From positions 1 to 64,000 of the IMG/VR virus record IMGVR_UViG_3300045988_147330: a stretch of 64,000 nt of DNA. One strand, written 5' to 3'. Source of the DNA: a virus. The translations under genes and the position numbers were made by a program. The notes beneath the pieces are model-generated. The model worked only from the letters and a program-made list of their open reading frames with translations, ran no database searches and had not been told where the DNA came from. Of the stretch, positions 1 to 64,000 are shown piece after piece. Position 1 is the first letter of the stretch; every line of letters starts with the position of its first letter.

Positions 1-90
1 TAAAGCCCCTCTGTCGGGCTAAAGCCCCTCTGTCGGGCTAAAGCCCCTCTGTCGGGCTAAAGCCCCTCTGTCGGGCTAAAGCCCCTCTGT
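1..90. repeat. 19-bp tandem repeat array, about 4.7 copies of TAAAGCCCCTCTGTCGGGC; each unit is a mini-hairpin (AGCCC/GGGCT)
   Basis: Units read at 1-19, 20-38, 39-57, 58-76 and a partial at 77-90. The period is not a multiple of 3, and TAG in every unit on the minus strand closes all frames, so it is non-coding. The array may continue left of the window. Confidence 0.9.
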
Positions 91-124
91 GCTCCCTCGC
101 TTCGCTTCGGTCGCACACCAAATT
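88..124 (-). repeat. 37-nt dispersed conserved element, copy 1 (identical to 16589..16625)
   Basis: TGTGCTCCCTCGCTTCGCTTCGGTCGCACACCAAATT read at both sites. Each copy lies just 3' of a minus-strand stop codon. The minus strand contains GCGAAGC. Confidence 0.7.
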
Positions 125-140
125 TCCAGTAATAAACAAA

Positions 141-545
141 CTAATCTTCATAATTATTTTTTTTTAAATATTTTGTAACACTATTCATTACGCATTCTAC
201 ACACCATCCTAAAAGATATGCAAAATGCTCGTCTTGTCCATTTTTATAACCCATATAAATATCGCAATAGTCAAACACATTACAAACATAATGAGTTGAT
301 TCGTGAGCTACAGTATTTATTTTTATGCCATCATTTGATAGCCAAATAAGTACACCTAAATTATTTGTATTTTTCTCTCTTACATTGATAGTCAAGCCAT
401 AACATCGTTCAATTTCATCTTTAGATATATCTATCGGGTCATGATTGTGATTGGTAAATTTTCTATTGATTTTTTCCCATTGGTCATTCCCCACTGCAAC
501 ATACAGTTTAAGGGGATATATTTTAGGATCGTATTTTGTTATCAT
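141..545 (-). CDS. hypothetical protein with HExxH (HESTH) metallopeptidase-like motif
   Basis: ORF track, 134 aa. VAHESTHYV motif. 4-nt overlap with the upstream ORF. Confidence 0.5.
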   Translation of the reverse strand: MITKYDPKIYPLKLYVAVGNDQWEKINRKFTNHNHDPIDISKDEIERCYGLTINVREKNTNNLGVLIWLSNDGIKINTVAHESTHYVCNVFDYCDIYMGYKNGQDEHFAYLLGWCVECVMNSVTKYLKKNNYED

Positions 546-787
546 CGCAAAACGTCTTTTAATAATATGTCAGGATGCTCTTCTTTAGGCTTAATCTCTT
601 TGAATCTACATATAAAGCCACTTGCATCCTCGTTGGCTTCCTTATATAAATCATCTGTAAGAGAAGCCTTATATAACTTCATTTTCTCTTCAAAATGATA
701 ATCAAGTTTAGGCTGGTCCATTATTACTGCCTGTATATAACTCCATGAATATTTCCATAGCAAAGCCCAGTCCTTGATTATCATCAA
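542..787 (-). CDS. hypothetical protein
   Basis: ORF track. Tightly packed in the minus-strand operon. Confidence 0.45.
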   Translation of the reverse strand: MMIIKDWALLWKYSWSYIQAVIMDQPKLDYHFEEKMKLYKASLTDDLYKEANEDASGFICRFKEIKPKEEHPDILLKDVLR

Positions 788-801
788 TCCTCCGAATAGC
801 C

Positions 802-1341
802 TTAAATCTCCTCTGAATTGGGGGAAATCTTTTTGGATAGATCCTCGTGAGCCGATTTTGCATCGAGAGATAATTTCATGGCATCCTTCCTGCTTAATGT
901 CGCTGTCGTATCTATCAAGAACGCTAAACGGATTGTATTTGTAAAAAAATCTCCTACATTAGCCCCCTCCACGATGGCTTCTATCAACGGAGTGAGTTCC
1001 TTATGGTCATAATGCCTGCTTAACCACCAAGCATATATACGTCTTGCAAAAGGAATGATTTCAAAAAACCAATAGTTGTTCAATACTCCTGCCGCAGCAA
1101 CTTTGTATGGAATAGACGCATCATTTTTCATTATTGCAATCATTTCTTTCTTTGCTGTATCTGGATTGATAATATCACGAATCAGCAGTTTATCCACAAT
1201 ATAATCGTATGCTCCCAAACGAAGACCGCGTATTTTAAATTTCTTGTTACCAACCATAACTTCTTTATATTTATGAGTGGCAAACTTCTGCATTTTTATC
1301 TGATCGTCTAAATCAGGCTGTTTCCAATTAAATAGTCCCAT
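802..1341 (-). CDS. hypothetical structural-module protein
   Basis: ORF track, 179 aa. Co-oriented with the virion genes. Confidence 0.5.
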   Translation of the reverse strand: MGLFNWKQPDLDDQIKMQKFATHKYKEVMVGNKKFKIRGLRLGAYDYIVDKLLIRDIINPDTAKKEMIAIMKNDASIPYKVAAAGVLNNYWFFEIIPFARRIYAWWLSRHYDHKELTPLIEAIVEGANVGDFFTNTIRLAFLIDTTATLSRKDAMKLSLDAKSAHEDLSKKISPNSEEI

Positions 1342-1347
1342 GTGTTA

Positions 1348-1860
1348 TTAATCTAGCTTAAATGGTTTTACCGTTAATTTACCTTTTACATCCACTTTTG
1401 ATATGTTTTCAGGTGTATTTGTAGAAACGAACACTTTCGTATATTCTGATGATATTATTTCAATACTAGCGTTATCAAGCAATGTAATATATACTATGCT
1501 ATTATCAAGTGCAACAATATTTACATGACTGTTATCCTTGACATACATTTCTCCTATACCATAGTCATTATAGGTGACAACACAATCACAAGCTCCATTA
1601 AATATAGACCATTTAGGATTGCTTATAAAAATATTAGTATCATCAACGTATATATTATATCTTTCTCGTACTCCAGCAAATTCCTTCTTGATTATTTCAT
1701 TTGACGGATATCTGTTTAATAGACAAAAATCAATACCCTTGACATACTTCTCGCACAATTGATTTTTATCTGGATTCCCCCAGTTATTTGTCCAGTCCTT
1801 ACATAGTCCAAGGCTTATAGCCTGTGACTTTAACTTGTCTGATAATTCTCTATCTGTCAT
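1348..1860 (-). CDS. hypothetical structural-module protein
   Basis: ORF track 1348..1896. Internal Met (MTDRELSDK) at 1860 preferred as the start. Confidence 0.5.
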   Translation of the reverse strand: MTDRELSDKLKSQAISLGLCKDWTNNWGNPDKNQLCEKYVKGIDFCLLNRYPSNEIIKKEFAGVRERYNIYVDDTNIFISNPKWSIFNGACDCVVTYNDYGIGEMYVKDNSHVNIVALDNSIVYITLLDNASIEIISSEYTKVFVSTNTPENISKVDVKGKLTVKPFKLD

Positions 1861-1916
1861 GCATATTTTTTCTAGCAAAAATACGACAAAGGTCAATTAA
1901 AATCAAACGACATTAG

Positions 1917-1952
1917 TTAAAAAAAACAAAAGCCGGACAAAAATGCCCGGCT
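1917..1952 (-). terminator. Rho-independent terminator after 1971..2666
   Basis: AGCCGG/CCGGCT stem followed by a T-run on the minus strand (A-run at 1917-1930 on plus). Confidence 0.55.
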
Positions 1953-1970
1953 AATAATATATAACACAAC

Positions 1971-2666
1971 TTATCCGCCAACTGAATTATCCAATTCCAG
2001 AACCATCATGGTTCTCAAATATTGTGTATTAACTTCCAACGCTGTAACTGTCACAGAAAATCCAAGATAACCTGCATTACTAGGTGCACCTGTAAAGCTA
2101 ACGGCCCATGATGCTTTCGGGAAGAATATCATACGATCACCAGTACCATTGATAATACCGATAGGACGTACAAACTGTTTAAACGCACTTGCCCCAAATG
2201 CTTTCAATTTTTGACTAACACCTTTTCCGAAAGCGTCTTGTGTGTCAGTAAGAGAATCCAAACTCAATTCAGGAGTTGTATTACCAGTAGTAAAGAATGC
2301 AAATGCAGCCTTAGAGGTAGACATACCTGTAAACGTGAATGCCATAGTACCAGGTGTGATGTTCTGGAACACAGTAGCACCCTGTTCATTCTTGGTTTCA
2401 GAAGTGTCAGCGTCCGTTCCTGCGGATTCTGTAGTACCAGACTCAATATTAGGCAGGATTTTTGGATTCAAAAATGATGAATATTGAGTCGAATCGGTAA
2501 TTTCAATAGGATCAAAAGTCAAAGCAGCCGATTGCCCGTTCAAGTAAGCAGGGCTGGTGTCTAAATTTACTCGTGCCATTCTATTTTCTAAATTTAAAAG
2601 GTTATTACTATATGTAGAAAACGTATCTATTGATGTGTTTTCACTCTTTTTTCTTACGGTTCCCAT
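1971..2666 (-). CDS. hypothetical virion protein (possible tail tube/major tail protein, by position only)
   Basis: ORF track 1971..2690. Met at 2666 avoids overlap with the upstream ORF. Ser/Thr/Gly-rich. Last gene before a terminator. Confidence 0.4.
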   Translation of the reverse strand: MGTVRKKSENTSIDTFSTYSNNLLNLENRMARVNLDTSPAYLNGQSAALTFDPIEITDSTQYSSFLNPKILPNIESGTTESAGTDADTSETKNEQGATVFQNITPGTMAFTFTGMSTSKAAFAFFTTGNTTPELSLDSLTDTQDAFGKGVSQKLKAFGASAFKQFVRPIGIINGTGDRMIFFPKASWAVSFTGAPSNAGYLGFSVTVTALEVNTQYLRTMMVLELDNSVGG

Positions 2667-2670
2667 GCGG

Positions 2671-3084
2671 CTAATCTTTATAAATATCAACGTTTAACAG
2701 AACGGATGTATAATAAAATCCGACACCATCAAACATTGGTGGTAAAACATTAAATATTTTAAAATGAAGCTGCACAGCCTTTTGAGGAAATAAGTCCACA
2801 ATCTTCTCACTTAACGCATCCATAATTGACGGATAAATATTACCCGGTAATGCTCTAACAAACAAAGTAACCGTAGCCATTGTTTCTCCCTTCCCAAAAT
2901 GTCCATAAGGACCATTTTCAGTGTTGCTTACAATCCTAGTATTATTGTTTACGACAATAAAACTCGTTACCTTATCATCAACATTTGCAGGACGCTGTAC
3001 TTTATATACATCATCAGCAATATTCTCGTCCAATACAATATTGTACAAGGTTGTATTTATCGTTGAAGGATTAAAGTACCCCAT
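2671..3084 (-). CDS. hypothetical head-tail joining/neck protein
   Basis: ORF track, 137 aa. Lies between the capsid gene and the putative tail gene. Confidence 0.4.
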   Translation of the reverse strand: MGYFNPSTINTTLYNIVLDENIADDVYKVQRPANVDDKVTSFIVVNNNTRIVSNTENGPYGHFGKGETMATVTLFVRALPGNIYPSIMDALSEKIVDLFPQKAVQLHFKIFNVLPPMFDGVGFYYTSVLLNVDIYKD

Positions 3085-3089
3085 TTACC

Positions 3090-3593
3090 TCACTTAAAAT
3101 ATTTGTTCAACATATTAGCTGCAATTTTTTTAAAAACTACAGTATATTTACCTCCGTTTAAATCTGTTTTTGTTTTAAGCCAAGAATCTGTAAGAACATT
3201 CAATAAATGGTAATTCTCCAAATACTTCCCATAAAACATGACAGCAGCTACAACTAGTTCGTATCTTCCGGACCTATCAGACTTGTAACTATTGAAGAAA
3301 TCTTTAGCTACTTCACGTCCCCAATACTCAACTCCGTTACGCTTCCTTGGTTCATCCGCAACCTTAACCGCATTTGCCCACACAATCTTCTTTAGGACTC
3401 CATCTTTATAAATGCCGCAGCCATAACTATCTTCAAGATTGAAAGTTTGATTGGTAAAGCCTTCCATGTCTTTTATATCATCCATAACATTTGTAGCGAT
3501 ATCTTCCATGAACTGCATGATAGATTCATCCAAGGCAAGCTGGACATTACTACCAAACTTTTTCAAAACTTCATCATTCTGTTTTGCTGACAT
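3090..3593 (-). CDS. hypothetical head-tail joining protein
   Basis: ORF track, 167 aa. Call based on position only. Confidence 0.4.
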   Translation of the reverse strand: MSAKQNDEVLKKFGSNVQLALDESIMQFMEDIATNVMDDIKDMEGFTNQTFNLEDSYGCGIYKDGVLKKIVWANAVKVADEPRKRNGVEYWGREVAKDFFNSYKSDRSGRYELVVAAVMFYGKYLENYHLLNVLTDSWLKTKTDLNGGKYTVVFKKIAANMLNKYFK

Positions 3594-3954
3594 TCTTTGT
3601 TCTAGTTTTTCTTGTTGTCGGTTTATTCAGTTTATCAATCTGCTTTTTTAGCTTATCCCTATCCTCCTTGGCGTTTTTCAACTCATTCTTTATACCATTC
3701 ATCTCATTGTAAAGCTCTTGAATCTTCTGATAAGCATTACGAAGAGATTCTTGATAACTTAATATTTCCTCTTGAGCCTTTTTTAATTGAGCACCTTGAA
3801 GAGCAAATCCTTTTTCTAGATTATCCAAGGTAGAAGAGTCAATTTCAGTTTCTACTTTTTTCTTCTTTTGCTTGAACAAAAGAACAGAGGTTATAAGGGT
3901 TATACCATTTGTTCCCAACAAAGCAAGTATTATTTCTGTCCAGTTGATTGTCAT
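3574..3954 (-). CDS. membrane-anchored coiled-coil protein
   Basis: N-terminal hydrophobic helix (IILALLGTNGITLITSVLLF) followed by charged heptad-like sequence. Confidence 0.45.
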   Translation of the reverse strand: MTINWTEIILALLGTNGITLITSVLLFKQKKKKVETEIDSSTLDNLEKGFALQGAQLKKAQEEILSYQESLRNAYQKIQELYNEMNGIKNELKNAKEDRDKLKKQIDKLNKPTTRKTRTKNVSKTE

Positions 3955-3960
3955 AGTCTT

Positions 3961-4314
3961 TTAGTTTTCTATTTGGTTAAAGTATACTACCGTCCCAAAT
4001 TCCATATTATTAAATGGAGGCTTCTTTATCTCACGCCAATTGTTACTATTGTCAGAAAAAGGATGGTTGAAATTCTGCCAGTCTAACAAGCATCCAGATG
4101 GTATCGTAACGTCATTATCTTCTAGGTAAGCGGCATATTCGGATTTATCCACATCATTCGTTTCTGAACCAGTATCCTTTTCCTGTATGTTTGCTTTTCC
4201 TTCATATATCATTTCCCAATCTGGGATAGATTGATATTTATCAGAATTATTTTTATTCTGATAAATCCTCACCATATCAGGAAACATATCTTCACCTAAA
4301 ACACTCTTTCCCAT
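3961..4314 (-). CDS. hypothetical virion-module protein
   Basis: ORF track, 117 aa. Co-oriented. Confidence 0.4.
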   Translation of the reverse strand: MGKSVLGEDMFPDMVRIYQNKNNSDKYQSIPDWEMIYEGKANIQEKDTGSETNDVDKSEYAAYLEDNDVTIPSGCLLDWQNFNHPFSDNSNNWREIKKPPFNNMEFGTVVYFNQIEN

Positions 4315-4315
4315 A

Positions 4316-4912
4316 TCACCATCTCAATCTAGTTATTTCAACATCTGTTCCAACATCCAAATTCAAACCCCATTTGGCATATAATTCCTTTGCGCGTTGT
4401 TCCAATCTTTTTTTATCATTGATAGAAATAGTCTTGCTAGTGTCAGTAATCGACCAATTACCAGCTTTCTTCGTTTTACCTTGTATGGTAGAAGGAGCCG
4501 TACAAACAATGAGAAGCAAGTCAGCATAAGCAAGGTCCTTCTGCATCTCAGAAGTTTCCCGGCTATCATCAGACAAACGAAACCCCCATTTCTGTGCTAC
4601 ACTGATATATGATGTATTTTTTAACTCATAATCAATCTGCGCCTTCAAATACTCTCGCATGGACATATAAAAATACGCTTCCACTTTCATATTACCTTTG
4701 GCAGTAATCTGAGGAGTTATTGCGATAGTATATGGGTTGTTTGATACTTTAAGCCTGTCTTCGGGCTTCAATGTTTCATTATCAGCTATAAGCCAGTATC
4801 CAAATTCAACACTTTCTTCTGGAACAGCTTGGAGCGTGAGAGTATCCCCAATGAAATACTCTCCTGCGCCTTTTGCCGTGCCTTCTCCATTTATATCAAT
4901 AATGACTTTCAT
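4316..4912 (-). CDS. hypothetical protein with N-terminal InlB B-repeat-like beta-sandwich
   Basis: GEGTAKGAGEYFIGDTLTLQAVPEESVEFGYW resembles the bacterial repeat (GxGxVxGxGxYxxGxxVTLTAxPxxGYxFxxW). Immediately downstream of the capsid gene. Confidence 0.45.
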   Translation of the reverse strand: MKVIIDINGEGTAKGAGEYFIGDTLTLQAVPEESVEFGYWLIADNETLKPEDRLKVSNNPYTIAITPQITAKGNMKVEAYFYMSMREYLKAQIDYELKNTSYISVAQKWGFRLSDDSRETSEMQKDLAYADLLLIVCTAPSTIQGKTKKAGNWSITDTSKTISINDKKRLEQRAKELYAKWGLNLDVGTDVEITRLRW

Positions 4913-4923
4913 GGTTCAACTTT

Positions 4924-6051
4924 TTACAATCCTGTATTTGACTGTTCGTCAACCTTCATAATAATAAGGTTGTTAGGATTCTTCATCACAGGACATGCCC
5001 ACAACTCGCCTGAACTCTTCTCGGCATACGGCTCGGAAGAATATTGATGCAAGAATGCGATACGATTTCCTTCCAAAGAAGAAATCTGTACAGCCGGATT
5101 AGTGTCCTGCAAATACATTGACGGTGAATTTTTAATGCGGAAGAATTGTCCACTCTGAACAAGAACGACAGTATTCTTTTCAAAAGACGGTGCAGCCTCC
5201 TCAACAACACCAAGTTTATTCCACATTGATTTTTCTTCAATAGGAATAATAACAGGGATAGAGAACACCTTCATCAATACATCCACAATTTCCTGATTGT
5301 TCATCGGATAGATTGTAGAAGAAGCTGCGGCAGGAACAAGACGAGCTTGAACAGCAGCAGTCACTTTCGGGTGCATCAGGAAGTTATCATACAAATCTTT
5401 GGACATTTCAAAGTGATCGTAAGGCACACTGTCATTATCGGCAATCTTACACATTCTTTGAAGGTCCTTAATCGGATCTGAGTTCTCATTCGGTGTCCAG
5501 TTGGTATCGTTAAACCATTTCTGTTTCAACGCTTTCAACTTATGTTTTTTAGGAACACGATAGTCGATCTGAACAGGAATCGAGTTAGTACCACTAGCAG
5601 TATAGTTAAGCATACCTGTAGAAAGAGCCTGATAAGTCATGCAGTTCAATTCGGTATGGAAACCTTGAATACATGCCTCCATCTTTGTATACCACTTCTC
5701 ACGGATTTTATCAAGTAATGCACCCTGCGGAATGTCGAGTTCATAGAACTCCTGAATATCAGTTTCCATAAACTGAATGGCGTGACCCATTTTCGGAATA
5801 CGTCCCGAATGCCACTCAAATCCCGTAGTGTCCATAATAGGCTTTTCAGCCAAAGGAGCAAGCATTACAGGGCGGGTAGCCTGTGTATATTCATCAACTA
5901 TTACATTCCAAGACTTACTCATTTGAGGAACGTCCCAATCTCCGTAACTTCTCCAGTTTTCGTTATCAAATTTCTGATTGGCATAGTCCATAAGTTCTTG
6001 CATCTCTCCTGAGAAATGCCAATCATAGAAACTAAATGTAGATCTTTGCAT
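4924..6051 (-). CDS. major capsid protein (lambda gpE-like, by gene order and size)
   Basis: 375 aa. Follows the scaffold-like and decoration-like genes in lambda-type order (Nu3-D-E). Confidence 0.6.
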   Translation of the reverse strand: MQRSTFSFYDWHFSGEMQELMDYANQKFDNENWRSYGDWDVPQMSKSWNVIVDEYTQATRPVMLAPLAEKPIMDTTGFEWHSGRIPKMGHAIQFMETDIQEFYELDIPQGALLDKIREKWYTKMEACIQGFHTELNCMTYQALSTGMLNYTASGTNSIPVQIDYRVPKKHKLKALKQKWFNDTNWTPNENSDPIKDLQRMCKIADNDSVPYDHFEMSKDLYDNFLMHPKVTAAVQARLVPAAASSTIYPMNNQEIVDVLMKVFSIPVIIPIEEKSMWNKLGVVEEAAPSFEKNTVVLVQSGQFFRIKNSPSMYLQDTNPAVQISSLEGNRIAFLHQYSSEPYAEKSSGELWACPVMKNPNNLIIMKVDEQSNTGL

Positions 6052-6067
6052 ATGGCAAAAAATTTAA

Positions 6068-6727
6068 TTAATTATACAATGTATAGCGGAAGACGCAAGG
6101 ATAAGATTCATCGTCTTTCATAGCCTTCTTAATAGCCGAAGCTACAGGAGGAATACGTCTTTCCAAAATCTCACTTGTCACCATCCAAGCACCATTGAAA
6201 GGATATAAAGTAGCACCAGGAAGCGTGTCAACATCATAAGGAAGAATAGCATTCGGGATTACCTTGATTTTAGCACTAGCACCAGTAGCCGTTACTTCAA
6301 CCAGAATATCAGTAAGTTCCAATTTGCCTGCATCTCCTGACAATGTGAGAACATCATATTCATCATTAGACGAATCAATACTGTTAATGGTGAAACCAGT
6401 TGTTGTACCAGTAGCGGTAGTAGGAGCCTTACCTACAATCATACCTACTTTGGCAACTGTATTACCCATAATTTTTTCAACTTTTACGGTAGCACCTGAA
6501 TCCGACTTCTCATACATTCTAAATGAATAATGGATATCTCCACCATCCTGCTTTGAGGAATCGCATTTAATCATAGTACCAGCCGGAAGTTTGTTTCCAA
6601 CAGTAGGCATACGTTCAGGAAGAACGTTACAGCCTACTAACAGAACATGCAAAGACGTATCATTAGAAAAGATATGTCTTGCTCCACCAATTTTACTATA
6701 ACTTGTTGCAAGAACTCCTGCTTTCAT
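6068..6727 (-). CDS. putative head decoration/accessory capsid protein
   Basis: 219 aa, Gly/Thr/Val-rich. Sits between the scaffold-like gene and the capsid gene. Confidence 0.4.
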   Translation of the reverse strand: MKAGVLATSYSKIGGARHIFSNDTSLHVLLVGCNVLPERMPTVGNKLPAGTMIKCDSSKQDGGDIHYSFRMYEKSDSGATVKVEKIMGNTVAKVGMIVGKAPTTATGTTTGFTINSIDSSNDEYDVLTLSGDAGKLELTDILVEVTATGASAKIKVIPNAILPYDVDTLPGATLYPFNGAWMVTSEILERRIPPVASAIKKAMKDDESYPCVFRYTLYN

Positions 6728-6738
6728 AATTTAAAAAG

Positions 6739-7512
6739 TTATTTGTTAATTTTACTGTAATATCGGCTGACAATATTATTTTTCTTGCTAGCCATGTCTT
6801 CTTCTCTCTTTCTATTTATGAATGATTTTACATCGCTAGAACCACCCTGTTCAGGAACAAAAGGATTAATACCATCCTTTGCATATTTAGTACAAGTTTC
6901 ATTGTACTTCCCTTGTATTTTCAGAAGAATACTTGTATCCTCTTCTTCGGGTGAAATTTGAATGTTCTCAAAAATGATGTTACGCAACAACTCATTAGGC
7001 ATTCCTGCTTCTGGACGTTTAATCAACTCAGATAGCTTATTGCGCTTTTCCGTTATAAGTTGCTTCTGTTTTTCCTCTTTTTCTTTGGCTTCAAAATCCT
7101 TCTTGAATTTTTCAAATTCTTCAAGTTTAGCCTTAACATCATCCGGCAGTTCAATTGGTTTTGGATCAGGTGTTGGGTGTGGTGCTGGAGTCGGGCTAGG
7201 GGGCGGTGTTGGAGTCGGTGCTGGAGTCGGGTGTGATTTTTCCCATTCCTTCTTCAAATTTGCAATTTCTTGCTCTTTGATTGCATCCCACTCTTTACGC
7301 TTGTCAGAAGCGAATGCTCTTACCTGACCTGCCACTGTGTTCTTTAAATGAGCAACAACACTTTCGTTCCAAAACGTTTCCGCATTTTCCTGCGGTGCGA
7401 ACGGTGAGAACTCATTGATTGTCTGTTCAATTGTACGATCTGTAATAACGGAGCTACTTTCTCCTAATGCATTCTTGATACCTTCAAAAATGACTTTTAC
7501 ATTTTCATCCAT
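6739..7512 (-). CDS. putative scaffolding protein
   Basis: Highly charged coiled-coil sequence with a Pro/Thr linker (PTPAPTPTPPPSPTPAPHPTPDPKP). First gene of the capsid operon. Confidence 0.5.
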   Translation of the reverse strand: MDENVKVIFEGIKNALGESSSVITDRTIEQTINEFSPFAPQENAETFWNESVVAHLKNTVAGQVRAFASDKRKEWDAIKEQEIANLKKEWEKSHPTPAPTPTPPPSPTPAPHPTPDPKPIELPDDVKAKLEEFEKFKKDFEAKEKEEKQKQLITEKRNKLSELIKRPEAGMPNELLRNIIFENIQISPEEEDTSILLKIQGKYNETCTKYAKDGINPFVPEQGGSSDVKSFINRKREEDMASKKNNIVSRYYSKINK

Positions 7513-7629
7513 ATACTCTATTATTTTTATTTAGTTCATGCACAAGACCTTTGCACATAGTAAGTACCTCTTACCGATGCAAATGTAGTTAAATTTTGTG
7601 TATATGCAAAAAAATATTATAAAAAATAT

Positions 7630-7637
7630 TATATTTG
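7630..7637 (+). promoter_or_regulatory. Bacteroidota -7 box TAtaTTTG upstream of terL
   Basis: TATATTTG 17 nt before the ATG at 7655. A TAcaTTTG box on the opposite strand (about 7577-7584) faces the scaffold gene. Confidence 0.5.
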
Positions 7638-7654
7638 CGAATTAATATAAGAGA

Positions 7655-9370
7655 ATGGAAGAAATAGACTTAAAATATCGTGGTTTAAAGACTAAAGATG
7701 TTGTCAAATCGTTAAAACGATATGGCAAAAGGGGAATTATTCCATATAGACATCTTGATTTTGTCCAAAGATACATAGAAGACAGAAGAAGTAAAGGATA
7801 CAAAGTTAACATGCTTGCACCACAAAAAGGTTCGCAAGAAGAATTTTTAAGAAACAGGGCAGGAATAAAAATACTGCATGGTAATCGTGGTGGAGGTAAA
7901 TCTGTTTGCCTTGGAATAGACATACTAAGTTCATGCAACCATCCTTCATTTTCCGCACTAGTATTTCGTAAAGATAAGACATCCGCAGAAAAAGCGGATG
8001 GTATCTTGAAAGTGGTTTCAAAAATGGTTGAACCTTATGGAGAATATATAGACTCTAAACGTCTTTCAAGATTGGATGCAGGTGGAGAAATACGATACGA
8101 TTATTTCGGAGATGCCTGCATATCAGGAGAAAAGGGTATAAATGATTTTAAAGATAGACAACAAGGAGGTAATGTTGTTAAAGTAGTTGTAGACGAATGC
8201 TCACAGGCTACAGAACCGATTGTAAACTATCTTCAAACAGTATTGCGTTCCTCCTCTGGACTTAGGACAAGTTTCTCAGGAGCTTGTAATCCAAACCCGT
8301 ATAGTGACTATTGGAGAGAATTGGTATCATGGTGGGTAGATGATGATGGGATAGCTATACCAGAACGTTCAGGTAAAGTAAGATATTTTTTTCAATATGG
8401 AGACACAATACATGAAACAGCATGGGGTGACAGCCCACAGGAAGTATTTGCTCAAGCAAAAGATTATATTATCGCAAGATTCGGTAAAAATACCAAAATT
8501 GATGAAACAAACTGCAAAAGATACATCAAAAATATAACTTTTATAGCTTCCGGACTTGAGGATAACAAGATCCTCATGAGTTCCAATCCTGATTATCAGA
8601 AAAATCTTGGAGGTACAGCCCAGGAAGTATCCATAAATGCATTGGGATCATGGAAACTGATAAAAGGAGGGAACGAATGGATAACGAGAGACGAGATGGA
8701 AGAGGTGTTTTCATCACAACCTGTATTCGATGATTATTTTGAATGTGCAACACTTGATATAGCATATGGGTTAGGAGATGTTTGCGTAATGGGACATTTT
8801 ATAGGACACCACTTACAGGATATAGAATGGTCCAATACGTTAAAGCCTAGGGATCTTAACAGATGGGTTAGAAGTAATCTATGGAAATGGGGTATTGGAG
8901 AAAATAGACTTGCATTTGATGGTCTTGGAGCACCTACATTTCGTGACGCATTTCCTGATAGCTTAGCCATACTTAGAGGCGTTCCAAAAAGAATGGATAG
9001 GAACAAAGATGATCAGCCTGTAAGATTTTACTTTGATCTAAGAGCGCAACTTGCTGATGAAATGGTAACACGCATAAAAGGGACCAACATAGGTCATTGC
9101 GGATTCAGTATAAACCCAGAACTCCTAGACAAACCATATGTAAACAAAACAATAAGGGAAGCACTAATGGATCAAAGAAGAGCTATAAGGCGTGATATAG
9201 AGAGGGAAAATGGAAAACTGAGACTACTAAAAAAAACAGAAGCCAAGAAAATTGTAGGATGCTCCCCAGACTTGATAGAAGGAACATTCTTATATAGAAC
9301 ATATTTTGATGTATGCAATGTAATGATTGATATACCTGACGATATAATGGATGAACTAAAATATTTATAA
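7655..9370 (+). CDS. terL: terminase large subunit
   Basis: 571 aa. Walker A-like GNRGGGKS and Walker B-like VVVDECSQ. Followed directly by a portal-sized ORF. Confidence 0.85.
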   Translation: MEEIDLKYRGLKTKDVVKSLKRYGKRGIIPYRHLDFVQRYIEDRRSKGYKVNMLAPQKGSQEEFLRNRAGIKILHGNRGGGKSVCLGIDILSSCNHPSFSALVFRKDKTSAEKADGILKVVSKMVEPYGEYIDSKRLSRLDAGGEIRYDYFGDACISGEKGINDFKDRQQGGNVVKVVVDECSQATEPIVNYLQTVLRSSSGLRTSFSGACNPNPYSDYWRELVSWWVDDDGIAIPERSGKVRYFFQYGDTIHETAWGDSPQEVFAQAKDYIIARFGKNTKIDETNCKRYIKNITFIASGLEDNKILMSSNPDYQKNLGGTAQEVSINALGSWKLIKGGNEWITRDEMEEVFSSQPVFDDYFECATLDIAYGLGDVCVMGHFIGHHLQDIEWSNTLKPRDLNRWVRSNLWKWGIGENRLAFDGLGAPTFRDAFPDSLAILRGVPKRMDRNKDDQPVRFYFDLRAQLADEMVTRIKGTNIGHCGFSINPELLDKPYVNKTIREALMDQRRAIRRDIERENGKLRLLKKTEAKKIVGCSPDLIEGTFLYRTYFDVCNVMIDIPDDIMDELKYL

Positions 9371-9372
9371 TT

Positions 9373-10896
9373 ATGGAAATTTTTAAATTAGACGTTTTAC
9401 TTCGTAAAGAACCGTTCAAAGTAGCTCTTCCGTCACGTGGAGATGATGGAAGAGGTGGAGGAAGAAAGAAAAAGCCAAAACGTTCCACTTTGATATACAA
9501 ATATTTGTCACAGGATGATTTTTTAGCCCAATGGGACACCTCAGGTCACTATATACACAATAGACCAGATTGGAGGGATACCATACCCACAGAAGAAGAC
9601 ACAGTATCATCTGATGATGAAAGTAACAATGTTGGTGTTCAAAAAAAGAAAAAAAACAAATCATCATCAACACCTTATGTTCTACAAAGACGGGCGTTTC
9701 CTCTTCAAAGGATGATACACAAGAAGAGAGTATCACACCTATGCACAAATCCGCTTAAATTCCAGATAAAGAAAAGTGCATCAAATCAGCAAAACAGGGA
9801 TAAGCTGACAACATACAAGGAATACTGGACAGATTCTCTTATGGAAACAGCCAAGTATGAACTAATAAGCGAGGCAGGAAAAGTAGGAGATTCGGCTATC
9901 TATATATATAAGGATAAAGACAATATAAAATATAGATGTTTCAGCTACTCAAAAGGAGATGTACTGTACGAGCACAGAAATAGAAGAGGTGAAAGAATAG
10001 CCTTCGCTAGAGAATATACAACCACATACATTTCGGCTGACGGGGAAGAACATACAGATACACTTGTTGACGTATGGACTAAAAATGAGTTCTACACACT
10101 CGACTCAAACGGTAACATAGCTACTGATATTGATGATGAAGGAAATATCATAGAACTTCATCAATTTCATAATCTTGGATTTATTCCTATAGTATACCTT
10201 AGATTTGAACTTCCATTTTGGGGAGCAGTACAGGACTTGATAGATGATTTCGAGTTCCTAATGTCCATGATTGGAGAATATAATACACGACAAGCATTTC
10301 AAATGCTTCTTATCAAGACAAGCGGAAGAATAAATATTCAAAGAAACGGATTAGGAGGAACATCAATTTTACGTGTAGGAGCAGAAGATGATGCACAATT
10401 CATGGGAAAAATGGATGCCTCAAACTCCCTGTTTACCGAAATAGACAACATATATAACGGAATACTTGATGGAAGCGGTGTTGTTCCGCCAATGCAATCA
10501 TCATCAGGTGACAGACCTACAGGAACAACAGCAATGTATTACGAACCAGAAATGGAATGGGCTAGAAGTGACGCACAGATGATAAATACAGCCATAAACG
10601 ATATGGCTAATATATTTAAATATTATGTAGGATTGATGGAAAATGATGCTACAGGATATAACGCATTAAGAATAAACGCTACTATAGAACCATACTCTTA
10701 CATAGATTTCTCTGAATGGAACAACACACTTGTTCAGCTTGTAAATTCCCGAATAATATCACTACAGACAGCAAGAGAAGAAAGCGACTTCTCGGCTAAC
10801 AACGAAGATGATAGAATGGATGAACAGGATAAAAGATTAAACGAAATGGAAGTAAGATTAGTAAATCAAAATGATAACCAAAACGAAAACGATTGA
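9373..10896 (+). CDS. portal protein
   Basis: 507 aa, immediately after terL. Acidic C-terminus. Call based on position and size. Confidence 0.7.
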   Translation: MEIFKLDVLLRKEPFKVALPSRGDDGRGGGRKKKPKRSTLIYKYLSQDDFLAQWDTSGHYIHNRPDWRDTIPTEEDTVSSDDESNNVGVQKKKKNKSSSTPYVLQRRAFPLQRMIHKKRVSHLCTNPLKFQIKKSASNQQNRDKLTTYKEYWTDSLMETAKYELISEAGKVGDSAIYIYKDKDNIKYRCFSYSKGDVLYEHRNRRGERIAFAREYTTTYISADGEEHTDTLVDVWTKNEFYTLDSNGNIATDIDDEGNIIELHQFHNLGFIPIVYLRFELPFWGAVQDLIDDFEFLMSMIGEYNTRQAFQMLLIKTSGRINIQRNGLGGTSILRVGAEDDAQFMGKMDASNSLFTEIDNIYNGILDGSGVVPPMQSSSGDRPTGTTAMYYEPEMEWARSDAQMINTAINDMANIFKYYVGLMENDATGYNALRINATIEPYSYIDFSEWNNTLVQLVNSRIISLQTAREESDFSANNEDDRMDEQDKRLNEMEVRLVNQNDNQNEND

Positions 10897-11177
10897 CAAC
10901 TATGAGGAAATTAGCAGAGTTTTTAAGAAAAGCAAGAAAGGCATTTGATTATATATGCCTTAACTATCTAAGGATTGATGGTATGGAACATCTTATCATA
11001 GGAATACTATTGATAAGTGTGATGCAATGGTTTCTCCCTGTATGGAGCGCAATAACATTTACTTTAATAATCCTTGCAGGGAAAGAAGTGGTATACGACA
11101 AATGGCTAAGACAAGGAGTGCCAGAGTGGAGAGATTTATTCTGGGGAGTGGTTGGTATGGTGCTTGGATTAATGTAA
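10893..11177 (+). CDS. small membrane protein (holin candidate)
   Basis: 94 aa with two hydrophobic helices. ATGA overlap with the portal stop. An endolysin candidate lies nearby. Confidence 0.4.
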   Translation: MTTMRKLAEFLRKARKAFDYICLNYLRIDGMEHLIIGILLISVMQWFLPVWSAITFTLIILAGKEVVYDKWLRQGVPEWRDLFWGVVGMVLGLM

Positions 11178-11321
11178 AAAAAAACAAGGGTGTTATTCAT
11201 GTAATACCCTTGTCTAATACCTACCTATTTTTAAGGTATTAAGAAACAAGTGAACACCATTGCCAATCGTTATGGTATTAATGATGCCAAAGATTATGGC
11301 ATTTAATTTGGAAAAACAGTT

Positions 11322-11786
11322 ATGGAATACCACCAAAAATACAAAGGATTATCTATTGCAGACTATTTCGTAAAAAAGTGCATAGAGCAAAACATACCTG
11401 TGACAAATATGTCTATCTTGAACATGATTTACTTTGCTCATGGATTTTCTTATGCTTTGAGGCATAAATCTTTAATTAAAGATCCATTTTTAGCATGGCC
11501 ATGGGGACCAGTGGAAAAACATACGTATGATTGTTTTAAAAAGTATGCAGCAAATCCTATAACATCCATTTCGAGGGAAACTAATAATGAACTTATAAAG
11601 ATAGAAGAAGATAAAGAACTATGTATTTTTTTAGACAAATTTATTCCATTGGCAAAAGCTAGTCCTTTTGTTTTAAGTGATAAATCCCATGTTTCAGGAG
11701 GTCCTTGGGATGTAACACCTGCATTTAAAGAAATTGACGAAAAAATTATACAGGTATATTTTAGTGCTAAGTATGGAAATGAATAA
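11322..11786 (+). CDS. Panacea (DUF4065) domain protein
   Basis: NMIYFAHGFSYAL...DPFLAWPWGPVEKHTY matches the K(L)QKLLYYAQGW...FEAWxxGPV core of DUF4065/SocA-like antitoxin domains. Confidence 0.65.
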   Translation: MEYHQKYKGLSIADYFVKKCIEQNIPVTNMSILNMIYFAHGFSYALRHKSLIKDPFLAWPWGPVEKHTYDCFKKYAANPITSISRETNNELIKIEEDKELCIFLDKFIPLAKASPFVLSDKSHVSGGPWDVTPAFKEIDEKIIQVYFSAKYGNE

Positions 11787-11850
11787 GCACTAGTATTTAT
11801 TCCTTAATGCCAAATTTAATTCTTTCATATCTCCGTTTTTATAAAAACAA

Positions 11851-11872
11851 GGAGCGACAAAAATATCGCTCC
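11851..11872 (-). terminator. stem-loop terminator between convergent genes
   Basis: GGAGCGA/TCGCTCC 7-bp stem. T-rich tail on the minus strand. Confidence 0.45.
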
Positions 11873-11909
11873 CGTTACTCTTTCAACACATGGTTGATGA
11901 GATAACACA

Positions 11910-12338
11910 CTATTTAATCGTAACCCAAACCTGTTCGCCACGCTTTATTGCATCGTCAATCAACTTGTTCAACTTGTCAGATGTATAACGTGATTCAGTA
12001 AGTCTGCCTTTTGATGTATTGTTACCAACAAGGATACACCCGGCAGAGTCCTTTGCAGTATTTCCACTGTGAAAAAGAATACCCTCAAAATGAGGCACAT
12101 TTAAAAGTCTTGGCATATTACGCCCGAATTTTGGAGACCAGTTGTATATCACCTGGTATCTTCCATAAGGTATGGCAGATTCTCCATAAACTTTCTTCTC
12201 GTTTCCATCAAACACTCCGTTCTTATTCACGTCAACGATTCGATCTTCAAGCGTATTACTGAAAAACTCACCATCAATATACAAACGCCCTATAGTATAA
12301 TCAGGCTTGCACCATTTTCTTTCTACCAATAGTTCCAT
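11910..12338 (-). CDS. DUF5675-like putative cell-wall L,D-peptidase (endolysin candidate)
   Basis: HSGNTAKDSAGCILVG resembles the YkuD-type H...S-x-G-C active-site signature. 142 aa. Confidence 0.55.
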   Translation of the reverse strand: MELLVERKWCKPDYTIGRLYIDGEFFSNTLEDRIVDVNKNGVFDGNEKKVYGESAIPYGRYQVIYNWSPKFGRNMPRLLNVPHFEGILFHSGNTAKDSAGCILVGNNTSKGRLTESRYTSDKLNKLIDDAIKRGEQVWVTIK

Positions 12339-12360
12339 GATTTTTTTTATTTATACATTG

Positions 12361-12388
12361 CAAATATACAAAAAAAGTATTATATTTG
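12361..12388. promoter_or_regulatory. palindromic divergent promoter pair (two TATATTTG -7 boxes)
   Basis: ATTGCAAATATA (12357-12368) and TATATTTGCAAT (12381-12392) are perfect 12-bp inverted repeats. The minus-strand box faces the endolysin ATG; the plus-strand box faces a terminator-bounded non-coding stretch. Confidence 0.5.
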
Positions 12389-12394
12389 CAATGC

Positions 12395-12547
12395 AGTAAT
12401 TAAGATAGTTGATCTTTAGATGTGCAGATTTAACTGCAAAAGGCATTAAACGAACTAACTAGCAGTAATATACTGCGTTCTTTAGATTTATTCATTTATG
12501 TAAATTTAAACAAGAGAAAGCCTTCAATCTATTCTCTTGTTTTTTTT
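12395..12547 (+). ncRNA. candidate small RNA (promoter-to-terminator unit, about 150 nt)
   Basis: Lies between the plus-strand -7 box and the terminator AACAAGAGA...TCTCTTGTT plus T8 (12509-12547). Internal hairpins TGCAG/CTGCA and GCAGTA/TACTGC. No ORF longer than 9 codons. Confidence 0.3.
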
Positions 12548-12563
12548 ATGTGCAAACCTAAAG

Positions 12564-13049
12564 TTATTTACTTAAATCTTTCTTATAGAACAATCTAGTT
12601 GTTTCTTTTGAAATTTCCACATGACACTTATCCGCCTCTCCATAACCAATCCTAGCCTCTTTCCAAGGCTTTTCGTTACGAATTGACGCCCCCAATTCAA
12701 ACATTGTCCAAGTAGATAGTTCCTTCAAAATATACCTAATAAAATTACGTTGGTCTTGCGTCAACTTTGCAAATTTCTTATCTACATCTTCTTTGGTATT
12801 ATTTGAATAGGTCAATTCTTCATACAGCATATATTTATCTTTAAGACTACCATAAACCTTACGACTAATAGGACCATGTACCCATGCCTCAAAAGAATCA
12901 TCAATTAATTCTTTATCAAAACATGCCAAATGATAAGCATCGCAGTAAAATAATAATCTCTGCAATTTTAAGTGTGACATTGGTCCATAATGTTTTAAAA
13001 TATAATCTGATAAAATTATAGAATCTATAGTTTCCATACTTTTAGGCAT
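12564..13049 (-). CDS. Panacea (DUF4065) domain protein
   Basis: SHLKLQRLLFYCDAYHLACFDKELIDDSFEAWVHGPISRKVY is a near-textbook DUF4065 core. Confidence 0.75.
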   Translation of the reverse strand: MPKSMETIDSIILSDYILKHYGPMSHLKLQRLLFYCDAYHLACFDKELIDDSFEAWVHGPISRKVYGSLKDKYMLYEELTYSNNTKEDVDKKFAKLTQDQRNFIRYILKELSTWTMFELGASIRNEKPWKEARIGYGEADKCHVEISKETTRLFYKKDLSK

Positions 13050-13203
13050 TACAAAACGATTAACAATATTTATACATTTTATTATTGCAAAAATACCATT
13101 TTTTTTGTTTCTTTGTATAACAATAGATGAACCATTACGATGTTTTTACTTTGGCAACAGGCAGATGAGAATCTTTACTGTTGCCTTTTTTGATGAAAAT
13201 ACA

Positions 13204-13211
13204 TACCTTTG
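13204..13211 (+). promoter_or_regulatory. -7 box TAccTTTG
   Basis: Lies 4 nt before the ATG at 13216, implying a leaderless or very short-leader mRNA. Confidence 0.4.
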
Positions 13212-13215
13212 CATT

Positions 13216-13431
13216 ATGGACAACGAAAGAGAAATATTATCCAAACTTGACGCTATAATACAGAACCAAAAGGTTTTGTATGAGAATCAAATTGTCATAT
13301 TCCAAACTCTAACATCAATCGGACAAAAGGTTTACAGCCAAAGCGATTTCAAGAGTTTAATGATAAATATGGTAGCTAACGGTATAACAGAAAGGGTAGA
13401 AACCAATGATCAACAAAGAAGAAACATCTAA
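13216..13431 (+). CDS. hypothetical protein
   Basis: ORF track 13105..13431. The Met at 13216 (MDNEREIL) sits just after a promoter box, so it is preferred. Confidence 0.45.
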   Translation: MDNEREILSKLDAIIQNQKVLYENQIVIFQTLTSIGQKVYSQSDFKSLMINMVANGITERVETNDQQRRNI

Positions 13432-14215
13432 GATTGCAGACTATTATTTCCAAGTAAAAAGACTTGCGAACGGTATAAAATCATCAACTAGAGAGCGTGC
13501 GGAGAAGTTCTCTAAAGACCTTCTAGCTGTATTCCTTTTAGCAGGGACTAAATCGTTCACATCAATATCTAAACTTCCAGATAAGCAAAAAGAGAAGGTG
13601 CTAGAAATAACCAACAAATTTCGTGAGGATATATATAACGACATATACCAATATGTATTGGAAAGTAATAAACTGTCACGCGATCTAAATGACGATCTTG
13701 GATGGGAATATATTTCAATGACAGATAATGGCATTAAGGAATATATGGAAAGAACATACGGGGGAGAAACAACCAAGCAAAGAATAAATATAAACACAAA
13801 TAGATTTCGTACAGTCGTGGAAGTTTATCTTGCTAATACATTGCTATCATCAAAAACAAATAATATAGAAAAAATAACGGATGAAGTTCAAAAAAAGATA
13901 TGGAATAACATATCATCACCATATAACGTATCATTCATTCCACCAAATAAACAAAGGCATTACGGTAGAGGATATGCCACAAACGGTATAAGCCAGTTGT
14001 ATGTCATAGAACAGCAGATGATTCTAGGAATTTTCAATGAAGCAAACTACAATTCATGGAAAAATATGCCAAACTTTAAAGGATGGAGGACAGCCGTTAC
14101 GTCTAAAAACCCATGTCAGTTCTGCATTGACGAACAATACAAGACACACACAGAAAGACCAAGATTGCCATTTCATGCCCATTGTTTGTGTATATTATAC
14201 CCAGTGTTTGGGTGA
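13406..14215 (+). CDS. head morphogenesis protein, Mu F / SPP1 gp7 family
   Basis: C-terminal PFHAHCLCILYP corresponds to the family's P(L)HPNCRC motif. Confidence 0.6.
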   Translation: MINKEETSKIADYYFQVKRLANGIKSSTRERAEKFSKDLLAVFLLAGTKSFTSISKLPDKQKEKVLEITNKFREDIYNDIYQYVLESNKLSRDLNDDLGWEYISMTDNGIKEYMERTYGGETTKQRININTNRFRTVVEVYLANTLLSSKTNNIEKITDEVQKKIWNNISSPYNVSFIPPNKQRHYGRGYATNGISQLYVIEQQMILGIFNEANYNSWKNMPNFKGWRTAVTSKNPCQFCIDEQYKTHTERPRLPFHAHCLCILYPVFG

Positions 14216-14359
14216 ACTAGTACAGGAAATACCTTATACGTGTAGCACCTTTGTTCCAACGCGCATGGGAAGATAAACAAATGGAGCTATATAAAACCCA
14301 AAGAAGCCAACACTCCGGATTTCAACAATGCCAATCTTCCAGGATTTGTATACGATTCT

Positions 14360-15166
14360 GTGAATAAACAACTTGTATACGATAAGCCTAAGACTTGGTT
14401 TAGAGCACTAGATTTTGATGGATATGACCACTATGCTAAACCGTTGACAGTAGACAAAGATCTTTTGACCAATCCAGTCGATGTTGCAAAGACTACTTTT
14501 GTGCTAACAGTTTCACCATATTGGGCTGATTCAAGATATAATTGGGGTCAAATAATGGGTGGTTTTACATTCTCTAGAATGAAAATAAAAATTGAAGTGT
14601 ACAATGAGAATAAAAAGCTAGTCGATTATGGAACGTTTACTGTGAGTGACATAGACAGTACAGGAAAAGTATCAATTACACTTAACAGAAATAACCTCAT
14701 ATCAGTTGGCAATACTTATATTTATCTGAAAGGCTATTTCTGCGATTATAATGGTAACGTATTATGCCTCATACCAACAACAGGTGATGGATTTATTCGT
14801 AAGCCAATTGTTGTGACACAAAGTCTTGCTATTACACTTGGAACTACTACAGCTAATGCTTCTGGCTTTACTGTTTATGGAGAATTACTAGGAGGAAGTG
14901 GATCTACTTCTGCTAGATGCAGATTGAATATTACCAATAATACTTCTAGCGATTACAACGCTTCATCAGGCAGACCTTACGCTCGCTATAGATGGAGGGC
15001 AAAAGATGGATCTTATACTAGTCAATGGTCTGGAAACGTATTGATGCCTTCATGTACAAGTATTCCTAAGTCGTTTACGCGTAATGACATTGTAGACGCA
15101 GGAAGTCCTCCTTCTTATGGAAGCGTTACCCAGTGGTATGTAGATTATCAGATAATTATGTATTAG
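14360..15166 (+). CDS. putative receptor-binding/tail-fibre-like protein
   Basis: GTG start in the ORF track. LDFDGYDHY motif shared with the convergent 15198..16406 protein. Beta-rich, Ser/Thr/Gly-rich. Confidence 0.45.
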   Translation: MNKQLVYDKPKTWFRALDFDGYDHYAKPLTVDKDLLTNPVDVAKTTFVLTVSPYWADSRYNWGQIMGGFTFSRMKIKIEVYNENKKLVDYGTFTVSDIDSTGKVSITLNRNNLISVGNTYIYLKGYFCDYNGNVLCLIPTTGDGFIRKPIVVTQSLAITLGTTTANASGFTVYGELLGGSGSTSARCRLNITNNTSSDYNASSGRPYARYRWRAKDGSYTSQWSGNVLMPSCTSIPKSFTRNDIVDAGSPPSYGSVTQWYVDYQIIMY

Positions 15167-15199
15167 AAAGTAATCCCACCTAATAAGTGGGATTACTTT
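15167..15199. terminator. bidirectional stem-loop between convergent genes
   Basis: AAAGTAATCCCAC / GTGGGATTACTTT 13-bp stem. Confidence 0.6.
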
Positions 15200-16406
15200 A
15201 ACTATTAGAAGAGTCTCTATAGGCCAAAGAAACCTTAAATTCATTAACCTCTTTACTAGACAGGTTCCATTCTAATTCTGTGCTGTGTAGGTTTTGGTCG
15301 TATGAATACCTAGAATAATTACTCCCACTTAAATCTGGAGTTTCCCAAATGCCTGGTTCTTCTTCGTAATCAGGTATTGTCATAAAACATTTTAACCCAG
15401 TGAGCTTACCACTTCCATCATCTATTGTATAATTTTCTTCGTAAATGTATTCTCTTCCAGAAACAGAAATAGAATCACGTTCTATATCACCCCATGTCTT
15501 AATACCAGGATTAAATAAAGTTTTATTATTATTATCTTGTACAACCATTTGCACACGTATGTCATAAGGTATGTATGTTCCCCTACCTGAATTATCTATA
15601 AAAATAACCTTATAGAAAAATCTCTTTTTAGGAGTAGTTATTTTCACACCTGTTATTTTTGTCTTATATCCAAAACACTCTGGAATAATCGGAAACTTAT
15701 ATCCTGTAGATGGTAAAAGTTCATGTGCCTCATTATCACTGTCAGGGTGACTTCCATGTACCGCTACAGCCATTATTGTACAAGACCAAGTGCCTATATC
15801 CATACTTTTAAAAGCAGAATAAATGTTTGAATTGTTTGGAGAAAAGCCTAATCTTAGACTATCAGAAGTACCTCTTTCTCCTAAAAAAAATCTTCTATTA
15901 CCACTCTTTTCTGCAATAATCAAAATGGCACATCTCCATGATTTTATTGAACTAGAAATAGTATCATTTATAAGTAAGGATAAAAGATTTCTTGTACTAC
16001 CATTAAGGTCTAGCTTTAATGTCTGACTATATGAATCATAGTCTAGAATATTTGATGGGAGAATATTTATATTCAATTTTACAGGGTATTCTGTGTGATT
16101 ATACCCGTCAAAATCCAATACTCGGTAAGATGTTCTTGGAGGATAATAGTCAGCAATAGTGCTGGATGGAGCAGAATCTCCTACCTTGTATATAATCATT
16201 TTTGTAAACGTAGTATAGGTAGAATCATTAAATTGAATAATACCTAAATCATCCCTATTAATAGGCTTTATATAAGAGTACCTATTTATCTTCCCATGCG
16301 CGTTGGAACAAAGATAGCCAAGGTCGTAGCTGCCTACTCCGAGTACAGGAGCAATATCGGCATCAATACCTACGGGTGCAGTAATTTTTCCGTTAGAGTG
16401 AGCCAT
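15198..16406 (-). CDS. putative tail fibre/receptor-binding protein
   Basis: 402 aa. LDFDGYNH motif shared with 14360..15166. Beta-rich. Confidence 0.5.
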   Translation of the reverse strand: MAHSNGKITAPVGIDADIAPVLGVGSYDLGYLCSNAHGKINRYSYIKPINRDDLGIIQFNDSTYTTFTKMIIYKVGDSAPSSTIADYYPPRTSYRVLDFDGYNHTEYPVKLNINILPSNILDYDSYSQTLKLDLNGSTRNLLSLLINDTISSSIKSWRCAILIIAEKSGNRRFFLGERGTSDSLRLGFSPNNSNIYSAFKSMDIGTWSCTIMAVAVHGSHPDSDNEAHELLPSTGYKFPIIPECFGYKTKITGVKITTPKKRFFYKVIFIDNSGRGTYIPYDIRVQMVVQDNNNKTLFNPGIKTWGDIERDSISVSGREYIYEENYTIDDGSGKLTGLKCFMTIPDYEEEPGIWETPDLSGSNYSRYSYDQNLHSTELEWNLSSKEVNEFKVSLAYRDSSNS

Positions 16407-16617
16407 ATATATTTCCTCCCTCTATAACGGTATAAGAACCTGTACAAACAATAATGCCGTTACAACTGATACTACGACAATGAATATCGCCATCAATTAT
16501 AACAGCTTTTGAAATATCATAATCATCTGGAAGTTCTCCACCACATAGCGTTACAACCTCCAATGCCCCTGTGCATCTAGAATGCCCCTGTGCTCCCTCG
16601 CTTCGCTTCGGTCGCAC
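16393..16617 (-). CDS. doubtful short ORF upstream of the fibre gene
   Basis: The GTG start lies inside the 37-nt conserved element, whose other copy is closed in the same frame. The true start, if any, is unclear. Confidence 0.25.
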   Translation of the reverse strand: MRPKRSEGAQGHSRCTGALEVVTLCGGELPDDYDISKAVIIDGDIHCRSISCNGIIVCTGSYTVIEGGNIYGSL

Positions 16618-16625
16618 ACCAAATT
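16589..16625 (-). repeat. 37-nt dispersed conserved element, copy 2
   Basis: Identical to 88..124. Preceded on plus by two ATGCCCCTGTGC units (16563-16574 and 16582-16593). Confidence 0.7.
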
Positions 16626-16641
16626 ACCATTTACAAATAAA

Positions 16642-16926
16642 TTAATTTTCATTTAACTCGCATATTAATTCATTAACATATTTTACACAAGAATCACACT
16701 CATCATAGCCATCCAAAATCATTGCACCAACAGTAATATGAAGTTTATCTATGACCTCTTTCTTGAACAACAAGGCATTTACTTTGCTTGTATCAGACTT
16801 TTCTATCACCGTTATTGCGGAATCAATCATCCTAGTGACTTCGGATGGTGACATCATAGGAATATCAGCACCTTTACGCCAATATTGATATTCTCTTAGG
16901 TTATCAAGAAGTTTTTTTTTTCTCAT
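16642..16926 (-). CDS. hypothetical protein
   Basis: ORF track, 94 aa. A10 homopolymer in codons 2-5. Confidence 0.5.
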   Translation of the reverse strand: MRKKKLLDNLREYQYWRKGADIPMMSPSEVTRMIDSAITVIEKSDTSKVNALLFKKEVIDKLHITVGAMILDGYDECDSCVKYVNELICELNEN

Positions 16927-16941
16927 ATGGTTAGTAAATAA

Positions 16942-16980
16942 GGGGTGGTTATAGTCTAAATGAAAGGGCTATACCACCCC
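16942..16980 (-). terminator. strong stem-loop at the replication/structural module boundary
   Basis: GGGGTGGTTATAG ... CTATACCACCCC, a 12-bp stem with one bulge. Confidence 0.45.
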
Positions 16981-17097
16981 TACATCTTTTTAAATCTATG
17001 CAAAAATTTAAAATCCAAACAACAGTCCATAAGACAAATGTTGTTTTAAAATCTTCAATGGTAGCAAAGTTACCACAAAGATAATAAATATTGTGAA

Positions 17098-17790
17098 TTA
17101 ATTGTTCCATTGTTCTAAATTAAGTATTTCAAATACATCCCTTTCTATCTTTGATACAACGCTTTCATCAAATTTATCCTCGTCAATGCTATTTATATAG
17201 TCAACCAAAGAATGAATCTTCCTGTTAGCGTAAATAATAGTAGAACGGACATCATCAATCATTACGCTGTTTGAAGCCTTATCCATCTCCTTGTCTGCAA
17301 AAGTTCTCTCATGTATAGTTCCATCTTCCTCAATTTTATATGAAGGAATTTTGAAGAACTCACAGATATCAAAACGACTAAAAATGCTAACTACATTCAT
17401 TATGTTTATAATGTCATCATCAGAGCAATCCAAGACAATATCCCTATAATCTTCACACACCAAACAACTTTTAAAAGAAAAATATGGAATATCATCTTCC
17501 GAATCAAAAATCCATGTTTCTCTATATTCGTTTTCTTTCATCTCAACAAACTTAGGATGATCATAACCAACAGACTTATATTCATTGATGACATCAATCC
17601 ACCCTGTAAGTTTAGACATTGTATCATTAAAGTATTTTTCATATAACACAACATCGTAAAACAATGCAGGCAAAGAATTATCACGGGAAGAGAAAGTTAC
17701 AGGCTCAGAAATAGATTTTAAGACGGATAACTTACCCAACACAAAATTAAATATATCAGCTAAAGGATATTTACTCTTTATTCGTTTCAT
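17098..17790 (-). CDS. hypothetical protein
   Basis: ORF track, 230 aa, acidic. Confidence 0.55.
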   Translation of the reverse strand: MKRIKSKYPLADIFNFVLGKLSVLKSISEPVTFSSRDNSLPALFYDVVLYEKYFNDTMSKLTGWIDVINEYKSVGYDHPKFVEMKENEYRETWIFDSEDDIPYFSFKSCLVCEDYRDIVLDCSDDDIINIMNVVSIFSRFDICEFFKIPSYKIEEDGTIHERTFADKEMDKASNSVMIDDVRSTIIYANRKIHSLVDYINSIDEDKFDESVVSKIERDVFEILNLEQWNN

Positions 17791-17874
17791 TATAAACTAC
17801 AAATAAAAACGGATGGAGGAAAATCAAATATGGCAAAAACATAAACCTCCATCCGAAAAACAAAAAACAAGAAT

Positions 17875-18582
17875 TTATAACACAATCTCCCAATCTCCGG
17901 CAAACACATCACTGATAGATGGAACCCATGAATCAGCACGCCCGGTGTTCTCGTTGTAGATAAGACACTGGTTTGTGTAGTCAATGAAGCCTTTGCCTTT
18001 CAGAATAACGTCTTTTGCTGATTGCGGAAGAGATTGCATCTTTGGAATAACATCACTTTCTATATGGGCTGGTACTTGCTTGAATACCATAATATTTTTA
18101 CCATTCCATCCCTTTCTACGTATTGCAAAACCAGCACATAAAAAAGAGATTGCACTTCCAAAATGCAGATATTCACAACGAACATTGTTTCCCTTCATCT
18201 TGGCATAACGAAGATTGAGAATATGCTGATACCCTTTCATAATTTCAACTTGAGCGTAAATCATCGCCTTGGAATCACCATCAAGCTCATCAAACTTATC
18301 ACTAAGGATAAAGTTTCCCAATTTATCAAGTCTGTCGGTAAGTTCTCTAACTTCAATAAGTATGCGGTCAGATGGTGTGTCAGCACACCTATATATTTCC
18401 TCAAATGATTCGGCAGGCAACCATCTTTCATATCCATCCTCATAACGAACATGATAACCCTTATCATCAAAATTTTCCGTTAACTGTTTTTCTCCAAGAA
18501 GACATTTTTCCCATGCTTTGCCTCTTGTCATAGGTTCAGCTTCAATTTGTTCTATTCCATCTAACTCAATATATTTTTTCAT
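17875..18582 (-). CDS. fusion protein with C-terminal DUF2829 (Tad2-family) domain
   Basis: FGSAISFLCAGFAIRRKGWNGKN...SWVPSISDVFAGDWEIV matches the DUF2829 signature FGxAlxxLkxGxxvxRkGWNGK...WxPSqxDllAeDWeiv. Met at 18582 preferred as the start. Confidence 0.7.
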   Translation of the reverse strand: MKKYIELDGIEQIEAEPMTRGKAWEKCLLGEKQLTENFDDKGYHVRYEDGYERWLPAESFEEIYRCADTPSDRILIEVRELTDRLDKLGNFILSDKFDELDGDSKAMIYAQVEIMKGYQHILNLRYAKMKGNNVRCEYLHFGSAISFLCAGFAIRRKGWNGKNIMVFKQVPAHIESDVIPKMQSLPQSAKDVILKGKGFIDYTNQCLIYNENTGRADSWVPSISDVFAGDWEIVL

Positions 18583-18626
18583 GTCAATACAAACAAAAAT
18601 CACACATTTCAGACAACATAATAACC

Positions 18627-18974
18627 TTAAAAGGGCAAATCACTACATCCTCCAGACTGGGCAGGTGCGGATGCTGGTGATGGCAATGGTGCTTGCGCCA
18701 GTTGCGGCATATCTATCTTAAAGCACCCAACTTCATTGTAATATTTACCCTGATACTCTCTAGCTCTTATTTCAAGATGGGCAGTAATAGTATCACCTTC
18801 TTTCAATTGAAGATCACACAGGTTGCCCATTACATAGAAATACACCTCTTTGGCATACATAGAACCAATTTCCTCAACGAGAAAATTTCTCTTTTGCCAA
18901 GGATTACCTGCCTTACTTGTACCAGTCTGTAACTGACTTACTTTCTTTACTTTACAATTTAATACTAAATCCAT
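18627..18974 (-). CDS. DUF3127-like OB-fold (ssDNA-binding-like) protein
   Basis: GTSKAGNPWQKRNFLVEE...HLEIRAREYQGKYYNEVGCFKI resembles DUF3127. Confidence 0.55.
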   Translation of the reverse strand: MDLVLNCKVKKVSQLQTGTSKAGNPWQKRNFLVEEIGSMYAKEVYFYVMGNLCDLQLKEGDTITAHLEIRAREYQGKYYNEVGCFKIDMPQLAQAPLPSPASAPAQSGGCSDLPF

Positions 18975-18980
18975 TTTTTT

Positions 18981-19181
18981 TTAAAATTTATATCGTTCTT
19001 CTTTAATTCTATCTAATTCTCGCATGGCAGACAAACGTCTTTTATGAGCATCCACTCTTATCCAGAAAACTTTCCAGCTAACTTCTTTTCCTATAGTAGA
19101 GTTTTCTTTTAGTATCTTGCCACATTTAAAAATCTCGTTGACAAGATAATCATACCGTTCTTTATCATAGACATATTTCAT
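18981..19181 (-). CDS. hypothetical protein
   Basis: ORF track, 66 aa. Confidence 0.4.
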   Translation of the reverse strand: MKYVYDKERYDYLVNEIFKCGKILKENSTIGKEVSWKVFWIRVDAHKRRLSAMRELDRIKEERYKF

Positions 19182-19240
19182 ACAACAAAAGTATTAATTA
19201 AAAATAAACTAACACAGAAAATAAAAATAAAAAAAGTTAA

Positions 19241-19840
19241 TCAAACGGTTAAATTTTCTTCATCTGTTTTGGATAATACTTCCACATCACCATCATCCCC
19301 TTTAGGATAATACAGTTCGTCAATATATTTACTGGCTTCTTTCTCATTTATAAATGTCTTTACTACCTTTCCACGTTTGGTAACGACACGATAATTAATA
19401 TCATTTCCTGCTACAACCCTGTAGTAATTGCAATCATCTACATCAACAATATCAGGAGCATTATCATCAACACACATCATACTTAATATGTGAGAATACT
19501 CATTTACCTTCATCGTACAGGAAAAAACATTAGGAACATTTTCCACTATCAGCCCTGCATCTATCAATGAATCAAATACAGACCGTTTAGGTTTGTATTT
19601 AAGTCTTTTCCTTATTGACTTTAATGTGATTATATTATCTCCTCTTTGCGCTGATATTATAGCCAAGCGTAATACACGCAAAGCATCAATATTACATAAC
19701 GGCAAAAGATACTTATATAACTGAATGGGAGAAAATTTATGAAAATGGTCAATCACGTCTTCATCCTCTATCTCCTTCGCACGCCTTTCCCGCTCTTTTT
19801 TTCTAGCCGTAAAATTAGTGGTTTTCCTTACTGCCATCAA
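19241..19840 (-). CDS. hypothetical protein (basic N-terminus, possible DNA binding)
   Basis: ORF track, 199 aa. Confidence 0.5.
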   Translation of the reverse strand: MMAVRKTTNFTARKKERERRAKEIEDEDVIDHFHKFSPIQLYKYLLPLCNIDALRVLRLAIISAQRGDNIITLKSIRKRLKYKPKRSVFDSLIDAGLIVENVPNVFSCTMKVNEYSHILSMMCVDDNAPDIVDVDDCNYYRVVAGNDINYRVVTKRGKVVKTFINEKEASKYIDELYYPKGDDGDVEVLSKTDEENLTV

Positions 19841-20530
19841 TTATCCCTTCCATGTATCATTTTCCTTTATCCATTTACGTTCATCATCGCTAAGATCGCC
19901 CGTTGACTCCCTATGATATACACATTTCTTGCATAATCCTGCTTTAGCACGAACACACAAGTCACAGTCATAAGGAAAGAATGCTATAGTAGTCTTATCA
20001 TAAAAATCATCACCAGCATCATCATCATCAGACAACCAACCCTTAAACTTGGCCAACATGTCCAAAGCACCTTTTACATCCTTAAAATCAGCAGTGTCAA
20101 TATCAGAACGTTTAAGGAAACTTTCTATAAGTTTTATAGCATCTTCAAATTCAAGATTGTCCTTGTTTATCAATTCCTTTGTCTTTTCCCTCTTCTCTTC
20201 TTCCAAAACACGCCTCATGGCAGGTGTAACATACTCGGAAGCAAGCATGGAAGATTTGGCATAATTGACAATCTGGGCTATCCTGGGAGAATTAACCCAT
20301 TGCCTTGCTTTCATCAACAAAGTACGCTCGGACATGTCTTTATCAACTTCATGGGTTGCCTTATAAAACAATACAGGATTGGTATCTATAACATAAGCCG
20401 AAGCAGCCCATAACTCCATCTCGTCTGCATCATCAATATTCTTGGCTATCTCAATCTTCTTCTGCTTTTCATCGTCAATAAGAAGATTGTTACTAAGGGG
20501 AAGTTTACCCCATCCTTTCTTATTACGCAT
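19841..20530 (-). CDS. hypothetical protein with C-terminal Cys cluster
   Basis: ORF track, 229 aa. CDLCVRAKAGLCKKC. Confidence 0.5.
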   Translation of the reverse strand: MRNKKGWGKLPLSNNLLIDDEKQKKIEIAKNIDDADEMELWAASAYVIDTNPVLFYKATHEVDKDMSERTLLMKARQWVNSPRIAQIVNYAKSSMLASEYVTPAMRRVLEEEKREKTKELINKDNLEFEDAIKLIESFLKRSDIDTADFKDVKGALDMLAKFKGWLSDDDDAGDDFYDKTTIAFFPYDCDLCVRAKAGLCKKCVYHRESTGDLSDDERKWIKENDTWKG

Positions 20531-20805
20531 TATCTCTCCTCCTTCATTTTGCCTTTTACATACTTAACCTTCTCGTCAAGTTCAGAAGTATATTTCAAAA
20601 GGTTATATATAGTGCTCCTGTCAATACATAAGAAATCAGAAATCTCAGACATGCTTAATCCCATGTCACGCATGACACAACACACAAGCGCACGGTTCAT
20701 CACGATATCATGCTTCCTGCTTTTCCTGTTTACATCAATATCGGAGAGTCCGCTTGCCGACAAGACCCTCCTAAAAAGCAACGCATTATCAGCCTTTTTC
20801 CCCAT
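20530..20805 (-). CDS. small HTH protein (DnaA domain IV-like)
   Basis: RALVCCVMRDMGLSMSEISDFLCIDRSTIYNLL resembles a helix-turn-helix. Confidence 0.4.
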   Translation of the reverse strand: MGKKADNALLFRRVLSASGLSDIDVNRKSRKHDIVMNRALVCCVMRDMGLSMSEISDFLCIDRSTIYNLLKYTSELDEKVKYVKGKMKEER

Positions 20806-21280
20806 TTTCCTTGTCTACAATTAATTGCATAATATCAGCATAACCAGCCAAGTCAACCATATTGTCACGCTTTCTATGGAATCCCTGTCTACATAATTTT
20901 AAAGCTATCTGAACAGCCACACAGTCATAAGGAGATAATTCCTTTCCCGTAATCAAAGAAGCCATCTTGGAAATGTTTTCAAAATTGACTACAGCATCAC
21001 CATAATCAGACTTCCTGCTGTTACTACGTATATCCTTTGCTTCATCAAGGATACTTCTCTCTTTAACATAATCAACATAAGCAATACAATCCGAGAAAAG
21101 AATATACTCTTTACCCTGGTCGTCCGCACAAAGAAACTTTTCACCATTCTCAAAACAATATTTAACAGTGACAAATTTACCGAACACATTTGACTTGCTT
21201 ACAGAATCTTCACCGTGAAGTGAAATGTATTTATCACAGCTTATAATTTTCACCCTGCTGTTCAACATAACTCCAATCAT
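20789..21280 (-). CDS. hypothetical protein (DUF6378-like C-terminal region)
   Basis: SDYGDAVVNFENISKMASLITGKELSPYDCVAVQIALKLCRQ...DNMVDLAGYA pattern is common in phage replication modules. Confidence 0.45.
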   Translation of the reverse strand: MIGVMLNSRVKIISCDKYISLHGEDSVSKSNVFGKFVTVKYCFENGEKFLCADDQGKEYILFSDCIAYVDYVKERSILDEAKDIRSNSRKSDYGDAVVNFENISKMASLITGKELSPYDCVAVQIALKLCRQGFHRKRDNMVDLAGYADIMQLIVDKENGEKG

Positions 21281-21444
21281 AACAAATCACCAATTTTTAT
21301 GTTTTCCATATCCTCCTTGTCAGAGAAGAATATACGATCGTACTTTGTTTCACCAAACTCAACAAACATAGCAAGAACAAAATACTTGTTCAATACACTA
21401 TCGTACCCCTTATCGTAAATCTTGTTTATCTTCTTCGTCTTCAT
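21277..21444 (-). CDS. small hypothetical protein (55 aa, below the ORF-track cutoff)
   Basis: Translated by hand (MKTKKINKIYDKGYDS...). Fills the gap between dut and the next gene. Its stop overlaps the downstream ATG (ATGA). Confidence 0.4.
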   Translation of the reverse strand: MKTKKINKIYDKGYDSVLNKYFVLAMFVEFGETKYDRIFFSDKEDMENIKIGDLL

Positions 21445-21448
21445 TTAC

Positions 21449-21898
21449 CTAACCATTTGTATGACCAAAACCTCCTTCTCCTCTATCCGTTGGAGCAAGG
21501 CTATCAACCTCAACAAACTCAACATCAATATAATTACTGAAAAGAAGCTGTGCTACTCTTTCTTTAGCAGCAATATAGAACGGATCTTTCTCAAAACTTT
21601 TCACAATAACACCTATACCACCAGTGTAATCACAATCAATGACACCATCCAGAACATCAGCATCATGATATTTACCATCAACACCCAAAATTCCTTTCAA
21701 GGAAAATCCACTTCTAGCTTTAATAATGGATTTAATGCCATTTGGCATCTGAATAGCTATACCCAATTTAATAAGATTACGACCTTTTCTTATCAAAGTG
21801 TTGTCAGGAATATACAAATCGTATCCGGCAGCACCAACAGTTTTTTTTTCGGGCAAAACAGCATCCCGTCTTAATTTTACAAATTTTACTTGATTCAT
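21449..21898 (-). CDS. dut: dUTP diphosphatase
   Basis: AAGYDLY, ARSGFSLKG, IDCDYTGGIGVIV and RGEGGFGHTNG motifs. Confidence 0.9.
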   Translation of the reverse strand: MNQVKFVKLRRDAVLPEKKTVGAAGYDLYIPDNTLIRKGRNLIKLGIAIQMPNGIKSIIKARSGFSLKGILGVDGKYHDADVLDGVIDCDYTGGIGVIVKSFEKDPFYIAAKERVAQLLFSNYIDVEFVEVDSLAPTDRGEGGFGHTNG

Positions 21899-23139
21899 AA
21901 ATTTACTTGTATTCTCTTTTCAGTTAATATACTTTTCCTTGTAGATATCAATCGCAAATGCTTGCAATTAATAGAACCTTTATTCACTTTTGTTCCATCC
22001 AACCTCCTAATATCAAAGGAGCCATTACTTCTTCTTCCAAATATGTAATACAACTCTTTTTTGTATTCAACTAGGTCAAACAACCTAAAACCTTTCACTA
22101 AGAATGGTGCTTGATTGAGTTTCTTTCTGCCACCTTTCAAGAAATTAGCTTTGTGTATTTGTCTGTTTTGACAACGCACCTTCTTTTGATAGAAATAATA
22201 TCCAAGAGGTTTAGCCACAGGATTACCACTGATACACCTTGCATCCACATAATGATCTTTAGGGAGATTATTAGTGATACGGGTATTCTTCGTGATATAA
22301 CCAAAAGTCATACTTACATTAGGATAGATATTCTTTAGCCTATCATAGAAACTCCATCGCATAATTCCCATAAAGGCGGAATCTCTAAATGACTTCCCAC
22401 GCTTTACATTTAATTCAAGCTCACCTCTATGATATGCCTTATGGCAAGTTTCGCAAAGGGTAATCAAGTTGTTTGGGCTATCACCTCCAGTCTTTCTGCT
22501 CTCTATGTGATGCACATTCAAGACTTTATCTTTACTCTTACCCTTACAATGTTGGCAAGTATGATTATCTCTAAATAGCACATACTCACGCACATTGAAG
22601 AAATCAAGTTGTTCTCCTTGCTGGTATTCACTGCCGGATATACTTGGATTATTAATCTTCTGTATATCAAAAGAAGCCGTTTCAACTACGATATTAGTTA
22701 TCGGTAGGAACTTATGTATTTTCTCTACAACAGTCAAATGAGTTTGAATTTTGTTTTCAACAGATGGTACTAGCCAACCTTTACGCTTGGAAGATACCCT
22801 ATTATTGAAACGAGCCTTGCGATAACGAAGCCTACTCCTACGGGTTCTTCTTAATTCCCTACGAGTAGATAGCTTATCCACAATATCGTTTCTCAATTCC
22901 ACATCTGCTGCATACAATTCTTTTTCACTTGTTGTTGCCGATATACCGATATGCTTGCTACCAGCATCTACACCCAAACTTACGGGCTGTGTATAATCTG
23001 TTGTGTCATAATCCAATTGAATTGTGAACGGAATACGGCACACAACATGGGCTAGACTGTTTTTTAACAGCCTTCTCACCTTACCAAACCTTTCAGTTGG
23101 CATAAGTGCTTGTCCTTGTTTGTTAATTACGTAAACCAT
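21895..23139 (-). CDS. iscB: IscB RNA-guided nuclease (RRXRR/HNH/split RuvC), copy A
   Basis: 414 aa. PLMP-like QALMPTERF; RuvC-I LGVDAGSKHIG; Arg-rich bridge helix RRELRRTRRSRLRYRKARF; RuvC-II IVVETASFD; HNH CQHC..NVHHIESR..NNLITLCETCH; RuvC-III KDHYVDARC; C-terminal TID-like region. Confidence 0.85.
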   Translation of the reverse strand: MVYVINKQGQALMPTERFGKVRRLLKNSLAHVVCRIPFTIQLDYDTTDYTQPVSLGVDAGSKHIGISATTSEKELYAADVELRNDIVDKLSTRRELRRTRRSRLRYRKARFNNRVSSKRKGWLVPSVENKIQTHLTVVEKIHKFLPITNIVVETASFDIQKINNPSISGSEYQQGEQLDFFNVREYVLFRDNHTCQHCKGKSKDKVLNVHHIESRKTGGDSPNNLITLCETCHKAYHRGELELNVKRGKSFRDSAFMGIMRWSFYDRLKNIYPNVSMTFGYITKNTRITNNLPKDHYVDARCISGNPVAKPLGYYFYQKKVRCQNRQIHKANFLKGGRKKLNQAPFLVKGFRLFDLVEYKKELYYIFGRRSNGSFDIRRLDGTKVNKGSINCKHLRLISTRKSILTEKRIQVNL

Positions 23140-23356
23140 TAGTTTTTAATTTACTATAAGTCGGATTTCTCCGTTAAATGCTCATCGACAATGTTATGGA
23201 AAGGTTTTATATGCCAGCAACACTATTCCTACCCCACAGAATTGTTTAATCACTGACCTTAGAGCAAGGAGCTTGAGCAAACACCCCTTGGTAACTATAT
23301 ATTCTCTCCTAACGTAGCACCCGAAGTGCTTAGTCTTATCAACCTAGGATTTTACT
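23140..23356 (-). ncRNA. omega-RNA candidate of IscB copy A (scaffold 23140-23335, guide-position segment 23336-23356)
   Basis: 217-nt non-coding leader directly 5' of iscB. Conserved with the leader of copy B, including hairpins GCAC-TTYGG-GTGC and CAAGGGG...CYCCTTG. Confidence 0.6.
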
Positions 23357-23584
23357 TTAGTATGTGGGTAGTTGACTGCGTTCCTCCGTGTTTAATCTGA
23401 ATGCAGCCTCCCTAGCCTGATCCTTCGTCCTATACAACTCTATTTTTTCAAACATACGACCATCATCACAGTCATACGTACACAAGGTGACAGCCCACAT
23501 ATTACCACGGGGAGAATAAAAGTATTTCCCGTAATCAGGTCCCATAACCTTTCCGTCAATCTTGATTTCACCTCTTCTGTTCAT
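23357..23584 (-). CDS. hypothetical protein
   Basis: ORF track, 75 aa. Its 3' end shares AGTCAACTAC with the gene upstream of IscB copy B. Confidence 0.5.
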   Translation of the reverse strand: MNRRGEIKIDGKVMGPDYGKYFYSPRGNMWAVTLCTYDCDDGRMFEKIELYRTKDQAREAAFRLNTEERSQLPTY

Positions 23585-24143
23585 GCTCTTTTTTCACTCC
23601 GAATTTTTTCCTGAAATCATCAACAGAACATGCTATGCGATTACCAAGACGGTCTACATACAAAACAGCACATGTGTCCACCCCGTAACGTAAACTCAAC
23701 ATGCTAATAATACTGTCAACGACACATTCATCACCAGTTTTCAAATCAAAATATTTGTTTCCTATGATAATAAGTTCATGATCAGCTAATGGAACAACAC
23801 GTTCTATCTTGCTCTCACGATACTTTTTCAACTTTTCAAAGAACTCACGGTACATGACACGTTCATTATTGTCCATGACATGATAAAAATCACAGCAAAT
23901 ATCACGAACATCATTCTTTTTATCAATTTCCTCAAGGTTGTCAATCGCATTCTGCAATGCATCAAATAGATTTACATCATGATCATCCGACACTTCTTCC
24001 ATCATTCTGTCAATGGAAGCAATAGCCGCGTTCTTGAAATCAATATCGTCACAACGAAATCCCAAAGAAATATAATTACGCAAGGAAAGAAGATTTTCCT
24101 TAAATTTTGAGTAATCAAAGTCAATTTCTAATTTAATATCCAT
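23568..24143 (-). CDS. hypothetical protein
   Basis: ORF track, 191 aa. Confidence 0.5.
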   Translation of the reverse strand: MDIKLEIDFDYSKFKENLLSLRNYISLGFRCDDIDFKNAAIASIDRMMEEVSDDHDVNLFDALQNAIDNLEEIDKKNDVRDICCDFYHVMDNNERVMYREFFEKLKKYRESKIERVVPLADHELIIIGNKYFDLKTGDECVVDSIISMLSLRYGVDTCAVLYVDRLGNRIACSVDDFRKKFGVKKEHEQKR

Positions 24144-25105
24144 TCTCTGAATTTTTCAATGTTAATACTATTTAAATTTTTAATAACAGCATCTCCGATA
24201 TCATCATTATGCTTCAATCCGTAAGACAGGAAAGGACAATCCCACCATCTTGAAACACGTCCTTTGTCACCCCACAAAGATATAGCTTTATCATCAAAGT
24301 CTGGAAACAAAATAACATTTTTTGGCAATTTATTTCCAAGCTGGTTCATACCTCCACAAGCTGTCCATATAAAACCGTTCCCGAAAGCCATAGAGGCTAT
24401 CAGGGCGGTCTTCTCCGATTCAACCATACAAGTTATAGCGTTGTTACAATAATCCCCAGAAAAAGGCTTAAAAAAACCCTTGTAAGTAAACCCGTCACCT
24501 GTCGTAAACTTCCTGAACGCATGGGTTTCCTTTTTCCTGTGACCATTCTCCCCATATCTTATCCTATTATCATGGCATACATTACCATCCTTATCAAAAT
24601 ACCAGAATACAGCCGATTCCCTTCCCAAACATCCGACCTTATAACGAGTGAACACATCATTCACCGAATAATATCCAAACACATTAGAAAGATACTCATA
24701 CAGGTTATTACCACTCCAATGGTCAACATCACTAATCCTATCAACATATTTTATATCAACGAACTTGGATTCTTTTTTAGCAGAGTCGTATTCCTTCTCA
24801 TAAAAATCCTTTAGACTAATCCTGCAACCATTAGGACTTGACAAAATCCTAAAAGCATCGGAAGCATTACTGCAACTAGGAAGATAAGATATAAGAAAGT
24901 CAAACAAGTTGACAGAATCACCACCCTGTTCTGTAACGGTGATACTGCCAGATTTGTTCATATAGAAAACGAGCTTATCCTTCCTGCTATGACTCTCCAG
25001 ATTTATACGGGCAGGTAAAGTCCATCTCTTTCCCCTACGCCTTAGAGGAAGACCAAGCACAATGTCAAGATTGGAAAATATATACTCATAATCAATAGAA
25101 GCCAT
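24128..25105 (-). CDS. Toprim-like domain protein (putative primase component)
   Basis: CMVESEKTALIAS ... ILFPDFDDKA resembles the Toprim E...DxD signature. Adjacent to the SF3 helicase. Confidence 0.4.
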   Translation of the reverse strand: MASIDYEYIFSNLDIVLGLPLRRRGKRWTLPARINLESHSRKDKLVFYMNKSGSITVTEQGGDSVNLFDFLISYLPSCSNASDAFRILSSPNGCRISLKDFYEKEYDSAKKESKFVDIKYVDRISDVDHWSGNNLYEYLSNVFGYYSVNDVFTRYKVGCLGRESAVFWYFDKDGNVCHDNRIRYGENGHRKKETHAFRKFTTGDGFTYKGFFKPFSGDYCNNAITCMVESEKTALIASMAFGNGFIWTACGGMNQLGNKLPKNVILFPDFDDKAISLWGDKGRVSRWWDCPFLSYGLKHNDDIGDAVIKNLNSINIEKFREWILN

Positions 25106-25106
25106 G

Positions 25107-25340
25107 CTACTTAAAATTATACCATCCCTGTTTCAAATCCATAAAGAAATCACTCCACGTATAACGGTAATTATCAGGATACCCCAATGAACTTGATAAG
25201 CATGAAACATACCCGTAAGGTCTTTTACCGTCACTCCATCTGTACATCATCTCAGTAGGGACCATAAATACAAGAAGAACAAAAACTATGTCAATATATA
25301 TAAGAAACATAACGAAACGAATAAAATACCTCATAATCAT
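25107..25340 (-). CDS. small membrane protein
   Basis: Hydrophobic N-terminal helix. Confidence 0.4.
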   Translation of the reverse strand: MIMRYFIRFVMFLIYIDIVFVLLVFMVPTEMMYRWSDGKRPYGYVSCLSSSLGYPDNYRYTWSDFFMDLKQGWYNFK

Positions 25341-25954
25341 TTATCCTCCCCTAAAAGCAATCTAATGGAAAAACGCAATGCAATCTCCCAATTATAATAA
25401 AACGTTCCAAGAAGATCGAAAAACAGACTGTAAACAGCATCCTTGTCACCATCGGGAACGGAATCCATAACGGATTCCATAGTACGTACATCATCACTAA
25501 ACCTTGCATTCTTTGTAGTATATCTCCACAAACCGCCTATGGCAAGAATACGGGCATGTTCATACACATGACCGTCAATAGCGTAGTTGTCACAAAGATA
25601 ATCATTAAACCACTCCTCTCCAAAAATAGCATTACTACTAACAGGGCTGGAAGATAAAACCATATTCACAAATACACTAGGGTGACAATACTGCTCAATC
25701 TTACTTGATTCATTGTCAAATTCAACCTTGAACGCATCCTTCCCACTTTCCTTAATGCTTGATATCATGTCATTGACGTAGATGGTCTTCAACCATTGAC
25801 TGAAATTATATCGGTTCAATCCTGAACCCATACGAGCACTGTTTATCGTAGACTGAACATCAGATACACAAACATACCAGTCACTAGAAACACGAATACG
25901 ATTATCAAACAAAACAATTTCTTTATTATCCATAAAACTAAAATTTTTCAGCAA
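25337..25954 (-). CDS. hypothetical protein
   Basis: ORF track, 205 aa. Confidence 0.5.
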   Translation of the reverse strand: MLKNFSFMDNKEIVLFDNRIRVSSDWYVCVSDVQSTINSARMGSGLNRYNFSQWLKTIYVNDMISSIKESGKDAFKVEFDNESSKIEQYCHPSVFVNMVLSSSPVSSNAIFGEEWFNDYLCDNYAIDGHVYEHARILAIGGLWRYTTKNARFSDDVRTMESVMDSVPDGDKDAVYSLFFDLLGTFYYNWEIALRFSIRLLLGEDK

Positions 25955-26002
25955 AAATACATATTAAAATAATATGGCAAAAATAATAACGGTTAAATAA
26001 AG

Positions 26003-26377
26003 TTACGGCTCATTCTTTCCGACCAATGTTTCACCGTCAATGGTTATTCTTGTATCACCTCCTTTTTTGAGTATAAATACTTGTTGAACCCATTTGTTTA
26101 CCAAATCACCTATATATACCTTCACTTTTGATGCGCCCGGCTCAGCCGTAAATGTATGCGAATCACCTGATTTGAATTTTGCAGACCTATTACCTATCTT
26201 CTCCCCATTGTCATTACACTCGAATAAATGAATGGTAGTGGAAAGACTGGTGTTCACATCAAAAACAACCGTATAAGTCGTATCAACATCATCCCCGCTA
26301 TCCGAACATGCGGAGAACATTAAAGACATCGCTGTAAATAACAGCATCATACTTAATAACTTTTTCATAAACTTCAA
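26003..26377 (-). CDS. lipoprotein
   Basis: Signal peptide with lipobox (LMFSAC). 124 aa, embedded in the replication operon. Confidence 0.6.
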   Translation of the reverse strand: MKFMKKLLSMMLLFTAMSLMFSACSDSGDDVDTTYTVVFDVNTSLSTTIHLFECNDNGEKIGNRSAKFKSGDSHTFTAEPGASKVKVYIGDLVNKWVQQVFILKKGGDTRITIDGETLVGKNEP

Positions 26378-26386
26378 TTTTTAAAT

Positions 26387-27853
26387 TTAAAATGGTAAAT
26401 CTTCTTTCATTATATCATCAGCCTGTTGAAGCAGGTATTCTTCCGGGTTGTATTTCCGTCTTAAGACAATCTGGAACAACCTATTCCTGTTCTCATCCCA
26501 CGCAGAAGTAACGGAAAATCCCTCCTGACGTATCATGTCAACCATCTTTCTCTTACTGTAAGGTCTAACACCACAGTCATTGCAATATGCAATGTATTTA
26601 ACATAAAGATCACGATCACGGATAGCAACTTCTTCAATATCACCAGAAGAGTCATATCCTGAATCGTAAAGATAAGACAGTACACTGTTGGAATCACGCC
26701 TTGCGTTTTCCGTAACAGATTCTATCGTGTAACTTCTCGTAAATTCACCCTTGTTCTTCACAAACCGCCTTGCACCCTCTATTATCCAGTTGATAATAGC
26801 TGCCGATTCCTTAGACAACTTCATCGGAAGCGACCTGTCCTGTTCCGATTCCTTGAACACACGATAGAACGGAATGACAAGGGACCGTCTGAAATGCCCG
26901 TAAGTCTGGTCCGAAACGGAAGGCATCTTGTTAAGGTTGGCCATGAAAGGTGGCATCATGTCGGCAAGGAAAGGCTCACCGAAAGGAAGACGCGCCATAG
27001 TAGGCTCACCGGAAATGAATTTCTTGTACTTACCCCCACTCACATCCTTCCCGCCCATCTCAGAAGCGTAGTTGAGCAACTTCCCGTTTATCATCGCTAT
27101 ATTGTACTCGCATGTGGACTTGTCACCTGACAGATCAGCCATCTCCATATAAGAGACATTATCCTTACCCAAAGCATTGACAACAGCGTCAAAGAACACG
27201 GACTTACCGTTACTGCCGCAACCTAACAGATAGCACATCTTTTCCATCTTTATCTTCTTCCTGTCAACAAAAGCACACCCTACAAACTCCTGCAAGGCAT
27301 CCTGTGTGTCCTTCACAGGAATGACATCATCCAAGAACTTCTCCCACAACGGACTTCTCGCAGACGGATCATAATCTATATGTATACGTATGCAAGATTC
27401 TATCATTGGGGAGAAATCAAACGTCTCCATCGTTTCGGTATCAAGCACGCAATTGTCAAACGTGATGAAGTTACGTTTAGGATTGAATATCTCATGCGTC
27501 ACGTTCTTCACAATGGTACGATAGAAACGTTCACTCGTATCTGTCATATACAACTCGCTAAGACCGTTTATCCTGCACATATCCATACACAGACGCATCA
27601 GATCATCCTTCATCATGGGAACGAATATCTTTCCGTCAAAAGCCATTATGGAACCACTTCTGTGACGACGGAAATTACACTCCCTACATGCATCCGCTAT
27701 ATCCATCTCAACCATAGCGGAAATAGAACGCTTCCATTCACCCTCATCCCTAGCCTTTCTGAATCCTCTTCCGCCACCCTTGTCTGACAGCTTTCCCATC
27801 ACGGAGTCAAGTATATATTCATAAGAAGCCTTAGCCGATTCAGCGACAGTCAT
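26387..27853 (-). CDS. SF3 primase-helicase (phage/plasmid primase P4 / D5 family NTPase)
   Basis: Walker A LLGCGSNGKSVF in a D5_N/P4-type context (LQEFVGCAF...MCYLLGCGSNGKS). Confidence 0.75.
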   Translation of the reverse strand: MTVAESAKASYEYILDSVMGKLSDKGGGRGFRKARDEGEWKRSISAMVEMDIADACRECNFRRHRSGSIMAFDGKIFVPMMKDDLMRLCMDMCRINGLSELYMTDTSERFYRTIVKNVTHEIFNPKRNFITFDNCVLDTETMETFDFSPMIESCIRIHIDYDPSARSPLWEKFLDDVIPVKDTQDALQEFVGCAFVDRKKIKMEKMCYLLGCGSNGKSVFFDAVVNALGKDNVSYMEMADLSGDKSTCEYNIAMINGKLLNYASEMGGKDVSGGKYKKFISGEPTMARLPFGEPFLADMMPPFMANLNKMPSVSDQTYGHFRRSLVIPFYRVFKESEQDRSLPMKLSKESAAIINWIIEGARRFVKNKGEFTRSYTIESVTENARRDSNSVLSYLYDSGYDSSGDIEEVAIRDRDLYVKYIAYCNDCGVRPYSKRKMVDMIRQEGFSVTSAWDENRNRLFQIVLRRKYNPEEYLLQQADDIMKEDLPF

Positions 27854-28911
27854 TGTTTCCTCCTTTCTTCTTTACCAGTTCCATCCGTTCCATCCGTTCC
27901 ATCCGAAGCACCCGTCCCATCTGGCACTATCTCACCGAATCTCACTACAGGATACAGGTCATATTCGTCCGTGGATATGTCAGGGGATGCATCCATATCC
28001 TCCAATGACTTATACACGTCCGCTATATGTTCAAGTTTCCTGCACACGATGGAATCACGTCTTATACCATAATACTCTATAAGGTCCTCCATGTACTGTA
28101 CTGTGATGTCCTTGAACCAAGTGAACGCATCATCACGTGTGTTTGCCCCGTAACAGCACGTATTATAAGTATACCCGAACCGTCTCATCCTGACGAAGTA
28201 GCTGTTCCGCCATAACGAAACGGATTTTACCATCGGTTTTCCCGCGTTTATTATGGCTGTAATTATACTGCCAGGCATAAGCGCACACCGTGATACCATC
28301 GCGTACTTCTTCCCGCCTTTTCCATTCTTCACGCCAGGTTCAATGTCCACATCCGGCACGAACCTGAGATCATCCACGCTTCTCCCGCCAACAACGGACG
28401 TGTCATGACGCATAAGGTAGTCTGCGTCCACGATATGTCCGTACTGTCTAATCTGGTCCTCGCACCATGAGGCGAATTTCCTGAGGGATCTTTTCCATTC
28501 ATACGGAAGCGCATATCCGTACTTCTCGCATGCCTCCCCGATACGTTTCCTCTCCTTCTCCCATTTCCGCTTCATCTTCCTCTCGTACTCCAGCACTTCA
28601 CCCTCCACGCTGACACCTATTTCCTTCGCAGTGAGTGATTTCGCAGTCAAGGGTACGGGAACGCGCTTGACGAATGTCTTCTCCGTCACGAACACCGCCT
28701 TTGTACCGTCCTCCAGAGGCTCGTCAAGTTTAAGGCAGCAGTGACGGTCCCTGAAACTTACGAGCGTAACCCACCCAAACAGCCATGTCTGTACTCTCAT
28801 TCCCTTAAACCACCTTTCCCTGTCGGGCATGGCATCGGAAAGGCATATGACACGCCTGGATTCGGGCAGTCTCAGCTTAATCTCTATTTCCTCTTCCATA
28901 TTTATACACAC
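27850..28911 (-). CDS. hypothetical protein (first gene of the leftward operon)
   Basis: ORF track, 353 aa. Visibly higher GC than neighbours. C-terminal GTDGTDGT encoded by 9-bp repeats. Confidence 0.55.
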   Translation of the reverse strand: MCINMEEEIEIKLRLPESRRVICLSDAMPDRERWFKGMRVQTWLFGWVTLVSFRDRHCCLKLDEPLEDGTKAVFVTEKTFVKRVPVPLTAKSLTAKEIGVSVEGEVLEYERKMKRKWEKERKRIGEACEKYGYALPYEWKRSLRKFASWCEDQIRQYGHIVDADYLMRHDTSVVGGRSVDDLRFVPDVDIEPGVKNGKGGKKYAMVSRCALMPGSIITAIINAGKPMVKSVSLWRNSYFVRMRRFGYTYNTCCYGANTRDDAFTWFKDITVQYMEDLIEYYGIRRDSIVCRKLEHIADVYKSLEDMDASPDISTDEYDLYPVVRFGEIVPDGTGASDGTDGTDGTGKEERRKQ

Positions 28912-28971
28912 ACATTACAATAATTCGTTCTAATACGCTGCAAATATAGCATAAAAAAAAACACAAAATTA

Positions 28972-28994
28972 CGTAGTTAAATTGTTTAACTACG
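28972..28994. promoter_or_regulatory. perfect palindrome CGTAGTTAAA-ttg-TTTAACTACG (operator candidate)
   Basis: Read directly. The half-site TTTAACTA recurs at 29151-29170 and elsewhere in the region. Confidence 0.5.
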
Positions 28995-29150
28995 AATGTT
29001 TACGTATTTAACAATAGCGTGTTTAGAAAGATAGTTTATCTTCTTTTACACAAGATTTTTTACTTTCACGCCCACAGTATGTTTTGAATAGCAAAAGTAA
29101 AATATGTTGATTGTTGTTATTTTTTATTTTTGTTGTGATTTTTCTTATTT

Positions 29151-29170
29151 TAGTTAAATGGATTTAACTA
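29151..29170. promoter_or_regulatory. palindrome TAGTTAAAT-gg-ATTTAACTA (operator candidate)
   Basis: Read directly. Same half-site as 28972-28994. Confidence 0.5.
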
Positions 29171-30306
29171 TATTTTTTTTATTACTTATCATTTTGTACG
29201 TTAAGAAATGTAAAATTGGCATAATTTAACATAAAATAAAAAATTATGACACCGATAGTTGCATAAACAACTAATTAATCCCGAAAAACTCGTAAAAAAC
29301 CTACGAAATTCGTTGATTTTTCGTAGACTTCGTAAACTCTTCGTTTTTCAACACTTGTCAAAAAACTCGCAAAAAACGACAACTAAATGGTTGAAAACAA
29401 ACTATTTAGCCTTGTCAAAAAAAATTGAATCGTAACCCTATACGAAAAAATCCCCTATTAATTTATATATTAAATGTTAATGGTAATATATATATACAAC
29501 GTATGCATACACGTACACCGTATATACTCTATTACAATACATTAGCACGTACACGCATCATATACTACATATACGGGAAAAAGCATGACGAAACCATACG
29601 CATAATTTAGTATAGATACATATCAAAACGACGAAATCAACGAAGAATACTGTAAATCAATACATTATAACGCACAAAACGACCGTTAAAATACATAAAC
29701 ACGTACGAAACACACGAAAAAACATACGATTTTCGTAACTTTTAATGTAAAAATTTATCGCTTTTTGTTGAAAACTACCCGAAACATCCACGAAAACAGC
29801 AAAAAATAAAAATACAGGCAAAATAGGGACGGAAAAAAAATTCTGGAAAAAATTTATCAGGAACGACACACCCCGTCTACGGGATGTCATAAAAGGGGGT
29901 ATGGCACTGATTTAAAGGCAGTTAACAACGGATGTACATCACGCTAAATGCCGTTTGTAAAGAAAAATAAATTCTTTCTATATAGGAATGGCTTCGAAAA
30001 TGCTTACATAGTAAAATATCTTGACAAGTGTCAATTACTAAGGTTTCGTAATTCCCTCACGTTCAGACACTTACAATTAAATTTAACCATTTTTAACCTT
30101 TTTTAATATCAATAAATCTTTACATGGCTAATATTTCGTGTGCATATTATATATAATAAGGTGCAATTTAACTATTGTTTAATATTATATAATATTAATC
30201 TAAAATATATATACAAAATATCTTCAAATTGACAAAATCAATCTAAATATATAATAGATGTTAACGAAATATACAACATTAAGAAGATAGTAGTATGTTT
30301 GCAGTG

Positions 30307-30345
30307 TCGGAAGACGATAGGACACGATCGGAAGACGATAGGACA
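30307..30345. repeat. direct repeat TCGGAAGACGATAGGACA x2 (21-bp period)
   Basis: Read directly at 30307-30324 and 30328-30345. Confidence 0.8.
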
Positions 30346-30597
30346 TTGACGTAGTGAAACAGCCTGCTATAGTGACAGTATAGCACGGAACCGAAAAAAA
30401 AGGATAATCGGTATATAAATAGCGGTATGGCTAGCCACGATACAGAGGTACGGAATACTTGATACAGGCGATAGTGTTTTAGTGCGATATGTGATTAGCT
30501 CCTTGATATTGTAATGTAGCTGCCATCGGAATAGATGGTAACGGTTACAAGCCCGTATAGATACAGAGTACAATGTCAAACCAAATCAAATTGCATT

Positions 30598-30759
30598 ATG
30601 AAAACGAATAAAGAATACAAGTTAACAGTAGAGTTTCACAATGGGGTGCGTTATTGCTATTACGGAAAAACGAAAAAACAAGCTATAGCCGAATTTAAGC
30701 GTAATTTTGGCAACTTTAAAGGATTTATTAAAAAGGAATGGGAAATAATTAACAATTAA
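30598..30759 (+). CDS. small early protein
   Basis: ORF track 30535..30759. Met at 30598 preferred. Confidence 0.45.
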   Translation: MKTNKEYKLTVEFHNGVRYCYYGKTKKQAIAEFKRNFGNFKGFIKKEWEIINN

Positions 30760-30770
30760 ATAATTAAATT

Positions 30771-31157
30771 ATGGAAACAAATAGAGTTTACAATTACGAA
30801 AACGAAGTGAAAAATGATGTTATCGAATACGGTAATGAATGGTTATCTTACAATAATGAGACGGTAAGAGAGGAAAACATAGATGAAATTAGAGATCGCC
30901 TGCATGAAGCCATGTGGATGTCTGACAGTGTTACGGGTAACGGATCGGGATCTTATACCTTTAATCGTTGGGTCGCAGAAGAAAATCTATGTCATAATAT
31001 GGATCTATTTATTGAGGCTGCCGAAGAATTTGGAAGTGATATGGCAAGCCTGATAGAAGAAGGAGCCGAGGTAATGGATGTAACTATAAGATGTTACCTA
31101 TTTCCCCGATTCTTGGATGAATTTTTAGATGAAAAATTAAACGAAACAAACGAATAA
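30771..31157 (+). CDS. acidic early protein
   Basis: ORF track, 128 aa. SVTGNGSGSYTFNRW motif. Strongly acidic. Confidence 0.55.
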   Translation: METNRVYNYENEVKNDVIEYGNEWLSYNNETVREENIDEIRDRLHEAMWMSDSVTGNGSGSYTFNRWVAEENLCHNMDLFIEAAEEFGSDMASLIEEGAEVMDVTIRCYLFPRFLDEFLDEKLNETNE

Positions 31158-31160
31158 GAC

Positions 31161-31355
31161 ATGAAAACATTTTTTACAGTATTGGCGGTTATTGCATGTT
31201 GGGTGATTCCTGTGTATATGCTTTTTTCTTCTTCGCACAAGTCATTTGCCTTAATTTATGGTCTATTTTATGGCTTATCCTGGATCGTATTGTGCGTGTT
31301 AATGGCTGCGAGGGAACGCGAAATTGAAGAACGTAAAAGGAGAAAAAACTATTGA
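31161..31355 (+). CDS. small membrane protein
   Basis: Two hydrophobic helices and a basic tail. Confidence 0.5.
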   Translation: MKTFFTVLAVIACWVIPVYMLFSSSHKSFALIYGLFYGLSWIVLCVLMAAREREIEERKRRKNY

Positions 31356-31957
31356 TTATGGAAACAAGAAAAATGACAGCTAAAAAGGCTAAAGAGTTGT
31401 TAGCCGATATCGAAACATTCGTACATATAGGCGGTTTTGAAACTGGTCGTAGAGTTAATTTAAAGCGGGCTAAATCATTGTGCCATTACGCTTATAATGA
31501 ATACAAGGACTTTTGCGATGATGAAACGAAACTGGCGGTTATGGCAGAAATGGATGTGTGTAGGTTTTTTAAGGCAGAAAAAAGAGAATTATATCATGTT
31601 CTTAGAAACGATTATACCAGTTACTACATTTACTTTGATGATGGATGTAAATTTTACTATGGCGAAATAAATGGTAATCAGTTCCTTATAGTTTCCTCGT
31701 TAGGATATTGTAATATATACCAGCTATTCCGCGTTTCCCTTCCGGAAATTAAACAATATACGGATAGTGAGATAGAACAAATGTATAACGAACTGCAAAC
31801 AGGTAGAGAGATACATTTTGAAACAAAAACAGGTATATGTAAAGCAAGCATCATAGATCCAATGATTTACTCAATCATAATAGAGGGGCAAATGAAAAGA
31901 ACTATACCTAACAATTTTGAACTATTTTGCAAGTACATAAAACACGGTGCGATATGA
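31352..31957 (+). CDS. hypothetical early protein
   Basis: ORF track, 201 aa. ATGA overlap with the upstream ORF. Confidence 0.55.
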   Translation: MIMETRKMTAKKAKELLADIETFVHIGGFETGRRVNLKRAKSLCHYAYNEYKDFCDDETKLAVMAEMDVCRFFKAEKRELYHVLRNDYTSYYIYFDDGCKFYYGEINGNQFLIVSSLGYCNIYQLFRVSLPEIKQYTDSEIEQMYNELQTGREIHFETKTGICKASIIDPMIYSIIIEGQMKRTIPNNFELFCKYIKHGAI

Positions 31958-32129
31958 TAGAAACGTTAATACTATTGGGTTGCCTGTACTTATCTATACG
32001 GGTAACTGACTATTTAGAAAAAACAAAATTTTGAGAATATGTATAATATATTAAGGAGAATATTTACAGATTGTGACATTATAGATATGTATGGTCTGTA
32101 TTGTGAGTTCACAAATAAAACTTTATATT

Positions 32130-32657
32130 ATGACTACAAATAGACTTTATTACACAACATCAAAAATATATGTTCAAGCCGGAACAACCTTTAAAATCAA
32201 TGTTGAAATATTACTGGCTGATGGTAATTGGAGTATAATATCACATATTTACGAGAAACGCAAAAACGGTCGTTTCGCTTTGCGTGCTAGTGGTTGTTGC
32301 TATGAGGAAATTATAAAGTGTTTCCCACAATTTAAAATGTTTGTAGATCTTCATTTGTCTGATCATTACGGCACGCCTATACACCCAGTCGAAAACGGGT
32401 TTTACCATATTAAGAACAGTAGCAAAGAAACTGCAATCAACTATTTGCGCCTCACGGAGGCGGAATATGATTCGCTTTACCAGGCAGAAGATAAACAACA
32501 TTTTAAATACCTCCTATTTTCGCTTGGTATCGTTGAACGCTGGAAAAGAGAATCTAATGAGGCTTTAAAAAAGCTGGAAGAGTTGACCGGGCAAATATGG
32601 GAAAAACCATATAATCCGGAAAACGAACGTTTTACTTTGAAATTGACGGATGAATAA
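32130..32657 (+). CDS. hypothetical early protein
   Basis: ORF track 32091..32657. Met at 32130 preferred. Confidence 0.5.
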   Translation: MTTNRLYYTTSKIYVQAGTTFKINVEILLADGNWSIISHIYEKRKNGRFALRASGCCYEEIIKCFPQFKMFVDLHLSDHYGTPIHPVENGFYHIKNSSKETAINYLRLTEAEYDSLYQAEDKQHFKYLLFSLGIVERWKRESNEALKKLEELTGQIWEKPYNPENERFTLKLTDE

Positions 32658-32679
32658 CGTACGATCATGACTAAATGAT

Positions 32680-32907
32680 ATGACACAGAAAGAAGCATTA
32701 AAGCAATTACAATCATATTGCAGGGCGAATGGTTTCTCCCTCTATCCATCAAGTTTGCCGAAACATACATACGCTATAATATTGGCGGATGGTGATGATG
32801 GCGAAATAACAACACGTTACCCGAATAAGCGTATAAGCGGGTATTTCACCCCGAAAGAGTTGTTAATATGGCTTGATGGCTACCACACAGGATTACAAGA
32901 GAAATAA
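32680..32907 (+). CDS. hypothetical early protein
   Basis: ORF track. Confidence 0.45.
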   Translation: MTQKEALKQLQSYCRANGFSLYPSSLPKHTYAIILADGDDGEITTRYPNKRISGYFTPKELLIWLDGYHTGLQEK

Positions 32908-32944
32908 GTATTAACTGCGGGCAACCGCACAAAATAAAAGAAAT

Positions 32945-33187
32945 ATGAATTATAACGTAACATCCGTAAAAGACGGATATAATGAAACCAAAAAAAACGG
33001 ATACAAGCTATATGAAGACGAAAAACGCTATTATAGCGTGTGGATGAAAAATAACATACCCGACCCAACCACATGGGCGAGCCTTAACCGATGCGGGGAA
33101 CGTGATATGCCTATATTCACATGTGAGTATTGTGATTATCAAGGCTGGGAGCGTGAAGAATACGATACGGTTACAATAATCGGATAA
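32945..33187 (+). CDS. hypothetical early protein
   Basis: ORF track. Confidence 0.45.
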   Translation: MNYNVTSVKDGYNETKKNGYKLYEDEKRYYSVWMKNNIPDPTTWASLNRCGERDMPIFTCEYCDYQGWEREEYDTVTIIG

Positions 33188-33272
33188 AACGAATTATTCC
33201 GGCGTGGAGGACAGCAAGCGGAGCGACACCGCCGCCGGGAACTATTATAAACCAATAAAAAAAAATAGAACA

Positions 33273-33419
33273 ATGAGAACGTATTTTGCACAAGTAAAAA
33301 CAAGGTATCAAGCTATTAGAGAATGTCCGTTTACGCCTTCAAATGTCGCCAAGGTGTATGGAGGCTTCATATGTTTTGAGTCTACGAATGACTACAATAC
33401 ATGGAAAAACCAAAAGTAA
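33273..33419 (+). CDS. small hypothetical early protein
   Basis: The ORF-track N-terminus (33204) runs through an intergenic GC hairpin, so the Met at 33273 is preferred. Confidence 0.35.
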   Translation: MRTYFAQVKTRYQAIRECPFTPSNVAKVYGGFICFESTNDYNTWKNQK

Positions 33420-33507
33420 CCAATTATCCCGTATCGGCTTACCGTAGTCTTTGATGAATATACGGGAACTAGTTTTATAAACTTAAAAACATTAAATAAA
33501 AGAGAAT

Positions 33508-33732
33508 ATGAGAACGAAAACACCCGAACAATTAAATAAGCAATGGAAGCGAATAAGCAGCTATGTAAGGCAGCGCGGCAGATTTATGGAATACTTTCGC
33601 ATATACGCACGTTATCGTAACCGCATGGCAAAGTATTTAGGCTCATCGCCTTATTGGCGAATAAATACAGGCTACCAATACACGGAAGGAAACAACGCGC
33701 CTACACCGCGCGAAGTGTATGCAGGATATTAA
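33508..33732 (+). CDS. hypothetical basic early protein
   Basis: ORF track. Confidence 0.45.
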   Translation: MRTKTPEQLNKQWKRISSYVRQRGRFMEYFRIYARYRNRMAKYLGSSPYWRINTGYQYTEGNNAPTPREVYAGY

Positions 33733-33774
33733 TAACGAATTATTAACCGCAAGCAATTGCACAAAACGGAAAGT

Positions 33775-33996
33775 ATGAATATTATTACAGATAGAACAAA
33801 GGCCCCTGCAAAGCTACGCTATAGGGTGAGCAATAACAGCGGAACGATAAACGAAGAATTCGGGAAGGACCAACAAGCCGCCTATGATTTTGCAAACGGA
33901 ATGAATGAAACGGCAACAATACGCGGGTATTTCGTTTTCAAAAAGTGCGGAAAATGGCAAACTAATACGGTATTTATAGATCATGTGTTTAAGTAA
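33775..33996 (+). CDS. hypothetical early protein
   Basis: ORF track uses a non-ATG start at 33757; the ATG at 33775 is preferred. Confidence 0.45.
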   Translation: MNIITDRTKAPAKLRYRVSNNSGTINEEFGKDQQAAYDFANGMNETATIRGYFVFKKCGKWQTNTVFIDHVFK

Positions 33997-34083
33997 TCAA
34001 CTATTCCGCCAAAGGTTGAAAGCCCTGCAAGTGGTGCAAGTTCCACGGGCGGAACTATTACTAACTAAAGACAAAATAAGATT

Positions 34084-34278
34084 ATGGAAAAGAATTATTT
34101 TATTCAGATTAACGAGGAAACACGTAGTATAATGCTTCAACCATGTAACGCATTCGAGGCTATAAGGCTGATAAACTTCTACAGCGATGGGATAAACCTA
34201 CTTAAAGAAACACAAGAAGTTACAAGCATAGAACTGTATAAGATTGGCGAACCATTACCGAAACGAATAATAATTTAA
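34084..34278 (+). CDS. hypothetical early protein
   Basis: ORF track. Confidence 0.45.
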   Translation: MEKNYFIQINEETRSIMLQPCNAFEAIRLINFYSDGINLLKETQEVTSIELYKIGEPLPKRIII

Positions 34279-34290
34279 GCAATTTGATAA

Positions 34291-34539
34291 ATGGGAACGA
34301 ATAACAAACAATCTATATTAGAGGGGCGTAAATGGGATGTAATAGAGAGTGTTGACGGGTATTTTTCCGGGGAAAAGAATGGAGTGATCATACAAGGCGC
34401 GACAATGAGCGAATTATATGAAAAATGCAAATCTTTTGATATAGCTTCGGTTATGGAGAAAATTAAGACGGGTGTAGATCTGAACGACTGGGAAAAACGC
34501 TTAATAAAAGTTAATAAAAAGTTGTTGGCAAACCAATAA
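34291..34539 (+). CDS. hypothetical early protein
   Basis: ORF track. Confidence 0.45.
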   Translation: MGTNNKQSILEGRKWDVIESVDGYFSGEKNGVIIQGATMSELYEKCKSFDIASVMEKIKTGVDLNDWEKRLIKVNKKLLANQ

Positions 34540-34555
34540 ACTATATCTTTGCTAT

Positions 34556-34753
34556 ATGAGAAATAAATATGTTACAGAATATAAGGGATGTACTATAGAA
34601 GTCACTGGAGAAAACGACTTCATGTACAGGATAATTAAGAGAGGTGCAAAAGGACAACGGATGGATCTTTTTGTAGATATGTTTTACAGATCTACTTCTG
34701 ACGCTTTAAAGGGTGCTATGAAATGGATAGATAATAATGTGAGGAAGGAGTAA
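34556..34753 (+). CDS. hypothetical early protein
   Basis: ORF track. Confidence 0.45.
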   Translation: MRNKYVTEYKGCTIEVTGENDFMYRIIKRGAKGQRMDLFVDMFYRSTSDALKGAMKWIDNNVRKE

Positions 34754-34771
34754 TATTATGATTTTTGGAAT

Positions 34772-34779
34772 TATTTTTG
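34772..34779 (+). promoter_or_regulatory. internal -7 box TAttTTTG (TTATTTTTGCAATG)
   Basis: Same extended TTTGCAATG context as the promoter at 12381. Confidence 0.35.
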
Positions 34780-34885
34780 CAATGATAATGAGGGCTTTAT
34801 GTGGAAATATGTTAGACGATTAATTATTATCATCATATGGCTTATTGTGTTACAAATTTTATCTGAGTGTTAAACATGTGTGTAT

Positions 34886-35230
34886 ATGACTAAAGAGGAA
34901 TTTAAAGCAAAGAGGGAAATTATCAATTCAAAGATAAGAGAATTGAATAACGAAATGATGAAACTTAAAAAGGAATATATTAAATCCAACGAGAATTATC
35001 CTATTGGAAGTAAAGTTTGTGTTACTATTCCATCATCCGTATATACTATTTTGGACACTCTTGAAAGTTTTGCCGTTCCTGAGTCAAAACAGTATGCTTA
35101 TATTGTAGATTATGAAATTGATCATAGAGATAATGTGGTTCCGTGCCTTAAAAAGGTAAAAAAAGACGGTACGGCATCAACCTTCAATTTATATGTTAAT
35201 TTTGAAAACTGTATAATAGAACAGGTATGA
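34886..35230 (+). CDS. hypothetical early protein
   Basis: ORF track uses a GTG start at 34880; the ATG at 34886 is preferred. Confidence 0.5.
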   Translation: MTKEEFKAKREIINSKIRELNNEMMKLKKEYIKSNENYPIGSKVCVTIPSSVYTILDTLESFAVPESKQYAYIVDYEIDHRDNVVPCLKKVKKDGTASTFNLYVNFENCIIEQV

Positions 35231-35237
35231 AAGTAAG

Positions 35238-35429
35238 ATGGGAAAAATAAAAGTAGGAAAACTAAACCCTGGCGACTTGTTTGAGTACAGAGGTGTGATA
35301 TATGAGGTAATATATATGGCAGGTTGGAGTGTTCGTTGCAGGTATGTGAATGATAAGTGCAATTACGGTACTTGGTTGGATTATCATCTTTATTGTGATT
35401 TTAGTATTCATACAATTGTTGAGATATGA
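35238..35429 (+). CDS. hypothetical early protein
   Basis: ORF track. Confidence 0.45.
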   Translation: MGKIKVGKLNPGDLFEYRGVIYEVIYMAGWSVRCRYVNDKCNYGTWLDYHLYCDFSIHTIVEI

Positions 35430-35587
35430 AAACATTAATTTTTGATGTAATGCTTGATGGACGATTTGTTCACACATTCAAGTATGAATATTGTCCATTA
35501 TTCCCTATTGATATAGAAGAACTGGAGAAGTTTGTTACTGACAGGCTTCCTACATTGAAAGGCAAAGACTTTAGAATTGTATTTTAA
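35426..35587 (+). CDS. small hypothetical protein (53 aa, hand-translated)
   Basis: ATGA overlap with the upstream stop. Fills an otherwise empty gap. Confidence 0.35.
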   Translation: MKTLIFDVMLDGRFVHTFKYEYCPLFPIDIEELEKFVTDRLPTLKGKDFRIVF

Positions 35588-35623
35588 AATGAAGAAGATA
35601 TTAATGAGAAAAGAAATTAAAAT

Positions 35624-35812
35624 ATGAAAAATGTGATTTTATTTGCTAGTTTAATATTAGCACTATCATCTTGTGATCGTAAATCTTATCATGTGAAGGG
35701 TGGTACTGCAATAACCATTGATGGAGATACCATTGAGTTTTATGGTGGAACAATTACTTATCCCTTTGCCGGTCAACGTAGTATTAGTGGAATAGTTATT
35801 AAAGGGAAATAA
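35624..35812 (+). CDS. small lipoprotein
   Basis: Signal peptide plus lipobox LALSSC. Confidence 0.5.
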   Translation: MKNVILFASLILALSSCDRKSYHVKGGTAITIDGDTIEFYGGTITYPFAGQRSISGIVIKGK

Positions 35813-35821
35813 TATTGAGAT

Positions 35822-36037
35822 ATGGAAATAAAGAACGTAGGACAACTTAGAAAAATAATTGAGAATCTTTCCGATGATTACGAAATAGAGATGCGTGTTA
35901 GACGCAAATTGACGGATGAAGAATTGAAAAATTGCAGATACCCTTACCCTTATGATACAGATTATTTAACTCTAGAATTTGACGATATAGGCGTTTCTTG
36001 CAAAGTATTGTGCTTGGGTGTAACTTCTAATGAATGA
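35822..36037 (+). CDS. hypothetical early protein
   Basis: ORF track. Confidence 0.45.
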   Translation: MEIKNVGQLRKIIENLSDDYEIEMRVRRKLTDEELKNCRYPYPYDTDYLTLEFDDIGVSCKVLCLGVTSNE

Positions 36038-36267
36038 ACGGTATGGAAATAAATAGCGGAATAATAATAGATGGAGTGCTGCATGAAATGATTGAACTGA
36101 TTGATGCGTCTAGTCTAAATTTCGATTGCAGTAAATGTTCGTTGAATAAAAAATGCAATAAGTGTAAGATGAGGAATGAATTATATCTGTGTGATGTGAT
36201 GGGTTGTTTCTTCTTTGTCAATCGTGGTAAAGTAACGGATATTAAAACAGAGGAGGATAAGGAATGA
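36034..36267 (+). CDS. Cys-rich small protein
   Basis: CSKCSLNKKCNKC cluster. ATGA overlap. Confidence 0.45.
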   Translation: MNGMEINSGIIIDGVLHEMIELIDASSLNFDCSKCSLNKKCNKCKMRNELYLCDVMGCFFFVNRGKVTDIKTEEDKE

Positions 36268-36722
36268 AACAGGTATTATCAATCGAACAGATGAAGCACT
36301 TGAAGGAGCTTGGGCTAGATACAAGTGATGCAAGCATGGTATTAATAGCCACGGATGATGATGGTTGCGAATTGTTATGGGAAGATGCTGAAAAAGCAAT
36401 TAAGCACCATTGGTACAATGTCCATTTTAATCTATATTACGTTGACACTAGTAGTTATGATCATTCCTTAAAAAAAGAGTGTGGAGTTTTTACCTTGCAG
36501 GATATTCTCGGCAAGTTACCGCGACACATAAATGACTTTGGTACAAAATATAAGCTGCACATTGAACCTACTTTTGCTGGACCTTGGTGTATAAGTTATC
36601 AAATAGGCATATGTGAACCATTTGTTTTTAAATTGTCAGGAAATCTATTGGATGCAGCCTATGATATGCTGTGCTGGTGTATTGAAAAAGGATATGTTAA
36701 AGTTGGAGAGGAGGAAAAGTAA
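36264..36722 (+). CDS. hypothetical protein, paralog of 61745..62134
   Basis: Shared N-terminus MKQVLSIEQMK.L..LG.DTS.ASM and C-terminal L.DAAYDMLCWCI. Confidence 0.55.
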   Translation: MKQVLSIEQMKHLKELGLDTSDASMVLIATDDDGCELLWEDAEKAIKHHWYNVHFNLYYVDTSSYDHSLKKECGVFTLQDILGKLPRHINDFGTKYKLHIEPTFAGPWCISYQIGICEPFVFKLSGNLLDAAYDMLCWCIEKGYVKVGEEEK

Positions 36723-37037
36723 ATGGATATAGTACCTATTGTAACAAAAGATGATCTTTCTAAAGAACAGATAGAGTATCTACAAAAACAACAAACAGAA
36801 TATAAATTGATTAAAAAAGTTAAGAGGAATCCAGGGCATATATTATTCTCTTTTAACGTTAAGACAGGGGAGATAAAGAGAGCTTCTATTATACATAATG
36901 TTTCTATAGGACTGAATGGGCTTCCTATAACTAGGGCTGAAACGGTCATAGAACCTAATTGCTATTATGAACAAGCCTTAAATGAAAAGAATTTTAGAAA
37001 AAAATTGAGGAAATCAGGATTATTAAAAAACGAATAA
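36723..37037 (+). CDS. hypothetical early protein
   Basis: ORF track. Confidence 0.45.
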   Translation: MDIVPIVTKDDLSKEQIEYLQKQQTEYKLIKKVKRNPGHILFSFNVKTGEIKRASIIHNVSIGLNGLPITRAETVIEPNCYYEQALNEKNFRKKLRKSGLLKNE

Positions 37038-37039
37038 TT

Positions 37040-37495
37040 ATGGGATTTACAACATCGTGCTTTATAAGAAAGAGTCCATATAAACTTATGAACAGATTAA
37101 ACGAGTTAGGATATAGATTATTCGGATGTGAACTTAACGAGGACTTGTGTATTTTCACCGAACCTGAATATAGGCTATATAGTGTTGAGTTTTTCAGTAA
37201 TATTCCACATCCCGACGAAACCGATAGCATTGATTGCGGAACTAATGAGGATCTTTTCCTGGCTTTAGCTGCATTGAGGGATGATACAAATAAGTTTCAA
37301 TGGTTTATAGCAGAATCTTCACTTAGTGTTTCTTTTGATGATGCTATTGGTAATGACCATTATTTCGTAGAACCTAAAGGTAGCTTCTTCTTTTGGGGTA
37401 TAGAATATCAAAATTCAACAATTATTTTAGGAAATTTCCGTAAAGCCACCGTAGACGAACTGATTGAATATTTTAAAACAAAGGAGGAACAATGA
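37040..37495 (+). CDS. hypothetical early protein
   Basis: ORF track, 151 aa. Confidence 0.5.
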   Translation: MGFTTSCFIRKSPYKLMNRLNELGYRLFGCELNEDLCIFTEPEYRLYSVEFFSNIPHPDETDSIDCGTNEDLFLALAALRDDTNKFQWFIAESSLSVSFDDAIGNDHYFVEPKGSFFFWGIEYQNSTIILGNFRKATVDELIEYFKTKEEQ

Positions 37496-37746
37496 AAGCA
37501 AAGTATTTTAAAAAGATAAGAAGCCAAGTAAAGTGGTATAAGGTATCATATAGAGATAGTTTATTTTTTAGTTTTAGCGATGAGAAAGAGATATTGGCTA
37601 AATCTCCTGAAAATGCTTGTGTCAGATACCATAAACGTACTGGATGTTTTGTTAACAAATATAATCCTAACCATATCACACAACATAGCGAATGTCTTTC
37701 AAGGTTCAAAGTATGTATAGGTAAGAAAGTAATGTATTTCGATTAA
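37492..37746 (+). CDS. hypothetical early protein
   Basis: ORF track. ATGA overlap. Confidence 0.45.
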   Translation: MKAKYFKKIRSQVKWYKVSYRDSLFFSFSDEKEILAKSPENACVRYHKRTGCFVNKYNPNHITQHSECLSRFKVCIGKKVMYFD

Positions 37747-37748
37747 AT

Positions 37749-37907
37749 ATGAAAGCAAGAATAAAAAGAAAAATACAAAAACGCCCATTTTTATATAATG
37801 TAGGACAAGTATTTAAGGCTTGTGATTGGCTTACTAGTATTCAGCGTGGAAATATAGTTTGGCGTAGGTATCGTTCATTTGGTACTATTATTAAATCAGA
37901 ATATTAA
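37749..37907 (+). CDS. small basic protein (52 aa, hand-translated)
   Basis: Start context TTAAATATGAAAGCAAGA is identical to that of the next gene. Confidence 0.35.
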   Translation: MKARIKRKIQKRPFLYNVGQVFKACDWLTSIQRGNIVWRRYRSFGTIIKSEY

Positions 37908-37909
37908 AT

Positions 37910-38236
37910 ATGAAAGCAAGAGTAAAATCAACAGGGGTTTTGGTGGATGTAACTCCCCAATTAAACATCAACTCTCAACATAGCAGAGATTATTTATATG
38001 TATGTGATAACATGGTATTCAAGGAATGCGAACTTGATTTTTCAGCTATTGACTGGGAACAGCGTAGATACGAACTGGCTAAATCCGCAATGCAAGGGAT
38101 TTTAAGTGACAATACAGAAATTGGTTACGCTTGTTCGGAAGCAGATTACAAGAAAGGAGAGAAACATACAATACCTATAAGCATTGCTCGGTTTGCAATT
38201 GCTTGTGCTGATGCTTTAATTAATGAATTAAAATGA
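37910..38236 (+). CDS. hypothetical protein, paralog of 39161..39439
   Basis: Shared IDWEQRRYELAK and C-terminal CADALI motifs. Confidence 0.55.
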   Translation: MKARVKSTGVLVDVTPQLNINSQHSRDYLYVCDNMVFKECELDFSAIDWEQRRYELAKSAMQGILSDNTEIGYACSEADYKKGEKHTIPISIARFAIACADALINELK

Positions 38237-38559
38237 TAAAAGTATTAAGAAATAAAACTCCTATCGCTCGCAAAGAGCATAGATGTGAATTTTGCGGTGA
38301 AGTAATACACATTGGAGAAAAATATAACAGACAGACCAATGTTTGTGATGATCGTGTTTATGATTGGGTTAGTCACTGTGATTGCTCCCAATTAGCCTAT
38401 GAACTTGATATGTTTGATGATTGTGATGAAGGTCTTGACGGTGATGGGTTTATTGACAACTTGAATCAGTATGTTTATGACAATCATTATGATGATAAAA
38501 TATTGGCATTATCACGCTATGAACTTGTAAAGAAGGTATTGGACGAATTTATACATTAG
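38233..38559 (+). CDS. zinc-ribbon-like early protein
   Basis: HRCEFCGEVI ... HCDC cysteines. Confidence 0.5.
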   Translation: MIKVLRNKTPIARKEHRCEFCGEVIHIGEKYNRQTNVCDDRVYDWVSHCDCSQLAYELDMFDDCDEGLDGDGFIDNLNQYVYDNHYDDKILALSRYELVKKVLDEFIH

Positions 38560-38563
38560 TGCT

Positions 38564-38836
38564 ATGGATGATGTAAAATTATCATTAAGACAGATAGAAA
38601 AAATGGAACACGCTATAGGGTTTGAGCGTGGTAAAATAAAAAGAAATAGATATAAGGTTTATCGTAACTGGTATATTGTTAATCATCCTGATGATGATTG
38701 GGAAGAGTTGGTGTTTATTGGTTACGCTAATAGAAGATTGTTAGATATAGAAAAACAAATTGTGTACCATGTTTCCGAACTTGGAATGAAATATCTAGGT
38801 GTGTTATTAGGATGTATAATAACGGAGGAGGAATAA
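38564..38836 (+). CDS. hypothetical early protein
   Basis: ORF track. Confidence 0.45.
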   Translation: MDDVKLSLRQIEKMEHAIGFERGKIKRNRYKVYRNWYIVNHPDDDWEELVFIGYANRRLLDIEKQIVYHVSELGMKYLGVLLGCIITEEE

Positions 38837-38866
38837 ACAAGATCGTAAACTTATTGGATAATTATT

Positions 38867-39157
38867 ATGAGTAAATATAGATACAGAGAAGTAAAGAACT
38901 ATATCCACAACGAACTAAAGTTGACTAAAGAGGATATAAGGGAGATAATGATTCCTATCATTAGAGAGGAGGTTAAACGAGTTTTCCATAATACTTATGG
39001 AAATGATGTTTCTCTGGACAACTGGATTCGATGTATGGTTTCCGATGAAATAAAACGTCAAGGAGGCTATAACATGTTATGGACTTTATGTAAGGAGGCA
39101 ATAAAAACCGAGCTAACTGACAAATATTCAATTGAGGTAAATCTTAAAGAAAAGTAA
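38867..39157 (+). CDS. hypothetical early protein
   Basis: ORF track. Confidence 0.45.
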   Translation: MSKYRYREVKNYIHNELKLTKEDIREIMIPIIREEVKRVFHNTYGNDVSLDNWIRCMVSDEIKRQGGYNMLWTLCKEAIKTELTDKYSIEVNLKEK

Positions 39158-39160
39158 ATT

Positions 39161-39439
39161 ATGAAAGCAACAATAAAGGCAACTGGAGAAATTGTAGAGA
39201 TTAAGGATTTATATGATGATGGTACTGCATTGGTGGGAAACATGTATATCAAGGTGTCAGAACTTAATTTCTTTAGTGAAAACATTGATTGGGAACAACG
39301 TAGGTACGAATTGGCAAAAGACATTATTAAAGTTGTTATAGCAAACGAGAATGGTATTAATTCTGAGGCAGTAGCTAAATATTCGCTTAATTGCGCTGAT
39401 GCCCTAATTAAAAGACTAAAGGAGGAGAATCATGGATAG
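39161..39439 (+). CDS. hypothetical protein, paralog of 37910..38236
   Basis: Shared motifs as listed for 37910..38236. Confidence 0.55.
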   Translation: MKATIKATGEIVEIKDLYDDGTALVGNMYIKVSELNFFSENIDWEQRRYELAKDIIKVVIANENGINSEAVAKYSLNCADALIKRLKEENHG

Positions 39440-39629
39440 TGTACAGACACAAACCTTTTCCATTAGAGGGGATGGAGGTGGTGAGGCATATATTGACTTT
39501 TGCGACGGCCAATTATGTGTTTCAGTTGTCATAGAAGATAAACAGGCAGATTTTCACTTTGACCCTGTTACGTTAAAGATGTTTGCCCATGCTTATAAAT
39601 TACATTGTGAAGAGTGTAAAGGAGAATAA
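39432..39629 (+). CDS. hypothetical early protein
   Basis: ORF track. Confidence 0.4.
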   Translation: MDSVQTQTFSIRGDGGGEAYIDFCDGQLCVSVVIEDKQADFHFDPVTLKMFAHAYKLHCEECKGE

Positions 39630-39670
39630 TAATGAATGATTTGACATAATAAGATTAAAAAATAAATAAA

Positions 39671-39889
39671 ATGACAATACGGGATTTAGCGCATTTGTTG
39701 CTTACTGCGCAAGATATAAATAGAGAGGTAATGATAGTCAAAGACGGATGCTATAGCGATATCACGAATGTTAGATTTGAAAACGGAATTTTTTTGATTA
39801 GCGCAAGCGGATATTACAAAGATAGAGTTACCGTAAACACGACTATCGAAGTTAAATCTCCATACAAAGAAGAACCGAAAATATTTTAG
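39671..39889 (+). CDS. hypothetical early protein
   Basis: ORF track. Confidence 0.45.
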   Translation: MTIRDLAHLLLTAQDINREVMIVKDGCYSDITNVRFENGIFLISASGYYKDRVTVNTTIEVKSPYKEEPKIF

Positions 39890-39892
39890 TGT

Positions 39893-40231
39893 ATGATACA
39901 GGAAGAACTTGTAACATTAGAAACTGCTAAACTGCTTAAAGAGAAAGGGTTCAATGAAAGAAAATATCTCATAGATGTTTCCACTTTGAATCATTGTTAT
40001 AAATATTTATCTGTTCCTCCGCAATCCATAGCCCAAAAGTGGTTACGTGAAACCAAAAACATTCATATATGCGTATATAACTGTGCTTGTGGCTATGGAT
40101 ACGAAATATCTAAAGTTGATGGAACTCATATAACTAGTTATGTTTATGAAGGACCTAATGATGGTGGTGAATGGGATATTTATGAAGAAGCACTTGAAGC
40201 CGGATTACAGGAAGCATTAAAACTTATATGA
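39893..40231 (+). CDS. hypothetical early protein
   Basis: ORF track, 112 aa. Confidence 0.5.
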   Translation: MIQEELVTLETAKLLKEKGFNERKYLIDVSTLNHCYKYLSVPPQSIAQKWLRETKNIHICVYNCACGYGYEISKVDGTHITSYVYEGPNDGGEWDIYEEALEAGLQEALKLI

Positions 40232-40378
40232 TTATGAAGAAGATATTTTTCAACGATAAATTAGGATTAACCCAAGCGGTATTGGATGGTCGGAAGACTA
40301 TGGCGTAGATTTGCTTTGGCATATCGAACAGAAGATAAGATACAATGAATTAAGACCTATGTTGAACGGAAAAAGATA

Positions 40379-40813
40379 TTGATTATGAAACGTGAAATAA
40401 AATTCAGAGGGAAAGAATTTGAAACAGGACAGTGGATAGAAGGATCTTTGACAACATATCCAAGATACTACCCAACTATTACACTCGTTGAAAATGCTGA
40501 ACTTATTCCAAAAAAGAAAACTTGTGTAGTTCTTCCTGAAACAGTAGGACAGTTCACCGGATTATGTGACAAGAACGGCAAAGAGATTTACGAGGGGGAT
40601 ATAGTCAAAACAAAAGAATATGGGATTGATATTCCTAATGGAGTTTTTTGTTCCAATGTTGCTGGTTGCGACAATTTTTCAGTAGATTATATTGATGGTG
40701 GGTTTCGTTTGTTAAATAATCAACGTGGATTTTTATTGTGCAAAGATAATCATCTTGAAGTGATAGGTAACATATATGATAATCCGGAATTATTGAAAGA
40801 AAATAAGCGATGA
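40379..40813 (+). CDS. YopX family protein
   Basis: IKFRGK...VGQFTGLCDKNGKEIYEGDIV...GNIYDNPELL are typical YopX motifs. Confidence 0.7.
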   Translation: MIMKREIKFRGKEFETGQWIEGSLTTYPRYYPTITLVENAELIPKKKTCVVLPETVGQFTGLCDKNGKEIYEGDIVKTKEYGIDIPNGVFCSNVAGCDNFSVDYIDGGFRLLNNQRGFLLCKDNHLEVIGNIYDNPELLKENKR

Positions 40814-41052
40814 AAACAATTTTATTTATATCTATATGTATTATCGCCCTATTATGGGTTGGAGATCTAACAATTACATTTAAGCCGTTTTCCATATCGT
40901 TGCCCGGTTGGCATAAGGCTTTAGGTATTATTCTGTTTGTATTTGCAATGGCGGTGTATAACATTGGAGAATACGCTAAGGGGTACAAGCATGGTTTTGA
41001 TGATGGGGCAAAGGAATGTATTGAAGCGATTAAGGGAAATGGAAAGAAATGA
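40810..41052 (+). CDS. small membrane protein
   Basis: Two hydrophobic helices. ATGA overlap. Confidence 0.45.
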   Translation: MKTILFISICIIALLWVGDLTITFKPFSISLPGWHKALGIILFVFAMAVYNIGEYAKGYKHGFDDGAKECIEAIKGNGKK

Positions 41053-41488
41053 CATTGATTTCCCGTTACTCCGTATATTTAATGGAGTAACGGGGCGATA
41101 TGAACTTCTTATTGACGATGTATCCATAGATGCTTATGGACGTGTAAGAGATAGTAGTGGTTGTGTTGTAGAATGGTTTACAGGCGTGTTTGACATGAAC
41201 GGAATACCCTTGTTTGAAAACGACATAATCATGCCTGTAAAGGACGGAATAAGCCAATATAGACGTATCTGGAGAACGGTAGGTGGATTTATACTAAGCA
41301 GGAGCAATGATGTAAAAGGACTGTCCAAATTGGATATGCTTGGTGTAGACTATTTAGTGAACGAACGTGTTCAGCAATACATATCTGATGGTTGCATAAA
41401 GGTGGGTTCTGCAACAATTGATCTTAACTTATTGAAAGGGAGAACGAAAGAAGAAATTATTAGAAACTTATCAAGGAGAGTAAGATGA
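41039..41488 (+). CDS. YopX-like protein (divergent)
   Basis: FTGVFDMNGIPLFENDII...GGFIL pattern. The ORF-track start at 40937 overlaps the upstream gene, so the Met at 41039 is preferred. Confidence 0.4.
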   Translation: MERNDIDFPLLRIFNGVTGRYELLIDDVSIDAYGRVRDSSGCVVEWFTGVFDMNGIPLFENDIIMPVKDGISQYRRIWRTVGGFILSRSNDVKGLSKLDMLGVDYLVNERVQQYISDGCIKVGSATIDLNLLKGRTKEEIIRNLSRRVR

Positions 41489-42006
41489 AAGACAAAATAC
41501 TAGAGGAAAGCTTGAACAATTTCTACAGGACGTTTCTTATTTGGGTGATAAGATGTTATCCTATATTGTTCTGTCTTGCAATACTTGTCCATCAGTGTGA
41601 GGTTATACACTCTGTTGGAACAGGGGATATTATTGAGTATTATGATGGTGACACATTGGAGTATATTCAGTATGCCACTCCATTTTCGGACAAGTACCTT
41701 ACCATATTCTTTAACGCCAAACTGTTTAATGCAATATTGTTCTATGTGTTGTCAAAGGTATTTTTATTTTGTATATACCATAGAGTATTTGTCATTGAGA
41801 TGTTGATATACGCAATATTGGATATTGTATTTAATAATGTGGTGTTTGAGGATGTGAGATGCACTATGTTTTATTCGTATATATCAATAGGATTTGTAAC
41901 TGTATGTTTCTTTATTGCATTGTATCTACATCAACGATTCGGAGATAGGAATATAAATAATCATCAATCTATAACCGATGGTTTTAGAAACTGTTGTAGA
42001 TTATAA
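41485..42006 (+). CDS. multi-pass membrane protein
   Basis: Four or five hydrophobic segments. Confidence 0.5.
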   Translation: MKDKILEESLNNFYRTFLIWVIRCYPILFCLAILVHQCEVIHSVGTGDIIEYYDGDTLEYIQYATPFSDKYLTIFFNAKLFNAILFYVLSKVFLFCIYHRVFVIEMLIYAILDIVFNNVVFEDVRCTMFYSYISIGFVTVCFFIALYLHQRFGDRNINNHQSITDGFRNCCRL

Positions 42007-42135
42007 TTTCTGTTTTCCTGTGGGCTGTAATCCTCCCGTATTCTTCATGTTTATCTTGACCTTTATGGGAGATGCCTTTTTATTTGATGTTACTTTAGGT
42101 GATTTAACATTCACCCTAATCACTTTCTTTACCAT
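42001..42135 (-). CDS. possible 44-aa lysine-rich peptide
   Basis: Hand-translated (MVKKVIRVNVKSPKVTSNKKASPIKVKINMKNTGGLQPTGKQKL). A minus-strand TAttTTTG box lies at 42160-42167. Confidence 0.25.
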   Translation of the reverse strand: MVKKVIRVNVKSPKVTSNKKASPIKVKINMKNTGGLQPTGKQKL

Positions 42136-42213
42136 ATATTACTCATTTTAATTGTTTTGCAAAAATAATGATTTTTTTTGGTATTATAAAAACTTTATGT
42201 ATCTTTGCGGTGC

Positions 42214-42346
42214 GATAGTTTTTGGACTTTTTTGTTTTATAATGATAGCTGCTACCTAAAATATAAGCAGAGGTTTCTTCATACATTTTTCATAAGTCTA
42301 ATGTATAACTGTCGCAAGTTGAAGAGATCTCTGCTTCTTTTTTTTT
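42214..42346 (+). ncRNA. candidate structured small RNA / attenuator
   Basis: TAtcTTTG box at 42200-42207. Long-range stem AAGCAGAG (42266-73) / CTCTGCTT (42329-36) followed by T9. Competing stem CTGTCGCA (42309-16) / TGCGACAG (42352-59) spans the T-run. Confidence 0.3.
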
Positions 42347-42652
42347 ATTTATGCGACAGTTTAATGAAGAAAACTTAAATGACACAGGTGTTGTTTTAAG
42401 TACGGCAAATCCCTCCGAAATGGGTAAGATGTTTTCTTATAATGGAAGGTATTAAGGAACAAATTGACACCATTACAAATCGTTATAACAAATGGTTATA
42501 CTTGTTCCATATTTCAAGTTGCTAAGATAGCTAGAAAAATCAAAATAACAAAAAGGTAACATATTTATAATATATTAACACGTGTTTTTTTCTATTGTAA
42601 TAACAATATAATATATTTGCATTGTCAATAATAGGAGGATATTATAGCGAAT

Positions 42653-42853
42653 ATGCAATTAGTTTATAAATTTGACATCAATCATTCTGACAGGCTTTGC
42701 GCTATCTGCCGTGTCAATGCCGATGTCAACGGTGCGCTTAATATCGGTAGAAAAGTATTCGGTGATTCTTTTATGATAACTGATAGCGGGCGTTGGTATC
42801 GCCCCGAACGGATTAACGTTCTAAAATGTTTGTGAATACATGTACATTAATAC
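42653..42853 (+). pseudogene. TnpB C-terminal remnant plus 3' omega-RNA-like end, copy A
   Basis: 60-aa ORF retains CAIC and NADVNGALNIGRK (RuvC-III D-x-N-A-A-x-N-I type), but the whole N-terminal nuclease is missing. The conserved 3' segment GGGCGTTGGTATCGCCCCGAACGGATTAACGTTCTAAAATGT...ACATTAATAC recurs at 48998 and 62169. Confidence 0.6.
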
Positions 42854-42871
42854 CTTATAAATTCTAAGGAA

Positions 42872-43417
42872 ATGACTGATTATGTAAATCGTTTGAGCGA
42901 AATAAAAAATTTTATTTCGACTGATTTACTGCAAATTATAAAGGGAGGAAATGTATCACAGCAAGGAACATGGGCACATCAAAAAATAGCTCTTAGGGTT
43001 GCTCAAAAATTATCCACTGATTTTGCTATTTGGGTAGATGATAAGATCGAAGAGCTTCTTACCACGGGGAATACTTCTATATCATCAGAACTTCCAAACT
43101 TCAACAATCCTGCCGAAGCTGCTAGGGCTTGGGCTGATGAGTATGAAAGGAATCAAGCATTAATCTTGGAAAACAAGGAAGCAAAGCTACAACTAGAACT
43201 AAAGACGGAACAACTAGACGAATCTAAGGAATGGTATAGTATCAAAAGATGGTCAAAGGAAAACGGTGTCAATTGGAGAAATATTAGCTGGAGAAAGATG
43301 AAAGTAATATCTTACGAGCTAGGTTATGAAGTGAAAAAGATTTTTGATGCTAACTATGGACAGGTTAATATATACAATGTAAATGTATTTAAAGCATACT
43401 TTAACAAATGTGAATAA
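42872..43417 (+). CDS. KilA-N domain / antirepressor-like protein
   Basis: GTWAHQKIALRVAQKLSTDFAIWVDDKIEELL matches the KilA-N core. C-terminal AEAARAWADEYE region. Confidence 0.6.
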   Translation: MTDYVNRLSEIKNFISTDLLQIIKGGNVSQQGTWAHQKIALRVAQKLSTDFAIWVDDKIEELLTTGNTSISSELPNFNNPAEAARAWADEYERNQALILENKEAKLQLELKTEQLDESKEWYSIKRWSKENGVNWRNISWRKMKVISYELGYEVKKIFDANYGQVNIYNVNVFKAYFNKCE

Positions 43418-43462
43418 ATAGTATATATTTTAAAATATTTGATAGTATGTCATTTTATTAAT

Positions 43463-43470
43463 TATATTTG
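43463..43470 (+). promoter_or_regulatory. -7 box TAtaTTTG (TATATTTGCATTGT, same 14-mer as at 42612)
   Basis: Read directly. Followed by the GGGGGAA/TTCCCCC hairpin at about 43517-43534. Confidence 0.45.
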
Positions 43471-43564
43471 CATTGTGTTTAAGTGTAGAAGCTGACACAT
43501 CTATAACGAAAATTTAGGGGGAAGGCGTTCCCCCGATTTTAGTAACCGTAAAAGTGATAAAACA

Positions 43565-43768
43565 ATGATTCTACTAGAAATTTTTCAAAACTGCTTTATT
43601 GTAGGGTATGATGGAAAGAAAATACCCTTTGTAAAAGATAATTTCCTGTTTAGTGATACCGGGGAAAGATATATCTTGACCAACAAGGAAAACAGTGAAC
43701 AGGTTAGCCTACCGAAGCAATCGACAATAGTAATTAAACGTAATATTTTTCATGAAGGTATTGATTAG
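43565..43768 (+). CDS. hypothetical protein
   Basis: ORF track. Confidence 0.45.
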   Translation: MILLEIFQNCFIVGYDGKKIPFVKDNFLFSDTGERYILTNKENSEQVSLPKQSTIVIKRNIFHEGID

Positions 43769-44243
43769 AAAGGATTCAAGCGACATAAGAAACAGACTTG
43801 AACGGTTAGAGTACACCGCTTCCGAAAAATCGTTGGATGGATTTGGTGATGGCATCTTTGTAGACAAGTCAGATAATACTTTTCACGTGAAATCAGAGTG
43901 GGAAGTTATCCGTATGTTTCTTGAAACAGTAGATTGCGGAGATGACGAGAATATGTTTTTTGATTTTGTAGAAAACGATATAACGTCAATAACGCCAACA
44001 ATGCTAGGTAAATATAAATCTTTAATAAAAGTTGATAACTTTCCCATCATTAATACATCTAGCATTCAAGATGTGTTATACCGTGAAGATAGAGAACATA
44101 ACATCATAGAAGTTATTGTTGTTTCAGTGTATGGGATAAAGTTGAAAAGCATAAAAGATGTGGACTTTTCAGATCCTAATGTGGATACAATAATAGAGTA
44201 TATGAAATCGTTGCATAAACAACTAAAAGAATATATCAAATGA
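43752..44243 (+). CDS. hypothetical protein
   Basis: ORF track, 163 aa. Confidence 0.5.
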   Translation: MKVLIRKDSSDIRNRLERLEYTASEKSLDGFGDGIFVDKSDNTFHVKSEWEVIRMFLETVDCGDDENMFFDFVENDITSITPTMLGKYKSLIKVDNFPIINTSSIQDVLYREDREHNIIEVIVVSVYGIKLKSIKDVDFSDPNVDTIIEYMKSLHKQLKEYIK

Positions 44244-44521
44244 AGTGTAATTTTACGCCAATGGACAAATTTTATGAGATATTAGATTATTATGGTTTGT
44301 CCTACACAGAGTTAAAAAGTAATCATATTCGTGTATTTTACGGAAACAAGAAGCTGTTTGACTATTTTCCACTTCGCATGAAGTTATTTGATTACCATGA
44401 ATGGCATCAGCTTACTTATCCGTTCGTGAAGGGTAAGGCAGATGAATGGGAAATAGAACTTACCATGTTCATTAGCGGAGTATTGGGAGATGAGATGTTT
44501 GAAAAGTTTAAAATATATTAA
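44240..44521 (+). CDS. hypothetical protein
   Basis: ORF track. ATGA overlap. Confidence 0.5.
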   Translation: MKCNFTPMDKFYEILDYYGLSYTELKSNHIRVFYGNKKLFDYFPLRMKLFDYHEWHQLTYPFVKGKADEWEIELTMFISGVLGDEMFEKFKIY

Positions 44522-44523
44522 TT

Positions 44524-44766
44524 ATGGATAGGAAAGAAAAAGATTTTGTTCCAAAAGCCATAAATTTGTGTGGCAAACGGAGGATGTTGTCTTCAATTAA
44601 AGGATGGGAGATTGTTAAATATAACAATTACTCTAACGGACATGCCAATCCACAAAGTGTCAAGAAGTTGAGAATAACACTTTCAGGACGTGAAGTAATT
44701 GAGTATGTTCTGAACGATGAAGATGATACTATTAAAAAACTTGATAATTATTTTGGTCTTCTATGA
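44524..44766 (+). CDS. hypothetical protein
   Basis: ORF track. Confidence 0.45.
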   Translation: MDRKEKDFVPKAINLCGKRRMLSSIKGWEIVKYNNYSNGHANPQSVKKLRITLSGREVIEYVLNDEDDTIKKLDNYFGLL

Positions 44767-45008
44767 TGATAAAAGTGGATATACCAGAGCCGTTTATAGA
44801 CGGTGATAATACGATGGTTAACATTACATCTGATTCATTCTGCTATTCTAGCATTGACTCACGGTACGAAGGGTTTCAGAGTGCGTATAAGGATGGGAAT
44901 ATTAATCAGAAGATACAGGGTAAACTAGAGATTATTGCAGATCAATTCAAAGAACTAATAAAAATCATTGAGGATAATGGAAAGACATTTGTTAATACAG
45001 GAGTGTGA
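44763..45008 (+). CDS. hypothetical protein
   Basis: ORF track. Confidence 0.45.
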   Translation: MMIKVDIPEPFIDGDNTMVNITSDSFCYSSIDSRYEGFQSAYKDGNINQKIQGKLEIIADQFKELIKIIEDNGKTFVNTGV

Positions 45009-45021
45009 GAGAGAAGAGGAA

Positions 45022-45486
45022 ATGAAGAAATTACGCAAGCAGCAGAACGATCTTATCAAGAAAGGTCGTATGGTTGAATGTTCTCGCGTAACAGCCAAGA
45101 TAAAGGAGTTCCAGGAAGCATATATAAAGGCTTATCCTGACGGTAAGTATGTAAGAGGTATGGAGATTATCAAAAAGATGTCAGATGATGAAAAAACTGA
45201 TTGGATGATGTATATTAATGCTATTGCTTTCTGTGCTGATATTATACATTCATCCTCTATTGAGCTTAATGAAATGCTAAAGAAGGTACTTCCAGGGTCT
45301 AGTCTTCAAATGTTTGAAACACTTGAAAAGGTAGGTACTATGGCAAAGAATCAAATTATGTGGATGGATAACAATGTGGATGAGGAATATCAGGACGATT
45401 TTGCCAAATATGCTGACGAGATAACCATTATGCTTTTATCATTTGTTAAAAATAAATTTTTGCCGCGAAAGTCAACTACTTACTAA
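45022..45486 (+). CDS. hypothetical protein
   Basis: ORF track 44968..45486; the Met at 45022 avoids overlap. The 3' end carries the AGTCAACTAC motif also found before IscB copy A. Confidence 0.5.
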   Translation: MKKLRKQQNDLIKKGRMVECSRVTAKIKEFQEAYIKAYPDGKYVRGMEIIKKMSDDEKTDWMMYINAIAFCADIIHSSSIELNEMLKKVLPGSSLQMFETLEKVGTMAKNQIMWMDNNVDEEYQDDFAKYADEITIMLLSFVKNKFLPRKSTTY

Positions 45487-45651
45487 GCTAAAGACTTGTA
45501 GATGTTGATTAGACTAAGCACTTTGGGTGCTACGTTAGGAGAGAATATATAGTTACCAAGGGGTGCTTGCTCAAGCCCCTTGCTCTAAGGTTAAAACCTC
45601 TCCATAACATTGTCGATGAGTATTTAACGGAGAAATCTGACTTATAGTAAA
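45487..45651 (+). ncRNA. omega-RNA candidate of IscB copy B (guide-position segment 45487-45511, scaffold 45512-45651)
   Basis: Collinear with the copy-A leader, apart from a 46-nt internal segment present only in copy A (23210-23255). Confidence 0.6.
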
Positions 45652-46896
45652 ATGGTTTATATAATTAACAAACAAGGACAAGCACTTATGCCAACTGAAA
45701 GGTTTGGTAAAGTGAGAAGGCTATTAAAGAATGGTCTTTCCCACGTTGTGTGCCGTATCCCATTCACAATTCAATTAGATTATGACACAACAGATTATAC
45801 GCAGCCCATAAGTTTGGGTTTAGATGCTGGTAGCAAGCATATCGGCATATCAGCAACAACAAGTGAAAAGGAATTGTATGCAGCAGATGTGGAACTTAGA
45901 AATGACATTGTAGAGAAACTATCTACTCGTAGAGAACAAAGAAGAACTCGTAGGAGTAGGCTTCGTTATCGCAAGGCGCGTTTCAATAATAGGGTTTCAT
46001 CTAAACGCAAGGGTTGGCTAGCACCATCTATTGAAAACAAAATTCAAACTCATTTGACTGTTGTAGAAAAAATACATAAGTTCCTACCGATAACTAATAT
46101 CGTAGTTGAAACTGCTTCCTTTGATATACAGAAGATTAAGAATCCAAGTATATCTGGAAGTGAATACCAACAAGGAGAACAACTTGATTTCTTTAATGTG
46201 CGTGAGTATATTTTGTTTCGTGATGGTTATACTTGCCAACATTGTAAGGGTAAAAGTAAAGATAAGATCTTGAATGTGCATCACATTGAGAGTAGAAAGA
46301 CGGGAGGGGATAGCCCAAATAACTTGATTACTCTTTGCGAAACTTGCCACAAGGCATATCATAGAGGTGAGTTTGAGTTAAATGTAAAACGTGGAAAGTC
46401 CTTTAGAGATGCCGCCTTTATGGGAATTATGCGATGGAGTCTCTATGATAGACTAAAGAATATCTATCCTAATGTAAATATGACTTTTGGTTATATCACG
46501 AAAAATACCCGTATCACTAACAATCTTCCTAAAGATCATTATGTTGATGCAAGGTGTATAAGTGGTAATCCTGTGGCTAAACCTTTAGGTTATTATTTCT
46601 ATCAGAAGAAAGTAAGATGCCAAAATAGGCAGATACACAAGGCTAATTTCTTAAAGGGTGGCAGGAAGAAACTCAATCAAGCACCATTCTTAGTGAAAGG
46701 TTTTAGGTTGTTTGACCTGGTTGAATACCAAAAGGATTTGTATTACATATTTGGAAGAAGAAGTAGTGGTTCCTTTGATATTAGGAAACTTGATGGAACT
46801 AAAGTGAATAAAGGTTCTATCAATTGCAAGTATTTGCGATTGATAGACAAAAGAAAAAGTATATTAACTGAAAAGAGAATGCAAGTAAATTTATGA
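45652..46896 (+). CDS. iscB: IscB RNA-guided nuclease, copy B
   Basis: 414 aa with the same motif set as copy A. 26 amino-acid differences by my count, all outside the catalytic motifs. Its stop overlaps the next ATG (ATGA). Confidence 0.85.
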   Translation: MVYIINKQGQALMPTERFGKVRRLLKNGLSHVVCRIPFTIQLDYDTTDYTQPISLGLDAGSKHIGISATTSEKELYAADVELRNDIVEKLSTRREQRRTRRSRLRYRKARFNNRVSSKRKGWLAPSIENKIQTHLTVVEKIHKFLPITNIVVETASFDIQKIKNPSISGSEYQQGEQLDFFNVREYILFRDGYTCQHCKGKSKDKILNVHHIESRKTGGDSPNNLITLCETCHKAYHRGEFELNVKRGKSFRDAAFMGIMRWSLYDRLKNIYPNVNMTFGYITKNTRITNNLPKDHYVDARCISGNPVAKPLGYYFYQKKVRCQNRQIHKANFLKGGRKKLNQAPFLVKGFRLFDLVEYQKDLYYIFGRRSSGSFDIRKLDGTKVNKGSINCKYLRLIDKRKSILTEKRMQVNL

Positions 46897-47093
46897 CACG
46901 AGAGGAAATACATAAAAACGTTCTTACAATAAGAAATTATTATTTCAGTATTCAAAACAAGCTAGATAATGGGTATAAAATTTCCGATTTGGATATAGAT
47001 TCGGAAACGCACAACAAAATGATTGATGATACCATAAAATCAGCCATTGAAGATTATAAAATGATTCTTGTTTTGGAAAAATACAAATTATAA
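46893..47093 (+). CDS. hypothetical protein
   Basis: ORF track. Confidence 0.45.
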   Translation: MTREEIHKNVLTIRNYYFSIQNKLDNGYKISDLDIDSETHNKMIDDTIKSAIEDYKMILVLEKYKL

Positions 47094-47097
47094 AATC

Positions 47098-47550
47098 ATG
47101 AAAAAGAAAGAAATAGACGAAGGATATATTGTAGGTGACTTTTATATAGTTAAAAGCCCTATCAAAGATGGATGGCTTCACGTAGTGAATATAAAAACAT
47201 CTTGGCAGATAAAGGTGATGATGGGAGCGAACACGGCAAAGTTTCTAAGCCTTCCACAACAGGAGATATTTGACAGGATTAACGGAATATACATTCAATC
47301 CATGATGTCTTTATACGATTCAGATTATGCCTTGAAAATAGCTAAAGATGCTGTGTCTTATATGTCTGAAAAGGCAAAAAAGGTGGAGAAGGTGAAAAAG
47401 GTGGAGAAGAATGAAAATGAAGATATTGAAAAGGTGAAGAAAGATGAGTTTATGATGAAGATAGCCACATCTTCCGATGAAGAAATCATGGACATGATCA
47501 TAAATGGGGAAATAAAGTACGAATATTTCAAACAAGAACAGGAGGATTAA
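47098..47550 (+). CDS. hypothetical protein, paralog of 49070..49516
   Basis: Shared MKKKEIDEGYIVGDFYI...QQEIFDRINGIYIQSMMSLYDS...SSDEEIMDMI. Confidence 0.55.
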   Translation: MKKKEIDEGYIVGDFYIVKSPIKDGWLHVVNIKTSWQIKVMMGANTAKFLSLPQQEIFDRINGIYIQSMMSLYDSDYALKIAKDAVSYMSEKAKKVEKVKKVEKNENEDIEKVKKDEFMMKIATSSDEEIMDMIINGEIKYEYFKQEQED

Positions 47551-47967
47551 ATGAAAGCATTATTTAAAATGGACTTCGATTGCGGAAGAATGGGCAATCT
47601 TGAAGGAGTATTTATTGCAGACACAGAAGATGTCGAATACTTAGTGAATAACAAAATCAGTGTTTACTTCGGTGAAGTACTTGGCAAGCACTCTGAAATA
47701 TCCGGGTGTGTGGCTGAAAGTGAAATCAAACAAATAACCACTGATGAAAATGTAATCAAGATAGTTGAAGAATATGGGCTTAACAGTGGGTATAATCCAT
47801 TTGAATACACTCTTTGTACATCAGAAACGGAAGATATACCAGATAACGGAGTTGATTGGGATGATTGTACTGTACAAGAATACATAGACTTTATGAGGAA
47901 AGGTATAATACCCCAATATTACGAGAAAGATTATAAAGAATGGCTAAGTAGCCAAAAGGAGGATTAA
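47551..47967 (+). CDS. hypothetical acidic protein (variable centre of cassette 1)
   Basis: ORF track, 138 aa. Confidence 0.5.
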   Translation: MKALFKMDFDCGRMGNLEGVFIADTEDVEYLVNNKISVYFGEVLGKHSEISGCVAESEIKQITTDENVIKIVEEYGLNSGYNPFEYTLCTSETEDIPDNGVDWDDCTVQEYIDFMRKGIIPQYYEKDYKEWLSSQKED

Positions 47968-47970
47968 ATC

Positions 47971-48069
47971 ATGCAAGACTATATTTCAGATTGGTTCATT
48001 CCTATGGATTTCGGTAATGATATGCCGGACGAAGAACCTAACGGTGAGGATAATTTTAATTTTGAATGA
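47971..48069 (+). CDS. conserved 32-aa acidic peptide, paralog of 49866..49958
   Basis: Hand-translated: MQDYISDWFIPMDFGNDMPDEEPNGEDNFNFE. The second copy is MQDYISDWFIPMDFGNDLPDEEPDYEDNFN. Confidence 0.4.
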   Translation: MQDYISDWFIPMDFGNDMPDEEPNGEDNFNFE

Positions 48070-48956
48070 ATATGGAAAAGAAATTTGAGCTAACAGATAA
48101 CTTTATAATCAATGCTTTTGGAGTGAAGTTATTCCAAATCAAGTGTACAAAGTCTTTCAAATATGCCAAGGAAGGTGATTTGGGAGGATATGTTGAGAAA
48201 GATGAGAACTTAGACCAAGAAAGCAATGCTTGGGTGTCCGGCAATGCTGAGGTGTCCGGCGATGCTTGGGTGTCCGGCAATGCTGAGGTGTCCGGCGATG
48301 CTCGGGTGTACGGCAATGCTCGGGTGTACGGCGATGCTCGGGTGTCCGGCGATGCTGAGGTGTCCGGCGATGCTCGGGTGTACGGCAATGCTCGGGTGTA
48401 CGGCGATGCTCGGGTGTACGGCGATGCTCGGGTGTACGGCAATGCTGAGGTGTCCGGCAATGCTGAGGTGTACGGCAATGCTGAGGTGTCCGGCAATGCT
48501 TGGGTGTCCGGCAATGCTCGGGTGTCCGGCAATGCTTGGGTGTCCGGCAATGCTGAGGTGTCCGGCGATGCTCGGGTGTACGGCAATGCTCGGGTGTACG
48601 GCAATGCTGAGGTGTCCGGCAATGCTTGGGTGTACGGCGATGCTTGGGTGTACGGCAATGCTCGGGTGTACGGCAATGCTGAGGTGTCCGGCAATGCTTG
48701 GGTGTCCGGCAATGCTGAGATAGACAACAATAATAAACATTGCGGATTTGACTGTTTCGGTTCTGCCAACCGCCACACCCATGCCTACCTGACAAAAGAA
48801 AACAAAGTGGAAATAACATGCGGATGCTTCCGTGGGAGTATTGAAGAGTTTGAAAAGAGAGTGGAAGAAACCCATTCGGGCACAATCTATGAGAAGCAGT
48901 ATAAAGCCATCATCGATGTTATTAAAATTAAATTTGGGTTGACTGATTTGATATAG
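48066..48956 (+). CDS. hexapeptide-repeat (left-handed beta-helix-like) protein with Cys/His-rich C-terminal domain
   Basis: 27 consecutive [N/D]A[E/W/R]V[S/Y]G hexads. Only this frame has non-repeat N- and C-terminal domains. Confidence 0.7.
   Translation: MNMEKKFELTDNFIINAFGVKLFQIKCTKSFKYAKEGDLGGYVEKDENLDQESNAWVSGNAEVSGDAWVSGNAEVSGDARVYGNARVYGDARVSGDAEVSGDARVYGNARVYGDARVYGDARVYGNAEVSGNAEVYGNAEVSGNAWVSGNARVSGNAWVSGNAEVSGDARVYGNARVYGNAEVSGNAWVYGDAWVYGNARVYGNAEVSGNAWVSGNAEIDNNNKHCGFDCFGSANRHTHAYLTKENKVEITCGCFRGSIEEFEKRVEETHSGTIYEKQYKAIIDVIKIKFGLTDLI
48225..48719 (+). repeat. 27.5 tandem 18-bp coding repeats RATGCTNNGGTGTMCGGC
   Basis: Every unit read. 14 of 18 positions are invariant in all 27 units. 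Variation is confined to positions 1 (A/G), 7-8 (GA/TG/CG) and 14 (C/A). Confidence 0.95.
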
Positions 48957-48997
48957 ATTCATTTGCTTATAAACTTTATGCCTTCCCGGTCTGTGAA

Positions 48998-49069
48998 GAT
49001 AGGGTGGGTGTTGGTATCGCCCTGAACGGATTAACGTTTTAAAATGTGTGTAAAAATTAACATTAATAC
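48998..49069 (+). mobile_element. TnpB 3'-end/omega-RNA-like remnant, copy B (short)
   Basis: GATAGGGTGGGTGTTGGTATCGCCCTGAACGGATTAACGTTTTAAAATGTGTGT...ACATTAATAC. Ends exactly at the ATG of 49070. Confidence 0.5.
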
Positions 49070-49516
49070 ATGAAAAAGAAAGAAATAGACGAAGGATATA
49101 TTGTAGGTGACTTTTATATTCTCAAAGATATAATTAAAGATGGATATATTCACATAATAAATATAAAAACCATGTGGCAGATAAAGGTATACATGGGAGA
49201 AAATGCAGCAAGTTTCCTTTGTCTTCCACAACAGGAAATATTTGACAGGATCAACGGAATATATATTCAGTCCATGATGTCTTTATATGATTCAGAATAC
49301 GCCTTAAACATAGCTAAAAATGCAAAATCATACATGGCTCGTAAAGCTAAGAAGGTTAAAAAATCTGATGAGAATGAAGATATAGAAAAGGTGAAAAGAG
49401 ATCAGTTTATGATGAAAATAGCTTCCTCTTCTGATGAGGAAATTATGGATATGATTGTCAATGGAGAAATTAATTATGAATATTTTAAACATGACAAGGA
49501 AAAGGAGGATGTATGA
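49070..49516 (+). CDS. hypothetical protein, paralog of 47098..47550
   Basis: See 47098..47550. Confidence 0.55.
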   Translation: MKKKEIDEGYIVGDFYILKDIIKDGYIHIINIKTMWQIKVYMGENAASFLCLPQQEIFDRINGIYIQSMMSLYDSEYALNIAKNAKSYMARKAKKVKKSDENEDIEKVKRDQFMMKIASSSDEEIMDMIVNGEINYEYFKHDKEKEDV

Positions 49517-49863
49517 GCGAAATGGAAAGACATATCGGTAAGGTAAGAAAAGTTGATTTAGGAAATTATACCATTGAAGAATGGTGCGAGAAAAAATGTA
49601 AGTCTATTGGAATAGGTTTAGACGAATGCTATAAATCCTATAAGGAAGCGTTATTAACAGATCCATATCCATCTATTGTGATTGAAGTTGATGGCACTCT
49701 TTGGGAAATCATTGAAGATAATGAAGAAGAAGACACAGAAGATATATCAATCCTTACTCCAAACAATGACGGAACTTACAGTTATATAATGCAGTTTTAC
49801 AATGGAGGAACTTGTTTATCTGAAATGCTTGAAGATGGTATAAAAAATATAAAGGAGGAATGA
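49513..49863 (+). CDS. hypothetical acidic protein (variable centre of cassette 2)
   Basis: ORF track, 116 aa. Unrelated to 47551..47967. Confidence 0.5.
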   Translation: MSEMERHIGKVRKVDLGNYTIEEWCEKKCKSIGIGLDECYKSYKEALLTDPYPSIVIEVDGTLWEIIEDNEEEDTEDISILTPNNDGTYSYIMQFYNGGTCLSEMLEDGIKNIKEE

Positions 49864-49865
49864 TT

Positions 49866-49958
49866 ATGCAAGACTATATTTCAGATTGGTTTATTCCTAT
49901 GGACTTCGGTAATGACCTGCCGGATGAAGAACCGGACTATGAAGATAATTTTAATTAA
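49866..49958 (+). CDS. conserved 30-aa acidic peptide
   Basis: Hand-translated. Paralog of 47971..48069. Confidence 0.4.
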   Translation: MQDYISDWFIPMDFGNDLPDEEPDYEDNFN

Positions 49959-50010
49959 GTGTATTTGTTTACATGCCTGCTTTATTTATTAAGATAGGGC
50001 GGGCGAAAAT

Positions 50011-50084
50011 GGGGCGTTTGGCTGGTGTGACTAATGTGATGCGCAGCATTGTAGAGGAGGACAGTTCGATTCTGTCACGCCCCT
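50011..50084 (+). tRNA. tRNA-like element (canonical acceptor stem and T arm; D and anticodon arms non-canonical)
   Basis: GGGGCGT...ACGCCCC 7-bp acceptor. T arm GACAG-TTCGATT-CTGTC. 73 nt plus discriminator. I could not fold a standard D arm or a 7-nt anticodon loop. Confidence 0.35.
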
Positions 50085-50131
50085 CATACATGTGATTCAC
50101 ACATCAATAACAGTAAGTAAATAACAAATAA

Positions 50132-50623
50132 ATGAAAAACGATAAATTAATATTGGATGCTTGTTGTGGTAGTCGTATGTTTTGGTTTGATAAACAAAAT
50201 CCTAATGTGTTATTTGTTGACAAACGTTCAGAAACACTTACGGCCAAAGATAGGGATAAGATAAGGACTATAGAGGTAAAACCTGATATTATCGCAGATT
50301 TTACTAATTTACCATTTGAAGATAATTCTTTCTATCAAGTTGTATTTGATCCACCGCACCTGAAAACACTTGGAGAAAATTCATGGATGGCAAAAAAATA
50401 TGGCAAGTTGCCTGATGATTGGAAAAGTATTATTCATGAAGGTTTCAAGGAGTGCATGAGGGTATTAAAACCGAATGGTACACTTATCTTCAAATGGAAT
50501 GAAAGCGAGATAAAAGCATCAGATGTTTTGTCTGTTATTCCTTTCAAACCTCTATTTGGACATACAACTGGTAGACAAAGTAAGACGATATGGATGTGTT
50601 TTATGAAATTATGTGATAAATAA
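50132..50623 (+). CDS. DNA methyltransferase (N6-adenine/N4-cytosine type)
   Basis: SAM motif LILDACCGSRMF and catalytic motif VVFDPPH. 163 aa. Confidence 0.7.
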   Translation: MKNDKLILDACCGSRMFWFDKQNPNVLFVDKRSETLTAKDRDKIRTIEVKPDIIADFTNLPFEDNSFYQVVFDPPHLKTLGENSWMAKKYGKLPDDWKSIIHEGFKECMRVLKPNGTLIFKWNESEIKASDVLSVIPFKPLFGHTTGRQSKTIWMCFMKLCDK

Positions 50624-50659
50624 AATATGGAAACAAAAAGAATTTAAACTTTAATTATT

Positions 50660-51214
50660 ATGATGAATTTTTTTGAATGCAAAATCCGTTACGAAAAGAT
50701 AATGGAAAATGGTGTAAACAAGAAAGTAACAGAACCCTATTTGGTTGACGCGCTTAGCTTTACTGAGGCAGAAGCACGTATTATATCTGAAATGACACCG
50801 TTTATTAGTGGAGAGTTCACTGTTTCGGACATCAAACGAGCCAACTACAGCGAACTATTCTCATCTGAGGAAGATGCAGCCGACCGATGGTTTAAGTGCA
50901 AGCTGTTCTTCATTACGCTGGACGAAAAGAGCGGAGCGGAGAAAAAGACCTCCACTACTGTACTGGTACAGGCTTCCGACCTTCGAGATTCTGTAAAGAA
51001 ACTTGACGAAGGAATGAAAGGTACAATGGCAGACTACGTGATTGCATCCGTAACCGAAACAGCTATCATGGATGTTTATCTATATGAGGAAGATAATAAA
51101 TCTTTACCAGAGTTTCCTAGTGGAGACAAGACGGAAGCTGTTATAGGTGATAAAAATGTAATTGTAGACAAGACAGGGAGTGCAACTATAGTTTCAACAA
51201 GTAATATCCAATAA
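50660..51214 (+). CDS. DUF4494-like protein
   Basis: The N-terminal FECKIRYEKIMENGVNKKVTEPYLVDALSFTEAEARI pattern resembles DUF4494, as I recall it. Confidence 0.45.
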   Translation: MMNFFECKIRYEKIMENGVNKKVTEPYLVDALSFTEAEARIISEMTPFISGEFTVSDIKRANYSELFSSEEDAADRWFKCKLFFITLDEKSGAEKKTSTTVLVQASDLRDSVKKLDEGMKGTMADYVIASVTETAIMDVYLYEEDNKSLPEFPSGDKTEAVIGDKNVIVDKTGSATIVSTSNIQ

Positions 51215-51216
51215 TT

Positions 51217-51744
51217 ATGCCTAACGAACAACAAAACCAACTTCTCCATCATTGGAGAACTGGAAGTCAATCTGATTATGTAGGAGTAGAAATACTTCCT
51301 AACGGTCAGTCTATCATCGCTACAATATCCCATATCGTATGGGATGAGAATGCAAAGGTACAAGGTAGCAAGAAACCATCATGGATTGCTTACTTTAAAG
51401 AAACAAACCTTGTTCCTAAACCTATGCTATTGAACAGTACGAACCGTAAACGCCTCACTAAGCTGGCACAAACTGATTATCCTGAAACCATCCGTGATTT
51501 CCGTGTTATATTATGCAAGGAACTGACACGTGACCCAAGCGATGGAGGAAAGGTCTACGGATTGCGTATAGGGCGTGATGTTCCGCCACCACCACAGAAA
51601 GAGAAGATGACAGTCAACTCTGATAAATTCAAGGCTGCATTGGAAGCATTGAAAAGTGGGAAATGCGACATTGGATACATCACGGCAAGCTATGATGTGG
51701 ACGCTGAAGCTATGAAATTGTTTAACGAATCAGTTAAAAAATAA
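51217..51744 (+). CDS. hypothetical protein (possible ssDNA-binding/annealing partner of the exonuclease)
   Basis: Position immediately upstream of a YqaJ-like exonuclease. No motif recognised. Confidence 0.3.
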   Translation: MPNEQQNQLLHHWRTGSQSDYVGVEILPNGQSIIATISHIVWDENAKVQGSKKPSWIAYFKETNLVPKPMLLNSTNRKRLTKLAQTDYPETIRDFRVILCKELTRDPSDGGKVYGLRIGRDVPPPPQKEKMTVNSDKFKAALEALKSGKCDIGYITASYDVDAEAMKLFNESVKK

Positions 51745-52544
51745 TGGAAGCAGAAGAAAAAGAAAAATTATGGCTTATGAAGAGGTGTGGTAAAATCACC
51801 TCTTCCGCCATTGGAAAACTTATGGTTTCTGGGAGAAGGGAAATGACACCTTCCGAACTAGAGGTTGCAAAAAAACAGGGTGTAAAGAGAAAGACAGTTG
51901 ATGTTCCTTTCGGAGATACAGCTATCTCTTATCTTTATCAGGTTGCAAGGGAGAGAAGGTTAAACAAACCATGCCGACATATATCCACTTCTGATATGGA
52001 GTGGGGAAAGGATCATGAAAAAGACGCTATAGAATGTTTTAACCATAACACGTTCTCCAGACTAATGTCCTGTGCGGATGATTTTGACGAAATTGTTTTT
52101 GTCGATAATATCTATGATGGATATGGCGATTCTCCCGATGGATATGGATTTGATGTCAATGGTAAATTATCTTATATAGCAGAAGTGAAATGCTTTACTT
52201 CTGAAAGTAAGATTGAATATTTGAGAGAAGCAACAAAGGAACAGGCGATAGAGGAATACTATTGGCAGCTAATGTCGCATTTCCTTTCCCATCCCGATGT
52301 GGATAAAATGTATTATATCGTATATGACGGCAAGTCAGATGATGATCCGTTTGATTTACGCCCAGTTAACGATCCGTCAAGGCTTTTGTATTGGGAACTT
52401 GACAGAAGCGATTATAAAGATGATATAGACAGGATGGAGGATAAGTTACAAATGGCTCTAGCTTATCTTTCACTCAACGAACGTGATGCAAAAAAATACC
52501 CAATAAGAAAAGTAAATGACTTTGTTGGTGTTTCAAATACGTAA
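51744..52544 (+). CDS. YqaJ/lambda-Exo-like PD-(D/E)XK recombination exonuclease
   Basis: GDSPDGY...IAEVKC motif arrangement. Confidence 0.6.
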   Translation: MEAEEKEKLWLMKRCGKITSSAIGKLMVSGRREMTPSELEVAKKQGVKRKTVDVPFGDTAISYLYQVARERRLNKPCRHISTSDMEWGKDHEKDAIECFNHNTFSRLMSCADDFDEIVFVDNIYDGYGDSPDGYGFDVNGKLSYIAEVKCFTSESKIEYLREATKEQAIEEYYWQLMSHFLSHPDVDKMYYIVYDGKSDDDPFDLRPVNDPSRLLYWELDRSDYKDDIDRMEDKLQMALAYLSLNERDAKKYPIRKVNDFVGVSNT

Positions 52545-52580
52545 CGGGTAATTGCGGAGTTACCACAAAAAGTTAATAAT

Positions 52581-53366
52581 ATGTCAACAAATATAACATT
52601 ATCTAAAGAAAGTAGTGAAAGCGAAATTAAGGCGTATTTCAATGAAATATTAAAGCTATCACAATCAGATAACGAATTTCCAGTAAATTTTGATGATGTA
52701 TGGATGCTTGTTTATCAAGACAAGCATAAAGCAGTAAACGAACTTAAAGAAAAGTTTATTGAAAGTGTTGATTATCAGGCAATCACCCAAAAAGTAAAAT
52801 GCCAAAATGGAATCGGTTATTCAAGAAGAATTGATTATCATATTACTGTTCCTTGTCTTGAATTTTTTATTGCAAGAAAAGTAAGATCAGTATTTGAGGT
52901 TTACCGACAAGTATTCCATCATACCGTTAATAAGATTATAGAGAATAAGTCAATTGATAATCAACCAACCATATCGGATAAAATGAATGCAGCTACATGG
53001 GCGGCAAAGTTCTTGAACTTAAATGATAATTCAAAGTTGATTATCGCAAAACAGATACTTGACCCATTAAATATATCTCTTCCAGATTATACATCATCGA
53101 AAGGGATATTAAAGTCTGCCTCTGAGTTGTTATCTGAAAAAGGAATTAAAATTTCCGCACAGGCATTTAACAAGGCAGCTATTGAAAAAGGATACCTATG
53201 CGAATTGAGCCGAAATTCTTCACACGGTAAGAAAAAACGATTCAAATCAATCACGGAAAAAGGTCTTTCTTATGGGGAAAACCAAGTAAGCCCGAATAAT
53301 CCTAAAGAAACACAACCGTTGTGGTATGAGGATAAGTTTGAAGATTTATTGTCTAAATTGTTATGA
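52581..53366 (+). CDS. antirepressor-like (AntA/KilAC-type) protein
   Basis: FPVNFDDVWMLVYQDKHKAVNELKEKFIESVDYQ resembles AntA/AntB N-terminal domains. Confidence 0.4.
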   Translation: MSTNITLSKESSESEIKAYFNEILKLSQSDNEFPVNFDDVWMLVYQDKHKAVNELKEKFIESVDYQAITQKVKCQNGIGYSRRIDYHITVPCLEFFIARKVRSVFEVYRQVFHHTVNKIIENKSIDNQPTISDKMNAATWAAKFLNLNDNSKLIIAKQILDPLNISLPDYTSSKGILKSASELLSEKGIKISAQAFNKAAIEKGYLCELSRNSSHGKKKRFKSITEKGLSYGENQVSPNNPKETQPLWYEDKFEDLLSKLL

Positions 53367-53668
53367 TTACATTTATCAAACACAACAAACCTAATCATGG
53401 GGACGAAATAATCGTCCCTTATCTTGCTATAGAGAACAATATCAATTTTATTATGCTCAATGGTGGTGTAGGTGATGTTGAACTTATGGATGGTACAAGG
53501 TGTAAGTCCATAGAATGCACTCCTATTAAATTTGACAATGCAGGAGATGATATATATCGTATATATGGCATAGGGAAAGAAGCGTGGAAAATGGCATGGC
53601 TGAAAAGAGTACATGCCATGAGTGATGAAATTGTAAAACTAAAGTTAGATTTCAATGCCAGCAATTAG
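53363..53668 (+). CDS. hypothetical protein
   Basis: ORF track. ATGA overlap. Confidence 0.45.
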   Translation: MITFIKHNKPNHGDEIIVPYLAIENNINFIMLNGGVGDVELMDGTRCKSIECTPIKFDNAGDDIYRIYGIGKEAWKMAWLKRVHAMSDEIVKLKLDFNASN

Positions 53669-54038
53669 CGAATTATGGATAGATTATCCAATATCTTACC
53701 GTGACGAAAAAGGAAGGTTCGTCAAAGGTCATAATTATGGATTCAAGAAAGGAAGGAAAGTATCGGATGAGGAACGTGAAAAGAAAAGAGTTATTATGAA
53801 GGAACTCATAAAGAAACGAAAGGAAAACGGTTCTTATCTCGGTCATAGAAACAATAAAAGGGCTGTCATTGCGATAGAGGATGGTACGAACAGATTCCTA
53901 TGCTTTGAAGCCTGTTGTGACTGTGAGAGGAAATTAGGTATGCCACAACGCTCATGCAGTTCTTTCTGTAAGGGGAAAAACGGGCATAGATGGAGAAACT
54001 TTAAATTGTTTTACGAAGATGAATACGGATTACGTTGA
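53655..54038 (+). CDS. NUMOD3/NUMOD1-like DNA-binding protein (homing-endonuclease remnant without a nuclease domain)
   Basis: GRKVSDEEREKKRV (NUMOD3-like) and RAVIAIEDGTNRFLCFEACCDCERKLGMPQRS...GHRWRNFKLFY (NUMOD1-like tail). Confidence 0.45.
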   Translation: MPAISELWIDYPISYRDEKGRFVKGHNYGFKKGRKVSDEEREKKRVIMKELIKKRKENGSYLGHRNNKRAVIAIEDGTNRFLCFEACCDCERKLGMPQRSCSSFCKGKNGHRWRNFKLFYEDEYGLR

Positions 54039-54369
54039 CGAATTTGAAAACTACGACAGGAAGTTAATCAAACTAAATAGTGACACTGCCATTTTGCTGC
54101 ACATATTCAAGAAAAAACCGAACCACCACTTCGAGGATTGGATGGTTCTTCAAGACAATGAGGAATACTTCAAAAAGGAATGTGTTCCTGATTACGAAGA
54201 TGCCGCCAGGCAGTTTATCAAGCAGTTTGAAGGAGAAGAGTGCATGGCTTTTGTGATTGCATTGAAAAACGAACTTGAAAGAATGATACAAGAAGATGAG
54301 TACAAACGAAATCAAGCTAAGGGATTACCAGGAGGTGGGGATAACCCGTCTGAGAAATTCCCTGACTAA
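54019..54369 (+). CDS. hypothetical protein
   Basis: ORF track. Overlaps the helicase start by about 70 nt. Confidence 0.4.
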   Translation: MNTDYVDEFENYDRKLIKLNSDTAILLHIFKKKPNHHFEDWMVLQDNEEYFKKECVPDYEDAARQFIKQFEGEECMAFVIALKNELERMIQEDEYKRNQAKGLPGGGDNPSEKFPD

Positions 54370-56698
54370 TCATAAGCATGTCATATTTTCAGCCTGTGTA
54401 AGTTACGGCAAAACGGTCATAATGAGTTTTATGGCTAAAGGTGCTGTTGAAAAGGGGAATAAGGTGCTTATCGTATCCCACAGATCTGAACTTATGACAC
54501 AGACAGGGGGAACGTTGGAAAGAGTTGGCATACAGGCTGAATACATCTCTCCTAAACACAGGAACATACCTAAAGGTCTAGTAGTATCCGCAATGGCTCA
54601 AACTCTCCGTAGAAGGCTCGAAAAACCCGAATGGGTTGAATGGATTAAGAGTGTAAAATTAGTTCAGATTGACGAGTGTTTTCGTGGAGATGTAGAAATA
54701 TTAACAGATAAAGGATATGTAAGATTTGATTCTTTGCAAGGTAACGAAAGGGTTGCACAATATACAGATAATGGCAACATTGAATTTGTAAAGCCATTGC
54801 GATTTATAAAACGCTACCATGAAGGAGAAATGTGTAAATTAACACTGTATAGAGGGAAATATGTATATATGACTCCTAACCACAATCAGATATATAAAAT
54901 AAAAGGGAAAGAAGGTATATATTCTGATTGTGTAAAAAATATAAAATTTAATATCCTTAAATATATACCTATTAATGGGAAAGGATGTGGATATAATGAT
55001 TTATTAACTGATTTAGAAAGATTATTCATAGCCATACAGGCTGATGGTACATTTCAACATGAATGTATTGAATACGACAGTTATTCAATAAAACTTACAA
55101 GACCTAAAAAAATAAATCATTTTTTAGATATATCTAAAAACATAGAATGCAGGGAAATAAAATGTAATAGAAAAAACACACGTAGATGGATGTGCAAAAT
55201 ACCAAAAGGAAATGCAAAACTTCTATCTACTCATTTTTCTATAGAAATGGGGTATGACAGGGCTGTTGATTTTATAAATGAAGTTGTAAAATGGGATGGG
55301 AGCGTTATAAGTGATAATTTATTTTATTATTCTTCTGTTGTGAAAGAAAATGCTGATTTTGTATCATCAGTAGCGGTTCAAGCTGGATATAGAGCATACA
55401 TTATTGTTGAAAAGGATAATAGAAAATCCCATTATAAAGATGTGTATAGAGTGTTTATGCACAAAACAAGTTATATAAATGGGCAAAATATCAAAAAAGA
55501 ATATGTTGAATATAATGGGTATGTATATTGTGTTGAAGTACCATCCCATAATATAGTTGTGCGTGCGAATGAAAGTTTTACATTCATATCAGGTAATTGT
55601 CATACCTCTGACGCGGACTTTCTCTTTGAATCCGGTTTGCTTGATGATAAGTATGTAGTAGGTCTTACAGGAACCCCGATGAGAAGTGGGAACCAAAGGC
55701 AGCTTGGTATGAACTATGAAGAGATTGTAGAAACCGCTCAGATACAGGATATGATGGAGCGGGGAAACATAACCAAGTTGAGGACGTTTACAGTTGATGC
55801 ACCCGACTTGTCTAAGGTTAATACCGATTATCGTACAGGTGACTTCGATAGCAGGCAGATGGGGGCGGTATTCAATAAGTCTGTACAGTACAAGGGGGTA
55901 ATTGAAAACTATATGCGCATTTGCCCGATGAAGAAAGCAATTTGTTTTGATGCCACACAGGCAAATGCGATAAGAATGTGTTCCGAGTTTAATGAAGCTG
56001 GTATTCCTGCAAAATTTCTCATATCAGGCATAGATAAGAACAAGCTAGATGAGTTGGAATTATATGAGAAATATAAGCATTTTACAGGAAACAGGGAGCA
56101 GCTTATTAAGGATTTCCATGACGGTAAATTCACTGTTATATGCAATAGTGGCATATTGTCTACAGGATACGATGAAACAAGTATAGAAGTCTGTATATTA
56201 AACCGTGCTACTCAATCCGTTCAGTTCTATATTCAAGCAACAGGTAGGGCAATCCGGCTTCATCCTGGTAAAACGGAAGCATTTCTTCTTGACTTCGGTG
56301 GTAACATATCACGGCTTGGTAAGTTTGAGAAAGAACGTAAATGGGCTTTATGGCATAATAAGGGAAAATGTGAGGGAATACAAGGGGTAAAAGAATGTAA
56401 ACAGTGCGGTAAATATATTGCTATAACCGCTTCGGAATGTCCTTTTTGCGGATATGTATATCCAACCGAGAAAGAAATCAGGATGGCAGAGTTGCAGGAA
56501 CTAGTAGGAGATTTAAAATTCGAGCAAATGACACCTACGCAATTTTTCCAATATGCGGAACTTAAAGGATATAATGTTTATTGGGCGATCCGGCAGTTGT
56601 ATATCAGAAATACGGAATCTGATTTTCGTAAAGCCATGAAAGAATGCGGATATTCTAGCAAGTTTATATGGGGATATATCCAGAGAAACAAAAAATAA
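54296..56698 (+). CDS. SF2 DNA helicase (DEAH/SNF2-like) interrupted by an intein; C-terminal zinc ribbon
   Basis: LRDYQ, Walker A CVSYGKT, split motif II VQIDE|C...N|CHTSD, LTGTP, QATGRAIR and CKQCG..CPFCG. Confidence 0.8.
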   Translation: MSTNEIKLRDYQEVGITRLRNSLTNHKHVIFSACVSYGKTVIMSFMAKGAVEKGNKVLIVSHRSELMTQTGGTLERVGIQAEYISPKHRNIPKGLVVSAMAQTLRRRLEKPEWVEWIKSVKLVQIDECFRGDVEILTDKGYVRFDSLQGNERVAQYTDNGNIEFVKPLRFIKRYHEGEMCKLTLYRGKYVYMTPNHNQIYKIKGKEGIYSDCVKNIKFNILKYIPINGKGCGYNDLLTDLERLFIAIQADGTFQHECIEYDSYSIKLTRPKKINHFLDISKNIECREIKCNRKNTRRWMCKIPKGNAKLLSTHFSIEMGYDRAVDFINEVVKWDGSVISDNLFYYSSVVKENADFVSSVAVQAGYRAYIIVEKDNRKSHYKDVYRVFMHKTSYINGQNIKKEYVEYNGYVYCVEVPSHNIVVRANESFTFISGNCHTSDADFLFESGLLDDKYVVGLTGTPMRSGNQRQLGMNYEEIVETAQIQDMMERGNITKLRTFTVDAPDLSKVNTDYRTGDFDSRQMGAVFNKSVQYKGVIENYMRICPMKKAICFDATQANAIRMCSEFNEAGIPAKFLISGIDKNKLDELELYEKYKHFTGNREQLIKDFHDGKFTVICNSGILSTGYDETSIEVCILNRATQSVQFYIQATGRAIRLHPGKTEAFLLDFGGNISRLGKFEKERKWALWHNKGKCEGIQGVKECKQCGKYIAITASECPFCGYVYPTEKEIRMAELQELVGDLKFEQMTPTQFFQYAELKGYNVYWAIRQLYIRNTESDFRKAMKECGYSSKFIWGYIQRNKK
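54677..55597 (+). mobile_element. intein (307 aa) with LAGLIDADG homing-endonuclease domain
   Basis: Begins with Cys128 (CFRGDVEILT) and ends ...VEVPSHNIVVRANESFTFISGN, followed by the +1 Cys. LAGLIDADG-like LFIAIQADGT and FINEVVKWDGSV. Removal restores DECH. Confidence 0.75.
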
Positions 56699-56741
56699 CA
56701 TTATTTACATTTGCAAAATATTTTTGTGAAATAAATATATC

Positions 56742-56749
56742 TACTTTTG
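56742..56749 (+). promoter_or_regulatory. -7 box TActTTTG (second box TAcaTTTG at 56706-56713)
   Basis: Lies 4 nt before the ATG at 56754. Confidence 0.4.
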
Positions 56750-56753
56750 CGTT

Positions 56754-57482
56754 ATGAAAAATAACATTAATCCTTGGGAAGTGTTTGATGAGATTGAATG
56801 TTCCCATAATCCTGAATATATTGTTTGTGTGTCACATCTTAGACATTACACGAATATTTTTGGCATAGACAAAAGGCTTGTAGACTTTCTTGGAATGGAA
56901 AAGAATACAATATTAGATATCGAAACATTTTGTTTTGGCGGAATGGATGTTTTCGGAATAAAAGAAGATTGTGTATCTGTAATAGAAGATTGTAAAAGAC
57001 AAAGGGAAGCAAAGAAAGAAGCCTTGGAGAAAAACAGGAAATTGATAGCCATGCTAAAATTGAAACGTGAAAATATGTGCGGCATAGGTACAAGAAAGGT
57101 GAAATTACTGCTTAATAAAAAGATAAAACAAGGAGATTTTACAGCTAAAATTTACCGTGTTGCATTGGAATTACAAGATTATAATATAAAGGCTAAAGGT
57201 GCTCCGTTTCCTTACTCGGAAAAGATGTATGCAAAGAAAGAAGATTTGATTGATAAACTTATCGAATTATACAAAAATATACAACTACCTTTTGGTCGTT
57301 CAGAGGATAAAAATAAAAGAGTTTCTTTTATCGTATATTTTGATCTTCCTTTAGGTAATCAAATTAGTTTTCATTCTACAATAAAAAGAGATATACCTCT
57401 ATACGGGAAAGAGTGGGATGGATTGGTAAACAGTACATTGGACAAGTTAGAAAAAGAAATAAAACAATACTTAAACATTTAA
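56754..57482 (+). CDS. hypothetical protein
   Basis: ORF track, 242 aa. Confidence 0.55.
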   Translation: MKNNINPWEVFDEIECSHNPEYIVCVSHLRHYTNIFGIDKRLVDFLGMEKNTILDIETFCFGGMDVFGIKEDCVSVIEDCKRQREAKKEALEKNRKLIAMLKLKRENMCGIGTRKVKLLLNKKIKQGDFTAKIYRVALELQDYNIKAKGAPFPYSEKMYAKKEDLIDKLIELYKNIQLPFGRSEDKNKRVSFIVYFDLPLGNQISFHSTIKRDIPLYGKEWDGLVNSTLDKLEKEIKQYLNI

Positions 57483-57484
57483 TC

Positions 57485-58408
57485 ATGGGAAAGAATTTAC
57501 TTAATAACGATGGTAAAATTGCCTTGTTTCACGAAACGATAAGGCTTGACTTTAATCTGCCTAAATACTCCGTTATAGAGCAGAAAGATCCTAATCCAAG
57601 TGTAATGTCTTATGATTTTCTTAAACAGTACATGGAAAACAATGATAAGGAAGGAGTCGCGGAATTTAATCTTACCGTTTCACCGACAATGCTTGATTCT
57701 GTAAAAACAAACCAGGAGCACAATCAGGTAAGAACCTCTCTTTTTGACAGAAAACACAAGGAAAGTTCATGGTTGAAAAAAGTTAAGGATTATGTAGACG
57801 AATACAGAAGATCCAAGTTTGACGTAATACATTTCTTTTCTGAGGTTAAGATACAGACAGAGAACGAGATGAAGCAATACAGGGATAGGATAAAAGACTA
57901 TATACTGATGCTAGGTTATGCTGAAAGGTCCGGTCAATATGCCTTAAAAGAAAAGCTATTCCGAAACATGGTGATATGCAAATACGAAAGCATATTGTTT
58001 AGCAAAGGATTATACAAGGCTATATCAGAGGAAAATATTATGAAGTTTGCAAAAGGATGCCCGAAAAATCTATGCCTTGATTATATTTCTGACTATACTA
58101 GAATCATACCGTTTGACATAATTAGGAAAAAGACGGATATAGACAAATATGAAATCTTTGATAATTATGTTATCCTACACTACGATTTTGATAACAACGG
58201 AACAGATTTACCGTCTGACAAGAAAAAAGAAGAGGTGGAAAAAAGAAAAGACCCTATTCTGTTTGGTGTTATTGCAGGAAGTAACAAACTATACTTTATA
58301 GGTGATTGGATTGATGAGTATTGCGATTTGAGGTTCGATGATGTGGTAAAACAATGCACGGACGATTTCTTGTCAGAAAACATTTCTTTGGATGGTCTTG
58401 CAAAATAG
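57485..58408 (+). CDS. hypothetical protein
   Basis: ORF track 57413..58408; the Met at 57485 avoids overlap. Confidence 0.55.
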   Translation: MGKNLLNNDGKIALFHETIRLDFNLPKYSVIEQKDPNPSVMSYDFLKQYMENNDKEGVAEFNLTVSPTMLDSVKTNQEHNQVRTSLFDRKHKESSWLKKVKDYVDEYRRSKFDVIHFFSEVKIQTENEMKQYRDRIKDYILMLGYAERSGQYALKEKLFRNMVICKYESILFSKGLYKAISEENIMKFAKGCPKNLCLDYISDYTRIIPFDIIRKKTDIDKYEIFDNYVILHYDFDNNGTDLPSDKKKEEVEKRKDPILFGVIAGSNKLYFIGDWIDEYCDLRFDDVVKQCTDDFLSENISLDGLAK

Positions 58409-58601
58409 CAATACAAAGCCTTGCAGAAACGGAGAGTATTGCTGCTGTCGCTGCAAGCATAGATACACGGTTATTGTAGATGGTTTGTTTGTTGGATATG
58501 TCTGCTATATTCCTTGGTTTGAAAAAAACGTTGCCATGAAGATAAGAAACAGCGGACATGATATGTGTGAAGGATTTGAGATGGTTGATAACAAACTTTA
58601 A
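58392..58601 (+). CDS. small Cys-rich protein
   Basis: ORF track. CRNGEYCCCRCKH cluster. Confidence 0.35.
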   Translation: MVLQNSNTKPCRNGEYCCCRCKHRYTVIVDGLFVGYVCYIPWFEKNVAMKIRNSGHDMCEGFEMVDNKL

Positions 58602-58664
58602 CCTTTTATTCTTCTCACATATCCCATTTCGTGATACCTTTGCCAAATACAATTTTTTTTTATC

Positions 58665-59138
58665 ATGGCTGAGGAGAAACGATCTGCGGAAGAAAAGAAA
58701 ATGCAGAAAGATATAGTAGTTAGTTACAGGAACGAGAAAGAAGGTAAAGGATGCAGGGGATTGCTTGTGGCATTTTTTTCCGAACTTCTTCATCCTGCTG
58801 TAAGCGGTAACAAGTCGGCTGAATTTCGTGCCCTTGGAGCCAAGAAAAGTATGCCTGATCTTGCTTATATACATGATGGAAAGATATATGGCATAGAGCT
58901 TAAGATGCCAGACAGTAATCATGACAGGAATCATATAATAGAACAGGCTGACGTGATGGCTACATACTTCTTTAGAGGATATTTTGTGTGGTCAAAAGAA
59001 ATGCTATGGAATATACTTGATTCTATAGAACGTGGTCAACCTATAATGTCAAATACTCTACAAATAAAGGACTATTGTATGCATAACAGCACTACAAAAG
59101 TAAGTTTTGAAAAAATAATTAAAGAGCTGTTTCAATGA
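58665..59138 (+). CDS. VRR-NUC domain nuclease
   Basis: SMPDLAYIHDGKIYGIELK fits the PD...(E)xK VRR-NUC core. Confidence 0.55.
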   Translation: MAEEKRSAEEKKMQKDIVVSYRNEKEGKGCRGLLVAFFSELLHPAVSGNKSAEFRALGAKKSMPDLAYIHDGKIYGIELKMPDSNHDRNHIIEQADVMATYFFRGYFVWSKEMLWNILDSIERGQPIMSNTLQIKDYCMHNSTTKVSFEKIIKELFQ

Positions 59139-59449
59139 AAGTTATATATAACAAAATTATTCCATTCAAGGGGTACAAGTGTATAAATTTGTTTGGAGTT
59201 CTTTTCGTAAGAAAAGGATGTACGATGAGTGAAAGCGATTACAATCACGAAGCGATTCATACAAAACAAATGAAAGAGCTTTTGTATGTTCCGTTTTACA
59301 TTTTGTATCTTTTGGAATGGCTGTACAGGCTTACACAAAAAGGTAATGCGTATAGAAACATATCGTTTGAGAAGGAAGCCTATAATAACGAGAACGATAT
59401 GGATTACATTGATAAAAGAGGACATTTTTCTTGGATTGAATACATTTGA
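59135..59449 (+). CDS. hypothetical protein with HExxH (HEAIH) motif
   Basis: ORF track, 104 aa. Confidence 0.45.
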   Translation: MKVIYNKIIPFKGYKCINLFGVLFVRKGCTMSESDYNHEAIHTKQMKELLYVPFYILYLLEWLYRLTQKGNAYRNISFEKEAYNNENDMDYIDKRGHFSWIEYI

Positions 59450-60624
59450 ATTTTACATTTATGAATAAGATAGTTTTTGATAGAAAAGTTTTATATTCAA
59501 CGTTAAACTCAGCCAAAGCCTGTCTTTCCGATACAGGCTTGACGATATTGAAATGTTTCCGTTTTAAATATGTAGCATCAGAAAATTCAATAGAGGTTAC
59601 TTCATACAATAACCTTAATGAGATGCGTTTGATCATTCCAGTTGTTGATTCAGACTGCAATGACGGGCAGGAGTTTGCAGTAGACGGAATAAGACTTGTA
59701 AAGCTGCTCAAAACAGTAAAGGATTCCATTGTTACGGTAAAGATATATGATAAGGATATAATATTCTCTTACAATGGCAGTGAAGCGTCTTTCTTTGCAG
59801 AAGATGTGGAATCTTATCCTGATATTAAAATAGGTAAGCGTGGTACCGGGATAAGGGTCAACGTGAACAGGAATGATCTGTATAGAGCATTAAAAAGGAA
59901 CATAGGATTTAATGATATCAGTGACGTTGTGACCAGTCTTAGTGGAGTGGGGATAAATTTTATTTGTTCCAATAATTGCATTGATATATGTTCGTCCGAT
60001 AAGATTGTATTTGTAAGAGATGTTATAGAATGTCAGCCGGATATATCAAAGGACTTGTGCATAAATGTAATGCCTACTTCGGTAAAGGAAGCGTTATCCT
60101 TTCTTGAAATGTTGTCAGAAGAAAATGTAACTGTTTCTGTATCTGATGATGAAAGGGTGATGTCTATATCTTATGGGGATTTCGGGTCTGTCTTTAATTG
60201 TACTCTGATGGAGGTTAAGTTTGTAAACTACCTGCCATTGGTAAATAATATAAAATCAAACTTTAATTACTTTATTAAAGCAAGAACTAGCGACTTGATA
60301 GATTCCCTTTCAAGAATAAAGGTAATGTCAGATGTATATAACATATCACATTTTGTTTGCAGGGAGGGAGATAATAAAATGGATATAACATACACAAATG
60401 ATGCAGGATATAAAATATCGGAAAATGTCGGAATTGAAGGATATTGTCAAGGGCGTTTTGATTGCAATCTGAATATTGAAAAGATGATTAACGCATTGAA
60501 GGTATTTCCTGGGGATTATGTTACATTGGCATATACCAATCCTGATAATAATGCTCCTATATGTATCATTAACGAAGAGGGAGATTATAAATTAATGGGC
60601 GTAGTAAACATTTTTAAGAGTTGA
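59446..60624 (+). CDS. DNA polymerase sliding clamp (DnaN-like)
   Basis: About 390 aa. The N-terminal pattern (FDRKVLYSTLNSAKACLS...LKCFRFKYVASENSIEVTSYN) is typical of beta clamps. Sits in the replication module. Confidence 0.55.
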   Translation: MNFTFMNKIVFDRKVLYSTLNSAKACLSDTGLTILKCFRFKYVASENSIEVTSYNNLNEMRLIIPVVDSDCNDGQEFAVDGIRLVKLLKTVKDSIVTVKIYDKDIIFSYNGSEASFFAEDVESYPDIKIGKRGTGIRVNVNRNDLYRALKRNIGFNDISDVVTSLSGVGINFICSNNCIDICSSDKIVFVRDVIECQPDISKDLCINVMPTSVKEALSFLEMLSEENVTVSVSDDERVMSISYGDFGSVFNCTLMEVKFVNYLPLVNNIKSNFNYFIKARTSDLIDSLSRIKVMSDVYNISHFVCREGDNKMDITYTNDAGYKISENVGIEGYCQGRFDCNLNIEKMINALKVFPGDYVTLAYTNPDNNAPICIINEEGDYKLMGVVNIFKS

Positions 60625-60687
60625 TAACTATCGTTTAACCTATCGAATATACCGTTTTATTATTTTTGCAACAAAAACATATAAGAC

Positions 60688-61767
60688 ATGGAAGATAAAG
60701 AAAAAACAATTCAGATTCTCGCTGAAACAATAGATAGGTTAAACAAGACGATAGAATCACAGAACAGGTTGATTGAGGATTTAAAAAACAGGCTTGAAAC
60801 AATTCAGAACGAATATAGCCCTTCAATTATGACTGTAGGCGTATTGATAGAAAAGTTGAATAATACAAAAACAAGAAGCGGAAAGGTAAGATATGAAGCA
60901 TTATCTAAACATATTATGCCATATCTTACCAATAATAGTTATGATGAATATGATTTTAATGATGTAATTCCTACTTTTAAGGAAATACCTTCTTTAGAAA
61001 GACCTGTTAGTCGTGATATGATAGATGATATGGTAAATGTAATTAAGTCAAAAAGGCGTGTAAGTGAATCATCTCAGAAATCATATCTATTAATGCTTAA
61101 ACGTATATTCTCAGAATCAAAAGATATGAGCGAATACATCAATGATTATATTGTATCACTTAACGTTAAATCTCCATCAAATATATCCCTTACAGAAGAA
61201 GAAATAGAACTTTTCTGGAATGTAGAACCATTTGATGTTACAGAAGAAATGGTAAAAAAATTATTTCTTATTCAATGCTACACAGCTATGAGATATTCTG
61301 ATATTTTCAGATTGAAGGATTCTATGATGAATAATAATGATAATGTTATTTCATATATATCTAAGAAAACTGGGAAAGTTGTAGAAGTACCTGTTCCGTC
61401 TAAAATAATTGAAATGATAAAGGAAGTAAGATCATTTGATAAATACAATATAGAATCAACCTTAAAGACTACTATGAATGAAATACTTCCAACATTAGGA
61501 TGTAGGGCTGGTATAAATAATCAGGTGTTTGTAAGAAGAGCTAACGTTCTTATGAAAGGTCCTAAATATCAGTTTATAAAAACACATACAGGACGTAGAA
61601 CTGCTATTACAAGATGGGCTAATATGGGAATACCAGAGGCCGAATTAAAATCTATGGCTGGGCATTCTGATATTAGGACCACAAATAGATATATTACTGC
61701 AAGTATATCAAATAAAACAAAGAAAATTTTAACAGATGATATATATGAAACAGGTATTGTCGATTGA
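60688..61767 (+). CDS. int: tyrosine recombinase/integrase
   Basis: C-terminal HTGRRTAITRWANMGIPEAELKSMAGHSDIRTTNRYI (HxxR...H...Y). Upstream Arg in AMRYSDI. Confidence 0.85.
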   Translation: MEDKEKTIQILAETIDRLNKTIESQNRLIEDLKNRLETIQNEYSPSIMTVGVLIEKLNNTKTRSGKVRYEALSKHIMPYLTNNSYDEYDFNDVIPTFKEIPSLERPVSRDMIDDMVNVIKSKRRVSESSQKSYLLMLKRIFSESKDMSEYINDYIVSLNVKSPSNISLTEEEIELFWNVEPFDVTEEMVKKLFLIQCYTAMRYSDIFRLKDSMMNNNDNVISYISKKTGKVVEVPVPSKIIEMIKEVRSFDKYNIESTLKTTMNEILPTLGCRAGINNQVFVRRANVLMKGPKYQFIKTHTGRRTAITRWANMGIPEAELKSMAGHSDIRTTNRYITASISNKTKKILTDDIYETGIVD

Positions 61768-62134
61768 ACAGATGAAGAATTTGGGGGATCTTGGTATAGA
61801 TACAAGCAATGCAAGTATGACATGGATGTTGTATCCTTATGAAGAAGAAAAACAACCCAAATTAAGTTTACGTGAATGGAATACTTTCAAGGAACCATTT
61901 AGGATACAACATTGTATCCCTGCATTTACTTTGCTTGACGTTTTAGAATTGTTACCGAAAGAAATAAAAACAGGTACAAATAATTATTGGCTTGTAATGT
62001 CCCATGATAGCGAAAAATGGTATGTATGCTACTCGGAGTTTGACTACTATAAAGAATTTAGGTCTCATTCATTAATTGATGCGGCATACGATATGTTGTG
62101 TTGGTGTATCATAAATAAATTTATTAAGAAATAA
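61745..62134 (+). CDS. hypothetical protein, paralog of 36264..36722
   Basis: See 36264..36722. Overlaps the integrase 3' end. Confidence 0.5.
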   Translation: MKQVLSIEQMKNLGDLGIDTSNASMTWMLYPYEEEKQPKLSLREWNTFKEPFRIQHCIPAFTLLDVLELLPKEIKTGTNNYWLVMSHDSEKWYVCYSEFDYYKEFRSHSLIDAAYDMLCWCIINKFIKK

Positions 62135-62168
62135 TTTTACACATATTATTATCTTAAAACTAGCTAAC

Positions 62169-62344
62169 ATGCAATTAGTTTATAAATTTGACATCAATCA
62201 TTCTGACAGGCTTTGCGCTATCTGCCGTGTTACGAACAATCAAAAGTATTCGGTGATTCTTTTATGATAGCCGATAGTGGGCGTTGGTATCGCCCCGAAC
62301 GGATTAACGTTCTAAAATGTGTGTGAATACATGTACATTAATAC
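62169..62344 (+). pseudogene. TnpB C-terminal remnant plus 3' omega-RNA-like end, copy C (RuvC-III segment deleted)
   Basis: Matches copy A from ATGCAATTAGTTTATAAATTTGAC to ACATTAATAC. The NADVNGALNIGRK coding part is replaced by TTACGAACAATCAAAA. Confidence 0.6.
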
Positions 62345-62450
62345 ATGACGGATTAAGCGTTCCAAGAAACAATTACCCCAAATGGGATAAGATGATTTTC
62401 AGAGATAAAGATAGTTTAATAAAATACTTAACAGAAAGTGAATAAATGGT

Positions 62451-62621
62451 ATGAATGAATTGGAACAAGATAAAAGATATGTTTTTGGAGATATGATTAT
62501 AGTAGCCAGTATTGATGCATATTCTAATCCTATCCTAAAAATTAGCACAGATGCAGGAAATGTGATTGTAATGCCATCATCCGATAATAAGATTATTGTA
62601 AAATCAACTACGGATAAATAA
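62451..62621 (+). CDS. small hypothetical protein (56 aa, hand-translated)
   Basis: MNELEQDKRYVFGDMII... Fills an intergenic gap. Confidence 0.3.
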   Translation: MNELEQDKRYVFGDMIIVASIDAYSNPILKISTDAGNVIVMPSSDNKIIVKSTTDK

Positions 62622-62631
62622 CAATTAACAA

Positions 62632-62892
62632 ATGAATGATATACTATTCAATAAAATAAAAAGAGCGAACAGCAAATATGCTGAATACTTATCAGCTTGC
62701 GATAAAGTGGCTAAAGCAGCCCAAAAGCATATAAACTGGAATGATGACGTAAGTTGTGCCTATATGCCTGGTGATGGTCTTTGTATAGAGATTGAAGGCC
62801 ATGTTTGCCCAGCTACAAGATTCTTTGAGCTACCTGAGATTATTGGGGATGATATGATTGATGAATATACATATCGAACTAATTGCATCTAA
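62632..62892 (+). CDS. hypothetical protein
   Basis: ORF track. Confidence 0.45.
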   Translation: MNDILFNKIKRANSKYAEYLSACDKVAKAAQKHINWNDDVSCAYMPGDGLCIEIEGHVCPATRFFELPEIIGDDMIDEYTYRTNCI

Positions 62893-62909
62893 TTAAAAAC
62901 CGAATAAAA

Positions 62910-63257
62910 ATGAAGCAAATAGTGATTGGCGATAAGCCTTTAATGCAAATATCAGAAGAGGATATTTTGCAGGTTGCAGTAATTCAAGGATGCTGCGCTT
63001 GTCTTGACTATTGGAATTATCCAACTTTGACTGAGTATGATAATACCATGTTTAGATATTCAGTATTGTGTTCATACAAATCTACACGGAAAGAGGATAA
63101 TCGAGATAGTAGCGAACTTACTTTCTTTTTGGATACCAAAGATTTGTCCTACCACTATCATAGAGAGTGGTCAACAGAAAAATGGCATGGAGAACGTCTT
63201 GGGTTAAATACAATAAAGTTTTTGATTGAAAAGGGCTATGATGTGCCAATTTATTAA
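62910..63257 (+). CDS. hypothetical protein
   Basis: ORF track 62883..63257; the Met at 62910 is preferred. Confidence 0.45.
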   Translation: MKQIVIGDKPLMQISEEDILQVAVIQGCCACLDYWNYPTLTEYDNTMFRYSVLCSYKSTRKEDNRDSSELTFFLDTKDLSYHYHREWSTEKWHGERLGLNTIKFLIEKGYDVPIY

Positions 63258-63294
63258 TTCAAATATAATTCAAAACAAATCAGAAAGGAATAAA

Positions 63295-64000
63295 ATGATA
63301 ATAGCTTGGTTTAGTTGCGGTGTAACATCCGCAGTAGCATGTAAGATAGCATTGAGCTTGTATAACGATGTACAACTCTATTATATCGAAACTGGTTCCG
63401 GGCATCCAGATAATGTCCGATTTATCTCAGATTGCGAGAGATGGTACGATCAGCCAATCCACACTATCCGAAGCGACAAATATACTTGTGTTGCTGATGT
63501 TTTACGGAAAGGTTATATTAACGGTGCGCATGGTGCTGCTTGTACTCTTGAGCTGAAAAAGAAAGTCCGTTATAAGTTGGAGAAGGAACTTGGTTCTTGG
63601 GATGGTCAAGTTTGGGGCTTCGACTTTGCCCCGAAAGAAATAAACCGCGCCATCCGCTTTAAGCAACAATATCCATATACAAAGCCGTTGTTCCCACTTA
63701 TTGAAAAGCAGATAACCAAGCAAGATGCAATGGGAATGCTTGGGAAAGTCGGCATTGAAATCCCTGCCATGTACAAGATGGGCTACAATAACAACAACTG
63801 TATCGGTTGTGTGAAAGGTGGCATGGGCTATTGGAATAAGATACGGAAGGATTTTCCGAAAGTGTTTGACCAGATGGCTAAGATTGAGCGTGATGTTGGA
63901 GCTACCTGCCTAAAGGATAAAGACGGTCGTATCTTCCTTGATGAACTACCAACGTGGCGGGGCGACCCAGTAGAAGAGATTATACCGGATTGCTCGCTTA
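63295..64000 (+). CDS. PP-loop ATP-pyrophosphatase / PAPS-reductase-like protein (3'-truncated by the window edge)
   Basis: Hand-translated open frame from the ATG at 63295 to the window end. N-terminal AWFSCGVTSAVA (SGGxDS-like PP-loop) and CIGCVKGG. Not in the ORF track because it has no stop in the window. Confidence 0.55.
   Translation, partial: MIIAWFSCGVTSAVACKIALSLYNDVQLYYIETGSGHPDNVRFISDCERWYDQPIHTIRSDKYTCVADVLRKGYINGAHGAACTLELKKKVRYKLEKELGSWDGQVWGFDFAPKEINRAIRFKQQYPYTKPLFPLIEKQITKQDAMGMLGKVGIEIPAMYKMGYNNNNCIGCVKGGMGYWNKIRKDFPKVFDQMAKIERDVGATCLKDKDGRIFLDELPTWRGDPVEEIIPDCSL

Follow-up and report, generated by a model that had tools for sequence, protein, structure and literature searches.

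On the minus strand of a ~99-kb gut Bacteroidales phage, an open reading frame (ORF) encodes what is, by its sequence, an intact IscB RNA-guided nuclease accompanied by its own omega-RNA. The region probably represents a non-autonomous IS200/IS605-family IscB–omega-RNA (OMEGA) element that spreads from one phage genome to another by homing, or gene drive. The unit itself is an ordinary IS605-type IscB–omega-RNA element in an under-described setting. The stretch of DNA analysed (64,000 nt; hereafter the window) contains phage genes for a terminase, a major head protein, a primase, a helicase, a clamp and YqaJ, together with the features collected in Table 1.

Table 1. Coordinates of the IscB elements, their neighbouring genes and vacant targets in the window (a slash marks the insertion junction)
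Feature	Position	Strand	Details
Element A, complete IscB–omega-RNA unit	21899..23376	-	1478 bp, GTCAACTACCCA...GCAAGTAAATTT
TAM ATGAA	21894..21898	-	Host DNA; contains dUTPase start codon and IscB stop
IscB ORF A	21895..23139	-	414 aa, ATG start; TGA stop (21897-21895) in host DNA inside the TAM
Omega-RNA scaffold A	23173..23376	-	Rfam HEARO RF02033; linker to the IscB ATG runs on to 23140
Putative guide A	23377..23392	-	AACACGGAGGAACGCA; phage DNA, 3′ end of the upstream gene
Upstream phage gene	23357..23584	-	75 aa; final six codons and stop (SQLPTY, stop) come from the element
dUTPase gene	21449..21898	-	Directly downstream; start within the TAM; Pfam dUTPase 1.1e-26
Element B, second copy	45471..46892	+	1422 bp; homology to element A
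IscB ORF B	45652-46896	+	414 aa; 93.7% aa and 87.7% nt identity to A
Omega-RNA scaffold B	45471..45628	+	HEARO 79.1 bits, E 1.1e-15; below the gathering score of 83
Putative guide B	45455..45470	+	AATTTTTGCCGCGAAA; TAM ATGAC adjoins the element at 46893-46897
Vacant target, dUTPase/next-gene junction	21440..21454	-	GGTTAGGTAA/ATGAA; site occupied by an IscB element in L084 and L051
Second vacant target in the window	147..163	-	..AAATAATT/ATGAA; IscB element present here in at least 14 related contigs

The IscB protein and its omega-RNA

The initial annotation had recognised an ordered set of IscB motifs in ORF A, and all those quoted as sequence were found, in the stated order. The N-terminal part contains QALMPT (residues 10-15), DAGSKHIG (58-65), an Arg-rich segment (93-114) and VETASFD (152-158), while CQHC (195-198), HHIESR (210-215), CETCH (229-233) and DHYVDA (295-300) follow. 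The block comprising PLMP, RuvC-I, the Arg-rich bridge helix and RuvC-II is matched by Pfam RRXRR (PF14239, 6e-63) over the complete model (1-174/174; residues 2-175), and an HNH domain (PF01844, 2.2e-10; residues 195-238) is inserted between RuvC-II and RuvC-III. Searches against IscB/OgeuIscB chains in the PDB gave E-values of 3.6e-53 with phmmer and 1.5e-66 with a family profile. The phmmer alignment to an OgeuIscB-type chain spans residues 1-335 and superimposes the RuvC-I Asp, the RuvC-II Glu, the HNH His and the RuvC-III DHY.DA on those of the PDB IscBs, in the blocks GvDaG/GiDpG, vvEtA/vlEln, HH/HH and DHYvDA/DHYlDA. The catalytic-site residues are invariant across the family alignment of 14 sequences.

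The domain order PLMP, RuvC-I, bridge helix, RuvC-II, HNH, RuvC-III is thus shared with the OgeuIscB–omega-RNA complex (PDB 7UTN, 7XHT, 8CSZ), and the omega-RNA is ~200 nt in both systems. However, the phage protein is shorter (414 versus 496 aa) and lacks ~30 residues after the bridge helix. Its C-terminal ~80 aa show no sequence alignment to OgeuIscB; this region (residues ~338-414), in which the initial annotation had seen a tail like the TAM-interacting domain (TID), is conserved within the family, yet does not align to PDB IscBs, with the profile search ending at ~337. The target-adjacent motifs also differ, OgeuIscB using NWRRNA according to a passage of PMC12660989 and the phage element probably ATGAA. 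A single-sequence AlphaFold2 model of IscB A had a pLDDT of 32.5. The homologues recovered by a large protein search shared 95% identity or more and added no depth to the alignment.

Membership of type II CRISPR-Cas9 was also considered and rejected, the protein being only 414 aa long and a repeat array being absent near either copy. PDB Cas9-type chains cover only small parts of IscB A (YnpsCas9, residues 50-114), and neither a CRISPR nor another tandem repeat array was found near element A or B.

The leader of ORF A, previously described as omega-RNA-like, proved to be a match to the HEARO covariance model over its full length (1-211), with 116.2 bits against a gathering score of 83 and an E-value of 2.6e-23. 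In an alignment of 36 sequences, compensatory changes were seen in 26 of the 34 predicted pairs. The RNA does not begin directly after the stop codon of the upstream gene, as had been proposed, but at 23376, 20 nt inside the upstream ORF. Its opening stem also terminates that reading frame, and relatives of the encoded 75-aa protein align over residues 1-70 only.

Vacant sites in relatives place the start of the element at GTCAAC (23376), so that the guide would be the 16-20 nt directly upstream; a length of 16 nt was assumed from within this range. We infer this position from the published IscB architecture, in which the guide lies 5′ of the transposon right end (RE), together with the mapping of the boundaries. 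The stretch suggested earlier as the guide (23336-23356) lies within the element, as the 3′ half of the stem that opens the omega-RNA scaffold, and comparison with uninterrupted junctions rejects it.

Boundaries, insertion sites and transposon ends

The boundaries of element A were determined by comparing ~20 independent insertion sites and vacant sites in relatives, and the homology between A and B ends exactly at these boundaries. The element is inserted precisely 5′ of ATGAA, with no target duplication, between the 75-aa gene and the dUTPase gene and in the orientation of the phage operon. This upholds the earlier description of a seamless insertion into a phage operon, including the overlap of the IscB TGA with the dUTPase ATG. 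The host ATGAA has three uses, as TAM, as IscB stop codon and as dUTPase start, and the seamless splice arises largely because gene starts, in a genome this AT-rich, coincide with the TAM. The TAM published for GstIscB, TTCAT, reads ATGAA on the opposite strand; the element end, TTGAC, differs from TTCAT at positions 3 and 5, as in the published G. stearothermophilus elements.

Related phages in IMG/VR carry the element at ~20 different gene starts, following the general pattern [G/A]TCAAC...AAATTT/ATGA, with the vacant junction consisting of the left flank plus ATGA. Left ends all begin with [G/A]TCAAC, except for TTAAC at one site. Nearly all of the ~20 distinct right flanks begin with ATGA, and ATAA occurs in two flank clusters. 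At most insertion sites the same junction is unoccupied in other relatives, and clean vacant junctions were recovered for five sites, including that of element B. For most insertion sites (16/32 flank clusters), further related phages contain a target that matches guide plus ATGA with 0-2 mismatches, and at four sites the guide match is exact.

The comparison with phages lacking the insertion, which the initial annotation had recommended, therefore yielded vacant junctions for most sites but no matching vacant target for locus A in IMG/VR. The vacant locus-A target ACGGAGGAACRCAATGA had 19 matches in IMG/VR, all in unrelated RBS-like contexts and none of them (0/19) at a junction of the 75-aa gene with the dUTPase gene. 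Guide A plus TAM had no match among related IMG/VR phages. In the nearest alleles, either the guide differs at two positions and ATGGG follows, or the flank has diverged and is followed by ATGG.

Element B lies outside locus A, the only locus that had been annotated before. One hairpin, 46 positions long in the HEARO model, is missing from its scaffold, and an identical deletion is found in L084. A clean vacant site for locus B is present in L028 (...GCCGCGAAA/ATGACACGAG), where guide B has an exact target followed by ATGAC; targets with one and two mismatches occur in L003 and L002, respectively. Locus B thus has a matching vacant target among the sampled relatives, and locus A at present has none. 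Neither guide has a further TAM-bearing match inside the window.

No Y1 (HUH) TnpA was detected by PF01797 among the 57 window ORFs of 100-270 aa, in agreement with the initial annotation, nor in relatives by a crude and weak HUH/Y motif screen of 1315 ORFs (±6 kb flanks of ~100 phage loci). However, the conclusion drawn earlier from this absence, that the unit looks less like a transposon, does not hold. A tnpA gene is found nearby in only ~1.5% of iscB genes (Meers et al. preprint, PMC10055086), so that its absence is normal for IscB elements and TnpA is not required for membership. The ends of the unit are defined, its target site is not duplicated, and the fixed 4-5 nt motif next to it flanks the vacant site as well. 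With an omega-RNA-bearing RE and a left end (LE) beside a TTCAT/ATGAA TAM, its IS605 architecture indicates that it is, or was, a transposon, as do the ~20 insertion sites and the relatives with intact LE and RE hairpins.

What is unusual is not the absence of TnpA but the loss of the TnpA-binding hairpins from both window copies. The LE and RE subterminal regions of these copies have fold energies of 0 to -2.9 kcal/mol, with no hairpins, whereas in 418-aa relatives (L058, L067, L081) the two ends carry hairpins that match each other, CCCACA..TAAAGA..TGTGGG (-14 to -23 kcal/mol). This signifies that the window copies are derivatives of such a transposon rather than intact ones. The hairpin-less form was found at 15 or more sites.

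Proposed homing between phages and alternative explanations

The accepted role of IscB is the restoration of transposons after excision from bacterial chromosomes, termed RNA-guided 'homing'. The suggestion in the initial annotation that a homing or competition role for IscB in phages is not established agrees with our full-text literature searching, in which no report of IscB homing in phages was found; homing as such is already an accepted IscB function, and the novelty would lie in the phage-to-phage setting.

In the mechanism that we propose, read-through transcription of the phage operon would produce an RNA that begins with ~16 nt of phage flank, and this 5′ part would serve as the guide. 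IscB loaded with this RNA would cut phage genomes carrying the uninterrupted flank and ATGAA, either a co-infecting relative or a sister molecule. Occupied sites would be protected because their flank is followed by GTCAA and not by ATGAA. The element would then be copied in by recombinational repair with the occupied genome as template, a step for which the phage's own YqaJ-type recombination exonuclease would be available. New ATGAA sites would be reachable only if the end hairpins were intact and a Y1 TnpA acted in trans; as both window copies lack these hairpins, they could spread only via homing or general recombination. The co-oriented upstream genes, external transcription and a guide 5′ of the RE agree with the published IscB architecture (PMC10055086).

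Sequence comparison indicates that IscB in these phages is under purifying selection, with dN/dS ~0.1 (0.084 between A and B; median of 0.12 over 1019 pairs), and the related ORFs are nearly all intact. IMG/VR contained 194 close IscB matches, while 185,579 species genomes gave a single match above 72% identity, on a 39-kb MAG contig. Exact IscB proteins were confined to contigs of 50-200 kb, and A and B occur together on one contig of 99,076 bp. In the GenBank phage collection, the best protein matches were at most 56% identical, and a near search matched by the omega-RNA alone, in the isolate PF672P2, a Parabacteroides phage with a solo omega-RNA and no IscB.

An alternative, which we regard as unlikely, is that a host IS605-type IscB element entered the phage, lost its end hairpins and has since been carried vertically as an inert passenger with no present function. 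This would accord with the missing hairpins of both window copies, a guide A that has no target, the internally deleted remnants at the locus-A site in L088, L097 and L098, the solo omega-RNA of PF672P2 and the absence of excess diversity at the locus-B target. However, a dN/dS of ~0.1 among copies that have diverged to a dS of ~0.4, together with almost uniformly intact ORFs, is not what an inert passenger predicts. Nor does this explanation fit an omega-RNA whose core is kept while dispensable hairpins disappear, or a lineage that is abundant in phages and nearly missing from bacterial genomes.

It is rather improbable that the phage has domesticated the system as a weapon or regulator, keeping IscB and its omega-RNAs to destroy competitors (interference) or for another RNA-guided task unrelated to spread. 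Two copies would provide two guides per genome, the guides match essential gene junctions in related phages, the elements look immobilised by hairpin loss, and phage–phage interference by intron endonucleases is known (cited in a passage of PMC13565253). On the other hand, the guides are mere insertion flanks, like those of any IS605 element; neither a retargeted guide nor a guide array was found, with no tandem array near A or B; and cutting a relative with shared flanking homology should normally end in homing. That ORF A encodes a free-standing HNH homing endonuclease of the kind common in phages, guided by the protein itself and lying beside an unrelated structured leader, has a negligible probability and is refuted by the domain and RNA-family tests, since the labels of the GenBank/nr homologues are outweighed by a full RRXRR/RuvC architecture split by HNH that aligns to solved IscBs and by a leader that is HEARO with covariation.

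Persistence by cutting of element-free phage genomes is therefore the most likely reading of the sequence data, and RNA-guided homing from phage to phage is a plausible form of it. Homing alone nevertheless fails to account for the hairpin-less form at so many sites. At many occupied alleles the neighbouring genes are replaced and the clean junction is not simply filled, a pattern that speaks for recombination between copies no less than for homing. Nucleotide diversity at the locus-B target (0.10-0.14) shows no excess over the background of 0-0.26 in nine vacant genomes. There is thus no sign of escape from cutting, which counts against homing. Variants of this target in the last four codons are all synonymous, which is not exceptional here.

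A more specific version of the homing model may be entertained tentatively. A phage-restricted IscB lineage could have abandoned TnpA-dependent transposition and now spread between co-infecting Bacteroidales phages as a gene drive guided by RNA, with its copies recombining and so reshuffling or deleting adjacent phage genes. The use of ATGAA gene starts as TAM would then make insertion translationally silent. If true, such a lineage would be the first example from nature of OMEGA homing from one virus to another.

Related systems and wider relevance

The ISGst5-type IS605-family element of Geobacillus stearothermophilus (GstIscB; Meers et al. 2023, PMC10055086) likewise has a HEARO-type omega-RNA at its RE, takes its guide from the flank 5′ of the RE and has a TTCAT TAM (ATGAA on the IscB strand) beside the LE. 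In both elements the end motif differs from the TAM at the same two positions, an internal tnpA is absent and the upstream genes are co-oriented. GstIscB cuts the vacant site, and the element is restored by recombination (PMC10055086). In contrast, the replicon studied here is a virus, the close relatives are almost confined to phage contigs and the window copies lack both TnpA-binding hairpins. Owing to the LE deletion in these copies, IscB terminates within the TAM, unlike in the GstIscB element.

The proposed logic is also that of the TnpB gene drive of IS elements in multicopy plasmids (bioRxiv 10.1101/2025.02.20.638934), in which the nuclease cuts element-free copies of the replicon and repair inserts the element without TnpA. 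The TnpB drive has been demonstrated on plasmids, whereas homing by the phage IscB is suggested by comparative genomics. According to a 2026 review (PMC13565253), such 'non-restorative homing' is only theoretical for phages.

Phage homing endonucleases (T4 Seg/Mob, HNH, GIY-YIG) similarly consist of a nuclease gene between conserved genes, vary in presence among relatives and are expected to spread in mixed infections with mosaicism of the flanks. However, they recognise their targets by protein contacts and use no guide RNA, whereas recognition here would rely on an RNA copy of the flank and a 5-nt TAM. Phage-encoded TldR is another OMEGA-family RNA-guided protein carried by phages, but it is a catalytically dead TnpB derivative retargeted to a host gene, while the phage IscB has intact catalytic motifs and its own flank as the likely guide. 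In the literature, HEARO is listed in Silviavirus genomes without interpretation, TnpB is recorded in a cyanophage and in an epsilon crAss-like phage, and virus-enriched TnpB branches are reported.

Phages of this family provide a natural test bed, with hundreds of near-identical elements at ~20 gene junctions, matching vacant targets in sister genomes, copies that have lost and others that have kept the transposase-binding ends, and a cultured relative, Parabacteroides phage PF672P2, with its solo omega-RNA. The compact 414-aa IscBs, naturally minimised omega-RNAs and simple putative TAM may be of interest for genome editing. Homologues in GenBank/nr are labelled 'HNH endonuclease' or 'NinG recombination protein', a recurrent misannotation in gut phages that the IscB identity explains.

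IscB and omega-RNA at loci A and B

The minus-strand ORF between the 75-aa gene and the dUTPase gene (locus A) had been read as an intact IscB in the initial annotation, and both the ORF and all the IscB motifs named there were found. It matched Pfam RRXRR over the full length (6e-63) and HNH (2.2e-10). It also aligned with solved OgeuIscB-type structures (3.6e-53), with its catalytic residues (Asp, Glu, His and DHY.DA) in register, and a family profile matched solved IscB structures at 1.5e-66. The C-terminal ~80 residues are conserved across the family; a profile search of the PDB gave no link to TID by sequence, and a single-sequence AlphaFold model (pLDDT 32.5) gave none either. The leader proposed as omega-RNA was matched by Rfam HEARO, the RNA today recognised as IscB omega-RNA, at 116 bits (E = 2.6e-23; gathering score 83 bits). 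Folding an alignment of 36 omega-RNAs of phage and cellular relatives with RNAalifold recovered the main helices, with compensatory changes in 26 of 34 pairs. The identification of locus A as IscB with its omega-RNA is secure.

The second copy (locus B) shares 93.7% IscB protein identity and, over the whole unit, 87.7% DNA identity with A. Its omega-RNA scores 79 bits, under the gathering score, because one entire hairpin (46 HEARO model positions) is absent. The same deletion occurs in several relatives with intact IscB, such as L084; these sequences suggest that the hairpin is dispensable.

Coordinates of features in the window
Feature	Position	Strand	Basis or remark
Element A	23376..21899	-	boundaries from relatives' insertion and vacant sites
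IscB ORF A	21895..23139	-	Pfam
HEARO match A	23376..23173	-	Rfam
Putative guide A	23392-23377	-	phage flank; predicted length
ATGAA at A	21898-21894	-	host DNA, outside element A
Element B	45471..46892	+	boundaries from relatives' insertion and vacant sites
IscB-omega-RNA copy B incl. IscB stop	45471-46896	+	second copy of unit
Integrase and 331-aa neighbour	60688-61767 and 57413-58408, in that order	+	Pfam / PHROG

Boundaries, guide and TAM of the element

Because of where element A begins and ends, the RNA starts 20 nt within the upstream ORF, not right after its stop codon as first described, the adjoining flank becomes the guide and the ATGAA belongs to the host phage. The element supplies the last six codons and the stop of the upstream ORF, and relatives match its protein over residues 1-70 only. 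The segment originally proposed as guide (23356-23336) instead forms the 3' half of the scaffold's first stem. In the 414-aa IscB form the left-end hairpin is deleted, and the frame therefore extends to the TGA inside the ATGAA motif.

In known IscB elements, the omega-RNA scaffold comes from the transposon right end, and the sequence bordering the element on its 5' side serves as guide, so that transcription must enter from outside; genes lying upstream tend to have the same orientation (Meers et al., preprint PMC10055086). The TAM of GstIscB (ISGst5), 5'-TTCAT-3' (PMC10055086), is the exact reverse complement of the ATGAA seen here. The element end, TTGAC on the TTCAT strand, differs from it at positions 3 and 5, as the published element-end motif differs from its TAM (PMC10055086). 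More distant relatives of 418 aa have matching subterminal hairpins (CCCACA..TAAAGA..TGTGGG) at both ends. Given this TAM and end match and the hairpins retained in relatives, the unit is a textbook example of a non-autonomous IscB element of IS605 type. The earlier argument against a transposon was wrong: the architecture is of IS605 type, and tnpA lies near only ~1.5% of iscB genes (PMC10055086). Both window copies have lost the TnpA-binding hairpins, and the same left-end deletion junction recurs at at least 15 sites, despite the loss of hairpins in this form.

Insertion sites and alleles in related phages

IMG/VR holds 194 close relatives, and ends and flanks were compared in 80 loci. The unit always starts with [G/A]TCAACTACCCA (at one site, TTAAC) and its end is ...AAATTT. 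It is followed nearly always by ATGA, mostly ATGAA (ATAA in two flank clusters), with which a co-oriented phage gene starts. Right flanks of about 20 kinds were found, and about as many left flanks. Clean vacant junctions, with the left flank joined to ATGA and no duplication, are present in other members of the phage family at five sites. The vacant form of locus B in L028 reads ...TTTTTGCCGCGAAA|ATGACACGAG, where the upstream gene end, ...LPRK-TGA, overlaps the next ATG. The seamless splice into the operon is accounted for largely by the TAM, since genes of an AT-rich phage often start with ATGAA, and ATGA is the usual stop/start overlap. The window contains 288 ATGAA, yet insertions were seen only at co-oriented gene starts, which fits selection against disruption together with a need for read-through transcription.

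For 16 of the 32 flank clusters, covering most insertion sites, other family phages contain an unbroken copy of the 16-nt flank followed by ATGA[A/T/C/G], with 0-2 mismatches (none at four sites); targets that would be cleavable therefore exist in the population. Guide A had no matching target in IMG/VR, and locus-B target diversity was not elevated in vacant genomes. Occupied sites have GTCAA or ATCAA after the flank, not ATGAA, which would protect self, going by the published single-base TAM sensitivity (PMC10055086). We infer that the unit is expressed, uses a guide of the length given here, cleaves and homes between phage genomes. Function is favoured by the targets in sister phages and the changed motif at occupied sites, and by the selection, ORF intactness and phage confinement described below; it is opposed or complicated by the lost hairpins, the missing target for guide A, the unraised diversity at locus B, and the gene replacements and mixed flanks described next.

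In many occupied alleles genes have been replaced rather than a clean junction filled. Relatives show three forms at locus A: a direct junction that has diverged (ACGGATGTTAAAA ATGG...), the same flanks with an extra gene of ~450 nt between them (ACGGAGGAACACA ATGGG ... AAAAA ATGAATCAAG), or an internally deleted remnant of 120-140 nt with both ends kept. Such remnants lie in L088 and, at about 6775-6890, in L097 and L098. In L088 (6745-8545) there is also a second, only 49% identical IscB+HEARO unit after dUTPase codon 36, the rest of dUTPase being missing. A copy in L028 (5794-7245), which replaces window 43506-44239, has left and right flanks from two different sites, which makes recombination between copies a major process. 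Mixed flanks with the intervening genes missing were also seen in L033 and flank clusters 8, 10 and 15. These copies look like products of inter-copy recombination deleting phage genes.

Constraint, distribution and host phage

IscB is under purifying selection: A and B differ with dN 0.035 and dS 0.41 (ratio 0.084), and the median dN/dS over 1019 IscB pairs was 0.12. Nearly all ORFs of relatives are intact. Members of the lineage are found almost exclusively in phages; a search of 185,579 species genomes gave a single contig above 72% identity, a 39-kb MAG piece. The exact proteins of A and B occur on 50-200 kb metagenomic contigs only, and one 99,076-bp ENA contig holds both.

GenBank phages with IscB homologues include Clostridium c-st, Ralstonia, Silviavirus and Nodularia phages and gut 'Bacteriophage sp.' records, labelled HNH endonuclease or hypothetical protein; phage IscBs are systematically mis- or under-annotated. 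A 95%-identical copy (P0072) is called 'NinG recombination protein' in nr. HEARO is listed for Silviavirus genomes without comment. TnpB has been reported in several phages and virus-enriched branches, and TldR is a dead TnpB carried by phage. RNA-guided gene drive has been demonstrated for TnpB on plasmids (preprint, bioRxiv 10.1101/2025.02.20.638934), and homing into co-infecting phages is treated as a theoretical possibility only (2026 review PMC13565253). Our search, with subscription journals mostly outside it, found no paper on IscB homing in phages, which is weak evidence. The element is a known type of system in an under-described niche.

The window (GC content 35.7%) comes from a ~99-kb tailed phage and encodes a large terminase, major head protein, D5-type primase, helicase, clamp, integrase and YqaJ-type recombination exonuclease. 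The tyrosine integrase (Pfam Phage_integrase 4.5e-15) suggests a possibly temperate phage. Its 331-aa neighbour matched a PHROG 'transposase' family (1.3e-11) and nothing in Pfam. Pfam matches among ORFs of 100-270 aa include a Tad2-like anti-Thoeris domain, two SocA/Panacea antitoxin-like proteins, YqaJ recombinase, KilA-N, a crAss001_48-related protein, DUF4494, DUF5675 and YopX.

In the GenBank phage collection, DNA similarity was seen in one cultured relative only, Parabacteroides phage PF672P2, which has no IscB anywhere in its genome. It carries a complete HEARO/omega-RNA (OP172820, about 57570-57783; L001 3965-4178; 130 bits) whose RE hairpin is intact; directly after it come AAATT|ATGAA and an unrelated gene of 121 aa, which starts there. 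The RNA is a PATE-like solo omega-RNA; GenBank places a reverse-strand 'hypothetical protein' across it.

Two tandem repeats were also seen. At 48223-48716, an 18-nt unit (27.4 copies, 88% matches) inside ORF 48066-48956 (+) encodes a hexapeptide-repeat protein (..VSGNAEVSGDAR..), with several frames open on both strands. At the window edge (1-90), a perfect 19-nt repeat, TAAAGCCCCTCTGTCGGGC (4.7 copies; period not divisible by three), lies just within the gene starting at a vacant IscB target (151-147, minus strand); relatives (L091) have another, 20-nt repeat there.
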